Origin: Bacillales bacterium
Lineage (GTDB): Bacteria; Bacillota; Bacilli; Bacillales; DASSOY01
Assembly (NCBI GenBank): GCA_036381575.1
Contig: DASVCO010000044.1
Span: 1 to 53,458, forward strand
Length of the DNA: 53,458 bases
Reading direction: 5' to 3'
Each line of letters starts with the position of its first letter. Within the stretch, counting starts at the first letter, position 1. Position numbers and translations under genes: made by a program. Below the pieces are notes generated by a model. The model had not been told where the DNA came from, did not search any database, and saw only the letters and a program-made list of their open reading frames with translations. Positions 1 to 53,458 of the stretch are shown piece after piece.

Positions 1-34
1 ACACTGAATGCCGGCCCGGAAAGGAGATTACACT

Positions 35-1345
35 ATGGACGAAGCTTCAACCTTTCAAATCATTATCACCATCGTCATATTTATCCTAGCTTATGCGTTT
101 ATCATCTCTGAGAAGATTAACCGGACCATCATTGCTTTGGCTGGTGCTGCCCTTATGCTGTTCTTCAACTCGGTGGAACTTCACCGTGTTTTTGTTGAAC
201 ATATGCAATGGGGCACGATCACCCTTCTGGTAGGAATGATGATTCTCGTCGGCATAACGAGCAAAACCGGTGTCTTTCAATATGCTGCTGTCAAAGCGGC
301 CAAGCTGGTGAAGGGCGATCCCATGAAGATTTTGGTTATCATGTCCCTTTTGACCGCTCTTGGTTCAGCCTTTCTTGATAACGTCACGACGGTCCTTCTG
401 ATGGTTCCTGTTACCTTTTCAATTACAAGAATTCTCGGGGTCAATCCAATTCCATTTCTGATCTCGGAGGTTTTGTTTTCCAATATCGGCGGGACAGCTA
501 CCTTAATCGGCGATCCGCCCAATATTATGATCGGCCAGGCCACAGGCCTGTCTTTTAACGACTTTCTTTTTAACCTGACCCCTGTGATTATCGTCATCGC
601 GATAGTAACTGTTGTGATTCTTTACTTTATATACCGAAAACAGATGAATGTAGATGATGACCAGAAGAAAGAATTAATGCAACTGAATGAAAAGGAATTT
701 ATCAAAGACAAATCTTTAATGATCAAATCCTTGATTGTGCTCGGATTAACCATCATTGGGTTCGTTCTTCATTCAATCACCGGAATGGACCCTGCTGTAG
801 TGGCAATGAGCGGAGCCACCCTATTAATGTTGATCGGAGTGAAAGAAGAGAGTTTTGAAGAGGTCTTTTATGACGTCGAATGGGGAACGATCTTTTTCTT
901 TGCCGGATTGTTCACCCTTGTCGGCGCGCTTGTTGATGTCGGGATTATAGATTATCTCGCTTCCAAAGCTCTTGAAGTAACCGGCGGGGACATCGCTGTG
1001 GCCTCAATGTTAATTCTTTGGGTTTCTGGAGTGGCATCCGCTACAATCGACAATATTCCATATGTGGCCACAATGATTCCATTAATTCAGGAAATGATTA
1101 ACGGGCTAGATTTGTCCAGCACCAACGAGAACGTCACAGTGTTATGGTGGTCACTGGCTCTCGGTGCATGTCTTGGCGGGAACGGGACCTTGATCGGAGC
1201 TTCAGCGAACGTGATTGTCGCCGGGATGGCATCGAAAGAAGGAGACGGCTTTACCTACATTGATTTTCTTAAGATCGGTGCCCCATTAACCCTCGTGGCA
1301 CTTCTACTTTCCACAGGCTATATTTATGTAAGGTATTTAATGTGA
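35..1345 (+). CDS. ArsB/NhaD-superfamily (citrate-transporter-like) polytopic ion permease
   Basis: The 436-aa product is highly hydrophobic with many TM segments and a central charged loop (KKELMQLNEKEFIKDK), as in two-repeat ArsB/NhaD/YbiR-type permeases. AAAGGAGA lies 7 nt upstream of the ATG at 35, so the ORF-track start at 8 is probably too early. Confidence 0.75.
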   Translation: MDEASTFQIIITIVIFILAYAFIISEKINRTIIALAGAALMLFFNSVELHRVFVEHMQWGTITLLVGMMILVGITSKTGVFQYAAVKAAKLVKGDPMKILVIMSLLTALGSAFLDNVTTVLLMVPVTFSITRILGVNPIPFLISEVLFSNIGGTATLIGDPPNIMIGQATGLSFNDFLFNLTPVIIVIAIVTVVILYFIYRKQMNVDDDQKKELMQLNEKEFIKDKSLMIKSLIVLGLTIIGFVLHSITGMDPAVVAMSGATLLMLIGVKEESFEEVFYDVEWGTIFFFAGLFTLVGALVDVGIIDYLASKALEVTGGDIAVASMLILWVSGVASATIDNIPYVATMIPLIQEMINGLDLSSTNENVTVLWWSLALGACLGGNGTLIGASANVIVAGMASKEGDGFTYIDFLKIGAPLTLVALLLSTGYIYVRYLM

Positions 1346-1378
1346 AAAAGGGCAGCGAATTGCTTCGTTGCCCTTTTT
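1346..1378 (+). terminator. Rho-independent terminator after the permease gene
   Basis: GGGCAGCGAA-ttgc-TTCGTTGCCC hairpin (one mismatch) followed by TTTTT, directly after the stop codon. Confidence 0.6.
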
Positions 1379-1581
1379 ACCATATCAGGGGAGATATCAA
1401 GATGGTAAGTATTTCGTGAAGAAGAGAAATCAACATAGAGGACACGATAAAGTTGATAGATAACCACTACTGGCCCCAAGCGGGTTTAGAAAGTAGTCTT
1501 CTCGGCTCCTCTCTATGAAGCTTTGTTGGGTACAACTAAGGCCGGATTTCGCCAACGACTTGGCGCGACCTAAGTTTTGGG

Positions 1582-2283
1582 TTATATTTCACGATTTCTG
1601 TAAAACTCATGGAATAACTTCAACAACGCCCGTTTTTCAATACGGGAGACATAGCTCCTTGAAATCCCTAATTCTCTGGCGATTTCCCTCTGGGTCCGTT
1701 CTTCCTGGTTATCAAGGCCGAATCGAGCGATGACCACCTGTTGTTCACGCTGATCAAGAATATGAATGAAACTGTAAATTTTCTTTTTCTCCATGTTTAA
1801 CTGAATCATTTCCACAATATCTTCATTGTCGGATTTCAGAACATCGATCAGCGTAATTTCATTGCCTTCTTTGTCCTGTCCTATAGGATCCTGAAGCGAC
1901 ACGTCTTTTTTCGTTTTTTTCAAGGCCCGCAAATGCATAAGGATTTCATTTTCAATACAGCGAGCGGCATATGTCGCAAGCTTCGTCCCTTTTCCCCGCG
2001 AATAACTCTCGATTCCCTTGATTAAACCAATTGTGCCGATGGATATAAGATCTTCCGTATCCTCTCCGGTGTTTTCAAATTTTTTCACAATATGCGCTAC
2101 GAGCCTCAGATTATGTTCAATTAGAATATTCCTGGCTTCTTCATCTCCCTCTTCCATTCGTTTTAAGTACTTTTTCTCTTCGTCACCGGGTAACGGCTGC
2201 GGAAACGCGTTGTTTTTCACATACGAAACAAAAACCATCACTTCTTTAAAAAAGTAAGCAATGGCCGCAAAAATACCAGACAC
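1582..2283 (-). CDS. sigK: Pro-sigma-K, late mother-cell sporulation sigma factor, encoded as one uninterrupted gene
   Basis: Near-identical over long stretches to B. subtilis SigK as I recall it ([80 protein letters not shown]). The hydrophobic pro-sequence [18 protein letters not shown] is present. The likely start is the GTG at 2283, preceded by GGAGGTGAGG. The ORF-track start at 2343 lacks an SD. Confidence 0.92.
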
Positions 2284-2408
2284 GACCTCACCTCCGTTAT
2301 TCATCCATATGTGGGCGGAGGCCTGGCCGTGTCTGTACACCAAACAAATTTAATAGGAATTTGTTTGACGGGTCAAATTTGGCAAGGATCATTCATTTCC
2401 TATGCAAA

Positions 2409-2564
2409 TTAGTACATACGGATCCATTCATCTCGTTTTCTGTTCATGTCCTCGATGATCTGGTTAATCCGAATTTGATCTTCGTAGTGTTGAGCCGCTG
2501 ACATTGATTCCCGTCTGCGAATGGAAATCGATACAGTGATCAAATACAAGTTAAGTTTTAACAT
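2409..2564 (-). CDS. Small 51-aa protein, possibly YrzI-type (Bacillus tandem small hypothetical / probable sporulation protein)
   Basis: I translated it codon by codon: MLKLNLYLITVSISIRRRESMSAAQHYEDQIRINQIIEDMNRKRDEWIRMY. AAAGGAGGAA lies 6 nt upstream of the ATG. It is below the 60-aa cutoff of the ORF track. The YrzI resemblance is from memory only. In B. subtilis yrzI lies in the same yrh neighbourhood. Confidence 0.45.
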   Translation of the reverse strand: MLKLNLYLITVSISIRRRESMSAAQHYEDQIRINQIIEDMNRKRDEWIRMY

Positions 2565-2686
2565 TCTGTCTTCCTCCTTTCGAACCGGATCCTTTCACGT
2601 CAAGCCCTTCTCCTTTGTAAGCCAGTACATGACCGCGGTTTTTGTCGCATTCATTTGACAACCTCCTTTTTCATCGTATGATTTAT

Positions 2687-2724
2687 TAAAAAAGCCGTAA
2701 GTGAAGAACACCTACGGCATTTTT
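2687..2724. terminator. Bidirectional-looking hairpin flanked by an A-run and a T-run
   Basis: AAAAAAA-GCCGTAAGTG-aagaa-CACCTACGGC-aTTTTT, a 10-bp stem with one mismatch, in the sigK / motA-like intergenic region. Confidence 0.4.
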
Positions 2725-3121
2725 AACCATAAATTGAATTTTTAAACAGCAAAAAAGACAATAAAAAACACCTCAGGTTCTATCTCGACCCCAGGCAGCT
2801 TCATTGTCTTATGTAACAACTAAGATGACTTTATTTAACGAATCCTAACGGCCGAATCGAAAAATATACGATTGTCTGCAATAAAGGCTGCTTGGTATAG
2901 ATCATTTCGTTCGACCTCCTTTTCGTAAGTAAACTTAACTTTATTTGGCAGAACCCTGAATAAAGTCAAAGCCTCTGTAGGCGCAAATACCCCAAGTCAT
3001 ACTTGATTAACAAATAGGATTATACTTCCTCTTTTCATTTTTGTAAAGCCTTTTTTGAAATAAAATTTATCGGTCAAGATTGACGTGCCGGGACATACGT
3101 TTAAGTAACGGGGGTGCTTGC

Positions 3122-4633
3122 ATGGGAAATACTACAACGGTGATTCTCGCAATTATTGGATTTATTGTGTTTTTCGGCCTTATTGCCCATTTTCAAACCG
3201 GTTATTTTCTCAAGAAATGGCTGAATGAAATTCAAAACCTTAAAACCGATGGGAAAGAATCCTTTCTCTCAACTCCATGGATCGGACAGATGGTGAAAGA
3301 ATATGAGCATTACCGGATTGCCGGTACATCGGTCAACAGCCAGGCCTTAATCGAAAAATATTTTTTCAAGCAACCAGTTCGATTGCTGGGGCTGTTCCAA
3401 ACACCTGTCGGCAACGTTGTCAAAATGCTGCAGCAGTTGCCTTCGTTTTCAATTATTATTGGAGTGCTTGGCACATTCATTGGCCTGACCATGTCAATGT
3501 TTTCAATGCAGAACATTTTATTGTCGCTGAGTGACCAGTCTTCCGTTCTATCCGTTTCCAATATCGTCTCCTCAATCAGCCAGCCGTTCCAGGGAATGAG
3601 CATCGCCTTTCTGACCAGCATAGCCGGTATCGGCGGAGCACTTTTTTTAACGATCCTGCAAGCGGGTTTCTTCTCCAAGGGGCGGGCTATTTCGTATTTA
3701 CAGGCGGAAATAGCTGCTGAATGCGAGTCTTTTCTGGACCATGAATTGAACGCGCATCTTGAGGCCCAGAAACCGCAGGATACGATGGAGAAACTGCTGG
3801 ATCGTCTCGTTGCAAAGGTAGAAGAAAGTTTCCAGAAAAGCGTGGGTAGCTTCGGTGAAAAAATGACCCATTTCACCGGTGGATTGGAGCACGCAATGGA
3901 AGAAGTGCAAAAAATCCTGACTACCCAACGGGAATACAGCGAAGCCTTTGGCGAAAGCACTGAGGCGTTGCAACAGTTCGGCGGGCGATTCTCGGAGACG
4001 GTCGAGAAACTCGGATCTGTTAATTCAGGCATGGAGCGCGGCATCCAGAAGCTTGGCGATCAAGTAAACCATTTCGAAAAGCAGCTCGGGGGATTGTTCA
4101 AAAAACGCGAAAACGATGACCGCCGGATGGAACAGGTTATTCAGCGATCCGACATGATGATGGAACAAAGCAACAAGAAGACCGAAGAGCTCGGGGAAGC
4201 CTTCCTTCATGCGATGAACCAACAAATGCAACAATACAATGACCAATACGATTCAATGGAAAGGAAAATCGGGCAGCAGCAGGATGAGTGGTATTTCCGC
4301 TATCAGGAAAAACAAGATCATTACCAGCGGGCTGCAGATGCTTTCGGAGCCTCTGTACAACAATTGGAAAAAGCCATCTACGACATGGCCGAAAAAATGA
4401 AGCGGGACCTATCCGAACAGATCAATACTGACCGCGAACGGCAATCCCGTATGCAAATGGATCGAGGCCGCGATGACATGAGAGAGGTTACCCGAGCGGT
4501 CGAATCCTTGAATCGGGATTTGCAGAATATCGAACGCTATCTGGAACAATTCTACCAGGTGGTCTTGCGTATGTATGAGGATGAGCAAAGGAAACGAGAG
4601 CCGCGGCGCATGCCTTCACAAATTATGGAGTAG
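3122..4633 (+). CDS. MotA/TolQ/ExbB-family channel protein with a long C-terminal coiled-coil tail (ZorA-like architecture)
   Basis: TM1 is VILAIIGFIVFFGLIAHF. After a roughly 90-aa loop come the family-typical TM2 (SFSIIIGVLGTFIGLTMSMF) and TM3 (MSIAFLTSIAGIGGALFLTILQAGFF). About 300 aa of E/Q/R/K/M-rich helical sequence follows, with recurring (F/L)G motifs. The likely start is the ATG at 3122 (MGNTTT), preceded by GGGGGTG. Confidence 0.75.
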   Translation: MGNTTTVILAIIGFIVFFGLIAHFQTGYFLKKWLNEIQNLKTDGKESFLSTPWIGQMVKEYEHYRIAGTSVNSQALIEKYFFKQPVRLLGLFQTPVGNVVKMLQQLPSFSIIIGVLGTFIGLTMSMFSMQNILLSLSDQSSVLSVSNIVSSISQPFQGMSIAFLTSIAGIGGALFLTILQAGFFSKGRAISYLQAEIAAECESFLDHELNAHLEAQKPQDTMEKLLDRLVAKVEESFQKSVGSFGEKMTHFTGGLEHAMEEVQKILTTQREYSEAFGESTEALQQFGGRFSETVEKLGSVNSGMERGIQKLGDQVNHFEKQLGGLFKKRENDDRRMEQVIQRSDMMMEQSNKKTEELGEAFLHAMNQQMQQYNDQYDSMERKIGQQQDEWYFRYQEKQDHYQRAADAFGASVQQLEKAIYDMAEKMKRDLSEQINTDRERQSRMQMDRGRDDMREVTRAVESLNRDLQNIERYLEQFYQVVLRMYEDEQRKREPRRMPSQIME

Positions 4634-5335
4634 GTGAGAACGGTGCGATATCGAAAAAGCTACTTCCGCGAGCAGGAGCCAAATGAGGAATATTTCTGGC
4701 CATCGTTCACCGATATGATGACCATGATGGTCCTTGTCATCCTGTTTATAGCAGTGATCGCTTTCGTACAAAGCATTTACGAAGCATACGAAGAATCCCA
4801 TGTACGGGAAGAACTAGCTCATGCTACAAATATTAAGGACCATATATCGGATATCATTCGCCAACAATTAGAGGAAGATCTCGGTGAAGACAAGGTGGTC
4901 AAAGGACCGAATGACACCATTTCAATCCAGGCGGATGTCTTATTTGATTCGGGAAGCACAAAGATCAAACCCGAAGGCAAAAAAATCCTGAATTCCGTGG
5001 CCGACGCCATCGTACAAATTATCAACCATAATAAGTTAAACCGGTATTTGAATACCATTTTGATTGAGGGCCACACAGATTCCGTACCCTATGACAACTG
5101 GACGTTGTCTACGGATCGGGCTGTGGCGGTTGTGAAATATATGTTAAAAGCCAATCCCAAGCTGGCAGAGAAGCACTATGCCAAATACCTTGCCGCCACC
5201 GGATATTCCAAATACCACCCTGTGGCAAAGGGAGATTCTCCGGAAGCCCGCAGGCAAAATCGACGCATTTCCTTCCAAATTGTACTGGACGACAGCACAT
5301 GGACACAAAGAATTAAAAAACTGATGGCCCAATAG
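4634..5335 (+). CDS. MotB/OmpA-family peptidoglycan-binding stator partner (ZorB-like)
   Basis: The N-terminal single TM carries the conserved Asp (FWPSFTDMMTMMVLVILFIAV). The OmpA-like domain motifs are present (LFDSGSTKIKPEG, IEGHTDSVPYDNWTLSTDRAVAVVKYM, RRQNRRISFQIV). The start is adjacent to the stop of the upstream gene (TAG-GTG). An alternative GTG at 4643 has better SD spacing. Confidence 0.8.
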   Translation: MRTVRYRKSYFREQEPNEEYFWPSFTDMMTMMVLVILFIAVIAFVQSIYEAYEESHVREELAHATNIKDHISDIIRQQLEEDLGEDKVVKGPNDTISIQADVLFDSGSTKIKPEGKKILNSVADAIVQIINHNKLNRYLNTILIEGHTDSVPYDNWTLSTDRAVAVVKYMLKANPKLAEKHYAKYLAATGYSKYHPVAKGDSPEARRQNRRISFQIVLDDSTWTQRIKKLMAQ

Positions 5336-5363
5336 CAGCCTGATCTGAACAAAAACAAAAAAC

Positions 5364-5381
5364 GAGGCGCCTCCGCGCCTC
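5364..5381. terminator. Bidirectional terminator between convergent genes
   Basis: Perfect hairpin GAGGCGC-ctcc-GCGCCTC, preceded by AAAAACAAAAAA and followed by a T-rich stretch. It lies between the motB-like gene (+) and the yrhC-like gene (-). Confidence 0.6.
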
Positions 5382-5383
5382 TG

Positions 5384-5638
5384 TTATATATCTTCATTTT
5401 CTAGCTGGCCCTTTAATTTCATAACCCTGCGATGAAAGAAAATAGATGAGATAAGTGCCACTACTGCTCCGGAACTCAATAACAACTGATCCTGGCCTGT
5501 CCTGCCGTCAAACGGGATCAATGAACCCATCGCCAGATAGATACTCAATACTAGCAATACCAGACTGAAATTCTTATAATCGGTGATTTTATGCTGTAAA
5601 TCTTTGAATTTCTTCTCTCCCACAAAATCCACCTCCAT
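5384..5638 (-). CDS. YrhC-like small two-TM membrane protein (paralog 1)
   Basis: Paralogous to the next gene (DYKNFSLVLLVLSIYLAMGSLIPFDGRTG versus DYKHFSAVLLFLSASLSMGAVVPFQARTG). Its position next to mccB matches yrhC in B. subtilis. The start is taken at MEVDF, preceded by GAGGT. Confidence 0.6.
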   Translation of the reverse strand: MEVDFVGEKKFKDLQHKITDYKNFSLVLLVLSIYLAMGSLIPFDGRTGQDQLLLSSGAVVALISSIFFHRRVMKLKGQLENEDI

Positions 5639-5709
5639 TTCTACCTCTCTTCTCAAGTTTAACATGATTTCGCCGTGAGTAGGTTTTCCAATTTAAGTTA
5701 TTCCCCAAT

Positions 5710-5736
5710 CAAAAAACGAAGACACACATTGTGTCC
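5710..5736 (-). terminator. Terminator after YrhC-like paralog 2
   Basis: On the minus strand, the hairpin GACACA-atg-TGTGTC is followed by TTCGTTTTTT. Confidence 0.5.
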
Positions 5737-5739
5737 CCG

Positions 5740-5979
5740 TTACGCTTGTTCTTTTTCAAATTGTTGTTTAATCCGGCCCATTTTCCGATAGAAAAGGCCT
5801 GAACCAATCATGAACGCAATTCCTGCCACGCTTAACAGCACTTCATCAAATCCAGTCCTGGCTTGAAAAGGAACAACCGCCCCCATCGACAAGGAAGCAC
5901 TCAAGAAAAGCAATACCGCGCTGAAATGTTTATAATCGTTCATTTTACTTTTGAGTTCCATCTGCTTTTTCTCGTTCAT
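5740..5979 (-). CDS. YrhC-like small two-TM membrane protein (paralog 2)
   Basis: GGAGGGA lies 6 nt upstream of the ATG. The 79-aa product has two hydrophobic segments. It sits directly downstream of mccB, as yrhC does in B. subtilis. Confidence 0.65.
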   Translation of the reverse strand: MNEKKQMELKSKMNDYKHFSAVLLFLSASLSMGAVVPFQARTGFDEVLLSVAGIAFMIGSGLFYRKMGRIKQQFEKEQA

Positions 5980-6099
5980 GTGGATTCCCTCCGTTTCTCT
6001 TAATTCAAGAGTAACACCTATTCGGTGCTTTGGAGGGCCTATCTATTGTCCGTTCAATGAATGATTTGTTACGAGGTTGTGAAAACCCGGGATCCGAAT

Positions 6100-7233
<1,134 letters not shown>

Positions 7234-8157
7234 TTACACGCCCCCTTGATAAATCTTTTTACTTAAATAACGTTCGCTTGAATCAGGAAAGACTGTAACG
7301 ATGTTTGTCCCCGGTTTCGCCGACTCTGCTTCCATTAAACATGCCTCAAGGGCTGCGCCTGAGGAACTGCCAACAAGCAATCCTTCTTTCTCCGAAAGTT
7401 CCTTCACCCGAACAAACGAACAATCATCAGAAATCGTATGAATTTCATCGAAATAGGACCGATCCATATAATCCGGCAAAAACTCCATTCCAATGCCTTC
7501 TGTTTTATGAGGGCCTGGTTCTCCGCCTTTGATTATTGAACCTTCCGGTTCTACAATAACCGTCTTGACAACGGAATTCTTCTCTTTCAGGTAACGGGCC
7601 GTTCCCATGAAGGTTCCGCCGGTTCCAGCTCCTGCTACAAATACATTGACTTTGCCGTCAGTTTGCCGCCAAATTTCCGGCCCGAGGGTTTTATAATACG
7701 TCCGCGGATTGGCAGGGTTCCCAAATTGTTGCGGCGAGTAGGAGTTCGGGATTTCTTCAAGCAGTTCTCCCGTTTTTTTGATCGCCCCACGCATTCCATC
7801 ACTTGTGGGAGTGTGAACAATCTTTGCCCCGAGCGCCTTCATCAATTCTTGTTTCTCGATGCTAAACTGTTCAGGAACGCAAAACATCACTGTAAACCCA
7901 CTGTTTACTGCTGCCAATGCAAGACCAATACCTGTATTCCCGGCAGTCGGCTCAATCACCGTGCCCCCCGGTTTTAACTTACCAGTCTCCACTGCCTCTT
8001 TTAACAATTCCACTCCTAGCCGGTCTTTGATGCTGCCACCGGGATTATAAAATTCAAGTTTCGCAAACAAGCGAACCCCTTCCGGGAGAGGAAACTTTGT
8101 AATTTCCATCAGTGGAGTATTCCCAATTAACTCGTGAACATCTCGATAATAGTCCAT
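7234..8157 (-). CDS. mccA: O-acetylserine-dependent cystathionine beta-synthase (CysK/CBS fold)
   Basis: ELIGNTPL...LEFYNPGGSIKDR...GNTGIGLA...GTGGT motifs of the PLP-dependent cysteine synthase family. AGGTGG lies 7 nt upstream of the ATG at 8157. The stop abuts the mccB start. Confidence 0.85.
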   Translation of the reverse strand: MDYYRDVHELIGNTPLMEITKFPLPEGVRLFAKLEFYNPGGSIKDRLGVELLKEAVETGKLKPGGTVIEPTAGNTGIGLALAAVNSGFTVMFCVPEQFSIEKQELMKALGAKIVHTPTSDGMRGAIKKTGELLEEIPNSYSPQQFGNPANPRTYYKTLGPEIWRQTDGKVNVFVAGAGTGGTFMGTARYLKEKNSVVKTVIVEPEGSIIKGGEPGPHKTEGIGMEFLPDYMDRSYFDEIHTISDDCSFVRVKELSEKEGLLVGSSSGAALEACLMEAESAKPGTNIVTVFPDSSERYLSKKIYQGGV

Positions 8158-8168
8158 GATTTCGCCAC

Positions 8169-9422
8169 CTAATCTATTTGCCAACTGTCCTGATATTGCT
8201 CTTGCTCCCTGGTTAGGGTATCGATATCTATGCCTAGTGCCTCCAATTTAAACTGTGCAACTTTTTGATCAAGTTCATAAGGCACATCCAGTACACAGGC
8301 GCCGATTTTTGCGTAGTTTTCATTGACATAAGCCAGCGAAGCCGCCTGCAGGGCAAAGGTCATATCCATAATTTCCGCCGGATGGCCGTCGCCTGCGGAC
8401 AAATTAACAAGTCGGCCTTCCGCAAGCAAATACAATTTCCGTCCGTCCTTCAATTCGAATTCCTCGATATCTTTTCGGACCGTACGGCTTGAGACAGCCA
8501 GCTCATTCAGTTCCGGCTTATTAATTTCAATATCGAAATGGCCGGCATTAGCCAAAATCGCACCGTCTTTCATATTAGCCATGTGTTCTCCGCGGATAAC
8601 ATCCCTGTTACCGGTCACTGTGACGAAATAATCGCCGTGTTTTGCCGCTTCGCTCATTGTCATGACCTCGAAACCATCCATATAGGCTTCAATTGCTTTA
8701 ATGCTGTCCACTTCTGTGACAATAACTTTGGCACCCAATCCTTTGGCACGCATGGCAACACCGCGTCCACACCAGCCATAGCCGGTTACAACAACTGTTT
8801 TACCCGCTACAATCAAGTTTGTAGTCCGATTAATGCCATCCCATACGGATTGTCCCGTACCATAACGATTGTCGAATAAATACTTGCAGTAGGCATCATT
8901 AACCGCGATCATCGGGAATTTCAGTTCCCCGGTTTTTTCAAGAGCACGGTTCCGAATGACCCCGGTTGTTGTCTCTTCACATCCGCCGCGGAGCTTTTCC
9001 AACAGGTCCTGGCGCTCGGAATGAAGAATTGTAACAAAGTCCCCGCCGTCATCAATAATCAAATCAGGGTTGATATCCAATGTTTTCATCAGGTGTTCCT
9101 TGTACTCGTCGGGAGACGGATTATATTTCGCAAAAACTGTAAGTCCATCCTCAACGAGTGCTGCGGCTATATCATCCTGGGTTGACAATGGGTTGCTCCC
9201 GGTGATTGCCACTTCAGCCCCCCCGGCTTTGACAACTTTTGCAAGATAAGCAGTTTTGGCTTCCAAATGTAAGGAAATAGCAACCTTTAAACCTTTAAAA
9301 GGCTGTTCTTTTTCAAACTGTTCCCGAATGCGGTTTAATACCGGCATATGTTCTTTTACCCAATCAATCTTTAAATGGCCTTCTTTAGCCAGGCTCATAT
9401 CGCGGACAATACTGTTTTCCAT
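8169..9422 (-). CDS. ahcY: Short-form adenosylhomocysteinase-family hydrolase (SAH or S-inosylhomocysteine hydrolase)
   Basis: Family motifs are present: [27 protein letters not shown], the NAD-binding [12 protein letters not shown], and GHFDIEI. The 417-aa length is typical of the short archaeal/Firmicute form. Confidence 0.88.
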
Positions 9423-9450
9423 TTTGATAAGTCACACTCCTGTGTTCGGA

Positions 9451-10749
9451 TTATTGCTTCAATAACTGAAACATGCGGTTTGCTTCATAAATAACCTTTT
9501 CCTCGTCGACAGTCAAGCATTCACGGTTTCTTACAACTGGCTTCCCCTGTACAAAAACATCTTTCACATCCCGGCCGGAGGCCGAATAGACCACATGTGA
9601 AACCGGGTCGTTTTTCGGATGGAAAAAGGCCTGGGCGGCATCAATCACAATGAAATCAGCCTCTTTTCCAACTTCAAGACTTCCTATTTGATCTTTTAAC
9701 CAAACCGCATCTGCCCCCTCAACAGTCGCCATCCGCAATGCCTGATCCGCTGAAATCAGCGTAGGGTCATTATGTATTCCCTTATGAAGCAATGCAACTT
9801 GCCTTAATTCCTCGAACAAATCAAGATTATTATTGGAAGCGGAACTATCTGTCGCCAGGGAAACCGTAACGCCTTTTTCCAGCATTTTCGGCACCGGAGC
9901 GACCCCGCTGCCAAGTTTCAAATTACTGATAGGGTTGTGCGAGACCTTCACATCGTAATCGGCAAGAATATCAATTTCCTCATCATTCACGTGAACGGCA
10001 TGAGCAACCAGTGTTGGCCTGTCAAAAACACCAAGCTTTTGAAGATGCTTTACTGGCCTCTCCCCGAAATCCTTCACGTTTTGCTCGACCTCAAATTGAG
10101 TTTCAGACATATGAATATGAACTGGAACCCCGATTTCCGCTGATTTAACGGCGATTTGTTCGATATATTCAGGCGGGCAAGTATAAGGCGCGTGCGGCGA
10201 CAACATAGTAGTTATTCTGCCGTTTGCTTGCTGCTCCCACTCTTGTACAAACTGAACGGATTCTTCCAGTTTTTCCTGGCGGCTTTCTTCAGAGCCAAAG
10301 CCAATTATACCTCTGCTTAATCGTGCTCGTATGCCGGAAACCTCCACCGCCTTCGCCACTTCATCCATGTTATCGTACATGTCCACAAAAGTAGTCGTGC
10401 CCGTACGAAGCATCTCAACTATTGACAAATAAGCGCCCCATTTTGTATGTTCGGGGGTATATTGCCCCTCCATGGGCCACATCTTCTCCTCAAGCCATTG
10501 CTGCAAGGGCAAATCATCCGCATATCCTCGCAACAAAGACATCGGTGTATGGCCATGGGTGTTAACCAGTCCCGGTAACACATAATTTCCCTGAGCATCA
10601 ATCACCTCATCATATTTTGAAAGATCCTCAGGAACTTTTCCTACATAAGTGATTTTTCCGTTTTCAAAAGCGACGGCACCGTTGTCAATACAATCGTTAT
10701 TTGCATTAACTGTCAATATAAGCCCGTTGATCAGAATCGATTTCGACAA
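9451..10749 (-). CDS. mtaD: 5-methylthioadenosine/S-adenosylhomocysteine deaminase (amidohydrolase superfamily)
   Basis: Metal-binding NTHGHTPMSLLRG motif, and later HMSET and HAVH motifs typical of MtaD/TRZ-ATZ amidohydrolases. The start codon is TTG. Confidence 0.8.
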   Translation of the reverse strand: MSKSILINGLILTVNANNDCIDNGAVAFENGKITYVGKVPEDLSKYDEVIDAQGNYVLPGLVNTHGHTPMSLLRGYADDLPLQQWLEEKMWPMEGQYTPEHTKWGAYLSIVEMLRTGTTTFVDMYDNMDEVAKAVEVSGIRARLSRGIIGFGSEESRQEKLEESVQFVQEWEQQANGRITTMLSPHAPYTCPPEYIEQIAVKSAEIGVPVHIHMSETQFEVEQNVKDFGERPVKHLQKLGVFDRPTLVAHAVHVNDEEIDILADYDVKVSHNPISNLKLGSGVAPVPKMLEKGVTVSLATDSSASNNNLDLFEELRQVALLHKGIHNDPTLISADQALRMATVEGADAVWLKDQIGSLEVGKEADFIVIDAAQAFFHPKNDPVSHVVYSASGRDVKDVFVQGKPVVRNRECLTVDEEKVIYEANRMFQLLKQ

Positions 10750-10822
10750 TTTGGCGGAGCACTCCTTTCCTATAACTCTTTACCCTTCCAAGATGTCCCT
10801 GAATGTATAATAACAATCGGTA

Positions 10823-11461
10823 TCATATTTTCACAGCTTCGATTAAAAACACATATCGATTCAGCCGGGTGAAATTCACACTGAATCCATTCGTTGTAAA
10901 CATTTCCTTGAGTGTTTCAAGAAAAGGATAATACTCCGTTTTCAAGTCATGAAGCAAGTTATTGTACCCTTGTTCCTCAACCCGTTGCAGGAGACGCATC
11001 TTCGCTTCCCGATCCTCAAACAAGGTATCTGCAAAAACAATCTTACCACCTTTCGGCAATCGTTCGCTATACTTCCGAATGGCCAACTCTTTCTCATCGT
11101 CCGTTAAATGATGGAAGGCATACGTACTGACAATCGTTTCAACTGGATGTTCAAACTCAGGATATTGCAGAAAATCCCCATCGACCAGCTTCATTTCCGG
11201 GAATCTTGTTCTAGTTTTTTCTCTCATAGCCTTTGACGGCTCGATCCCATAAACCTCGTGGCCGCTCTTTCGCAATTTCTCAGTTAAATTGCCGGTTCCA
11301 ACGCCAAATTCAAGAACTCTTCCCTTTGCTCTTTTCGCAACCTTTGTCAAGATCGAATCATAATTCTCGAACACCTCATGGTATTCATTGTCGCGACTGT
11401 TGACCGTATCATCATAGCTGTCTGCCCAATCCTCGAACATATCGACAAATTCACGACCCAT
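10823..11461 (-). CDS. yrrT: Class I SAM-dependent methyltransferase, first gene of the Met-to-Cys operon
   Basis: SAM-binding motif VLEFGVGTGNLT. Its position upstream of the SAH-recycling and mccAB genes matches the B. subtilis yrrT operon. The start is taken at MGREF (ATG at 11461). Confidence 0.8.
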   Translation of the reverse strand: MGREFVDMFEDWADSYDDTVNSRDNEYHEVFENYDSILTKVAKRAKGRVLEFGVGTGNLTEKLRKSGHEVYGIEPSKAMREKTRTRFPEMKLVDGDFLQYPEFEHPVETIVSTYAFHHLTDDEKELAIRKYSERLPKGGKIVFADTLFEDREAKMRLLQRVEEQGYNNLLHDLKTEYYPFLETLKEMFTTNGFSVNFTRLNRYVFLIEAVKI

Positions 11462-11699
11462 TTTCTCACCCCACACAATCTATATAAATGATATACGCCG
11501 ATTCACGCAGACGTTGTTGCAGGATCTGGCACTCCTGATCTTCGTTTTTTTGAAATTTAAACGCCTTTTGTAAACACCTTATAAAAAAAGAAAAATCTGC
11601 TGAACAAAAATAAATCCTACTATTATAGTATGCTTTATCGGGTTTTCCGTTAAAAACGTACCACATCTTTTACCTTTTGTAAAAAAGCACGCATTTAAA

Positions 11700-11721
11700 A
11701 TGCCGGGCGCAAGGCCCGGCA
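11700..11721 (-). terminator. Terminator after yrrS
   Basis: Perfect 9-bp hairpin ATGCCGGGC-nnnn-GCCCGGCAT just after the yrrS stop, followed by a T-rich stretch on the minus strand. Confidence 0.6.
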
Positions 11722-11728
11722 TTAGTCT

Positions 11729-12439
11729 TTATGGAAGATTCTCTTTATATACCTTTTCAACACTAGTCGGCTTCCAGCCTTTGTTCTTTATCCAGCGTAA
11801 GTGAACGATGTACCACTCATGCGGTTTTGCGTTGGTACTGAGCTTTCCAATGGATTGCTGCGGGCCTCCGCCGTTAGCTAACCGCCATAAAATAAATTCA
11901 TCTTCATCCAGTCCCGTAAGACCGGTCGCATACAAAAGAGCTTCCACCTTTTCATTCCAGTCTACCGAACCCCGTTCATATGATGAGACGTGCGGCGGTT
12001 CCTGACTGGTTCCAATCGGTTCCCACGGGCCATTTAGACTGCCCGACAACTCCTTGTCTTTCTTCTTGCTCTCTTCTTTATTTTCATCCGGATTATTCAT
12101 TTGATCATCATCTGTGTTGGATTCAGTTGTTCCGTCTGTCGTATCGGTTGCAGCTTCGCCCGTCCCATTCTGATCAGCCGAACTCTCATCGTTATTCGCT
12201 TGATCCTGGTCGGAATTATCGCTTGCTGCACCATTTGAACCTTCATTTCCTCCGCCGGAGCCATTCGCCGAAGTTTGGGCGGACTGATCCGCTTTTTCCG
12301 GGCCTCCGAAAAACATACTTCCGGCAACAATCACTATTAAAATACAAACAATCGCAATTAATAAGTTCATCAGCCGATTTTGCTTTCTCTTTCGACCGCG
12401 TGATGACAGACGTGAACGCTCTGTTTGATAATCGCTCAT
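11729..12439 (-). CDS. yrrS: YrrS-like (DUF1510) membrane-anchored protein with a low-complexity acidic linker
   Basis: Basic N-terminus, a single TM (LMNLLIAIVCILIVIVAGSMFF), a long D/E/N/S/G-rich linker, and a conserved C-terminal domain. Synteny next to pbpI. Confidence 0.7.
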   Translation of the reverse strand: MSDYQTERSRLSSRGRKRKQNRLMNLLIAIVCILIVIVAGSMFFGGPEKADQSAQTSANGSGGGNEGSNGAASDNSDQDQANNDESSADQNGTGEAATDTTDGTTESNTDDDQMNNPDENKEESKKKDKELSGSLNGPWEPIGTSQEPPHVSSYERGSVDWNEKVEALLYATGLTGLDEDEFILWRLANGGGPQQSIGKLSTNAKPHEWYIVHLRWIKNKGWKPTSVEKVYKENLP

Positions 12440-12501
12440 GATAGCCTCCCTACCCTATCGTTTGTCAACATTGTACCACTTTATAGGCTTCGGGAAAACG
12501 A

Positions 12502-14265
12502 TTATTTTTCCGTCCAGTTATGATCAAGCTGGAAAAGTTTCTTGACAATTTGTTGGTAAATCTGATACGTCTTCATTTCTCCGGCATGGCGGGCCAAATC
12601 AACAACAACAAGAACATATTTCGGATCGTCGGCCGGAAAATATCCGGCAAACCATTGATTGTCAACAGGTTGGCCGTCAGCATCGCTTCCTGTTTGGGCT
12701 GTTCCCGATTTCCCGGCCACTTCATAAGGTAAACTGGCCAACCTCCGTCCGGTCCCTTCCGGTAATTCGACAACCTTTCGAAACAACTCCTGCATTTTCA
12801 TAGCAGTATAGGGAGAGATTGTTTCCCCACCCAGAGGCTTATCCGGAAATGATACAAGTTTCACACCATTGTCATATTCAATCGCCGTTGCCGCTCTCAC
12901 GGAAAGTTTCTCGCCCCCTCTGGCAATTGTTGCAACCGCGTTTGCGATCGCAAGCGGCGAAACCCTAACGTTCAACTGGCCAATTGCCGTTTGCGCCACT
13001 GATTTGGGTACATTCTTATAAGAATCGTCTGCCCAAATGCTACCCTTGATCTCATTAGGAAAATGGGATAACGATTCAATATGGTATACGGACCCACTCC
13101 AGCCAACAGGCCCGATCAAGCCCAATCGTTTTGCAAAAGTTTCTATGTAGTCACGGTCCTTTTGAATCAATTCATTCGCCATTTGTCCGAAGGCATGATT
13201 ACAGCTTTGGGCAAAACTTTCCGTGAAAGTCAGCATACCAAGCTGCCGATGAGCACCCGACTCCCCATACAGGGTCTTGTTGCAGTTGAACAAGCGGTTG
13301 GGATCCACTTCGTTTTTCTCAATGGCGGCGGCCGCGGTGACCATTTTAAAGACCGATCCCGGAATTTGCGGCAAAATCATATAATTCTTTGCTCCACCGG
13401 CATACGGATGGTGTGGATCAAACAATGGGCGACTCACCATTGCCAATAGCTTGCTGCTGTCTGCCTCCAGCAGAACCGCTCCGCCTTTTTGCAGTCCAGC
13501 GTCTTTTACAGCCTCTTGTACGATTTGTTGTATCTGTTTGTCCAAGGTCGTACGAACATTAAGGGGATAATAAGGACTGGCATTACCGCTGTATTTCACC
13601 TCAAGCCCAAATAGGGGTGCGCCGTTCGCTTCAGTATGATAGACCAATTTAGACGGGCCTCTCGACACAAGAAACGGATCAAACGCTTCCTCCAGGCCGC
13701 TTATCCCAACCCTGGTATCCTTTGAAAGAATCCCTTCTTCCAGTTTCTCAGGATAGCGTTCTTTCACAAGCTCCGGATTCTGAGCAATCATCCCCAGAAC
13801 ATGTTCGGCGAACGGGTCAAACGAATCAGCCTCAACAGGTTCAGCATAAACCCCCGGGATCTGCAATTGCTGAATAGCTTTCATTTGTTTTGTTGTCAAA
13901 TCAGCCGGAAAGGCAAACGGCACCTGTGCTTGATAAACGGCCTCTTCGAGTTCTTCAGCATCCACACCGATAATATCGGCAACCTTATCACTTTCCCAAT
14001 GAGTCCGCTTTAAGAAAGGAAATAGAATCAATGCGGGGTGTTCATTACCCCTCAATAGATGGCCGTCACGTCCAAGCAAATGGCCGCGCCCGTTATTTAG
14101 CGTAAAGCTTTCAGTCCGTTGCTGGATGGAAGCCTTGATCAGGTTAACATTGGCATCAGAAAACGATTCTGTGGCAATTAATTGAATATACGACAGGCGA
14201 GCGATTAACAGGAAAAATCCACATAAATAAAATAATCCGACATGAAGCATCCTTCTGCGTTTCAC
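12502..14265 (-). CDS. pbpI: Class B penicillin-binding protein (transpeptidase), PBP4b/PbpI-like
   Basis: SxxK (GSVFKMV), SxN (SCNHAF) and KSG (GKSGTAQ) active-site motifs. An N-terminal membrane anchor is present. Synteny matches yrrR/pbpI. The start is probably the GTG at 14265, preceded by GAGGTGG. Confidence 0.8.
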   Translation of the reverse strand: MKRRRMLHVGLFYLCGFFLLIARLSYIQLIATESFSDANVNLIKASIQQRTESFTLNNGRGHLLGRDGHLLRGNEHPALILFPFLKRTHWESDKVADIIGVDAEELEEAVYQAQVPFAFPADLTTKQMKAIQQLQIPGVYAEPVEADSFDPFAEHVLGMIAQNPELVKERYPEKLEEGILSKDTRVGISGLEEAFDPFLVSRGPSKLVYHTEANGAPLFGLEVKYSGNASPYYPLNVRTTLDKQIQQIVQEAVKDAGLQKGGAVLLEADSSKLLAMVSRPLFDPHHPYAGGAKNYMILPQIPGSVFKMVTAAAAIEKNEVDPNRLFNCNKTLYGESGAHRQLGMLTFTESFAQSCNHAFGQMANELIQKDRDYIETFAKRLGLIGPVGWSGSVYHIESLSHFPNEIKGSIWADDSYKNVPKSVAQTAIGQLNVRVSPLAIANAVATIARGGEKLSVRAATAIEYDNGVKLVSFPDKPLGGETISPYTAMKMQELFRKVVELPEGTGRRLASLPYEVAGKSGTAQTGSDADGQPVDNQWFAGYFPADDPKYVLVVVDLARHAGEMKTYQIYQQIVKKLFQLDHNWTEK

Positions 14266-14319
14266 CTTAACCACCTCGTTTCCATTTTTGCCGGTAAGGA
14301 GATGGTTTAGACAGGGTTG

Positions 14320-14358
14320 GCAAAAAAATAAAGGACCTCTCTTCGTAAAGAGAAGTCC
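14320..14358 (-). terminator. Terminator after greA
   Basis: On the minus strand, GGACTTCTCTT-tacg-AAGAGAGGTCC is followed by TTTATTTTTTT. Confidence 0.65.
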
Positions 14359-14366
14359 CGTTATTC

Positions 14367-14852
14367 TTAATTTACTTGTACAATCTTGACATTTAAATCG
14401 CCGCCCGGTGTAGGTACAATAACTTCTTCCCCTACCGAACGCCCGATTAAACTCTTTGCCATCGGTGAGTCATTTGAAATCTTGCCTTCAAACGGATCCG
14501 ATTCCGCGCTGCCGACAATTGTGTAGATTTCCTCGTCCCCGTCAGGCAACTCTTTAAACGTTACCGATTTGCCTATTGTAACAAGGTCCGGATGCGACTC
14601 ATCTTCCTCTATGATTTCCGCATGGCGGATCATTTCCTCAAGCTGTGAAATGCGCGACTCGACGAAAGCTTGTTCATCTTTGGCGGCGTCATATTCCGAG
14701 TTCTCCGAAAGATCTCCGAAACCACGTGCCACCTTAATGCGTTCAACGACTTCTTTTCGTTTCTCAGTTTTCAGCATTTCCAGCTCATCTTCTAACTTTT
14801 TCTTGCCCTCTACCGTCATGTAATGCTTCTTTTCTTCAGCCAATTCATTCAC
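14367..14852 (-). CDS. greA: Transcription elongation factor GreA
   Basis: [17 protein letters not shown]...[18 protein letters not shown]...[15 protein letters not shown] is close to B. subtilis GreA throughout. Confidence 0.95.
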
Positions 14853-14913
14853 TCCCTAACAATTTACCCAGCGCAGCTGTTGTTTCATTCATATGAACGG
14901 ACGGCTGTGTCCA

Positions 14914-16071
14914 TTATTGTTTCTCCTTCTTTTTCTTCATGTAAGCTTCCCATTCGTCCTCATACTTGTGCTTGATCTCCAGAAACTTTTCATATTCCTT
15001 CGCGGCCATTATTTCTCCATTGGGCCTTGCGTAAAAATACATATAATCCGTTTGTTTCGGATTCACCGCGGCGGAAATTGACTCTTTGCCCGGATTGGAA
15101 ATAGGACCAATCGGCAAGCCTTTATGGACATAAGTATTATAAGGCGAATCCACTTCCGTGTCTTCAGTAGACATTTTCACACGATGTTTTTTGACAGCGT
15201 AATCAACCGTCGGGTTACTTTGCAATTTCATTCCCTTTTTCAATCGATTATGAAAGACACTGGAAACAATTCGACGGCCTTCTTCCGTCTTCGCCTCTTC
15301 CTCGATGACAGAAGCTAGAGTCATCACTTCATGGACACTCAATTTACTTTTCGCGATGTCCGCTTGAAAATCCTGCAAAACCTTCCCGGTTTTGTCGAGC
15401 ATTTTACTCATTATGTCCTCAAGCGATGGTTTCTCTTCTGTAAAGGAATAAGTAGCGGGAAATAGATACCCTTCAAGGGGATAACGGACTCCTTCCGCCA
15501 GAATCGCCTTCGTCAGAAATGAATAGTCTTTCATAAAAGTCCTTTTGATATACTTGCGATCCTGCATTTTCTCCAGGATGGCTTTCTTCTCCAAGTCTGT
15601 TTTATCAGCGATAATGCCCGCCACATCCGTCATTCGCAGCCCTTCAGGAATGGTCATTTTGAAAGCAACGTTCGTGGCAGACCGACCGGTTTGCTGCAAT
15701 TGGTTTATGATTTCATCAATTTCCATTGAAGGCGAAAACATATGAATCCCGGCCTGGAACCCACCGACATTCTTATATTTCACATAATACCGAAATACAA
15801 GAGGACTTGTGATAATGTTTTCCTTTTCAAGTGTTTTGGCGATATCCGACACGGAAGATCCGCGAGGAATTTTCACCTCAACCTTCTTATCGCTTCCGGG
15901 ATTAACCGGTTCCAACGCATTTTGCACATAATAATAGCCGCCTCCGGCAGCAGCTGCAATAATAACAGCCAGCCCCAAGATCACGTAAAAAACGATTCTT
16001 CTCACTAGTTTGGCTTCCTTTGCACGTTCTTCGATTTTTTCAAAATATTGTTCGCGGTTCACCTCAGGCAC
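14914..16071 (-). CDS. mltG: Endolytic murein transglycosylase MltG (YceG-like)
   Basis: Single N-terminal TM, then a YceG domain (FPATYSF, LASVIEEEA, VFHNRL, LQSNPTVDY, YNTYVHKGLPIGPISNPG). The start is uncertain. A GTG at 16071 is preceded by GAAGGGGGA. ATGs at 16131 and 16155 are alternatives. Confidence 0.8.
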   Translation of the reverse strand: MPEVNREQYFEKIEERAKEAKLVRRIVFYVILGLAVIIAAAAGGGYYYVQNALEPVNPGSDKKVEVKIPRGSSVSDIAKTLEKENIITSPLVFRYYVKYKNVGGFQAGIHMFSPSMEIDEIINQLQQTGRSATNVAFKMTIPEGLRMTDVAGIIADKTDLEKKAILEKMQDRKYIKRTFMKDYSFLTKAILAEGVRYPLEGYLFPATYSFTEEKPSLEDIMSKMLDKTGKVLQDFQADIAKSKLSVHEVMTLASVIEEEAKTEEGRRIVSSVFHNRLKKGMKLQSNPTVDYAVKKHRVKMSTEDTEVDSPYNTYVHKGLPIGPISNPGKESISAAVNPKQTDYMYFYARPNGEIMAAKEYEKFLEIKHKYEDEWEAYMKKKKEKQ

Positions 16072-16426
16072 CCCTTGTCCCCCTTCATCATTGCCATACC
16101 TCGTCGAATCGCATCTCAGCTTGACAATCATCTGAGTGCTGCTCGACGTGCTCATTTTCCAACAACACCTTGTTACGCCGAATAGCCTCCGCTGTTCTAT
16201 CATCCCGAAGACAGACGAACGTAATGGTCATTCTCATCTCCCCATTATACAATATCTTGACAAAATGTCATCGATTTTAAAGAAAACTTGGATTGCCGGA
16301 AGTCTTTAGCGCTGGCCACACGACGTGGATCGAGTGATGTTGTTACACCTCGGCTTACTCGTCAACTGATGTCACCCAACACTAATACATTCTGATGCGG
16401 CGGTAAAATTCACGCGCTGTGTTCTC

Positions 16427-16450
16427 AAAGAAAAGAGCCCCGAGGGGCTC
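16427..16450 (-). terminator. Terminator after yrzB
   Basis: On the minus strand, the hairpin GAGCCCC-tc-GGGGCTC is followed by TTTTCTTT. Confidence 0.7.
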
Positions 16451-16465
16451 AGGAAGAAGGGGTTC

Positions 16466-16753
16466 TTATTCTTCCTCTGTAAACGTGTTCAACATTTCCT
16501 CAATCATATCCCATTCCCGGTCACTTTCAATCGGATAGAATGAAACTTGCCCGTTTTCACCTTCCGATTCTTCATAGCGAAAGGCAAACACTTCGACCTC
16601 GCCATCTTCACCCGCTTCCGTGTTGGCCTCAACCGGGACGAGAACCATGTAGGAAACACCCGTTTCCTCAACGGTAAAATGAAACAGTTCCTCGAAAAGA
16701 TGTTCTTCCCCTTCATGTTCAATGACAAAGCGTTCTTTTTCATTGTCTACCAC
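16466..16753 (-). CDS. yrzB: DUF1292 family acidic protein
   Basis: The C-terminal REWDMIEEMLNTFTEEE closely matches the YrzB family. Synteny with ruvX/yrzL. Confidence 0.8.
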   Translation of the reverse strand: MVDNEKERFVIEHEGEEHLFEELFHFTVEETGVSYMVLVPVEANTEAGEDGEVEVFAFRYEESEGENGQVSFYPIESDREWDMIEEMLNTFTEEE

Positions 16754-16764
16754 GTTCGTTCACC

Positions 16765-17190
16765 TCACTTGCCTGAGTGATTACTGTCCAAATAGCCTTG
16801 CAGGATTAAAGAAGCAGCCATTTTATCGACAACTTTCTTTCTCTTTTTCCGGCTCATATCAGCAGAAATCAATATTTTCTCGGCAGCCATTGTGGTCAGT
16901 CTCTCATCCCAAAGAGAAACCGGAAGGCGAAAGGCTTCTTCCGCCTGTTCCGCGAACTGCCTGCATGCTTCAGCCCTTGGCCCTACAGATCCATCCATAT
17001 TCTTCGGAAAACCGACAACAAGGGCTTGGGCGTCATACTTGTTAATAAGATCACGCAAACGATCAAATCCTGACCGGGTATCACTTGAATCGCGGGGAAT
17101 GGTTTCAATTCCCTGGGCGGTCCAGCCCATCTCATCACTGACTGCTACCCCTATTGTTTTTGTTCCGACGTCAAGTCCTATAACTCTCAT
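16765..17190 (-). CDS. ruvX: Putative pre-16S rRNA nuclease / Holliday-junction-resolvase-like YqgF
   Basis: [20 protein letters not shown]-terminus and the DERLTT motif typical of YqgF/RuvX (B. subtilis yrrK). Confidence 0.9.
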
Positions 17191-17453
17191 GTACGTTCCT
17201 CTCGGTGAAGGTCCAAATAGGATTTCACAAGCTCCTCAATTAATTCATCCCGTTCCAGTTTGCGGATTAAAGTGCGCGCATCCTTATGACGCGGGATATA
17301 GGCTGGATCGCCGGAAAGCAAATACCCGACAATCTGGTTAATCGGGTTATACCCTTTTTCCTCAAGCGCATCATAAACGGACAGAAGCACCTTGTTCGCA
17401 CTATTGTCATCCATCGGTCCTTCATGAAAATTAAATTTCATTGTCTTGTCCAC
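17187..17453 (-). CDS. yrzL: UPF0297 (IreB-like) small protein
   Basis: [31 protein letters not shown] is the signature of the UPF0297/YrzL family. It overlaps the ruvX start by 4 nt. Confidence 0.85.
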
Positions 17454-17515
17454 CTGAGCTCACCCCTATTATCCGCTGAATTACGTTCATTATCCCATTT
17501 TACACCAACAAGCGC

Positions 17516-20158
17516 CTATTCGGAAACAGCTTTCACCCATTCGAAAACAAATTGTAATGCTTCATCGAGTTGTTCCGGATTCTTTCCGCCTGCCTGTGCC
17601 ATATCCGGGCGGCCGCCTCCGCCGCCTCCGCAACGGGACGCCGTTTCCTTAATCAATTTACCGGCATGGTATCCTTGTTCCGTTAAATCCTTCGTTACAC
17701 CGGCCGCCAAATTCACTTTTCCATCGCTTGCAGTTCCTAGCACCACGATACCCGATCCAAGCTTTCCTTTCAACTCATCGACCATAGTACGCAGCCGGTT
17801 CATATCATGAATGTCCACTTTCTTGGCGATTACCGAAACATCGCCCACCTTCTTTGCATCATCAGCCAAATCCCGGGCCGCAAGATTTCCAACCTTTGCC
17901 GCCAGCGACTCGTTTTCCCGTTCCAGTTCACGAATGTGTTTTTGCAGCGCTTCGATTCGTTCCGGAACATTGTAAATATTGGTCTTAAGTTGTTTCGCCG
18001 ATTCAGCCAGGATGCCGGCACGTTCCTTCATCAAGTTGTAAGCGGCTTTCCCTGTTACAGCCTCAATGCGCCGGGTCCCTGCTCCAATCCCGGTTTCCAT
18101 GGTCACCTTGAACAAGCCGATGTCCGCTGTATTCCGAACGTGACAGCCTCCGCAAAGCTCAATGCTGTAATCATCGACATCCACAACACGGACAACATCT
18201 CCGTATTTTTCACCGAACAGCGCCATCGCACCCATTGCTCTCGCTTCCTCGATCGGCTTCTCCATGACTTCCACTTCAAGGTTCTCCCATATCTTCTCAT
18301 TGACAATCGCTTCAATTTCTTCGAGCTCTTCCTCACTCACAGGACGATAGTGGGAGAAATCGAACCTCAGGCGGTCCGGGGCTACCAATGAACCTGCCTG
18401 ATTGGCTTCGGGCCCGATCACATCTTTCAACGCTTGATGCAACAAATGAGTGGCTGTGTGGTTCCTGGTGGTGGCCTCACGTTCAGCCGTGTTGACCAAA
18501 GCCGTCAATTCATCCCCTTTGCGTACAGAACCTTTTTCAACAATCACGGAATGAAGATGCTGCCCGTTCGGCGCTTTCTGTACATCCGTGACCTTTAATT
18601 CTACACTGTCCCCATTCATAACACCCTTATCAGCCACCTGCCCCCCACTTTCGGCGTAAAAAGGGGTCTGATCCAATAGAATCTGGGCACTGCCGCCTTC
18701 AGGAACAAAATCTACAATCTCATCGCCGTGAATAATCACCGAAACTTTCGATACCGATTGGGTTTGCCCGTAACCGATAAATTCACTTTTATCATGAATG
18801 TCTCGCAAAACACCACCCTGGATCTGCATGGATCCTTCATCCTGGCGGGCGGCACGGGCTCTTTCGCGCTGTGCTTGCAGCTCCTTCTCGAAACCTTCAC
18901 GGTCGACGTTCATCCCCTCTTCTTCGAGAGATTCCTCTGTCAATTCAAACGGAAACCCATACGTATCGTATAGTTTAAAGGCGTCTTGGCCAGAAAGCGT
19001 TTGGCTCCCCAGTTTTCGCTGTTCTGCGATCATCTCCTTCAGAATGGCAAGCCCTTCGTTGATGGTCGCATGAAAGCGCTCTTCTTCCTTGTGAACTACT
19101 TTCTCGATAAAGGGTGTCTTCTCCTTCACTTCCGGATAGAAATCCTCCATAATTTCCGCTACAACGGATACAAGCCGGTACATAAACGGCTCATCAAGCC
19201 CCAACGTCTTCGCAAATCTTACCGCACGCCGCAGAAGCCGGCGCAGAACGTAGCCGCGTCCCTCATTCGAAGGTAACGCCCCGTCCCCGATAGCAAATGC
19301 AACTGTACGGATATGATCCGCTATCACCTTAAATGCAGTATCTTCTTCCCCATTTTCTCCATAGGATCGTCCGGAAATTTCCTCCGTTTTGCGAATAATC
19401 GGCTGGAACAAATCCGTATCGTAATTCGTTTCACCGCCTTGAATCACCAGACACATTCTTTCGAGCCCCATGCCGGTATCGATGTTTTTCTTCGGAAGCG
19501 GTGTATAACTGTCATCCGGATTATGATTAAACTGGGAGAAAACCAGATTCCATACTTCCAGGTGCCGTTCATTTTCTCCACCCGGAAACAGCTCCGGATC
19601 GTCTGGATCATCCCCATACTCTGGCCCCCGGTCATAGAAAATTTCCGAGTTCGGTCCGCATGGCCCCTCCCCGATATCCCAGAAATTCTCTTCCTTCAAA
19701 CGAATAATTCGCTCTTCCGGCAATCCGACAACATTGTGCCAGATATCGAATGCTTCATCATCGTCATGATAAATGGTTACAGCAAGCCGGTCTGGATCAA
19801 AACCGATCCAATCCTCGCTCGTCAGAAATTCCCATGCCCAGGGAATCGCTTTCTCCTTGAAATAATCACCAACAGAGAAATTGCCCAGCATCTCAAAAAA
19901 GGTATGGTGCCGAGCCGTTCTTCCGACATTTTCAATATCGTTGGTACGAATGGCTTTTTGCGCGTTTACAATCCGCGGGTTTTCCGGCACCACCCGCCCG
20001 TCGAAATACTTCTTAAGTGTAGCTACCCCGCTGTTAATCCATAACAACGAAGGGTCCTCAAAAGGCACAAGCGAGGCACTGGGTTCCACCCTGTGCCCTT
20101 TCTCCTTAAAGAAATCAAGAAACATTTGGCGAACTTGAGCTGATGTTAGTTCTTTCAT
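17516..20158 (-). CDS. alaS: Alanine--tRNA ligase
   Basis: The 880-aa product has the class II AlaRS N-terminus ([20 protein letters not shown]), the editing-domain HTATHLLH and CGGCH motifs, and a C-terminal DHHA1-like tail with a Gly run. Confidence 0.97.
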
Positions 20159-20224
20159 GTCAGAATCCTCCCTTATTTATTATCAATTATGCCTCGGGGT
20201 AATTGCGTCCAGATCTTATCGAGA

Positions 20225-20393
20225 TTAGGCCTGCTGCGGGGCCACGAAAAACGCTTTTGGTTTTTTGGATGGCGCAGGGGGGGCACTTTGGCCTATGAAG
20301 CAATACAGTCCGACATTGTCGCAGGAAACGACGATTACTAATCGAACTTCATCTGTTGTCGCAAAGCCCGGCGATATTATCTAAGATCCTTTG
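20225..20393 (+). repeat. Dispersed intergenic repeat, copy A (inside the alaS leader)
   Basis: Its core CGAAAAACGCTTTTGGTTTTTTGGATGGCGCAGGGGGGGC and its 3' end GTTGTCGCAAAGCCCGGCGATATTATCTAAGATCCTTTG align by eye with copies at 28535-28746 and 30375-30460. Confidence 0.55.
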
Positions 20394-20414
20394 TCTTTAA
20401 CTGCCGGTTGAAAT

Positions 20415-20632
20415 CAAATAAAAAAACCCGCCCCTCAGACGAGGGACGAGAGAACTCTCACGCGGTACCACCCTTGTTACAGACCTAAAAAGTCTGCCAC
20501 CTTAAAAACCGTAACGGGGTTTCGCCGGCGGGTTTTGCCCGCTTTCAGGATTAGCCTTCAGCTGCCGTTGGTCCGGGATTTCTTTCAGCCTGGGAAACCC
20601 CTCTCTGCGGATACGGACAGCATACTCGATCC
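20415..20632 (-). promoter_or_regulatory. T-box riboswitch leader, alanine specifier (GCU)
   Basis: Read on the minus strand: an AGAGAG box, a specifier loop GAAG-GCU-A (GCU is the complement of 20553-20555), the T-box sequence GGGTGGTACCGCG (20461-20473), and a terminator CGTCCCTC-gtct-GAGGGGCG followed by TTTTTTT. Confidence 0.85.
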
Positions 20633-20639
20633 GTCAGCA

Positions 20640-20668
20640 ATTTTACATATGTCGTGCCCTTTCAACAA
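20640..20668 (-). promoter_or_regulatory. Candidate sigma-A promoter for the alaS T-box leader
   Basis: On the minus strand, TTGTTG-17 nt-TAAAAT. This places a transcription start roughly 25 nt upstream of the AGAGAG box. Confidence 0.4.
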
Positions 20669-20791
20669 TCGTTCTGGAAACTTGAATTTTGTTATCCGGA
20701 ACACTCTGCGTCCAGGGCCGAGCCTTTTTTTAGGACCTAAATAGAAATCCAGGTTAAACTACAATCAACATTTCAGGAAAAGACAACAGTT

Positions 20792-20820
20792 TCTTTTTGA
20801 CATTATAGTCAAGCCATTAA
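20792..20820 (-). promoter_or_regulatory. Perfect consensus sigma-A promoter (TTGACA-17-TATAAT)
   Basis: On the minus strand, TTGACA aaccttaatggcttgac TATAAT, immediately downstream of the yrrI stop and about 180 nt upstream of T-box stem I. Confidence 0.55.
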
Positions 20821-20826
20821 GGTTTG

Positions 20827-21897
20827 TCAATCTTTGGCGAACATCCGCCGCCCGCGAAGGTGAAGAAAGATTACACGGGCGACAGCAAAAGCAGGCACAG
20901 CCAGCAACAAGCCGAGCAAACCGGCCACTTCCCCGCCGAGGAATAACGCAAAAATAATAAAGATCGGATGCATGTGCAAGCTTCTTCCGACGATGAATGG
21001 AGAAAGCAAATTTCCTTCAATAAACTGCAGGATAAATATTAACACAATCACGAAAATCAACATCTTCCAGGAGACCGTAACCGCCACAAACGCCGCCGGA
21101 ATCGCACCCAAAATCGGCCCGAAATACGGAACAATATCAGTAATTCCGATAACGACACCAAGTAGTACATAATACGGTACACCAAGCAACCATAAGGCGA
21201 TAGTGGCAATTAAACCAAGACAGGAACAGACGAATAACTGGCCGCGAATGTAACCGCCAAGCGTTTCATCAACATCTTCCAGCATTCTTCTTCCGCGGTC
21301 ATGCCATTTCTCCGGAACAACAGCGGCAGCCGTTTTCTTGATCCGTGGATAATCATTCAAGAAATAAAACACAAGAACCGGAACAACGAGAATCGTCAGG
21401 AAGGACTTCGCCAATCCTTTCAAAAAATGGATGATTCCCTTGATCAAATCATTTAAGTAAGATTCCACCGACTGAAGGAAATCACGAAAACGGTCGTGCA
21501 CAGTTTCCGGCAAATCAGAAGTCTGATGATAGAATTCATAAATCCAATGCCGATACATATCAACAAAATCCGGAATTTGCTGCCCCAGCATTTTCAACTG
21601 CCCGATGAGATACGGAACACCTTTAACTATCCCATAGCCGAGTGCACCAAAAAAAATGACGTAAATCAGTAAAATCGCAAGCGGCCGCGGAACTTTTCTA
21701 TGATGCAGGCTTTCCACAATGGGATGCAATAAATAAGTAAATAAGGCCGCGATTAAAAAAGGCGTCAAAACAGCCCAAACGACATCCAAAATCGGACGCC
21801 ACAGCGGGGCAAGTTTAATCAGCAAATAGCAGCACAGAAATAAGAGCAATAGAATTGACAGGCGCACAAGCCACTCGACGCTGGAAACCTTCTTCAT
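20827..21897 (-). CDS. yrrI: AI-2E family (PerM/YrrI-like) transporter
   Basis: Polytopic membrane protein with the AI-2E C-terminal signature (ITDIVPYFGPILGAIPA...QFIEGNLLSPFIVG). GGAGG lies 8 nt upstream of the ATG at 21897 (MKKVSS). Confidence 0.8.
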   Translation of the reverse strand: MKKVSSVEWLVRLSILLLLFLCCYLLIKLAPLWRPILDVVWAVLTPFLIAALFTYLLHPIVESLHHRKVPRPLAILLIYVIFFGALGYGIVKGVPYLIGQLKMLGQQIPDFVDMYRHWIYEFYHQTSDLPETVHDRFRDFLQSVESYLNDLIKGIIHFLKGLAKSFLTILVVPVLVFYFLNDYPRIKKTAAAVVPEKWHDRGRRMLEDVDETLGGYIRGQLFVCSCLGLIATIALWLLGVPYYVLLGVVIGITDIVPYFGPILGAIPAAFVAVTVSWKMLIFVIVLIFILQFIEGNLLSPFIVGRSLHMHPIFIIFALFLGGEVAGLLGLLLAVPAFAVARVIFLHLRGRRMFAKD

Positions 21898-21976
21898 AAA
21901 AAAAACCTCCGCACTTAGTGTGCGACAAGGCATAGCAAGCTATAACAAAAAAATAGCGGAGACCCGGGAGCTTATG

Positions 21977-22024
21977 AGCAATATTTAACCGGATCATTGG
22001 AAACTGATCCGGTTAGATATTGCT
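21977..22024. repeat. 20-bp inverted repeat (stem-loop) in the yrrI 5' region
   Basis: AGCAATATTTAACCGGATCA-ttggaaac-TGATCCGGTTAGATATTGCT, with 19 of 20 positions pairing. No T-run immediately follows. Confidence 0.7.
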
Positions 22025-22067
22025 TATTACAAACGAGCTCCATATTCATCATAAACCCCGACTGAAA

Positions 22068-22250
22068 CTATATACTGATATCCTCTTCCTCAAACAAATC
22101 GTCAAGTGAAGTAAGGCTGCCGTCTTCCTCCACCTGGCTTAGCGAAACTTTATCATCAGCGATAGTCAATTCGATAAAACAGCCCCAGCAATAAAACTGA
22201 TCCGCTCCGATCTTTCCAAGATCTTTGCTCTGGCAGTTCGGGCACCTCAT
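22068..22250 (-). CDS. Small zinc-ribbon protein with an acidic tail
   Basis: CPNC...CWGC four-Cys pattern. GGGGAGA lies 8 nt upstream of the ATG. The product is 60 aa. Confidence 0.55.
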   Translation of the reverse strand: MRCPNCQSKDLGKIGADQFYCWGCFIELTIADDKVSLSQVEEDGSLTSLDDLFEEEDISI

Positions 22251-22382
22251 CGGTGAATTCTCCCCTTTCGATCACAGTTGCGTTTATCTATCATGATGTC
22301 CATATTTTCATTTCTTAAACGATCTCCTGCTTCGAAATTCTTGAGGATTCCCGATGAGCCATGCGCTCCGAATATTTACAAT

Positions 22383-24686
22383 CTATTCAATTGGCCCTAA
22401 CCGTTCCCGCAGTTTTGTTTCCAGCATGGTATTTCGAAGATCTTCATTTTCACTGCGAATAGCCTTAGCCAGCGCTTGCTCTTCACCGCATAAGATCAGA
22501 AACTCCTTGCTCCTGGTCACGGCGGTGTAAATCAAATTCCTCTTTAACATCCGCCAATAACCCCGAACCACAGGCAAAACAACGATTGGAAACTCACTTC
22601 CCTGCGATTTATGTATGGAACAACAATAGGCAAGAGCTATCTGGTTCAAATCCTGTTTGGCATAATAAATTTCCGTCCCGTCAAAGGAGACAACAAGTCT
22701 GTCTTGCTGGTCGGTGTTTTCCCGGGCATAGGAAACGGCAGCGACTTCGCCGATGTCACCGTTAAAGACATGTTGTTCCGGATTATTGACAAGCTGCAGC
22801 ACCTTATCTCCACTTCGAAACGTAACGTTCCCCATTGACAGTTCGCGTTTCTGATCGGATTTCGGATTAAATAGCTCCTGCAATTCTGTGTTTAACCGTT
22901 CTACTCCGGCGCTTCCACGGTAAATCGGAGCCAGCACCTGGATATCTTTTGTGGTGTAACCTTTTTGAAGGGCATTTTCACATACTTGCTTAACAACCTC
23001 TATCACTTGCGGCTGCATACAATCAAAAAAACGGCGGTCCGTTTTCGCCAAATGTAAATCCTCCGGGATTTTCCCATCTTTAATGTGATGAGCAAACTGA
23101 ACAATCGAAGAACCCTCCGCTTGTCGGTAAATATCGACCAACTGCACTGTTGGAATCGTTTCTGAAGCGAGTAAATCCTTCAATACTTGGCCGGGACCAA
23201 CGGACGGCAGCTGATCTTCATCCCCAACAACCACAACTTGAACATCATCCGGCAGGGATTTAAACAACTGATTGGCCAGCCAAATATCAACCATTGAAAC
23301 TTCGTCGACAATTATAAGGCGGCCTTCAACCGGATTATCCTCATCATGTTCATATCCGGAATGCCCACCTTTCCAACCCAACAAACGATGGATGGTAACA
23401 GCGGGCACCCCGGTTGACTCATTCATCCGTTTAGCTGCCCGGCCGGTAGGCGCGATCAAAACAACCGGAAACGGCTCATCTTCACCGTAATCTGCCGGAT
23501 CGAGAGACAAACCGTGCAATTCGGCATATAATTCGACAATACCGCGGATAACCGTTGTCTTTCCGGTTCCCGGCCCGCCCGTCATCAACAAATAAGGAGA
23601 GGACAAAGCCCGCTGAATTGCCTCTTTTTGCGACGGTGCATACTGGATACCGAGACGCTCTTCAAGTTCGCCCAGCGCCTTCAAGAACTCCGCTTCCGAG
23701 AATCCCGGGTCAAAATCGGATTGCCCGGTAATCCGTTCTGTCTGGGTAACGAGTCCTTTTTCCGCATAGTACAAGGAAGGCAAGTAGACACGTTCCTCTT
23801 CAATAATTACTTTCTCTTCCTCATCCATCTCCGAAAGCTGCCGGTGAATATCATCCTGTTCCACTTCCTCCTCCGAATCATTCAGAAGCGTCTGAACCTC
23901 ATTCAACAATTCTTCGGCCGGCATATAAACATGGCCTTCCCCAAGCGCCTTTTCGTTCAGCCAATACAAACAACCTGCCCGAACCCTTTCGGGATGATTC
24001 CCTGAAAGCCCGAGCGCCTGTCCCAATTCGTCGGCACGACGGAAACCAATTCCTTCGATGTCATGAACAAGTTGATAAGGATTTGAACGAATCACTTCCA
24101 GTGTTTCCTGTTCATATTCCTGGTAGATCTTCATAGACAGTTGGGGGCCGAAACCGTACTCACTCAGTCCGATCATGATCTGCTCCAGCCCCTGGTGTTC
24201 CATCAATGTATTGTAAAGCAGATCAGCTTTCTCAGAGGAAAGCTTCGGCACCTCCTCCAATACACCGGGGTCTTCCAGAATTTTTGTAATCGCATGTTCA
24301 CCAAGTGTATCCACTACATTTTGCGCGGTTTTCTTTCCGATACCTTCGAATAAGTCTCCCGCCAGGTATTGAACCATACCTTGTTTCGTTTGAGGCAGGT
24401 CCTTTCGTAGTTGAACCACATCATATTGCAATCCATATTTCGGATGTTCCTGCAGCGATCCGAAGAAAACATAAGGTTCTTGCAAGTGAATTTGGGGGAA
24501 ATATCCCTTAACGGTCATTTCCTTCTCCTGAATGGCTTCATTCGTTTCCTGAACCCGTATGCGGACAACTGTATAGTAGTTTTCCTTGTTATGAAAGAAG
24601 ACCCGCAGCGGCACACCTTTTATATACTTTTGTTTGCCTTCTTCAAACAAAGGCAATGCGGATTGTTTCTCCATCACGGCTTTCAA
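22383..24686 (-). CDS. recD2: ATP-dependent RecD-like DNA helicase (SF1B)
   Basis: Walker A LMTGGPGTGKTT, the DEVSMVD box, the C-terminal SIHKSQGSEF and TAVTRSK motifs, and HhH-like N-terminal repeats. Synteny with yrrC. Confidence 0.92.
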   Translation of the reverse strand: MKAVMEKQSALPLFEEGKQKYIKGVPLRVFFHNKENYYTVVRIRVQETNEAIQEKEMTVKGYFPQIHLQEPYVFFGSLQEHPKYGLQYDVVQLRKDLPQTKQGMVQYLAGDLFEGIGKKTAQNVVDTLGEHAITKILEDPGVLEEVPKLSSEKADLLYNTLMEHQGLEQIMIGLSEYGFGPQLSMKIYQEYEQETLEVIRSNPYQLVHDIEGIGFRRADELGQALGLSGNHPERVRAGCLYWLNEKALGEGHVYMPAEELLNEVQTLLNDSEEEVEQDDIHRQLSEMDEEEKVIIEEERVYLPSLYYAEKGLVTQTERITGQSDFDPGFSEAEFLKALGELEERLGIQYAPSQKEAIQRALSSPYLLMTGGPGTGKTTVIRGIVELYAELHGLSLDPADYGEDEPFPVVLIAPTGRAAKRMNESTGVPAVTIHRLLGWKGGHSGYEHDEDNPVEGRLIIVDEVSMVDIWLANQLFKSLPDDVQVVVVGDEDQLPSVGPGQVLKDLLASETIPTVQLVDIYRQAEGSSIVQFAHHIKDGKIPEDLHLAKTDRRFFDCMQPQVIEVVKQVCENALQKGYTTKDIQVLAPIYRGSAGVERLNTELQELFNPKSDQKRELSMGNVTFRSGDKVLQLVNNPEQHVFNGDIGEVAAVSYARENTDQQDRLVVSFDGTEIYYAKQDLNQIALAYCCSIHKSQGSEFPIVVLPVVRGYWRMLKRNLIYTAVTRSKEFLILCGEEQALAKAIRSENEDLRNTMLETKLRERLGPIE

Positions 24687-25351
24687 TCCTTGTCAGATAG
24701 AATAGCTTCAACATTCTTCTTTCCATTGCCGGCCAGCAAGTGATCCGGTTGGATTTCAAGCGCTTTGTTAAACATCTCAAGCGCCTTTCGGGCGTCATCC
24801 TTGTAAGCATAAGCGACACCAAGATTGAAATAAGCATCGGCGTGTTCCGGTTCCTGCTCAATCACTTTCTTAAACTGCAAAACCGCTTCGTCAATACTCT
24901 CCATTTTCGCGAGACTCAGCCCAAACTGGAATCGGGCCTCTACATCTTGTTCATTCAATTCAACAGCCCGCTGGAAATGAGGCAAAGCCTTTCGTATGTC
25001 ATCTTGTTGCGTAAAAGCCATCCCCATCATAAAAAATACGTCCGATTCCTCAAGCCCATGCTGAACAGCCTGTCCATACCTCTTCGCGGCCTGCTCATAC
25101 TGCTCTAAATGATAGTGGGCATTGCCCGCTCCGTAATATGCGGCAGCTACTGTTTCGTCAAGCCCGATCGCTTTCTCGTAAAATACTACAGCTTTTTCCG
25201 GCTCATCTGCAGCCGTTAACAAATTCCCAAAGTTCGCGAATGCCACGGCATCATGAGGATCCTCTTCAATCGCCTTATTGAAGCTCGACGCAGCTTCCTC
25301 GAATTTTCCTTCCTGCATCTGTTCAATACCTTGTTTGTTGTAATCCGTCAA
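24683..25351 (-). CDS. yrrB: TPR-repeat protein
   Basis: Six or so 34-aa TPR repeats (A..Y..A...P....A..NLG). It overlaps the recD2 start by 4 nt, as in the yrrB-yrrC arrangement. Confidence 0.8.
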   Translation of the reverse strand: MTDYNKQGIEQMQEGKFEEAASSFNKAIEEDPHDAVAFANFGNLLTAADEPEKAVVFYEKAIGLDETVAAAYYGAGNAHYHLEQYEQAAKRYGQAVQHGLEESDVFFMMGMAFTQQDDIRKALPHFQRAVELNEQDVEARFQFGLSLAKMESIDEAVLQFKKVIEQEPEHADAYFNLGVAYAYKDDARKALEMFNKALEIQPDHLLAGNGKKNVEAILSDKD

Positions 25352-25569
25352 ATCTTAACGCTCCCTGTACAATTTTGTCTTTATTATAGCAGGAATGAAT
25401 GCCCGCTTCATTACAAAACAGAAAGAAAACTTGGTTTTCGCCAAGTCCTTGGTGCAATCTAGCCTTAATTGAAGTTACCTATCTACGTACTCGTGTCTTC
25501 AACTTCGATTTTTCTTCTTTGCGGACACGAGATATTTCACCGACAGGATATGCCTTCTGATACGGGAAA

Positions 25570-25603
25570 GAAAAAAACCCAATCCTTCAAAAAAAGATTG
25601 GGT
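25570..25603 (-). terminator. Terminator after mnmA
   Basis: On the minus strand, ACCCAATC-11 nt-GATTGGGT is followed by TTTTTTT, directly after the stop codon. Confidence 0.6.
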
Positions 25604-27873
<2,270 letters not shown>

Positions 27874-27911
27874 CGACTTCTCCCTCCTTCCATTGAAATC
27901 CATACCCTGAC

Positions 27912-28331
27912 TTAGATATAGAACATATACGGAGCTTGTTCTTCTTCATCCTCATAACTGGCCAGATCTTCAAGGGTTGTACTGTCAAGAACATCCTTAA
28001 CAGCATCGCGGATTCTAATCCACAAATCACGCTTTGCCGGCTCCTCATCGTCTAATACCTCAACCGGCGTAATCGGGCCTTCCAACACACGAATGATATC
28101 CCCGGCCGTAATTTTGTCAGCACCCTTATTAAGAATATACCCTCCGTATGCACCTCTTACGCTCTTTACATAACCCGCGTTACGTAAAGGCGCAATCAAC
28201 TGCTCCAAATAATGTTCCGACAGCTCATGCTGTCTTGCAATTTTCTTCAACGATGTCGGCCCTTCCCCGTAACGGTTGGCCAAAGCGATCATGATCGTTA
28301 AGCCGTAACGGCCTTTCGTGGAAATTTTCAA
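27912..28331 (-). CDS. cymR: Rrf2-family master regulator of cysteine metabolism
   Basis: KISTKGRYGLTIMIALA...LSEHYLEQLIAPLRNAGYVKSVRGAYGGY...TLEDLASY is nearly collinear with B. subtilis CymR. The start is a TTG at 28331, preceded by AAAGGAGAG. Confidence 0.9.
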   Translation of the reverse strand: MKISTKGRYGLTIMIALANRYGEGPTSLKKIARQHELSEHYLEQLIAPLRNAGYVKSVRGAYGGYILNKGADKITAGDIIRVLEGPITPVEVLDDEEPAKRDLWIRIRDAVKDVLDSTTLEDLASYEDEEEQAPYMFYI

Positions 28332-28534
28332 CGCCAAGCTCTCCTTTTTGAAGAAAAAACAACTCTTTAAATCCGTAGCCATTATATCATACAACCCGTC
28401 TTCATCTAAATAACGTGCATTACAGGCTCTTCGATCTATTCACCTGAAGACAATTGAACGCAACGTGTGGGACACATAGGACAGGCTTCTTGAATTCCAC
28501 GGGACCCTGTAGTACCTTCAAAGAAGAGCGATCA

Positions 28535-28746
28535 AGCATTCGGGCCCACGCCGGGGTCCCCGAAAAACGCTTTTTGTTTTTTGGGTGGCGCGATGGGGGG
28601 CAGTCCGCCGTTACGACATGGACGCCACGTTCTTATTCGCCCCTCCTTTATTGCCCTTAAAAAATTTGTGAGGCTTCTGGCCCACACGAATGTGGGTTAC
28701 TCAGACGTTGCCTCAGGACGCGGCGATCTTAGTCTGAGTTCCTTTG
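28535..28746 (+). repeat. Dispersed intergenic repeat, copy B
   Basis: The core CGAAAAACGCTTTTTGTTTTTTGGGTGGCGCGATGGGGGGC and the 3' end GTTGCCTCAGGACGCGGCGATCTTAGTCTGAGTTCCTTTG align with copy A. Confidence 0.55.
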
Positions 28747-28830
28747 CTTCAGCAGAAGTTATTCCTGAATAAAGTTAAAACAATAATTTACGCAATACGA
28801 CAGATTGAAATAGGAAAGGAAAGATTCAGC

Positions 28831-30159
28831 TTGGACTTATTTGATTATGCTTCCAAAGAAAAAGGCCCGCTTGCAAGCCGTATGAGGCCGCGAACACTCG
28901 ATGAATTCACCGGACAGGATCATATCATAGGAGAGGGCCGGCTCCTGAGACGGTCGATCGAAGCCGATCAACTCTCCGCAATGATTTTCTTCGGACCTCC
29001 TGGAACGGGGAAGACAACATTGGCGCGGATCATCGCCAATACAACTTCCGCTCATTTTCAGCAGCTCAATGCCGTTACCTCTGGAGTGTCAGATATTCGC
29101 GACATTACCAGTGAGGCGAAAGAACGGCTGAAAATCCATGAGAATAAGACTGTGCTTTTCATTGACGAAATCCACCGTTTCAACAAAGGACAACAGGATG
29201 CCCTTCTGCCTTTCGTGGAAGACGGAACAATCATACTAATCGGTGCAACAACGGAGAGCCCGATGTTTGAAATCAATCCGGCGTTGCTGTCCCGATCCCG
29301 GCTGTTCCGATTTGAACCTTTAACCGACGATCATATTCGCGATATTATTGTAAAAACAATTAAGGATGAGGAACGAGGCTTTGGGAGTTATCAAATCGAT
29401 ATCGATAAGGAAGCAGTCGACCATCTTGTTGATGTCGCAGACGGAGACGCCCGAAGCGCCTTAAATGCTATAGAATTAGCTGTGTTGACAACAAATCCTG
29501 ATGAAAACGGGAAAATTCGAATCACACTTGAAGTAGCCGAGGAGTCCATCCAACAGCGTGTCTTGCAATATGATAAAAAAGGAGATAATCATTACGATAC
29601 GATCTCAGCGTTTATCAAAAGCATGCGCGGGTCAGACCCCGACGCCACCCTGTATTGGCTTGCCAAAATGATATATGCCGGTGAAGATCCACGTTTCATC
29701 GCACGGCGAATCTATGTACATGCCGCGGAGGATGTCGGACTTGCAGATCCCAATGCCCTGCTCATCGCCCAATCTGCCTCCTATGCCGTCGAATTTATCG
29801 GAATGCCGGAAGCGCGAATCCCGCTTGCAGAAGCCGCCCTCTACATTGCCACGGCCCCGAAAAGCAATGCAGTCATTACCGGAATAGATTCAGCACTGAC
29901 AGCTGTTAAACAGGAAAAAACCGGTCAAGTCCCTGTCCACTTAAGGGATGCCCATTATAAAGGCGCAAAGCAGTTGGGACACGGCAAAGGTTATCAATAC
30001 CCGCATGATTTCGAAAACGGATTTGTCCCTCAACAATACCTTCCCGACACTATGGAAGGAAAAGTCCTTTACAAACCGGCAGACCGTGGGTATGAAAAGA
30101 CTGTCATGAAACGTCTGGACTACTTTTCTGAAAGAATTAAGCAAGAGAAAAACAAATAA
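28831..30159 (+). CDS. rarA: Replication-associated recombination protein A (AAA+ ATPase)
   Basis: PLASRMRPRTLDEF, Walker A GPPGTGKTT, Walker B FIDEIHRFNK, and the C-terminal MgsA motifs (YHYDTISAFIKSMRGSDPDA, YQYPHD). The likely start is the TTG at 28831, preceded by AGGAAAGGA. The ORF-track start at 28744 would add a non-conserved extension. Confidence 0.9.
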   Translation: MDLFDYASKEKGPLASRMRPRTLDEFTGQDHIIGEGRLLRRSIEADQLSAMIFFGPPGTGKTTLARIIANTTSAHFQQLNAVTSGVSDIRDITSEAKERLKIHENKTVLFIDEIHRFNKGQQDALLPFVEDGTIILIGATTESPMFEINPALLSRSRLFRFEPLTDDHIRDIIVKTIKDEERGFGSYQIDIDKEAVDHLVDVADGDARSALNAIELAVLTTNPDENGKIRITLEVAEESIQQRVLQYDKKGDNHYDTISAFIKSMRGSDPDATLYWLAKMIYAGEDPRFIARRIYVHAAEDVGLADPNALLIAQSASYAVEFIGMPEARIPLAEAALYIATAPKSNAVITGIDSALTAVKQEKTGQVPVHLRDAHYKGAKQLGHGKGYQYPHDFENGFVPQQYLPDTMEGKVLYKPADRGYEKTVMKRLDYFSERIKQEKNK

Positions 30160-30374
30160 TCCGCGAAAACTATTATTCATAATGTATAAATCGCCATGTT
30201 TTGGGTAAAGATTCAAATAGTTGAATTTAACTTTATTCAGTAGAATTCCCCCGCTTCAATTAAGAGATGAATGGAACGGAAATAGACTTTGCATTTAGCA
30301 GAGAAGCTGAATAAAGTTAAAGCCTGCGGCGAATGCCACAGATTTTCAAAGGAAGGTATCGGGCTTAAGCTTGC

Positions 30375-30460
30375 TTCCGGGACTTCGAAAAACGCTCTTT
30401 GTTTTTTCGGGCAAGGCAAAAATCTGTCAGCAAAGGCGCCAAGGCGAATTTGATTAATAG
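30375..30460 (+). repeat. Dispersed intergenic repeat, copy C (short variant)
   Basis: TCGAAAAACGCTCTTTGTTTTTTCGGGCAAGGC...GTCAGCAAAGGCGCCAAGGCGAATTTGATTAATAG aligns with the core and 3' part of copies A and B. Confidence 0.45.
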
Positions 30461-30478
30461 TTAAGGAGAGATCAAAAC

Positions 30479-31132
30479 ATGGCCAAAATACGACAAGACG
30501 CCTGGTCCAAAGAAAACGATCTATTATTGGCTGACACCGTTCTTCGCCATATTCGTGAAGGCAGCACACAATTAAGAGCATTCGAGGAAGTCGGCGATAA
30601 ATTGAATCGGACTTCGGCGGCCTGCGGATTTCGCTGGAATGCAATTGTTCGTGATCAATACCAACAAGCCATTGAAATTGCCAAGAAACAGCGGAAGGAA
30701 AGAAAGAGAGTCCAGTTTAAACAGAAAGGCTCTTCGGAAACACATGAGGCAGAGCAAAAGTATACTGGGAAGCCCCAAACTGCTCCCTCTCAACCAGCCG
30801 CCATCACCCACAATCAAGCAGCACCAGACCATGCGGCAATGACACTTGACGATGTAATCTCTTATTTGCAGGGATTAAAAGCGAATGACGGATTGCAACT
30901 GGAGAATGAAAGACTTGAAGGCGAAGCCGATAGGCTGCGAAGTGAAAATGAGGACCTGAAAAAACAATTGGCCAACCTCCAGCGGAAACACGAGATGGTC
31001 AATGAAGATTATCAGTCTCTAATCCAGATTATGGACCGCGCCAGGAAAATGGTGGCTTTTCAAGGAGAAGAACAGAATCCATCCTCTTTCCGGATGGACA
31101 AGAACGGGAACCTTGAGAAAATCGCAAAATAG
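30479..31132 (+). CDS. RsfA-family (Myb/SANT-like) sporulation transcription regulator with a C-terminal coiled coil
   Basis: The N-terminus RQDAWSKENDLLLADTVLRHIREGSTQLRAFEEVGDKLNRTSAACGFRWN matches the RsfA signature. GGAGAG lies upstream of the ATG. Confidence 0.7.
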   Translation: MAKIRQDAWSKENDLLLADTVLRHIREGSTQLRAFEEVGDKLNRTSAACGFRWNAIVRDQYQQAIEIAKKQRKERKRVQFKQKGSSETHEAEQKYTGKPQTAPSQPAAITHNQAAPDHAAMTLDDVISYLQGLKANDGLQLENERLEGEADRLRSENEDLKKQLANLQRKHEMVNEDYQSLIQIMDRARKMVAFQGEEQNPSSFRMDKNGNLEKIAK

Positions 31133-31239
31133 AATCAATTACGCTTTAGCGTAATTGTCTCTACTCTGGGGCACTCAGCATTGCAGCACGATGTGGCGGC
31201 CCCAGGCTGAGTTTTTCTCTTCCGGAAAAGCTAAACCAA

Positions 31240-31274
31240 TTAAAAACGCTGAGGTTTAACCTCAGCGTTTTTAA
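31240..31274. terminator. Bidirectional terminator (rsfA-like gene and 6S RNA)
   Basis: Perfect 15-bp inverted repeat TTAAAAACGCTGAGG-tttaa-CCTCAGCGTTTTTAA, with U-runs on both strands. Confidence 0.75.
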
Positions 31275-31280
31275 TACAAT

Positions 31281-31468
31281 CTAAGAGTCCCAACTGTGCC
31301 GCCTTCGCCTCAGTTTTAAACCCGCTCCCGGCAGGTGGGTGCCCTGTTCCGTCTTTTGTACTTCCACTTTCCCGAGGCTTGCACGCCAGATGGAAACGAT
31401 TCGGGCTCCCTCTTCATTGATGTTCGGTAAAAACGTTTGGTAGCTAACGAACACTTCAGGACTCTTAA
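31281..31468 (-). ncRNA. ssrS: 6S RNA (6S-1/BsrA type)
   Basis: The minus-strand 5' end AAGAGUCCUGAAGUGUUCGUUAGCUACC resembles the B. subtilis 6S-1 5' end as I recall it (AAAGUCCUGAUGUGUUAGUUG). The 3' end GGCACAGUUGGGACUCUU pairs with it to form the closing stem. The length is about 188 nt. It lies directly downstream of aspS, as bsrA does in B. subtilis. It has its own promoter and terminator, and no SD for the overlapping 69-aa ORF. Confidence 0.8.
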
Positions 31469-31480
31469 CTTTGTAACTGC

Positions 31481-31509
31481 ATTTTAGCATGGCACCGGGA
31501 AAAAATCAA
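31481..31509 (-). promoter_or_regulatory. Sigma-A promoter of the 6S RNA gene
   Basis: On the minus strand, TTGATT-17 nt-TAAAAT with a TG extended -10 (aTGcTAAAAT), about 13-20 nt upstream of the predicted mature 5' end. Confidence 0.6.
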
Positions 31510-31535
31510 GTTCAAATTGAAACGCTTACAGAAAA

Positions 31536-31577
31536 ATAGAAAAAATGATTCGCCAGTCCTAGAAATGGACCGGCGAT
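31536..31577 (-). terminator. Terminator after aspS
   Basis: On the minus strand, TCGCCGGTCC-atttcta-GGACTGGCGA is followed by a T-rich run (ATCATTTTTTCTATTTTT). Confidence 0.7.
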
Positions 31578-31584
31578 TTGTCAT

Positions 31585-33357
31585 TTACTCGTTCTTTTTT
31601 CTTATATCAAGATGCAACTCATCAAGCTGTGCCCGGCTAACAGGAGAAGGCGCCTCGGTCATTGGATCACTTGCACTCGCTGTTTTGGGGAACGGGATCA
31701 CGTCACGAAGAGTGTGCCGCCCCGCCAGAATCATGATAATCCGATCATACCCAAGGGCGATCCCGCCATGTGGAGGAGCACCATATTCAAAGGCTTCAAG
31801 CAAGAAGCCGAACTGTTTCTTCGCTTCTTCCTCGGAAAACCCAAGCGCACGAAACATTTTGTCCTGGATTTCCCGTCTATGAATACGGCGTGAGCCTCCG
31901 CCAATTTCATAACCGTTTAACACAAGATCATACGCCTCTGCTCTCACTTCACCGGGATTCGAATCAAGCAAGTCAAGATCTTCCTCCATCGGCATTGTAA
32001 ACGGATGATGTCGTGCAACATAACGATCCTCATCTTCGTCATATTCAAGGAGAGGAAACTCTGTCACCCACAAGAAGTTTAATTTGCTTTCGTCAATCAA
32101 TCCCCGGTCTTTTCCGAGTTTCAAACGAAGGGCCCCAAGGCTGTCAGCAACAACCTCTTTCTTGTCAGCTACAAACAACAACAAGTCGCCCGATTCCGCA
32201 TCCAGTGCATCCTTCAACCCATCGCGCTCTTCGTCACTGAAGAACTTGGCTATCGGGCCATTCAGCCCTTCTTCTTCAACCTTCAGCCAGGCTAAACCTT
32301 TTGCCCCGTAACGGGAAACATGTTCTTCCAGTTCATCAATGGCCTTTCGGGAATAATCAGCAGCGGCATTTTTCACATTAATCGCCTTAACTTCCCCGCC
32401 TTTTTCAACCGTTCCGCTAAATACCTTAAACTGGCTGTTCTTCACAACCTCGGACACGTTGACAAGTTCCATGCCGAAACGGGTATCCGGCTTATCAGAA
32501 CCATAACGATCCATAGCCTCCGCAAAAGTCATCCGCGGGAACGGAACAGGAGCTTCGATCCCCTTAACTTCGTGAACAATCTTCCCCATCATGCGTTCAA
32601 TCATATGCAGGAAATGTTCTTTCTCCATAAACGAAGTTTCAATGTCAATCTGTGTGAACTCCGGCTGGCGGTCAGCGCGTAAATCTTCGTCGCGGAAACA
32701 ACGGACAATCTGATAATATCGTTCAAAGCCCGCCACCATCAGCAACTGTTTGAAGAGCTGGGGTGACTGCGGAAGCGCGAAAAATTCGCCGGGATTCACG
32801 CGGCTTGGTACCAGATAATCGCGCGCACCCTCTGGCGTGCTTTTCGTCAAGACAGGCGTATCAATCTCGAAAAACGCTTCATTATCAAGAAAATCACGGA
32901 TCAATTTCGAGATCCGATGGCGCATCTGAAAGGTTTTCTGCATCACAGGGCGCCGCAAATCAAGGTAACGGTACTTCAACCTGACCTCTTCAGCCGCGTC
33001 CGTATTATCTTCGATCATAAACGGCGGCGTTTTCGAAGGATTGACAATCTCTACTTTTTTCGCCTTGACCTCGATTTTCCCTGTTGACAGCTTAGGGTTC
33101 ACCGCCGCCGGTTCCCGATCCACCACTTGGCCCTCAATGTCCAGTACGAATTCGCTCCGTACTTTTTCCGCAATTTGCAAAGCGTCCTTTGATACCTCGG
33201 GATTAAATACAACCTGAACAATGCCGGTCCGGTCACGCAAATCGATGAAAATCAATCCGCCAAGATCGCGGCGGCGCTGTACCCACCCTTTTAACCGTAC
33301 CTTCTCTCCGCTTTGTTCCTCGGTCAATTTCCCGCATTGATGTTCTCTTTCTGACAA
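31585..33357 (-). CDS. aspS: Aspartate--tRNA ligase
   Basis: Class IIb AspRS motifs are present: [47 protein letters not shown] and [12 protein letters not shown]. The start is probably the TTG at 33357 (SD GGATGGGGTGA). The GTG at 33366 has no spacing to the SD. Confidence 0.95.
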
Positions 33358-33386
33358 TAGAATCACCCCATCCTTTTAAACAATAG

Positions 33387-34655
33387 TCAAATTCTCTCTT
33401 CTATATAATGAACCAGCTGGTCCAGAGCTACTTCCTGTTGTTCACCGGAGGCCAGATCCTTAACATTGATCACACCGTTTTCCAATTCTTCATCCCCGAG
33501 AACAGCCACAAATTTGGCATTGGCACGATCAGCACCTTTGAACTGTGCCTTTATCTTTTTGTCAAGGTAATCTTTATCGGCCGACAATCCGCTGCTCCGC
33601 AACTTATATAACAACGACGGGGCTTTATCTTTTGCCTGGCCACCAATCATAACCAGATAGCAGTCAATCGACTTTTCTACCGGAAGCGAAATCCCTTCCG
33701 CTTCCATCGCAACAAGAATCCGGTCCAGCCCTAATCCAAAGCCTATTCCGGGTGTTTCAGGACCGCCGATTTCTTCTACCAGCCCGTTGTAACGTCCGCC
33801 GCCCCCTATGGTTTTAATGGCACCGAGACCTTCGGCATGGCTCACCATTTCAAAAGCGGTGTGATTATAATAATCCAGGCCGCGAACCAGTGTTGGATCG
33901 ACAATATACTCGATATTCATTTCCGACAAATACTGCTTGACCTTCTCAAAGAAGTTGCTAGACTCCTCATTTAAATATTCCAGGATAGAAGGCGCTGTTT
34001 CCATTAACTCGTGATCCTGGTCTTTTTTACAATCAAGAATTCGCAATGGATTTTCCTCAAGACGCCTCTGGCAGTCCCCGCAAAATTCATTGATTCTCGG
34101 CTTAAAGTGAGCAATCAAAGCTTCGCGATGAGCCACTCGGCTTTCCGCATCCCCCAGGCTGTTCATCACAGGCTTGAACTTTTTCAACCCCAATTCCCGG
34201 CAAAAATCAACCGCCATCGCAATTACTTCAGCGTCAATGGCCGGATCGACACTTCCGAAAGCCTCGATACCAAACTGGGAAAATTGCCTCATACGGCCTT
34301 TTTGCGGGCGCTCATAACGGAACATCGGTCCCAAATAAAACAATTTCGTCGGCTGCTGCGGCTGCCCGAACAATTTATTGTCAATAAAGGCTCGAACAAC
34401 CGATGCTGTACCTTCTGGCCGAAGAGTCAAACTACGCTCGGAACGATCTTTAAATGTATACATTTCTTTTTGAACGATATCGGTTGTATCTCCAACTCCT
34501 CGTTGAAACAACTCGGTGTGTTCAAACATCGGCGTCCGAATTTCTTGATAACCGTAACGCCGGCACAAATCACGCGCCCTGCTCTCCATATACTGCCATA
34601 ACTCTACATCACCTGGGACTACGTCATAAGTCCCCCTTGGAATGTTCACTTCCAT
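33387..34655 (-). CDS. hisS: Histidine--tRNA ligase
   Basis: NIPRGTYDVVPG, LRPEGTASVVRA, FRYERPQKGRMRQFSQFG and GGGRY motifs. GAAGGAGGAA lies upstream of the ATG at 34655 (MEVNIPRGT). Confidence 0.95.
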   Translation of the reverse strand: MEVNIPRGTYDVVPGDVELWQYMESRARDLCRRYGYQEIRTPMFEHTELFQRGVGDTTDIVQKEMYTFKDRSERSLTLRPEGTASVVRAFIDNKLFGQPQQPTKLFYLGPMFRYERPQKGRMRQFSQFGIEAFGSVDPAIDAEVIAMAVDFCRELGLKKFKPVMNSLGDAESRVAHREALIAHFKPRINEFCGDCQRRLEENPLRILDCKKDQDHELMETAPSILEYLNEESSNFFEKVKQYLSEMNIEYIVDPTLVRGLDYYNHTAFEMVSHAEGLGAIKTIGGGGRYNGLVEEIGGPETPGIGFGLGLDRILVAMEAEGISLPVEKSIDCYLVMIGGQAKDKAPSLLYKLRSSGLSADKDYLDKKIKAQFKGADRANAKFVAVLGDEELENGVINVKDLASGEQQEVALDQLVHYIEERI

Positions 34656-34781
34656 GTCCGTTCCTCCTTCATATTCGTACTGCGCCGAGTGCGCTTCCCT
34701 GCTCAATAAATGTGCCGCCCCTTTATTTTGACGCGGTTTGTTGCCTATCCCATTTGGTTATCCAAATAAATCTTGCACAAT

Positions 34782-35046
34782 AAAAAAACTCCCATCCCGA
34801 AAGGGACGAGAGTTGTTACCCGTGGTACCACCCTGATTGAAGCCTGTGATCGGCTTCCGCTCTCGGCAGTTAACGCCTGCCATGACGTCCTTCTCCTAAT
34901 AAGCGGAACCGCCGTTCAGAAAGAAACCTTCGGAGTGTCATTCACAAGTCATCACGCAAAAGTGCTTCCAGCCAACGGCACTTTCTCTCTGGCCATGTGG
35001 GGCCTGCTACTTGTCTCCGTCATCGGTTCTATCGATTCGAATAATT
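34782..35046 (-). promoter_or_regulatory. T-box riboswitch leader of the hisS-aspS operon
   Basis: Read on the minus strand: an AGAGAAAG box, a specifier region GAAU-GACAC-U, the T-box sequence GGGTGGTACCACG (34821-34833), and a terminator AACTCTCGTCCC-tttc-GGGATGGGAGTT followed by TTTTTTT. Confidence 0.85.
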
Positions 35047-35053
35047 GTCTCCT

Positions 35054-35082
35054 ATCATACCCATGAAAAAATCGCTTGTCAA
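35054..35082 (-). promoter_or_regulatory. Sigma-A promoter of the hisS-aspS leader
   Basis: On the minus strand, TTGACA-17 nt-TATGAT. The -35 lies inside the palindrome CGCTTGtCAAGCG. Confidence 0.6.
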
Positions 35083-35383
35083 GCGAAAATCCTTTATAAT
35101 CTTTTGTTGTTCTCCTTAAGCGTTTTCACTCTTTGTTCCGATACGGGAATTTCATTAGAGGATGTCATATCCTCCCCTTCTTCCCGTTGGATGGGATCAT
35201 AAACGTCCATCCCGAAAATCTGTCCTGAAACCGTATTGCCGACCGATTGCAGCAAACTCTTTCGCATTCGAATCCTTCCTTTGGCCTATTTTCTATTAGT
35301 TTGTCCGAATTCGACAAAAATCAATCAAATGTCCTAAAGGAATTCCTGAACGAACGGCGAAGTGAACAAGGGAAGGGAGGTAC

Positions 35384-36460
35384 ATGGCTTTGCACAGACA
35401 AATCAGAACATGGATTTTACTCTGCGCGCTGTTCGGATTCTTCTGGATGGGATCCGGCGCTCAAGCAGAAGGCATCAAGGAAGCGGAAGTCGGTGTAAAG
35501 GTACTGAACGTACGGGACGGACCCAGCCTTGAAGATGAAGTGATCGCCCAGGTAGAGGGCGGTAACACATTCAAGGTTTTGGACGAACGTTTCGGATGGC
35601 TGGAAATTCGGTTGGACAACGGAGAGTCGGGGTGGATAGCCGGACAATTCACAATTAAATCAACCGGTGAAACCTCTCCCCCTGCCAAAGTCAATACATC
35701 GGACGGCCCAACTGTTACCTTGCTTTACGACGGCACCAACCTTCGAAATGGGCCGGGACTTCGCTACAACGTAATCACTCGGGGAAGCGAAGGAGATCGT
35801 TTTTCTGTTCTTGGAAAATCAGGAAATTGGTATCGGATTCAACTTCCAGACGGCGCAGAGGCATTTGTGGCCGGATGGATTGTGGTTCCTTCCGATCAAA
35901 AGAAAGCCGCCTTACAGGGAAAAACAATTGTCGTAGATCCAGGACACGGCGGTTTTGACAGCGGTGCTATCGGTAATTTCTATGACACAGTAGAAAAGGA
36001 CTTAACCCTGAACACGGCGGAACAATTAACGGAGAAACTTCGCAACGCGGGAGCCTATGTGATCATGACCCGGAATGATGACACATTCATTTCTCTGGAA
36101 GACCGCGTCAATATCGCGGAGAAATATGAAGCGGATGCCTTCATCAGCATCCATTACAACGCCTCGCTATATCCAAGAGCAGATGGCGTAACCAGTTATT
36201 ATTACACCAAATCCAAAGACCGTCCGCTGGCGAAAGCCATCCAGGAAGTACTCGTCCAACAAACAGACCGGGATAACCGCGGCGTACGCTTTGCGAACTA
36301 TCATGTATTACGTGAGAATGCCCAGCCTGCAACCTTGCTGGAACTCGGCTTCCTAACTAATTCATGGGAAGAACACGTCGTCAAGACTTCCGGCTACCAA
36401 GACACCATCACCACCGCAATCGTCGACGGCGTTGAAAATTACTTTGAAGAACTCGAATGA
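35384..36460 (+). CDS. yrvJ: N-acetylmuramoyl-L-alanine amidase (Amidase_3) with N-terminal SH3b-type repeats and a signal peptide
   Basis: Two SH3b-like repeats (VLNVRDGPSLEDEVIAQV...GWIAGQF and NLRNGPGLRYNVIT...WYRIQLPDGAEAFVAGWI). The catalytic domain has VVDPGHGGFDSGA, SIHYNA and ELGFLTN. GGGAAGGGAGG lies upstream of the ATG. Confidence 0.88.
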   Translation: MALHRQIRTWILLCALFGFFWMGSGAQAEGIKEAEVGVKVLNVRDGPSLEDEVIAQVEGGNTFKVLDERFGWLEIRLDNGESGWIAGQFTIKSTGETSPPAKVNTSDGPTVTLLYDGTNLRNGPGLRYNVITRGSEGDRFSVLGKSGNWYRIQLPDGAEAFVAGWIVVPSDQKKAALQGKTIVVDPGHGGFDSGAIGNFYDTVEKDLTLNTAEQLTEKLRNAGAYVIMTRNDDTFISLEDRVNIAEKYEADAFISIHYNASLYPRADGVTSYYYTKSKDRPLAKAIQEVLVQQTDRDNRGVRFANYHVLRENAQPATLLELGFLTNSWEEHVVKTSGYQDTITTAIVDGVENYFEELE

Positions 36461-36482
36461 GGCTGGGACATAACCAGTCAAG

Positions 36483-36526
36483 AATAACTTAAAAAAGGTT
36501 CCAATCATCAAAAATCGATGATTGGA
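36483..36526 (+). terminator. Terminator after yrvJ
   Basis: Perfect 17-bp stem AAAAGGTTCCAATCATC-aaaaatc-GATGATTGGAACCTTTT. Confidence 0.75.
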
Positions 36527-36544
36527 ACCTTTTGGGTTGGGATG

Positions 36545-37285
36545 ATTGTCACCCTCTATGATTGGATTGGTTTTCATGGCGGTGTACTTTCTCAAGTTTA
36601 CCGCCATGAATGCAAAACCTAATTCATTTTCCACTTCCTCTTTGCCTCTCACAGACATACGTGTGAAACGCAATGAGCCTTCAGGAATCCGAAGACAGGT
36701 TCCACCTCAATTTTACGTTTACCGTAAATGTCACCCGTTTCTTTTTCCGAAAGCTGCTGTCTCGTATAGGCTTTTTGATTTTCCCATTTCTCATTATAAT
36801 AAATCTTTCGGTTATTCCTTCCTTTGCTTTGGTGCACTGGGATCTTAGTGGACAATCGGAACAGTCCTCACACTTATAAACTTTAAATGTTCTTGTATAA
36901 CCATATCAGTCTGTTCGATTGGAGAGGTAGCGGAACGTTAACTTTTTACCATTCGGACAGATAAAATGATCTTTTTCCTCGTTATATTCCCAATTAGCCG
37001 CATTAAAGGGGTCATCCTTATATTTCTTTTTCTTTTCTTTCCGGTATTGGTTATATGTGATCAAGGGCGTGCGTTTTCGGTTTTCCATGACCTCTTCATA
37101 ATGAAGAGGGCTTCGATTTTTCTCCCTGAGACCACCGATTGCGTGTAGACGCATAGGATCACTTTCATTATCATTCGAGGGTGATAAGCCGGACAGTCCG
37201 TCTTACCTAGAAAACCCGTGAAAGCTTCGTTTTCCTGTAATTTTATTTCTAAAGTCCCTAATAAAAGGTGCGCCGAAAATGGCAC
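36545..37285 (-). mobile_element. Degraded IS5/IS1182-like transposase (DUF772 plus DDE_Tnp_1-type), truncated and frameshifted
   Basis: Four overlapping minus-strand ORF fragments carry collinear transposase pieces. These are CPAYHPRMIMKVILCVYTQSVVSGRKIE (the DUF772 motif); WEYNEEKDHFICPNGKKLTF; GKRKIEVEPVFGFLKA; and VRGKEEVENELGFAFMAVNLRKY. The fragments are in different frames, and the roughly 0.75-kb total is about half a full-length gene. Confidence 0.6.
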
Positions 37286-37303
37286 ACCTTTTACAATCTT
37301 AAC

Positions 37304-37759
37304 TTAAAATTCATTATTGAGTGAAACTACCTTAATTTGTTTATTTTCATCACCACATTGCTTCAACACAAAATATATTTGATCCTTGCTTTCAATTTTC
37401 CTAAAGGCATGACATTTGATCGTTCTAATTTCCTGATTCCCATACTCATCCCTGGTGCTGTCAATGGTATAGATGATTTTTTCTCCGTCATATTCAAGGA
37501 AATAGTAAATTGGATCTCCTTCCGACGTTATTTTGATGACCTTTATAGCATATTTTTTCCGATTATTGAAATGATTGATAAGGTCAAATAAAGAGTCTGT
37601 ATTTTTTATTTTATTATTTGTAATTGTAACAGAATCCTCTATTTTTTGCTTAGGACTATAGGTAACTTCTAACTCATGTTGGTCAATGGAGGCTCCATTC
37701 GAACCAAAACATCCTGCCAAAAAAATAATAAATATACTCGTCCAGAAGAATAGCTTCAT
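37304..37759 (-). CDS. DUF4362-like lipoprotein
   Basis: Lipobox IFLAGC. The core ITSEGDPIYYFLEYDGEKIIYTIDSTRDEYG...IKCHAF...FVLKQCGDE matches my memory of the DUF4362 pattern. A hairpin terminator lies at 37262-37295. The codon usage is AT-rich. Confidence 0.65.
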   Translation of the reverse strand: MKLFFWTSIFIIFLAGCFGSNGASIDQHELEVTYSPKQKIEDSVTITNNKIKNTDSLFDLINHFNNRKKYAIKVIKITSEGDPIYYFLEYDGEKIIYTIDSTRDEYGNQEIRTIKCHAFRKIESKDQIYFVLKQCGDENKQIKVVSLNNEF

Positions 37760-37820
37760 CTGCTGCCCCTTTCTTTTCCAATTTTTAAAGTGGGCTATCC
37801 ATATAAAATATTCAAACGGA

Positions 37821-37861
37821 TTTGGACATCTTCCGATAAATAAAATCGAAAAATGTCCAAA
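37821..37861. promoter_or_regulatory. Inverted repeat in the promoter region of the DUF4362 gene
   Basis: TTTGGACAT-23 nt-ATGTCCAAA, with perfect 9-bp arms, 60-100 nt upstream of the ATG at 37759. Confidence 0.35.
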
Positions 37862-37923
37862 ATTAGTGAGGTATTATATTGTTACTGGAAGTTTTATGAC
37901 CGCTAATTAATTACAGTAACACA

Positions 37924-38544
37924 CTACCTCAAAACAATTTCTTTAATACCTTTTATCCCCTTTTCAATAACTTTTTTATTTATTTTACCATTCACAGTTC
38001 CCTTAAGTGCTTTATGGTTTGATAAAAGAAAGGTTGAATTAGGATTATACATATAAAATCCTTGTACTCCCCTAATGGTTTGATATTTTCCATTCCGCTT
38101 CGTGTTGTCATGAATTTGCTCGAGAAAAAGCAGATATTGTTGATCCTTCTCCATTAAAGGTAATTCAGCAAAGATTTCTATTTTTCCATTTGGTCTTTTG
38201 CCTCCATATTGAGAGACTATAATACTTTGCGTACCTTTCTCCCCTTTAAACACCTTATCTATTTTAAACCTAGCATCAGTAAAGGTATCTTTTAAACCTT
38301 TACCTTTAAAAGGTTGATAGGACGAGAGCTCCTGTTCCAAACTGCCCAAAACAACAAGATCAGACGCTGCAATCAAAGATTCAACACTTTTAAATTCGTT
38401 GCCCCAAGATGCATGAGCTATAATTAAATTGGGATCAGACATTTGTAATTGTTTGTTAGCACCTGTTTCGAATGTAACATTGTATCCAAAATAACCGAAG
38501 GAAAGAACTATCGCGATAGAGATGCCCGTTAGCATTTTGTTCAT
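37924..38544 (-). CDS. Secreted or membrane-anchored protein of unknown function, co-transcribed with the matrixin gene
   Basis: GAGGAGGT lies 7 nt upstream of the ATG. The N-terminal hydrophobic anchor is LTGISIAIVLSFGYFGY. It lies 19 nt downstream of the protease stop. I recognise no family. Confidence 0.6.
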   Translation of the reverse strand: MNKMLTGISIAIVLSFGYFGYNVTFETGANKQLQMSDPNLIIAHASWGNEFKSVESLIAASDLVVLGSLEQELSSYQPFKGKGLKDTFTDARFKIDKVFKGEKGTQSIIVSQYGGKRPNGKIEIFAELPLMEKDQQYLLFLEQIHDNTKRNGKYQTIRGVQGFYMYNPNSTFLLSNHKALKGTVNGKINKKVIEKGIKGIKEIVLR

Positions 38545-38563
38545 AAATTGAACCTCCTCGTTT

Positions 38564-39151
38564 TTAAAGTTGATGATAATAGTGATTCATGATAGTTACA
38601 TCCTCAGTATCATTTGGAGTATATTGATTCCTATTATCGTAAGGGTACATTAGATAATCAATATCATCTCTGTGCATCAAACCTAAAGCATGCCCCAATT
38701 CATGGGCAATCAAACCAGCCAACTTAGCATTGCTGTAGTTCAAGATCCCATTTCGGACATTCAATTCAACATTTACACCATAGTAATGTGAATTAGAATC
38801 CCAGTTGTAGCTTGCCCCTGAAGCTTTGCCCGTCCAAGAAGTTGATGTGTATACATCTTCAACTAAAACTAACCTTCCTAAGGCGCTATTACTTTTTACA
38901 TAGGTAACAATATATTGATTATTGTTAATGTTATCCAATGCTGCATTATTCACCAAAGCTTGTAACCTTTGATAATTGTAACTAACATTATTTAAATAAG
39001 GGATGTAATCCTCATTTGCCCAGTGTCCATTCCACGTGAATGCATTGCTTGCATTTGCCTTATTACCTACTAACATACCTGATCCAAAGGATAATATTGA
39101 CAAAACGATGACCACAAATAAATACTTGATTGGCCTTGAAACAATACTCAT
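38564..39151 (-). CDS. Secreted matrixin-type (M10-like metzincin) zinc metalloprotease without a recognisable prodomain
   Basis: HELGHALGLMH (the HExxHxxGxxH motif) followed by the Met-turn YLMYPY. A signal peptide is present (IKYLFVVIVLSILSFGSGMLVGNKANA). AAAGGAGGAAAAAAC lies upstream of the ATG at 39151. Confidence 0.8.
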   Translation of the reverse strand: MSIVSRPIKYLFVVIVLSILSFGSGMLVGNKANASNAFTWNGHWANEDYIPYLNNVSYNYQRLQALVNNAALDNINNNQYIVTYVKSNSALGRLVLVEDVYTSTSWTGKASGASYNWDSNSHYYGVNVELNVRNGILNYSNAKLAGLIAHELGHALGLMHRDDIDYLMYPYDNRNQYTPNDTEDVTIMNHYYHQL

Positions 39152-39176
39152 GTTTTTTCCTCCTTTGATAATTATC

Positions 39177-39227
39177 TGGAATATAAAAATCAAACATTCA
39201 ATACAAAATGTTTAAATCTATATTCCA
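39177..39227. promoter_or_regulatory. 51-bp nested palindrome immediately upstream of the matrixin RBS
   Basis: TGGAATATA-aaaatc-AAACATT-caatacaa-AATGTTT-aaatc-TATATTCCA, with outer 9-bp and inner 7-bp arms, both perfect. Confidence 0.5.
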
Positions 39228-39309
39228 TCTTTCCAGTACCGTGTAGATTAGTTACTATAATAAAATGGTATCTAAAATTTAGGTAGGGTGATTTATTTTT
39301 CATCCCTTT

Positions 39310-39951
39310 TTAAATTATTCCAAAATCTTTTGCCATTCGTGCAGCTTCTTTGTAATTAGTGGTACCCATTTTTCTATTAATTCCTCTGATATGGCTTTTA
39401 ACCGTATCTTCACTTCGATAGGTTTCATCGGCAATTCTTATTCGACTGTAACCTTTCGCCTTTAATTTCAAAATTTCTTTCTCGGCAGGTGTTAATGATC
39501 TTTTAATTATTTCTACCTTGTTCTCTTCGATTTGTTTTTCCAATCTCTTGATTTCTTTTTCTGAATGTAGTATGGAAAGCTTCATTTCCCGCTTTTCTTC
39601 CAGCATCTGCAAAGCCGAAATCATCATAAATTTGTTGATCGGTTTGGGCAAAAAATAATCAATCCCTGCAGAATAGTATTTCAAAATGGCTTTGTCCGAA
39701 TTTATTTTTGCAGTCATAATCATCATACCTTCAAAGGCATTATTTCTTACGTGTTCAATCCATTTCATTCCGTCAGTACAGGAAATAAAGAAATCTCCTA
39801 AAACTACCTCAACCCTCTGTTCAACTAACATTTTCGCATTCACGGAAAGAACATCATCTACAGTACCGACAACCACATTCCCAAGATCTTCAATTATCTT
39901 AGAAACCTCATCACAAACCGCTTGATCCTTATCTGTAATGAAGAAACGCAT
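39310..39951 (-). CDS. Orphan response regulator with a LuxR/GerE-type HTH output domain
   Basis: The receiver residues can be placed: D7/D9, the putative phospho-Asp in VVLGDFF, T in MIMTAK, and K in FLPKP. A coiled linker follows. The C-terminus LTPAEKEILKLKAKGYSRIRIADETYRSEDTVKSHIRGINRKMG is a GerE HTH. No histidine kinase gene is present in the window. Confidence 0.8.
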   Translation of the reverse strand: MRFFITDKDQAVCDEVSKIIEDLGNVVVGTVDDVLSVNAKMLVEQRVEVVLGDFFISCTDGMKWIEHVRNNAFEGMMIMTAKINSDKAILKYYSAGIDYFLPKPINKFMMISALQMLEEKREMKLSILHSEKEIKRLEKQIEENKVEIIKRSLTPAEKEILKLKAKGYSRIRIADETYRSEDTVKSHIRGINRKMGTTNYKEAARMAKDFGII

Positions 39952-40217
39952 CGTTCTTCCCCCTCGTAATAATGGAAATAAGGGCTTTGGTATTGCTTAA
40001 CACAGTGTGTATAAGCACATTTTTGGCTGAAACTGTATGCTAGAAATAACCGGGAGATTTAGATAATTTAATGGTAGGTAAATTCATGGAGTGGTTAAGT
40101 CTAAAGTGGTCATTGTTTCAAATAAACACATATTCCCATCTGTAAATTGACAATAACTGAAAAACCCAAAAATGTCCATAAGAAATTTATCGAAAGTTGT
40201 ATGATTCCGAAAAAGAG

Positions 40218-40361
40218 TGCTTAAGAAATGGGTATAAAGACCTAATTTTATCTAATGAAACAGGAGCTTTCATCAGTATCCATTTCAACTACAACGTTTC
40301 GGTGTTCCCAGATAGCGTCATCACTGCAATCGTCAGCGGTGTTGAAAATTATTTTGAAGAC
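40218..40361 (+). pseudogene. Remnant of a second Amidase_3 gene (3' end with internal deletions)
   Basis: It encodes LRNG...AFISIHFN...ITAIVSGVENYFED, compared with yrvJ LRNAG...AFISIHYN...TTAIVDGVENYFEE. By my manual alignment, 40311-40360 matches 36401-36450 at 41 of 50 nt. Confidence 0.6.
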
Positions 40362-40453
40362 AAACAAAGCATACCGAAAACGGCACATCTTTATTTGTCT
40401 TCAAATCCGATTGCTTTAATTCTTGCTCTTTTCCATCATTTCTTTTTCTCCGA

Positions 40454-40754
40454 TTACGGTTGTTTCACAACCTCAATGTTAATAGCCTTTCTGACCTCGG
40501 GAGCTACATCCGTAACAAGATCCTTGTACCCTATTGTTACCTTAGTACCTTTATGAACCTTCATTTCAATGTTTGTATCTCCAATGTCAAACGCTGTACG
40601 TTGTTGTCACCGTAGGTAATTGTTATTTGATCACCGTTTTCCATTGTATCTTGCACAGTTCCAGTAACCTTCAAGGTAATCCGAATTTTTTGTTGGCAAC
40701 CTAATACCACCATAAGACACATCAAAAAAACTAAAAAGCTCCTCTTCTTTTCAT
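40454..40754 (-). pseudogene. Small lipoprotein gene disrupted by frameshifts
   Basis: GGTGGAGGCGAAGTG precedes the ATG. The reading MKRRGAF-stop shifts frame into FLVFLMCLMVVLGCQQKIRITLKVTGTV... (lipobox VLGC), and a second shift leads into ...IGDTNIEMKVHKGTKVTIGYKDLVTDVAPEVRKAINIEVVKQP. The 301-nt length is not a multiple of 3. Confidence 0.45.
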
Positions 40755-41089
40755 CACTTCGCCTCCACCGCTATAAAATTCACATCCTTATTCCGAATCC
40801 GCTTCAACCTGAGGCTTGCGAATGTGAGAATTGATCCATGCCAGAAGCACGACGCCTTTAATCCATAACCCTCCAACTACAAACAAAATTGAAACATCGG
40901 ACCCCGGATTTTACGTTAGGCGAGCCGGTTTAGGTATACTGTTAAAGCTGAATTAAAAGCCCAAAGGTTGACGGAATTTGCTGTCACCCCGAGGTTTAAT
41001 GATCCTTACGATAATGGCAGCGAGAATGATAAAGCCAAGGACCGCAAAAAAATTTTTTTATGTTGTCCGCTTCAATGCATATTCTCTCC

Positions 41090-41334
41090 AGGATTGATTT
41101 TAAACCAAGATCATTCCTTGCCTGCTCCCATGGTGTGAAGCCATCATCTGGATCATTTAATTGTTGGATTTCATCCTCTGTTAATGGCTCATCTTCAGTT
41201 TCTTTCGCCTTAATATCATCCTATCTTTTTCTTCGTTTTTCAATCAATGAAAAACATAAATTCATATATTGTTCTTTTGTCATCTCATCCATTTGGTCAA
41301 TGAGATCCCATAATTCATTGTCTTTTATGTGCAT
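41090..41334 (-). pseudogene. Antitoxin-like gene with an in-frame TAG, followed by a degenerate RelE/ParE-like remnant
   Basis: GAGGGT precedes the ATG. The reading is MHIKDNELWDLIDQMDEMTKEQYMNLCFSLIEKRRKR-TAG-DDIKAKETEDEPLTEDEIQQLNDPDDGFTPWEQARNDLGL. This C-terminal pattern is common in RelB/ParD-type antitoxins. The downstream reading frames are broken. Confidence 0.3.
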
Positions 41335-41466
41335 TTAAATACCCTCGTAACTTTTTTATTCATTGTACGTTTAAATGTCACTATTTTCAATTAAAATTCT
41401 GAATTGAGTTTTGAAAAATTCATTTAATGGAGGTTGGAATGGAAGACACTTCGATGTGCTGAACTC

Positions 41467-41812
41467 TTATAAGAAGATGGCTTTTAGCATCTCATGTAGG
41501 TCGGTCCTGGAGAGAATGCCTCGATATTTCTTTAAGGCGTCCGGGGTGATTCGGAGTATGCTGGATGTGTGGGATTTAATATATGACTATTTTCTTTAAT
41601 CCTGCCTGTTGCCAATCATGAACGGGAATTTTATATAGATCGTAATGTTTTGGAGGATCTTTCGGGGGTGTACCAGTCATCGGGGCTGCGATCAAAACGG
41701 TTGGGTTCTTTTCAATGTCAACTATGACGATGGGCCTTTCTTTTTTTCTGCCATCTCCTTCTTGATAAGCTACTTCAACTGAGTAAATTTCACCTATTGA
41801 ATAACTGCTCAT
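41467..41812 (-). pseudogene. MazF/PemK-like type II toxin gene with a frameshift
   Basis: The 78-aa ORF (GEIYSVEVAYQEGDGRKKERPIVIV...AGLKK) stops prematurely. Another frame continues with SILRITPDALKKYRGILSRTDLHEMLKAIFL, the expected PemK C-terminus. Confidence 0.5.
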
Positions 41813-41821
41813 TAGCTCACC

Positions 41822-42022
41822 CTACACATCGTAATCCTCATCTTCTCCAAACCACTCACGATGTTTCGGATTCTTGGGATCAAGTTGGATCACACCCTTT
41901 TTGACATTCAGGGTTTCGAATGACTTTCGAATTTGTTCAAGATCACCCTTAAGACCGGGATACTTTTCTGTAACGTGTGACTTCATTTTCTTTTCCTCCT
42001 TTTGGTTATGATTTTTATCCAT
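41822..42022 (-). CDS. Putative cognate antitoxin (small acidic-tailed protein)
   Basis: It lies 9 nt upstream of the toxin remnant. Two possible starts have a good SD: GGAGGCG before the ATG at 42022, and AAAGGAGGAAAAG before an internal ATG. I recognise no family. Confidence 0.4.
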   Translation of the reverse strand: MDKNHNQKEEKKMKSHVTEKYPGLKGDLEQIRKSFETLNVKKGVIQLDPKNPKHREWFGEDEDYDV

Positions 42023-42131
42023 AGAATATCGCCTCCACATCATTAATCTACACTGGATTGGTTGAAAGGATACTCAAATGGTGGACTTTAAATGATTGTA
42101 CCGTGATTTCATTTAATTTTCAATAAAAATA

Positions 42132-42156
42132 TAAAAAGTGACTGCCCACGGCAGCC
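42132..42156 (-). terminator. Terminator after dtd
   Basis: On the minus strand, GCTGCC-gtg-GGCAGT is followed by CACTTTTTATATTTTT. Confidence 0.5.
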
Positions 42157-42170
42157 GCATCTTACCATGC

Positions 42171-42611
42171 TTATTTACCTTCCACAATCAATGTCACCGG
42201 GCCGTCGTTGGTCAGATGGACATCCATCATGGCGCCGAATTGGCCGGTTTCCACAGTTACTCCTTTTTCACGCAAGATCTCGTTAAACAGTTCATACAGC
42301 TCTTCCGCTTCTTTCGGTTTGGCCGCCTCAACGAAACTTGGCCGCCTCCCTTTGCGGGTATCGCCGTACAACGTGAATTGAGACACCGACAGTACCGCTC
42401 CGCCGACATCAAGCAACGAAAGGTTCATTTTGCCCTGCTCGTCTTCGAAAATCCGCAAATTCGCTACTTTATCGGCCACATGCCGAATGTCTTCCGGCTC
42501 ATCTTCCTGCTTTATGCCGACAAGCAACATTAACCCGTGATCAATTTGGCCCACGGTTTCGCCTTCCACCTCTACGGAGGCTGTTTTTGACCGCTGGATT
42601 ACGACCTTCAT
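42171..42611 (-). CDS. dtd: D-aminoacyl-tRNA deacylase
   Basis: MKVVIQR...LLVGI...[30 protein letters not shown]...DGPVT are classic Dtd motifs. GGAGG precedes the ATG. Confidence 0.95.
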
Positions 42612-42635
42612 CTATTTGGCCTCCTTGTTCCACTG

Positions 42636-42721
42636 TGATTGATTTTGATCGACTTTGATTGTTTCTGATCGTAAATGATTGTTTTTGATCGCAATTGATC
42701 GAATTTGAATGTTTTTGATCG
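42636..42721. repeat. Tandem 20-bp-period repeat containing five GATCG sites (relA-dtd intergenic)
   Basis: The 16-mer TGATTG(A/T)TT(T/C)TGATCG occurs at 42636, 42656 and 42676, with a variant TGAATGTTTTTGATCG at 42706 and an extra TTGATCG at 42695. GATCG occurs at 42647, 42667, 42687, 42697 and 42717. Confidence 0.85.
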
Positions 42722-42751
42722 TCTTTCGCTCATTTTTTACAGTTTAACATT

Positions 42752-44932
42752 TTATTGCGTCACCCGGCGAACCGTATAAATATCGGAAATACTCTTGATT
42801 TTCTCGACTACCCGTTGCAGGTGGTTGATGTTGTTGATCGCGATTGTCATATGAATCGTAGCCATCTTATTCCGATCCGTGTTGGCCGAGACGCCTCTGA
42901 TCATTGTTTTGGTTTCCGTAACCGAATGCAGCACTTCATTCAACAAGCCACTTCTATCAAAGCCGTGAATTTCAATGTAAACATTGTAGCTTTGGCGCTG
43001 CTGGTTAGTGCCTTCCCACTCCACTTCCAACAAACGATCCTTCTCATCGACGTTTTGGATATTCGGACAATCCTCTCGATGGACCGAAACCCCGCGCCCT
43101 TTTGTAATAAACCCAACAATTTCATCGCCTGGAACCGGATTACAACACTTGGACAAGCGGATCAACAAGTTGTCGGCTCCCTTGACACGAACTCCCGAGG
43201 CAGGCTTCTTCTTTGCTCCGTCCGGTTCCCCTTCAGGCGTCGCCTCCAACAAACGCTGTGCCGTTTTTTCCTGATCGAGCTTTTTGCGGATTTTCTCCGT
43301 CAGCCTTGTGACAACTTGCTTCGCCGACAGGCCGCTGTACCCGACAGCCGTATAAATCTCATTCTCACCTGAAAAATTATATTTTCTCGCGACGTTCTCG
43401 AGATTCTCCGGAGTCAGGATCTCTTTCGGATCGAAATCCTGATTTCTCAACTCTTGCTCAACCAGCTCGCGGCCCTTCTCGATATTTTCCTCCCGCTTCT
43501 GGCGCTTGAACCATTGGCGGATCTTATTCTTGGCCTGCGAGCTTTGCGTCACTTTCAACCAATCCCGGCTCGGGCCGTATGAATGCTTGGAAGTCAGGAT
43601 TTCCACAATGTCGCCGGTCTTCAATTTATAATCCAGCGGCACCATGTTCCCGTTTACTTTCGCGCCAACTGTCTGATTCCCGATTTCCGTATGAACTCGA
43701 TAGGCATAATCAATTGGAACCGAACCTGCCGGAAGCTCAAGTACGTCGCCTTTCGGTGAAAAGACAAACACCATGTCGGAAAACAGGTCCACTTTTAAAT
43801 TCTCCATGAACTCTTCCGCATCGTCCGTGTCGCTCTGCGATTCGAGAATTCCTCTGAACCATGACAATTTTTCTTCCAGAGGCATTTTCGCGTTAACTTT
43901 CTTTCCTTCTTTATAAGCCCAGTGAGCAGCAATCCCGTATTCAGCAACCTTGTGCATGTCCTTCGTGCGGACCTGGACCTCAAGCGGATCACCTTTCGGC
44001 CCTACCACCGTTGTGTGCAAAGATTGATACATATTCTGTTTCGGCATCGCGATATAATCTTTGAAGCGCCCTGGCATCGGCTTCCAGCGTGTATGGATGA
44101 TTCCCAACACTGCGTAACAATCCTTTATGCTGTTCACGAGGATACGAACTGCGAGCAAATCATAAATCTCGTTAAAAGGTTTATTTTGAATGACCATTTT
44201 GCGGTAAATGCTGTATAGATGCTTCGGCCGTCCGTATATCTCCGCTTCAATGTTGACATCAGCCAAACGACCCTTGATGTCTTGAATCACATCGTCAATA
44301 ACCGACTCTCGTTCCGTTCGTTTCTTCTTCATTAAATTTACGATACGGTAATACTGTTGCGGATTCAGATAACGCAAGGAAATGTCCTCAAGCTCCCACT
44401 TGATTGTGGAAATACCGAGCCGGTGAGCGAGCGGAGCAAAGATTTCAAGTGTTTCATTGGCCTTCTGGAATTGCTTGTCCTTCGGCATATATTTCAACGT
44501 CCGCATATTATGAAGGCGGTCCGCCAACTTAATCAGAATACAGCGGATATCCTGGGCCATAGCCACGAACATCTTGCGATGGTTTTCCGCCTGCTGTTCT
44601 TCTTTCGATTTGAACTCAAACTTCCTCAGTTTTGTCACACCATCTACCAGCATGGCCGTCTCTTCACCGAAAGCTTCCTTCAAGTCTTCAAGGGTGACCT
44701 CCGTATCTTCGACGACATCATGGAGAAACCCTGCAGCCACCGAGGTCGCATCCATCTCCAGTCCAACCAGAATACTCGCGACTTCAATGGGATGGGTAAT
44801 ATAAGGCACACCCGACTTTCGAGTCTGTCCCTCGTGCGCATCTTTGGCGTAATGATAGGCTTTATCTAAAAAAGAAAGCTCATCTTCGGAAAGATAGCCC
44901 TTCGCTTGTTCAAGCAATTCTTCAATTGCCAT
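42752..44932 (-). CDS. relA: Bifunctional (p)ppGpp synthetase/hydrolase
   Basis: HD domain (YITHPIEVA, HDVVEDT), synthetase domain (YRSLHTTV-type QSLHTTVVGP, EVQVRT), and TGS and ACT regions. The start is taken at the ATG at 44932 (MAIEELL). Confidence 0.95.
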   Translation of the reverse strand: MAIEELLEQAKGYLSEDELSFLDKAYHYAKDAHEGQTRKSGVPYITHPIEVASILVGLEMDATSVAAGFLHDVVEDTEVTLEDLKEAFGEETAMLVDGVTKLRKFEFKSKEEQQAENHRKMFVAMAQDIRCILIKLADRLHNMRTLKYMPKDKQFQKANETLEIFAPLAHRLGISTIKWELEDISLRYLNPQQYYRIVNLMKKKRTERESVIDDVIQDIKGRLADVNIEAEIYGRPKHLYSIYRKMVIQNKPFNEIYDLLAVRILVNSIKDCYAVLGIIHTRWKPMPGRFKDYIAMPKQNMYQSLHTTVVGPKGDPLEVQVRTKDMHKVAEYGIAAHWAYKEGKKVNAKMPLEEKLSWFRGILESQSDTDDAEEFMENLKVDLFSDMVFVFSPKGDVLELPAGSVPIDYAYRVHTEIGNQTVGAKVNGNMVPLDYKLKTGDIVEILTSKHSYGPSRDWLKVTQSSQAKNKIRQWFKRQKREENIEKGRELVEQELRNQDFDPKEILTPENLENVARKYNFSGENEIYTAVGYSGLSAKQVVTRLTEKIRKKLDQEKTAQRLLEATPEGEPDGAKKKPASGVRVKGADNLLIRLSKCCNPVPGDEIVGFITKGRGVSVHREDCPNIQNVDEKDRLLEVEWEGTNQQRQSYNVYIEIHGFDRSGLLNEVLHSVTETKTMIRGVSANTDRNKMATIHMTIAINNINHLQRVVEKIKSISDIYTVRRVTQ

Positions 44933-45069
44933 AAAATCACCTGAATTCATAGGATGGTTGCCGCTGACGATGTCGAAAAAAATTTGATTTTATCCGATTC
45001 GCCGCAGAACATTTATATAACTTCATTCCGGCAGAGCCTTGCCCTGCAGACTTAATGTCAGATGTGTCT

Positions 45070-45098
45070 ATTATCTTTAAAAAAGGGGAAATTGTAAA
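45070..45098 (-). promoter_or_regulatory. Candidate sigma-A promoter for relA
   Basis: On the minus strand, TTTACA-17 nt-GATAAT, about 130 nt upstream of the relA start and downstream of the apt terminator. Confidence 0.4.
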
Positions 45099-45162
45099 GC
45101 GAAATGCGAATTTTGTCACCTCATCCCCACAATTCGAACGGTGAGCCTTGCAATTATTGAGG

Positions 45163-45190
45163 AAAAAAAGCGCCTGCACTCAGCAGGCAC
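45163..45190 (-). terminator. Terminator after apt
   Basis: On the minus strand, GCCTGC-tgagt-GCAGGC is followed by GCTTTTTTT. Confidence 0.65.
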
Positions 45191-45198
45191 CCGTTTCT

Positions 45199-45714
45199 CT
45201 ATTCATATTGCATGAGCGTAAAGGTATCGTAGCCCTCTACCATTTTTCGCCCGTTTAGATACTTCAACTCAATCATGAAGGCGCATCCTACTACAATGCC
45301 GCCCAATTGTTCCACAAGCTTGATCGTGGCACCGGCAGTCCCCCCTGTCGCGAGCAAATCATCAACGACAAGCACACGCTGCCCCGGCTTAATGGCATCT
45401 TTATGCATAGTCAAAATATTTTTCCCGTATTCCAGGCCGTAATCGGTTTGGATAACTTCACGAGGCAATTTACCAGCTTTGCGGACAGGCACAAATCCGA
45501 CTCCAAGCGCATAAGACAGCGGGCATCCGACAATAAAACCACGCGCCTCAGGGCCGGCGATAATATCAATTTCCTTATCCTTGGCATATTCCTCCATCTC
45601 GCCGATGGCCTCGCGAAACGCGTGGCCGTCTTGCATCAAAGGCGTAAGATCCTTGAAACTGACCCCCTCACTCGGGAAATTCTCGACAATCGAAATATAA
45701 TCTTTATAGTTCAT
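45199..45714 (-). CDS. apt: Adenine phosphoribosyltransferase
   Basis: FKDLTPL, GPEARGF and the PRPP motif [13 protein letters not shown]. Confidence 0.95.
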
Positions 45715-48075
45715 TTAATTTACAGCTCCCTCAAGTGTTTGCAAATCTGAGTCCAAACGATCAAAATATTGTTTTAACGACGAATAAGAAGAATAGCAAA
45801 GTTCGTTTTCTAGTTCAGCCTGCCGCTGTCTATCACGATAAATACCGGAAGCAGTCAAATCCCGTTTTTCCGGGCTTTCCTGTAAAGTGACCATCCCATG
45901 ATCAATGTTGATAAAATTCAATTCCGCAAAAACTTCAGCCATGAACAAAACGGTTTCCTTTGACCAACCCTTCGCTTCGGCAAGACCTTGCGAATACCGA
46001 CTTAGGTCAAATGATTTTCTTTTCAAAAGAAAGGCATAAAACCATTTAAATTGCGCTCTGGACGGAACACCTGTGAAAAAATGCTCGTCCTGATGATGAA
46101 ATACCGCATAGATTCGATCAGGCATGGAATGTTCGGTAAACAAAGATTCCAGATGTTCTTTGTCATAAGGCAAATCCAGCAAAACGACGTAACGGCCTGA
46201 AAAATCAAGTTCATCTATCTGCTCGTTCGCAAGGCAAACACTCGGCTCTGCCCATTCGCTTATCTGTTCATCATCAAGGGTTTCTTTCCTGAAAGCAAGA
46301 AACAAAAGTTTTTCCTTCGGTAAGGAGGCAAACCGCTTCCTAAGGCCACGCCCGTTACGGCAATCGTACAACTGCCAATGCTTAACAGCTATGTCTTCCA
46401 ACATCAACTGCGGCTTACGAAAGCCATTCCATTCATTGATCTGCAGTTCCCCTACCGCTGAGAGCCTTGAAGTTGCGGCGATTTCATCAAGCAGATGACC
46501 GAATTGAAACCCGATGCCATCCAGCTGCCCGCCGTCCTCTTTCAAGACAATCTTCAAATGATTCCGGTCGCTGCCAATTTGTTTCATACTGCTGACAGGA
46601 GTATCCTCAATCAGAACTTTGGGCTTTGGATTGGCGGTACCGAAAGGTTCTAACCGCTGCAAATCCTCGATTAATTCCAGAGAAATATCCCTTACTTTGC
46701 AGGTTAAATCAATTTGATTAACCGGGATGAAATCTTCGGCGGTTAACCTTTGCTGTGCCTGGTGATTTAATCGTGCCCGCAATTCATCTACATTGTCGAT
46801 CTTGACGGTCATTCCAGCCGCCAAGGGATGGCCGCCGAAAGCCTCCATAAGATCCCGGCATTCAGAGAGATTTTCAAATATATCAAAACCCTCGATACTT
46901 CGTGCGGAGCCTTTAGCCACTCCCTTATCAGGATCTATTCCCATCACAATGACCGGCCTGCCGTAAAGATTGATCAGGCGTGAGGCCACAATACCAATCA
47001 CACCAGGATTCCATCCCTCTTTGGCAAGCACAAATACACTGTTCTCCTCAGGAGGGTATGTATTTTCAATTTCGGTGACAGCTTCCTCTGTGATATCTTT
47101 AACGAGCGCTTTCCTCTCACGGTTGATTCGATCAATATTTTTTGCAAGCTGTTCCGCTTCACCGGGTTCCTCTGCCAATAGCAATTGAACGGCAGGCTCC
47201 GCGGAATCAAGCCGGCCTGCAGCATTCAAACGGGGACCCAAAGCAAATCCTACATCTTCAGCGGAAAGCCTATGCCCGTCAACTCCGGAAACCTTCAACA
47301 GCGCCTGGATTCCGGGCTTGTCCGATCTTTCCAATGCCTTCAGGCCTCGAACCGCCAACAAACGATTTTCCTCCACCAACGGGACGAGATCAGCAATCGT
47401 TCCCAACACAACCAGATCAAGCAAATGTTCCGGTTCCCGGCCAAGCAAAGCATGGGCGACCTTTAAAGCAACACCCGCTCCGCACAGTTCCTTAAAAGGA
47501 TACATGCACCCCTTCTGATGCGGATTTACAATACTGTAGGCTTTCGGGAGAACCGGCGGAGGCTGGTGATGGTCGGTAATAATGAAATCCAATCCCATTT
47601 CACTCGCCGCAACAGCTTCATCCAGCGCGGAGATCCCGGTATCAACGGTCACTACAAGAGAAAATCCTTCTTCCTTCGCCTTTTGCAAAGCGGGTATGTT
47701 TGGACCGTAACCTTCCGTGAAACGATTTGGTATGTAATAATCCACCAATGCCCCGATTTCCTTTAACACTGTCACCATAACGGTTGTACTGCTGACACCG
47801 TCCGCATCATAATCTCCAAACACAAGAATCCGTTCATTGTTCAGGACAGCCGTCTTAATCCGGTCAACTGATTCGGCCATCCCTTTCATTAAGTACGGAT
47901 CATAGAAAGATTCCTTGGTTATATTCAAAAATCGCCTCGCCTGTTCTGCCGTTCGGATATTCCGATTTAACAGCAGTTGGGCCACGAGCGCGGAAGTCCC
48001 GATTTCTTCGGCAAGCCGCTCAGCTTCTCCGGATTCAGGATTTGAAACCTTCCATCTCGTTTTGGGCTTTAACAT
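45715..48075 (-). CDS. recJ: Single-stranded-DNA-specific exonuclease RecJ
   Basis: DHH motifs (VFGDYDADGVSST, VTVDTGI, IITDHH) and the DHHA1 GGHPLAAG. The stop abuts the apt start. Confidence 0.95.
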   Translation of the reverse strand: MLKPKTRWKVSNPESGEAERLAEEIGTSALVAQLLLNRNIRTAEQARRFLNITKESFYDPYLMKGMAESVDRIKTAVLNNERILVFGDYDADGVSSTTVMVTVLKEIGALVDYYIPNRFTEGYGPNIPALQKAKEEGFSLVVTVDTGISALDEAVAASEMGLDFIITDHHQPPPVLPKAYSIVNPHQKGCMYPFKELCGAGVALKVAHALLGREPEHLLDLVVLGTIADLVPLVEENRLLAVRGLKALERSDKPGIQALLKVSGVDGHRLSAEDVGFALGPRLNAAGRLDSAEPAVQLLLAEEPGEAEQLAKNIDRINRERKALVKDITEEAVTEIENTYPPEENSVFVLAKEGWNPGVIGIVASRLINLYGRPVIVMGIDPDKGVAKGSARSIEGFDIFENLSECRDLMEAFGGHPLAAGMTVKIDNVDELRARLNHQAQQRLTAEDFIPVNQIDLTCKVRDISLELIEDLQRLEPFGTANPKPKVLIEDTPVSSMKQIGSDRNHLKIVLKEDGGQLDGIGFQFGHLLDEIAATSRLSAVGELQINEWNGFRKPQLMLEDIAVKHWQLYDCRNGRGLRKRFASLPKEKLLFLAFRKETLDDEQISEWAEPSVCLANEQIDELDFSGRYVVLLDLPYDKEHLESLFTEHSMPDRIYAVFHHQDEHFFTGVPSRAQFKWFYAFLLKRKSFDLSRYSQGLAEAKGWSKETVLFMAEVFAELNFINIDHGMVTLQESPEKRDLTASGIYRDRQRQAELENELCYSSYSSLKQYFDRLDSDLQTLEGAVN

Positions 48076-48133
48076 TCAATCACCTCATGACCGTTCCATT
48101 ATACCCGAGACGGCCGAAAGCTCGCAATCATGG

Positions 48134-48535
48134 TCAAGGTGATTTTGTGGATTTTTTATTCTCTGTCTCCTGTCGATCCTCCTGCTGCTCAGCCTTTTCC
48201 CCTGGTAGTTCTTTATACGAAGTAGCCTCTACAGGTTCAGAAGCACTGTCAAATCCGGTTACATCTTCCGTAAACTTATCCAGCTCCGCTTCCAACTGTT
48301 GATTTTTCTTGACAAGCCTGCGGTTTTCCCGGCTTAGGCGAAATACGCGAAACATGCCAACTGCTCCCACAACCAAAGCTCCCAGAAGAGCAGATGCCAG
48401 AATCACAATAACCAGCGGCCAGCGAGAAGTCCCAAACAAATAATCGACGGTCACCGGCTCTACATTAATAACTGCAAAAATAGCCACAATCAGAGCAAAA
48501 ACCAAACCTAACAACAATCCCCATTGCCCTTTCAT
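48134..48535 (-). CDS. yrvD: LapA-domain (DUF1049) membrane protein with a coiled-coil/acidic tail
   Basis: Two TM segments (LLLGLVFALIVAIFAVINV and WPLVIVILASALLGALVVGAVGMF). AGGAGGG precedes the ATG at 48535. Synteny lies between recJ and secDF. Confidence 0.7.
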   Translation of the reverse strand: MKGQWGLLLGLVFALIVAIFAVINVEPVTVDYLFGTSRWPLVIVILASALLGALVVGAVGMFRVFRLSRENRRLVKKNQQLEAELDKFTEDVTGFDSASEPVEATSYKELPGEKAEQQEDRQETENKKSTKSP

Positions 48536-48696
48536 CCAATCCCTCCTGTTCCAGATGTCGAAAATCATATGCAAGTTCAAAAAGTGAACTTACCATAAGC
48601 ACTCCACAGCCTTCGAGACTGCTATTTAATCTGATATTCCAACACTTACATCAAAATCCTATATTATTATTTTACCTTAAACGTTGTAAACCAAAC

Positions 48697-48725
48697 CAAA
48701 ACCCGCAGACGAGCCGCGGGATTTT
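48697..48725 (-). terminator. Weak terminator after secF
   Basis: On the minus strand, CCCGC-9 nt-GCGGG is followed by TTTTGGTTTGG. The stem is short. Confidence 0.35.
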
Positions 48726-48727
48726 AA

Positions 48728-49651
48728 TCAAGCATGATTTTCTTTTGGTTTCGAACTCACGTGTTTCAAGGCTCTCGCTTTCCATATGGCCCATAATTGC
48801 GCCGCAATGAAAATCGACGAATAGGTTCCGGCAACAAGGCCAACTGTCAAGGCAAACGCAAAGTTGCGAATGGCTTCATTTCCGAAAATCAGAAGCGCAA
48901 GGGCAGCGATCACCACTGTCAAAACTGTATTAATGGAACGGGCCAATGTCTGATAAATACTTTGATTGACGATGTTTGATAAATCGGAAAAACCTCGAAT
49001 CCGTTTGGTTAAGTTCATGTTTTCACGGATACGGTCAAACAATACGATCGTATCATTAATAGAATAACCGACAATTGTCAAAACTGCAGCTACAAATTCT
49101 ATGCTCACTGTGAACTGCAGTAAGCTGAATACGGCAATTATGAAGAAGGAATCGTGCAGCAAGGCGACAATAGCTGCCAATCCTTGCAGAATTTCAAAAC
49201 GAATCCATACATAGATAACAATCCCAATGGAAGCAATCGCTACAGCAAGGATCGCATTCTTTGCTAAATCGCGGCCGACCTGAGGCGATACTGTACTAAT
49301 GGCCGGAGCTTCACCGTATACTTCATTAAAATGCTGCTTGGCCTTGATGACCTGATCCTGCTCCAGCTCAGTGTCAAAACGCGCAGAGGCAATATTCTGC
49401 TTCTCCCCCTTAAGAACGATCTTGACCGGATCAAGGTTGATGGCCTCGAACTCCTGCTGTAATTTATCTACTGAAATAGGATGATCGGCATGAATCCTGA
49501 TCCTTGTACCAGCTGTGAAATCAATCCCCAGGTTCAATCCTTTGATAAACAGAACCCCAAACCCGACTACGATAAGGACAAGGGAAAAAATAAAAAATTT
49601 GTTTCGTTTTTCAACAAAATTGAATTTTGCTTTTTTATAATCAAAGCTCAC
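48728..49651 (-). CDS. secF: Protein translocase subunit SecF
   Basis: Six-TM SecF pattern (GLNLGIDFTAGT, VVGYSINDTIVLFDRIREN). The GTG start is preceded by AAGGAGAAGGA. Confidence 0.9.
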   Translation of the reverse strand: MSFDYKKAKFNFVEKRNKFFIFSLVLIVVGFGVLFIKGLNLGIDFTAGTRIRIHADHPISVDKLQQEFEAINLDPVKIVLKGEKQNIASARFDTELEQDQVIKAKQHFNEVYGEAPAISTVSPQVGRDLAKNAILAVAIASIGIVIYVWIRFEILQGLAAIVALLHDSFFIIAVFSLLQFTVSIEFVAAVLTIVGYSINDTIVLFDRIRENMNLTKRIRGFSDLSNIVNQSIYQTLARSINTVLTVVIAALALLIFGNEAIRNFAFALTVGLVAGTYSSIFIAAQLWAIWKARALKHVSSKPKENHA

Positions 49652-50927
49652 TGATATCCTTCTCCTTTACGCCAAAGTAGCCGGGTTTCCTGTCCAAATA
49701 ACGGCTTTTCACCCAGAATCCGAGCATGACCCTTGTCCCGTATACGGCAGTAATGAAACTGGCAAGAATACTGACAATCAACATGACCGCGAAACCTTTA
49801 ACAGAGCTGTTCCCGAAAGCATACAAAACGGCAGCAGCCAAAATTGTGGTCAGGTTCGCATCCAAGATGGTAACGAACGAACGACGAGTTCCGGATTTGA
49901 AAGCCGACAAAATCGATTTCCCGGAACGGATTTCTTCCTTAATCCGCTCGTAGGTAATAACGTTGGCGTCAACCGCCATGCCGACCCCGAGGACAAATGC
50001 TGCAATACCCGACAACGTCAGAACGGCATTCATCCAATCATATACAACCAACACCAAATACATATAAGCACAAAGCGTAATGACTGCGATGATGCCAGGG
50101 AAACGATAATATATCATCATAAACAGAAAGATCAACACGACCCCGATCGCACTGGCAAACAATGTTTCTTGAAGGGCATTTTGACCGAATTGCGCCCCGA
50201 CGGAGTTGGAGTAAACTTCCTCCAAATCAACCGGCAATGCACCGGCATTCAATAACTTCGCCAGTTCCTTTGCTTCCTCAAGCGAGTCCATTCCGGTAAT
50301 AATTGCTTCCTCTCTTAAGACGCTCTGGACGACCGGAGCTGATATTAAATGGGTTTTCTCATCCGGTTTACTAAGCGCTTTTTCGAGGGAATCCCCTTTT
50401 TCATAATCAAGCCAGATTGCCATTCTTTTATGCAGCAGTCTCTTGGTAACCTTGGCAAAGTGATCGCCATTTTTCACCTTTAACACGACAACCGGGTTTC
50501 CATTTACGAAACTCACCTTCGCCTCACCCGGAACAAGATCTGAACCATCCAGTACCTTTTCTCCATCCGCAGTACGGAAACTCAAACGCGCCTCGGTGGA
50601 TAGAAGCTTTCTTGCCTTGCTCGGTTTCTTCACGCCCGCTAATTGAACACGAATGCGATGGCCGCTTTCAATACTGATTTTCGGTTCGGCAACGCCGATG
50701 GCGCTGATACGCTGCTGCAAAGCCGCTACTGTGCTTTGCATGACATCATCGGTGATTTTCTGGCTTTTTTTCGCGGGTTCCACCTTGTACAGAACTTCAA
50801 ACCCGCCCTGCAAATCCAGGCCCAGCTTAATATTCTTGATGGTTCCCGTTGCCGTAAATCCGATCAGCGCCGCGAGCGCCAATAAAATAATAAAAAAGGC
50901 AATAATATTACCTTTCTTTCTCTTCAT
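49641..50927 (-). CDS. secD: Protein translocase subunit SecD
   Basis: LGLDLQGG, a periplasmic domain, and the C-terminal RND-like TM bundle (GMAVDANVITYERIKEE). GGGGGA precedes the ATG. Confidence 0.9.
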   Translation of the reverse strand: MKRKKGNIIAFFIILLALAALIGFTATGTIKNIKLGLDLQGGFEVLYKVEPAKKSQKITDDVMQSTVAALQQRISAIGVAEPKISIESGHRIRVQLAGVKKPSKARKLLSTEARLSFRTADGEKVLDGSDLVPGEAKVSFVNGNPVVVLKVKNGDHFAKVTKRLLHKRMAIWLDYEKGDSLEKALSKPDEKTHLISAPVVQSVLREEAIITGMDSLEEAKELAKLLNAGALPVDLEEVYSNSVGAQFGQNALQETLFASAIGVVLIFLFMMIYYRFPGIIAVITLCAYMYLVLVVYDWMNAVLTLSGIAAFVLGVGMAVDANVITYERIKEEIRSGKSILSAFKSGTRRSFVTILDANLTTILAAAVLYAFGNSSVKGFAVMLIVSILASFITAVYGTRVMLGFWVKSRYLDRKPGYFGVKEKDISEL

Positions 50928-50996
50928 ATGTATGATCCCCCTTCATGTTGCCCCAAAACACTTTCTTCCGAAAACTCACATAAGACCATTATATTT

Positions 50997-51308
50997 TCAT
51001 GTCGAAGGCTCGTCAAATTCATTCAGGTTTAACGGTTTGTCCCCCGCAAACCAATCGGGTCCCTTCAAGCTTTCCATCCTGAGCCGATTCATGTAATCAT
51101 TCAACGACAAACCGATCAGTTCATCGACAAACCGATGCAAACGTACGGATTCGTCCGCGTATTTCTTTTTCACTTGTCCGACCGCACATTTCCAGATTTC
51201 TTCACGATCTGCTTCACCGTACCCAAGCAATTCAAATTCGTCCGCTTTGATTTCGAGCACCGGAAGGAGCTTCTGTTTCCATTCTTCGTACCCGGTTGTA
51301 TCGGTCAT
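50997..51308 (-). CDS. comN: Post-transcriptional regulator ComN/YrzD-like
   Basis: The 103-aa size, the position directly upstream of secD as in B. subtilis yrzD, and the F.LLGY....EIW pattern. GGGGTGA precedes the ATG. Confidence 0.65.
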   Translation of the reverse strand: MTDTTGYEEWKQKLLPVLEIKADEFELLGYGEADREEIWKCAVGQVKKKYADESVRLHRFVDELIGLSLNDYMNRLRMESLKGPDWFAGDKPLNLNEFDEPST

Positions 51309-51602
51309 CCTATCACCCCGCTCTTATTCTACCACTTTCCGCAACATATTTGTCCAAATTCAGATAAATTGCTTTACTCCTCGCCAAATCTGCCATCAAA
51401 TCCATAAAACAACCGGATGACAGTCCGTCCAGAATACTTGTCATGCTTTGTCCAACCCGGGGCATATACATAGAGCAAATGGAGAAGGCATTCGGCTGCG
51501 TCCGGAACTTGGAATCAAAACCCGGATGAAGATGCAACTAAAGCCAATGACTTATTTTGGTTTTCGGCCTCTTACTTCTGACCCCTGGAAAGGCAGGTTA
51601 TT

Positions 51603-53159
51603 ATGGCAAAACAGACATTCATCAAAGGAACCATGATCCTCATTTTTGCAGGGTTGATTGTGAAAATTCTCGGCTTTATCAATAAAGTGATCGTCGTCCG
51701 TATTATCGGCGGAGAAGCCTACGGCTTAGTCACTATGGCATTTCCGACCTTGATCTTAATAGTTACACTCACACAATTGGGGTTGCCCGTCGCTATTTCC
51801 AAAATGGTATCAGAAGCCGAATCACTTGGAGATCGCGAGAAAATCAAGCGAATTCTGGTCATTTCCCTGACCACTACAGGTGTTCTCAGCATCGTTTTTA
51901 CAACAGCAATGGTTCTTCTGGTTCCGCCATTAGCTCACATTATTTTCACCGACGACCGAGTGATGTATCCGTTATTGGCAATCTCGCCCATCGTCCCGAT
52001 TGTCGCCCTATCCTCCGTTCTCCGGGGGTATTTTCAGGGCCGGCAACAAATGGGCCCTATCGGCTTTTCGCAAATTATTGAACAGATTGTCAGGGTTTCT
52101 TTTTCAGCATTGCTTGCAACGGCACTTCTGCCGTATGGCATTGCTTTCGCCGCGGCAGGAGCCATAATAGCCAATGTCCTTGGTGAACTCGGTTCATTGC
52201 TGTACATGTTTACGACATTTAAACTTAACAAAAAAATCAAAATCCGCAACGGGTTTTGGAAATATGTCAAAGGCGGCCGCCAAACCTTCAATGACTTAAT
52301 GGAGGTGGCTCTCCCCGCAACAGGAAGCCGCTTGATTGGCTCGCTTTCTTATTTCTTCGAACCGATTGTTATTGCCCGAAGCTTAATGATCGCCGGGATT
52401 TCCACACAAACCGCAACCACTATGTACGGGGAACTGGCGGGACTGGCCCTTGCCTTCCTGACCCTTCCGTCTTTTATCACTTACTCCCTGTCGGTCTCTC
52501 TTGTTCCGACAATCAGTGAGGCAGCGGCTCGAAACCGATATGACATCATACATTACCGGCTTCATCAAGCCTTGAAAATATCGATGGTAACCGGCGGGCT
52601 CGCCGTTGTCGTCACTTACATTTTTGCGGGGCCGCTTATGAAAATTATGTACGACGCCCCTCACGTTGCCGTTTACGTAAAGCTAATGGCGCCGTTTTTC
52701 TTTATTTTTTATTTTCAGAGCCCGTTACAGGCAGCTCTGCAGGCATTAAACCATGCCCGGGCAGCTATGATGAACACCGTTTTCGGGGCTGTCATCAAAA
52801 TAGCGGTGATTTTCATATTTGCTTCCCAGTTTGGCATTATCGGGGCTGCTCTTGGTTTTGTGGTCAATGTGGTGCTTGTAACAATGCTTCATTTCGCAAC
52901 AGTTGTGAAGTCAGTCGGATTCACCCTGATTTTCCGCGACTATGCAAAGGGATTGTTATGTATTGCTGCAACGGCGCTTTTTGCTTCATTTATTCAAAAA
53001 AACACATTGCCGTCAATTTCCCTCGCTCCGAAAACAGGGCTCCTGATCTCTGCAGTCATCTTATTTTATATCATATTAATTGCAGTGGCAGGACTAATTA
53101 AGAAAGATGAAGTGGCTCAAATCCCGATTATCGGGCGATGGACTTCCAAATGGCTTTAA
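51603..53159 (+). CDS. spoVB: Stage V sporulation protein B (MOP/MurJ-like flippase family)
   Basis: The N-terminus MAKQTFIKGTMILIFAGLIVKILGFINKVIVVRIIGGEAYGL is close to B. subtilis SpoVB. The product has about 14 TM segments. Confidence 0.88.
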   Translation: MAKQTFIKGTMILIFAGLIVKILGFINKVIVVRIIGGEAYGLVTMAFPTLILIVTLTQLGLPVAISKMVSEAESLGDREKIKRILVISLTTTGVLSIVFTTAMVLLVPPLAHIIFTDDRVMYPLLAISPIVPIVALSSVLRGYFQGRQQMGPIGFSQIIEQIVRVSFSALLATALLPYGIAFAAAGAIIANVLGELGSLLYMFTTFKLNKKIKIRNGFWKYVKGGRQTFNDLMEVALPATGSRLIGSLSYFFEPIVIARSLMIAGISTQTATTMYGELAGLALAFLTLPSFITYSLSVSLVPTISEAAARNRYDIIHYRLHQALKISMVTGGLAVVVTYIFAGPLMKIMYDAPHVAVYVKLMAPFFFIFYFQSPLQAALQALNHARAAMMNTVFGAVIKIAVIFIFASQFGIIGAALGFVVNVVLVTMLHFATVVKSVGFTLIFRDYAKGLLCIAATALFASFIQKNTLPSISLAPKTGLLISAVILFYIILIAVAGLIKKDEVAQIPIIGRWTSKWL

Positions 53160-53320
53160 AAAAACAAAAGCTGTTTTTTGGGGACAGCCTGTAGGGGCAC
53201 AGCTTAAGGCGAGGCATCGTCGAATTAACCCCTGTTGCAAACCTGCTATAAACGTGGAAAGTACTCCTTTGTGACACGGATATCACGCCTTAAAAAAGAC
53301 TGTGATATCCGCGGGTGATT

Positions 53321-53458
53321 CTAGATTTCATCTTTCAAATCGATGTAAAAAGTCCCGTCCGGCTTCATTTCGCAATACGAGATGTTTTTAATATCCTTAT
53401 AGCCGAGCATTCGTAACTGTTGCCTAAGCCAAAGCGGGGTTTGATGTATACGATCAAG
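53321..53458 (-). CDS. C-terminal fragment of a DUF421 (YetF/YrbG-like) membrane protein; the gene continues beyond the window
   Basis: The minus-strand frame reads LDRIHQTPLWLRQQLRMLGYKDIKNISYCEMKPDGTFYIDLKDEI-stop. The LRQQG..D...V.Y...E.nG.l-type ending is typical of DUF421. In B. subtilis yrbG follows spoVB. Confidence 0.5.
   Translation of the reverse strand, partial: LDRIHQTPLWLRQQLRMLGYKDIKNISYCEMKPDGTFYIDLKDEI

What the first reader, a model, noticed from the sequence alone, without database searches (positions are those of the whole stretch)
3122..5335. Stand-alone ZorA/ZorB-like stator module: a MotA/ExbB channel with a roughly 300-aa coiled-coil tail plus a MotB/OmpA anchor, with no flagellar or Zorya effector partners
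Seen in the sequence: a two-gene operon bounded by non-coding DNA upstream and a bidirectional terminator downstream. Gene 1 has the three-TM TolQ/ExbB/MotA layout. TM1 is at residues 6-24 of the protein starting at MGNTTT. The signature TM2 and TM3 are GVLGTFIGL and IAFLTSIAGIGGAL. About 300 residues of E/Q/R/K/M-rich helical sequence follow, with recurring (F/L)G motifs (SFGEKM, AFGEST, QFGGRF, KLGSVN, KLGDQV, QLGGLF, AFGASV). Gene 2 has the MotB-type TM with the conserved ion-binding Asp (SFTDMMT) and an OmpA-like peptidoglycan-binding domain. Established knowledge: 5:2 ion-driven motors (MotAB, ExbBD, TolQR, ZorAB) share this core. Among them, only ZorA of the Zorya anti-phage system is known to carry a long cytoplasmic tail, and Zorya needs ZorC/D or ZorE effectors. 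Inference: none of those effectors, and no flagellar, Tol or Ton genes, are in this window. The pair lies between sigK and the yrhC-mccB block, and its base composition looks host-like. It could therefore be a minimal or novel tail-bearing stator in a Gram-positive spore former. Candidate roles are phage or envelope sensing with a distal effector, or a sporulation-related envelope function.
Basis: partly seen in the sequence, partly recalled or inferred. Interest (0 to 1): 0.8.

Follow-up and report, generated by a model that had tools for sequence, protein, structure and literature searches.

The report
Stand-alone ZorAB-like motor in spore formers
Two adjacent genes encode a cell-wall-anchored, ion-driven motor related to the Zorya anti-phage motor; it has no Zorya effector genes, is inherited as a normal chromosomal gene in a small set of spore-forming bacteria, and sits behind a conserved promoter of the type used in the mother cell during sporulation.

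Summary
Gene 1 (3122-4633, 503 aa) is a three-TM protein. By HMM and by predicted fold its closest relatives are ZorA, then ExbB/TolQ. It carries a roughly 320-residue helical tail with heptad periodicity. Gene 2 (4643 or 4634 to 5335) is ZorB-like, with an invariant TM Asp and an OmpA-type peptidoglycan-binding domain. A hairpin terminator follows.

The pair forms a small, sharply bounded family: 15 clusters at 50% identity among 1.84 billion proteins. It occurs only in endospore-forming Bacillota. The two genes are always adjacent, and no third gene is conserved across more than three genomic contexts. Neighbours are housekeeping genes. Divergence tracks that of the neighbouring MccB (r about 0.95), and the pair is present in at least 15 of 17 named Fictibacillus species. 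This is unlike a mobile defence island.

New here: nearly all orthologs carry a two-block motif, (g)CAAG(t) or ATATT, then 15-16 nt, then CATAnnTAt, 27-50 nt upstream of the start codon. Its -10 block matches that of sigK promoters in the same genomes and the sigE/sigK -10 consensus.

Best reading: a ZorAB-type motor co-opted for a sporulation-stage envelope function. The function itself is unknown. It is a new variant of a known kind.

The parts
3075..3078 (+). -35-like block CAAG (ggtCAAGatt), 15 nt upstream of the CATA block
   Evidence: Block conserved as (g/t)CAAG(t) in most lineages, as AAATATT in the main Fictibacillus clade, and as cCATATT in Schnuerera ultunensis, always 15-16 nt from CATA.
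3094..3103 (+). -10-like block CATACGTTTA, of the mother-cell sigma (sigE/sigK) type
   Evidence: CATA lies 27-50 nt upstream of the start codon in 51 of 53 distinct ortholog upstream regions, against 87 of 434 (20%) control genes in the same loci. The same -10 form occurs in sigK promoters of the same genomes. Literature consensus: PMC517825, PMC3789822.
3110..3116 (+). ribosome-binding site GGGGGTG
   Evidence: Read directly from the sequence.
3122..4633 (+). gene 1: ZorA-like A subunit, 503 aa
3137..3193 (+). TM1 (residues 6-24)
   Evidence: Hydrophobic helix, pLDDT 81-91; conserved in orthologs.
3194..3430 (+). cytoplasmic loop (residues 25-103): two helices plus a beta-hairpin (H52-66, H73-81, E85-88, E92-95), with the invariant N72 and nearly invariant E78 of the NTQALIE motif
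   Evidence: AF2 secondary structure. [quoted passage not shown]
3431..3508 (+). TM2 (about residues 104-129) with LP107...GVLGT118FIGLT123
   Evidence: Invariant residues. Aligns to EcZorA P136...GIIGT147F and to Shewanella ZorA GVIGTFMGL. T147 belongs to the EcZorA ion-selectivity filter (PMC11946911).
3590..3667 (+). TM3 (about residues 157-182) with G158-M-S160-x-A-F-x-T165-S166
   Evidence: Invariant residues; aligns to the AFLTSVWG motif of Shewanella ZorA.
3668..4630 (+). cytoplasmic helical tail (residues 183-503). Conserved membrane-proximal segment CExxLDH...KPxDxxExxLDR...FG (residues 200-290) and conserved segment QDEWxYRYQEK...SVxQLEK...KRD (residues 385-430)
4643..5335 (+). gene 2: ZorB-like B subunit, 230 aa (233 aa if started at GTG 4634)
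4712..4714 (+). codon of the TM Asp (D27 in 233-aa numbering, WPSFTDMM)
   Evidence: At least 95% conserved in 51 orthologs and invariant in 22 database homologs. It is the equivalent of ZorB D26 and MotB D32 (PMC11946911).
4940..5263 (+). OmpA-like peptidoglycan-binding domain (residues 103-210), with conserved EGHTD149...LSxxR162A
   Evidence: Pfam PF00691 7.6e-15, above its cutoff; conservation; fold.
5364..5381 (.). GC-rich hairpin GAGGCGCCTCCGCGCCTC, terminator-like on both strands, shared with the convergent yrhC-like gene

Best explanation
The two genes encode a ZorAB-type, peptidoglycan-anchored, ion-driven membrane motor. By analogy with the solved ZorA5B2 complexes, five copies of gene 1 would surround two copies of gene 2. 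The Asp in the gene 2 TM helix and the Thr/Ser residues in gene 1 TM2 and TM3 would form the ion path. The OmpA-like domain of gene 2 would fix the complex to the wall. The roughly 320-residue helical tail of gene 1 would project into the cytoplasm as the output element.

Unlike Zorya, this lineage has no effector genes in cis. It is a vertically inherited, core-like chromosomal gene pair of a few endospore-forming lineages. It also carries a conserved promoter of the mother-cell sporulation type (sigE/sigK-like). I therefore propose that it is made in the mother cell during sporulation and works as an envelope-coupled motor or sensor. It could sit either in the mother-cell membrane or in the outer forespore membrane, with its peptidoglycan-binding domain facing septal or cortex peptidoglycan and its tail facing the mother-cell cytoplasm. 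It would act on or signal to a partner encoded elsewhere, rather than as a canonical anti-phage system.

Shown: homology, predicted fold, conserved catalytic and anchor residues, strict pairing, lack of a conserved third gene, vertical inheritance, and the conserved promoter-like motif. Inferred: 5:2 stoichiometry, rotation, which sigma factor acts, mother-cell expression, localisation, and the actual cellular function.
For: ZorAB kinship. PADLOC ZorA1 3.7e-13 and ZorB1 5e-37, full length. Foldseek top hits for gene 1 are ZorA 8vvn, 8qyk and 8qyd, followed by ExbB/TolQ. For gene 2 they are ZorB 8vvn_B (TM-score 0.59) and 8vvi_A. PDB profile hits: only ZorA for the A-subunit N-terminal domain, and 8vvn_B at 2.2e-21 for the B subunit. 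The nearest relatives outside the family are ZorA proteins: 28 of 36 hit PADLOC ZorA1, best 8e-135. The cytoplasmic loop has the Zorya-specific two-helix plus beta-hairpin arrangement (PMC12505986). Invariant T118, T123, T165 and S166 and the B-subunit Asp are present.

Stand-alone and core-like. The pair is adjacent in 51 of 54 loci, and no third gene is shared among at least three contexts. The same holds in Schnuerera ultunensis, the B. horti clade and the Oceanobacillus paralog family. Neighbours are housekeeping genes. Pairwise identity correlates with that of MccB (r = 0.96 and 0.94 over 190 pairs). The pair is present in at least 15 of 17 named Fictibacillus species.

Sporulation promoter. 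CATA lies 27-50 nt upstream in 51 of 53 distinct upstream regions, against 20% of controls. The two-block pattern A[AT][AG]-N16-CATA occurs in 36 of 53 family regions against 19 of 399 controls. The -35 block reads ATATT (sigE-like) in Fictibacillus, S. ultunensis and the B. horti clade. The -10 block, CATAnGTAT, is the same as in sigK promoters of the same genomes and matches the published forms 'ATA-N16-CATATATA' and 'canonical -10 box for mother cell sigma factors' (PMC3789822; PMC517825). No sigma-70-like promoter lies within 400 nt upstream on the + strand. All hosts identified are endospore formers. In one clade a SleB/CwlJ-type cortex-lytic hydrolase gene lies next to the pair.
Against: There are no expression data; the sigma-factor assignment rests on sequence motifs alone. 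In most lineages, including this window, the -35 block reads CAAG, so the position that discriminates sigE (T) from sigK (C) is A, which matches neither. The ortholog loci are phylogenetically related, so the counts overstate the number of independent observations, although roughly 12-15 deep lineages all keep CATA. The family is absent from B. subtilis, the B. cereus group and C. difficile, so it cannot be a universal sporulation component. ZorAB homology on its own points to phage defence, and trans-encoded effectors cannot be excluded because whole genomes could not be scanned. The AF2 model is a monomer with moderate confidence in the tail (pLDDT 45-79), so the tail's architecture and length are unknown. 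Pfam MotA_ExbB and all NCBIfam ZorA/ZorB/MotB models score below their thresholds.
Confidence: 0.5

Rival explanations
1. It is an anti-phage system: a minimal or split Zorya. Either the effectors are encoded elsewhere in the genome and are recruited by the tail, or the motor itself kills or arrests the infected cell, for example by uncontrolled ion flux (abortive infection).
For: Both proteins are closest to ZorA and ZorB by HMM and by fold. The long tail is the feature that recruits effectors in E. coli Zorya (PMC11946911). Trans-encoded partners could not be excluded with these tools.
Against: No defence genes were found near the pair, in the scanned ORFs of the window or in the fetched loci. 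Distribution is genus-wide with synteny and co-divergence with housekeeping genes, unlike the patchy, island-borne distribution typical of defence systems. The conserved promoter is of a sporulation type rather than constitutive. In E. coli all four Zorya genes are needed for defence, and Zorya is under-represented in single-membrane bacteria (PMC11946911).
Confidence: 0.25
2. It is a vegetative envelope motor or sensor unrelated to sporulation, for example one that monitors or remodels the thick Gram-positive wall. On this view the conserved upstream motif is a binding site or an unusual sigA or ECF-type promoter.
For: The pair has a peptidoglycan anchor plus an ion-driven core. A CwlO-like NlpC/P60 wall hydrolase gene lies directly upstream in Sporolactobacillaceae loci. 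The -35 block deviates from the strict sigE/sigK consensus in most lineages.
Against: The invariant CATA block, its spacing to the -35 block and its distance to the start codon fit mother-cell promoters, and match sigK promoters in the same genomes. Three lineages have a textbook ATA(TT)-N14-16-CATA. No ECF-type (xGAAC...CGT) or sigma-70-like motif is present.
Confidence: 0.17
3. It is a flagellar stator paralog of the MotAB or MotPS type.
For: Public annotations call the B subunit 'chemotaxis protein MotB' or 'flagellar motor protein MotB'. The peptidoglycan-binding domain resembles that of MotS and MotB.
Against: The A subunit has 3 TM helices, not 4, has no Pfam MotA_ExbB hit and carries a 320-aa tail. 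NCBIfam MotB and MotS models score 50-76 bits against cutoffs of 264-312. Flagellar MotB matches only the C-terminal domain, whereas ZorB matches the full length. No ortholog lies in a flagellar locus.
Confidence: 0.02
4. It is a decaying remnant of a Zorya system that has lost its effectors and no longer functions.
For: No effector genes are adjacent.
Against: Both ORFs are intact in all but a few of 54 loci in the species-representative genome set. Ion-path and peptidoglycan-binding residues are invariant, the B subunit is 55-60% identical across families, and a promoter motif is conserved.
Confidence: 0.02

Closest known systems
Zorya ZorAB core (type I: E. coli 8QYD, Shewanella 8VVN; type II: Sulfuricurvum 8VVI)
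   Same: The A subunit has 3 TM helices, the LP...G(I/V)(I/L)GTFxGL and AFxTS motifs, a cytoplasmic loop of two helices plus a beta-hairpin, and a long all-helical C-terminal tail. The B subunit has an N-terminal TM Asp and a C-terminal OmpA-like peptidoglycan-binding domain. Both are the best HMM, PDB-sequence and Foldseek matches.
   Different: There are no ZorC/ZorD, ZorE or ZorF/ZorG genes next to the pair in any locus. The tail is about 320 aa, against about 500 aa in EcZorA. Sequence identity is only 15-18% for A and 18-26% for B. Scores are below NCBIfam ZorA and ZorB cutoffs. Hosts are monoderm spore formers. The pair is vertically inherited and core-like. It has a sporulation-type promoter.
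ExbBD / TolQR
   Same: Same superfamily fold for the A subunit (Foldseek target-normalised TM-score 0.33-0.60, rmsd about 6-7 A over about 230 residues for most ExbB chains), and the 3-TM topology.
   Different: The B subunit has an OmpA-like peptidoglycan-binding domain rather than the ExbD/TolR periplasmic fold. No TonB or TolA partner is present and there is no outer membrane. The A subunit has a long tail. There are no sequence-level PDB hits to ExbB or TolQ.
Flagellar stators MotAB / MotPS / PomAB
   Same: The B subunit has a TM Asp plus an OmpA-like peptidoglycan anchor, and both are presumably ion-driven.
   Different: The A subunit lacks the fourth TM helix and the rotor-contacting cytoplasmic domain. 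The pair is not in flagellar loci. NCBIfam MotB and MotS models score far below their cutoffs.
Other stand-alone ZorAB-like pairs in Bacillota (for example Oceanobacillus halotolerans WIXL01000003.1, 607 aa + 232 aa)
   Same: A two-gene module with housekeeping neighbours and no effectors; a long-tailed A subunit and a ZorB1-like B subunit (PADLOC 9.5e-69).
   Different: A different family: 27% identity to gene 1 over 61% of its length, E = 8e-13. It is recognised by Pfam MotA_ExbB. No clear CATA two-block promoter was seen upstream.

Membership tests
MotA/ExbB/TolQ superfamily (A subunit of 5:2 motors) | Pfam PF01618 MotA_ExbB match above the gathering score | tested here: not met
   No PF01618 hit for gene 1 even at E<=1. 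12 of 36 of the nearest out-family relatives do hit it.
MotA/ExbB/TolQ superfamily (A subunit of 5:2 motors) | Fold: TM helices with conserved TM2 GxxGT and TM3 AxxT(S/T) ion-path motifs around a cytoplasmic domain | tested here: met
   AF2 model with pLDDT 80-91 in residues 1-210. Foldseek probability 1.00 to ZorA, ExbB and TolQ. Motifs are invariant in orthologs and align in register with ZorA.
MotA/ExbB/TolQ superfamily (A subunit of 5:2 motors) | A5B2 stoichiometry and ion-driven rotation | not testable with these tools
   No multimer prediction or experiment was available.
Zorya anti-phage system (ZorA/ZorB plus effectors) | ZorA HMM match | tested here: inconclusive
   PADLOC ZorA1 3.7e-13 (47 bits), ZorA3 2.1e-12, ZorA2 3.7e-9, with no clear subtype. 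NCBIfam ZorA_2 scores 49.9 bits against a cutoff of 100, and the other ZorA models are far below theirs.
Zorya anti-phage system (ZorA/ZorB plus effectors) | ZorB HMM match with a TM Asp and a peptidoglycan-binding domain | tested here: met
   PADLOC ZorB1 5e-37, covering profile positions 9-229 of 232. PDB 8vvn_B 2.2e-21. Foldseek 8vvn_B 1.3e-9. Asp and GHTD...R are conserved. NCBIfam ZorB1 and ZorB2 equivalog cutoffs (400 bits) are not reached (47-50 bits).
Zorya anti-phage system (ZorA/ZorB plus effectors) | Zorya-type cytoplasmic loop (two helices plus a beta-sheet) and a long helical C-terminal tail in ZorA | tested here: met
   H52-66, H73-81, E85-88 and E92-95; tail helices 223-339, 347-444 and 451-491; periodicity 3.54 residues. 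The criterion comes from PMC12505986 and PMC11946911.
Zorya anti-phage system (ZorA/ZorB plus effectors) | Co-located effector genes (ZorC+ZorD, ZorE, or ZorF+ZorG) on the same strand | tested here: not met
   No third gene is conserved in 54 loci. Window neighbours are SigK, YrhC, MccB and similar housekeeping genes. The same holds for distant orthologs.
Zorya anti-phage system (ZorA/ZorB plus effectors) | Protects against phage | not testable with these tools
   Requires an experiment.
Flagellar stator MotAB/MotPS | Curated MotB or MotS model above cutoff; 4-TM MotA; flagellar gene context | tested here: not met
   NCBIfam MotB 75.7 bits against a cutoff of 301, and MotS 56.5 against 264. 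The A subunit has 3 TM helices. No flagellar neighbours.
Mother-cell sporulation regulon (sigE/sigK-dependent genes) | -10 element CATA...TA at promoter distance from the start codon | tested here: met
   51 of 53 ortholog upstream regions against 20% of controls. Same form as sigK promoters in the same genomes. Matches the published -10 (PMC517825, PMC3789822).
Mother-cell sporulation regulon (sigE/sigK-dependent genes) | -35 element ATA (sigE) or AC (sigK), 16-17 nt upstream of CATA | tested here: inconclusive
   ATATT or CAT in the correct register in Fictibacillus, S. ultunensis and the B. horti clade. In the window and most other lineages it reads CAAG, with A at the discriminating position.
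Mother-cell sporulation regulon (sigE/sigK-dependent genes) | Transcription dependent on sigE or sigK during sporulation | not testable with these tools
   No expression data exist for any host of the family. The family is absent from model spore formers: all named members come from other genera.

The most novel reading that the evidence does not exclude
A ZorAB-type 5:2 rotary motor has been recruited into the endospore developmental programme. It would be made in the mother cell under sigE or sigK and inserted into the engulfing or outer forespore membrane. There it would be anchored to septal, germ-cell-wall or cortex peptidoglycan and would use the ion gradient to drive or sense envelope remodelling, through a coiled-coil tail that reaches tens of nanometres into the mother-cell cytoplasm. 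That would be the first non-defence, non-motility role for the Zorya branch of motors. It would also hint that Zorya defence evolved from, or gave rise to, a housekeeping wall-coupled motor.
Probability: 0.3. Interest if true: 0.85.

Novelty: new variant of a known kind. Interest (0 to 1): 0.62.

Why it matters
ZorAB is so far known only as the sensor-motor of an anti-phage system that needs soluble nucleases, and it is reported to be under-represented in single-membrane bacteria. This finding describes a clean, effector-less ZorAB lineage that behaves like a core gene of spore-forming Gram-positives and carries a developmental promoter. If that holds, this motor architecture (a peptidoglycan anchor plus a long rotating or signalling tail) has a cellular job outside immunity. 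That gives a tractable system for asking what the ZorA tail does mechanically in the absence of effectors, and how the motor is switched on by changes in the wall. It could also add a new, lineage-specific component to the sporulation envelope machinery. On the practical side, the B subunit is widely mis-annotated as 'flagellar motor/chemotaxis protein MotB', and the A subunit as 'hypothetical'.

Tried and rejected
- **Pfam on gene 1.** No MotA_ExbB hit, only spurious coiled-coil families below their cutoffs.
- **Full-length profile against PDB sequences.** Dominated by unrelated coiled coils, so I repeated the search with the N-terminal domain only.
- **Rfam on 1-12000.** Nothing found, so there is no riboswitch or leader RNA in the 550-nt upstream spacer.
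- **Sigma-70 scan.** No credible + strand promoter within 400 nt upstream of gene 1.
- **Search for a conserved third gene.** Candidates immediately upstream each turned out to be clade-specific synteny with ordinary functions: DUF975 membrane protein in Fictibacillus, ROK regulator in the F. enclensis group, CwlO-like hydrolase in Sporolactobacillaceae, NadE and small ORFs in Guptibacillus.
- **SpoIIID site (GGACAAG) as the reading of the -35 block.** Rejected because the base before CAAG varies (T, G or A).
- **sigG/sigF reading of the promoter.** Rejected because the -10 block is one base longer than CATnnTA and there is no GGnnAnAnT.
- **Recurrent (F/L)G motifs as an internal repeat.** They are enriched in this sequence, but only two have Gly in most orthologs.
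- **Literature searches** for orphan or stand-alone ZorAB, or for a sporulation stator, found nothing relevant.
- **Not possible.** I could not fetch whole genomes to look for trans-encoded Zorya effectors, and could not model the 5:2 complex.

Full report
**1. What is in the sequence**

The two ORFs are real and tightly coupled.

- Gene 1 runs from ATG 3122 to 4633 and encodes 503 aa. GGGGGTG lies at 3110-3116.
- A longer ORF from TTG 3080 is unlikely. Orthologs start at the MGNTT-equivalent residue, and the public gene call for this contig is the same 503 aa (P0001).
- Gene 2 follows directly. The mechanical ORF starts at GTG 4634, but the public call is 230 aa (P0066). That corresponds to GTG 4643, which also has better spacing from the GGAG/AGGTGA ribosome-binding site.
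- A GC-rich hairpin at 5364-5381 scores as a terminator on both strands. It is shared with the convergent yrhC-like gene.
- GC content of the pair is 0.45-0.50, against 0.38-0.50 in the rest of the first 12 kb, so it is not obviously foreign.

**2. Protein identities**

*Gene 1.*
- Pfam does not recognise gene 1 as MotA_ExbB, even at E<=1.
- PADLOC ZorA models do hit it: ZorA1 3.7e-13, ZorA3 2.1e-12, ZorA2 3.7e-9.
- NCBIfam ZorA_2 scores 49.9 bits against a cutoff of 100.
- An AlphaFold2 model built on 25 orthologs has mean pLDDT 71.9, and 80-91 across residues 1-210. It shows TM1, then a cytoplasmic loop of two helices and a beta-hairpin, then TM2 and TM3. Three long helices follow: 223-339, 347-444 and 451-491.
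- Foldseek against the PDB ranks ZorA first (8vvn, 8qyk, 8qyd), then ExbB and TolQ.
- A profile of the N-terminal domain alone hits only ZorA chains in the PDB. The alignment is in register for LP...GV(I/L)GTFxGL and AFxTS.
- Here T118 aligns with EcZorA T147 and P107 with P136. Both of those EcZorA residues were probed by mutagenesis in E. coli (PMC11946911).
- The two-helix plus beta-sheet loop is described as unique to Zorya-type A subunits (PMC12505986).
- The tail has only 3 prolines in 321 residues. Its hydrophobic periodicity is 3.54 residues, with power 121 against 21.6 +/- 8.5 in shuffles (0 of 500). It is a coiled-coil-like helix, not disorder.

*Gene 2.*
- It matches PADLOC ZorB1 over the full length at 5e-37.
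- Its OmpA domain passes Pfam's cutoff.
- By sequence its best solved relative is Shewanella ZorB, at 2.2e-21 over the full length. Flagellar MotB, MotS and PomB match only the C-terminal domain.
- By predicted fold (pLDDT 80.6), type I and type II ZorB rank first.
- The TM Asp (WPSFTD27MM) and the peptidoglycan-binding residues (EGHTD...LSxxRA) are invariant or nearly so.

**3. The family and its context**

- A word-indexed search found about 60 clusters at 90% identity. All are annotated 'hypothetical' or 'MotA/TolQ/ExbB domain-containing'.
- They come from Fictibacillus, Pseudalkalibacillus/Guptibacillus, Alkalihalobacillus, several 'Bacillus' species, Sporolactobacillaceae (Pullulanibacillus, Scopulibacillus, Tuberibacillus, Camelliibacillus) and Caldalkalibacillus.
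- An exhaustive HMMER scan of 1.84 billion representatives gives only 15 clusters at E<=1e-30. After some fragments, there is a gap down to about 1e-13.
- The proteins beyond that gap are ZorA proteins. 28 of 36 hit PADLOC ZorA1 (best 8e-135), and 12 of 36 hit Pfam MotA_ExbB. The family is therefore a small, sharply bounded, divergent branch of ZorA.
- The most distant ortholog I found is in Schnuerera ([Clostridium]) ultunensis, class Tissierellia. It is 30% identical for A and 50% for B.

Across 54 loci from species-representative genomes, I called ORFs and clustered the neighbours.

- A and B are adjacent in 51 of 54 loci. The exceptions include a truncated contig and ORF-calling problems.
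- No other gene is shared across contexts. There are at least three contexts:
  - (a) sigK ... [A B] yrhC mccB mccA. This occurs in the window, Guptibacillus/Pseudalkalibacillus, several Bacillus species and Sporolactobacillaceae.
  - (b) Nucleoside hydrolase, DUF393, DUF975 > [A B], in most Fictibacillus.
  - (c) ROK regulator > [A B], in the F. enclensis group.
- More distant members are likewise stand-alone. This covers S. ultunensis, the B. horti clade and the separate Oceanobacillus family.
- The ORFs of the 53-kb window that were scanned with Pfam are housekeeping or sporulation-related. They include a CitMHS transporter, SigK, two YrhC paralogs, a DUF1510 protein, a PBP, MltG, RecD2/YrrC, MnmA, RarA, an amidase, SecD and a SpoVB-like protein. 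The large ORFs that were not scanned have the sizes and order of AlaS, AspS, HisS, RelA and RecJ, by my reading of B. subtilis synteny. Nothing resembles ZorC, ZorD or ZorE.
- Pairwise identities of A and of B correlate with those of the neighbouring MccB, at r = 0.96 and 0.94 over 190 pairs.
- A evolves fast (about 44% identity where MccB is about 79%). B is intermediate (about 58%).
- The pair is found in at least 15 of 17 named Fictibacillus species.

Taken together this is the signature of a vertically inherited core-like gene, not of a mobile defence island.

**4. A conserved sporulation-type promoter (new observation)**

- I aligned the upstream regions on the start codon. This revealed an invariant CATA 27-50 nt upstream in 51 of 53 distinct regions. 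The two exceptions read AATA.
- Only 87 of 434 (20%) upstream regions of other genes in the same loci have CATA in that window.
- Anchoring on CATA shows a second block 15-16 nt upstream, (g/t)CAAG(t), and a -10 block CATAnnTAt.
- In the window these are CAAG at 3075-3078 and CATACGTTTA at 3094-3103.
- The pattern A[AT][AG]-N16-CATA at the right distance occurs in 36 of 53 family regions, against 19 of 399 controls. Most of the remaining family regions differ by a 1-nt shift in spacing.
- In the main Fictibacillus clade the -35 block is AAATATT. In S. ultunensis it is cCATATT-N14-CATATGTAT. In the B. horti/Caldalkalibacillus clade it is aCATGTTTAGG followed by CATATATTT.
- These match the published sigE form, 'ATA-N16-CATATATA', and the 'canonical -10 box for mother cell sigma factors' (PMC3789822).
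- sigE and sigK promoters share the same -10 and differ at one -35 position, T against C (PMC517825).
- As an internal positive control I examined sigK, a known mother-cell gene, in the same loci. Its upstream regions read gtACAGACAC-N17-CATA(T/G)G(G/T)AT. This is the same -10 form in the same register.
- No sigma-70-like promoter lies within 400 nt upstream on the + strand, and no Rfam element is present.

Caveats:
- In the window and most lineages the discriminating -35 position is A. That is neither the T of sigE nor the C of sigK.
- The loci are related, so the counts are not independent.
- There are no expression data.

I put the probability that this is a mother-cell sigma promoter at roughly 0.65-0.7.

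**5. Mechanism**

By analogy with the solved ZorA5B2 complexes, five A subunits would surround two B subunits.
- Ions would pass via B-D27 and A-T118, T123, S160, T165 and S166.
- The B-subunit OmpA domain would fix the stator element to peptidoglycan.
- Ion flow would turn, or conformationally drive, the A ring and its helical tail.
- The tail is about 320 residues. That would be up to about 40 nm if it is one continuous coiled coil, and about 17 nm if the three predicted helices fold back. This could not be resolved with a monomer model.
- The most conserved tail segments are the membrane-proximal CExxLDH...KPxDxxExxLDR...FG region (residues 200-290) and a QDEWxYRYQEK...QLEK...KRD segment (residues 385-430). 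Both are candidate interaction surfaces.

The pair has no cis effectors, is core-like and carries a mother-cell-type promoter. I therefore favour a sporulation-stage envelope function, in either the mother-cell membrane or the outer forespore membrane. The peptidoglycan-binding domain would face septal or cortex peptidoglycan, and the tail would face the mother-cell cytoplasm. The main rival is a split or minimal Zorya-like defence. It cannot be excluded, because whole genomes could not be scanned for trans-encoded effectors.

**6. Comparison and novelty**

- The pair works like ZorAB and is its closest relative.
- It fails two membership criteria for a Zorya system. No effector genes are adjacent, and the curated NCBIfam cutoffs are not reached.
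- It is not a flagellar stator. The A subunit has 3 TM helices, MotB and MotS scores are far below cutoff, and there is no flagellar context.
- It is not ExbBD or TolQR, because the B subunit has an OmpA-type domain.
- The Zorya structure paper notes that Zorya is under-represented in single-membrane bacteria, and that all four genes are needed for defence (PMC11946911).
- I found no paper describing stand-alone ZorAB in Bacillota, or a sporulation-linked stator.

I class this as a new variant of a known kind. Interest is moderate to high, because the function and the sporulation link remain inferences.

Noticed in passing
window 5384-5665 (-) and 5740-5979 (-): Two tandem YrhC-like small membrane proteins (Pfam PF14143, 3.9e-18 and 4.6e-15). 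L001, the closest relative, also has two; most other related loci have a single copy. This looks like a local duplication.
   Followed up: partly
window 2303-2336 (-), upstream of sigK (1582-2343, -): sigK is intact, with no skin-like insertion. It has a textbook mother-cell promoter, ACAGACAC-N17-CATATGGAT, conserved upstream of sigK in related loci. I used it as a positive control.
   Followed up: yes
window 2409-3047: The 550-nt spacer upstream of gene 1 is not empty on the minus strand. It holds a 51-aa ORF (2409-2564) with a strong GGAGG site and no Pfam hit, possible micro-ORFs of about 19 and 24 aa with GGAGG sites (near 2600-2655 and 2850-2920), a terminator hairpin at 2694-2718, and an 11/12 sigma-70-like promoter at 3047-3019 that points away from gene 1.
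   Followed up: no
L058 8515-9759 (-) and L059 2951-4324 (-): In the Bacillus horti / Caldalkalibacillus-like clade, the gene convergent with the ZorB-like gene encodes LysM-LysM-Hydrolase_2 (PF07486, the SleB/CwlJ spore-cortex-lytic domain). This is a spore-related neighbour in two independent contigs.
   Followed up: partly
L031, L037, L042, L043, L046 (about 6600-7830, +): In Sporolactobacillaceae, a coiled-coil plus NlpC/P60 (CwlO-like) wall hydrolase gene lies directly upstream of the pair on the same strand, and odhB-odhA lie downstream.
   Followed up: no
L057 4981-8918: Dethiothermospora halolimnae has a different three-gene arrangement: an SLH-domain protein (625 aa), a short ZorA-like MotA_ExbB protein (366 aa, no long tail) and a ZorB1-like OmpA protein (305 aa), followed by a response-regulator receiver gene. 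S. ultunensis also has an SLH protein two genes upstream of its pair.
   Followed up: no
window 8169-10749 (-): Between mccA and the yrrT-like methyltransferase, the window carries two genes (417 aa and 432 aa). From reading their sequences I take them to be an adenosylhomocysteinase and an amidohydrolase. They are absent from the related loci, which have two other genes there instead (about 155 aa and about 234 aa). This suggests a different S-adenosylhomocysteine recycling route.
   Followed up: no
public annotations of orthologs: The B subunit is annotated variously as 'OmpA family protein', 'chemotaxis protein MotB' or 'flagellar motor protein MotB'. The last two labels are not supported: curated MotB and MotS models score far below their cutoffs.
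   Followed up: yes
gene 1 C-terminus (window 4610-4630) and orthologs: The extreme C-terminus keeps a short motif, [IVL]P[ST][RQ][VI]x[ED], in about half of the lineages, and (R/K)ERRY in the B. horti clade. It could be a docking peptide.
   Followed up: no
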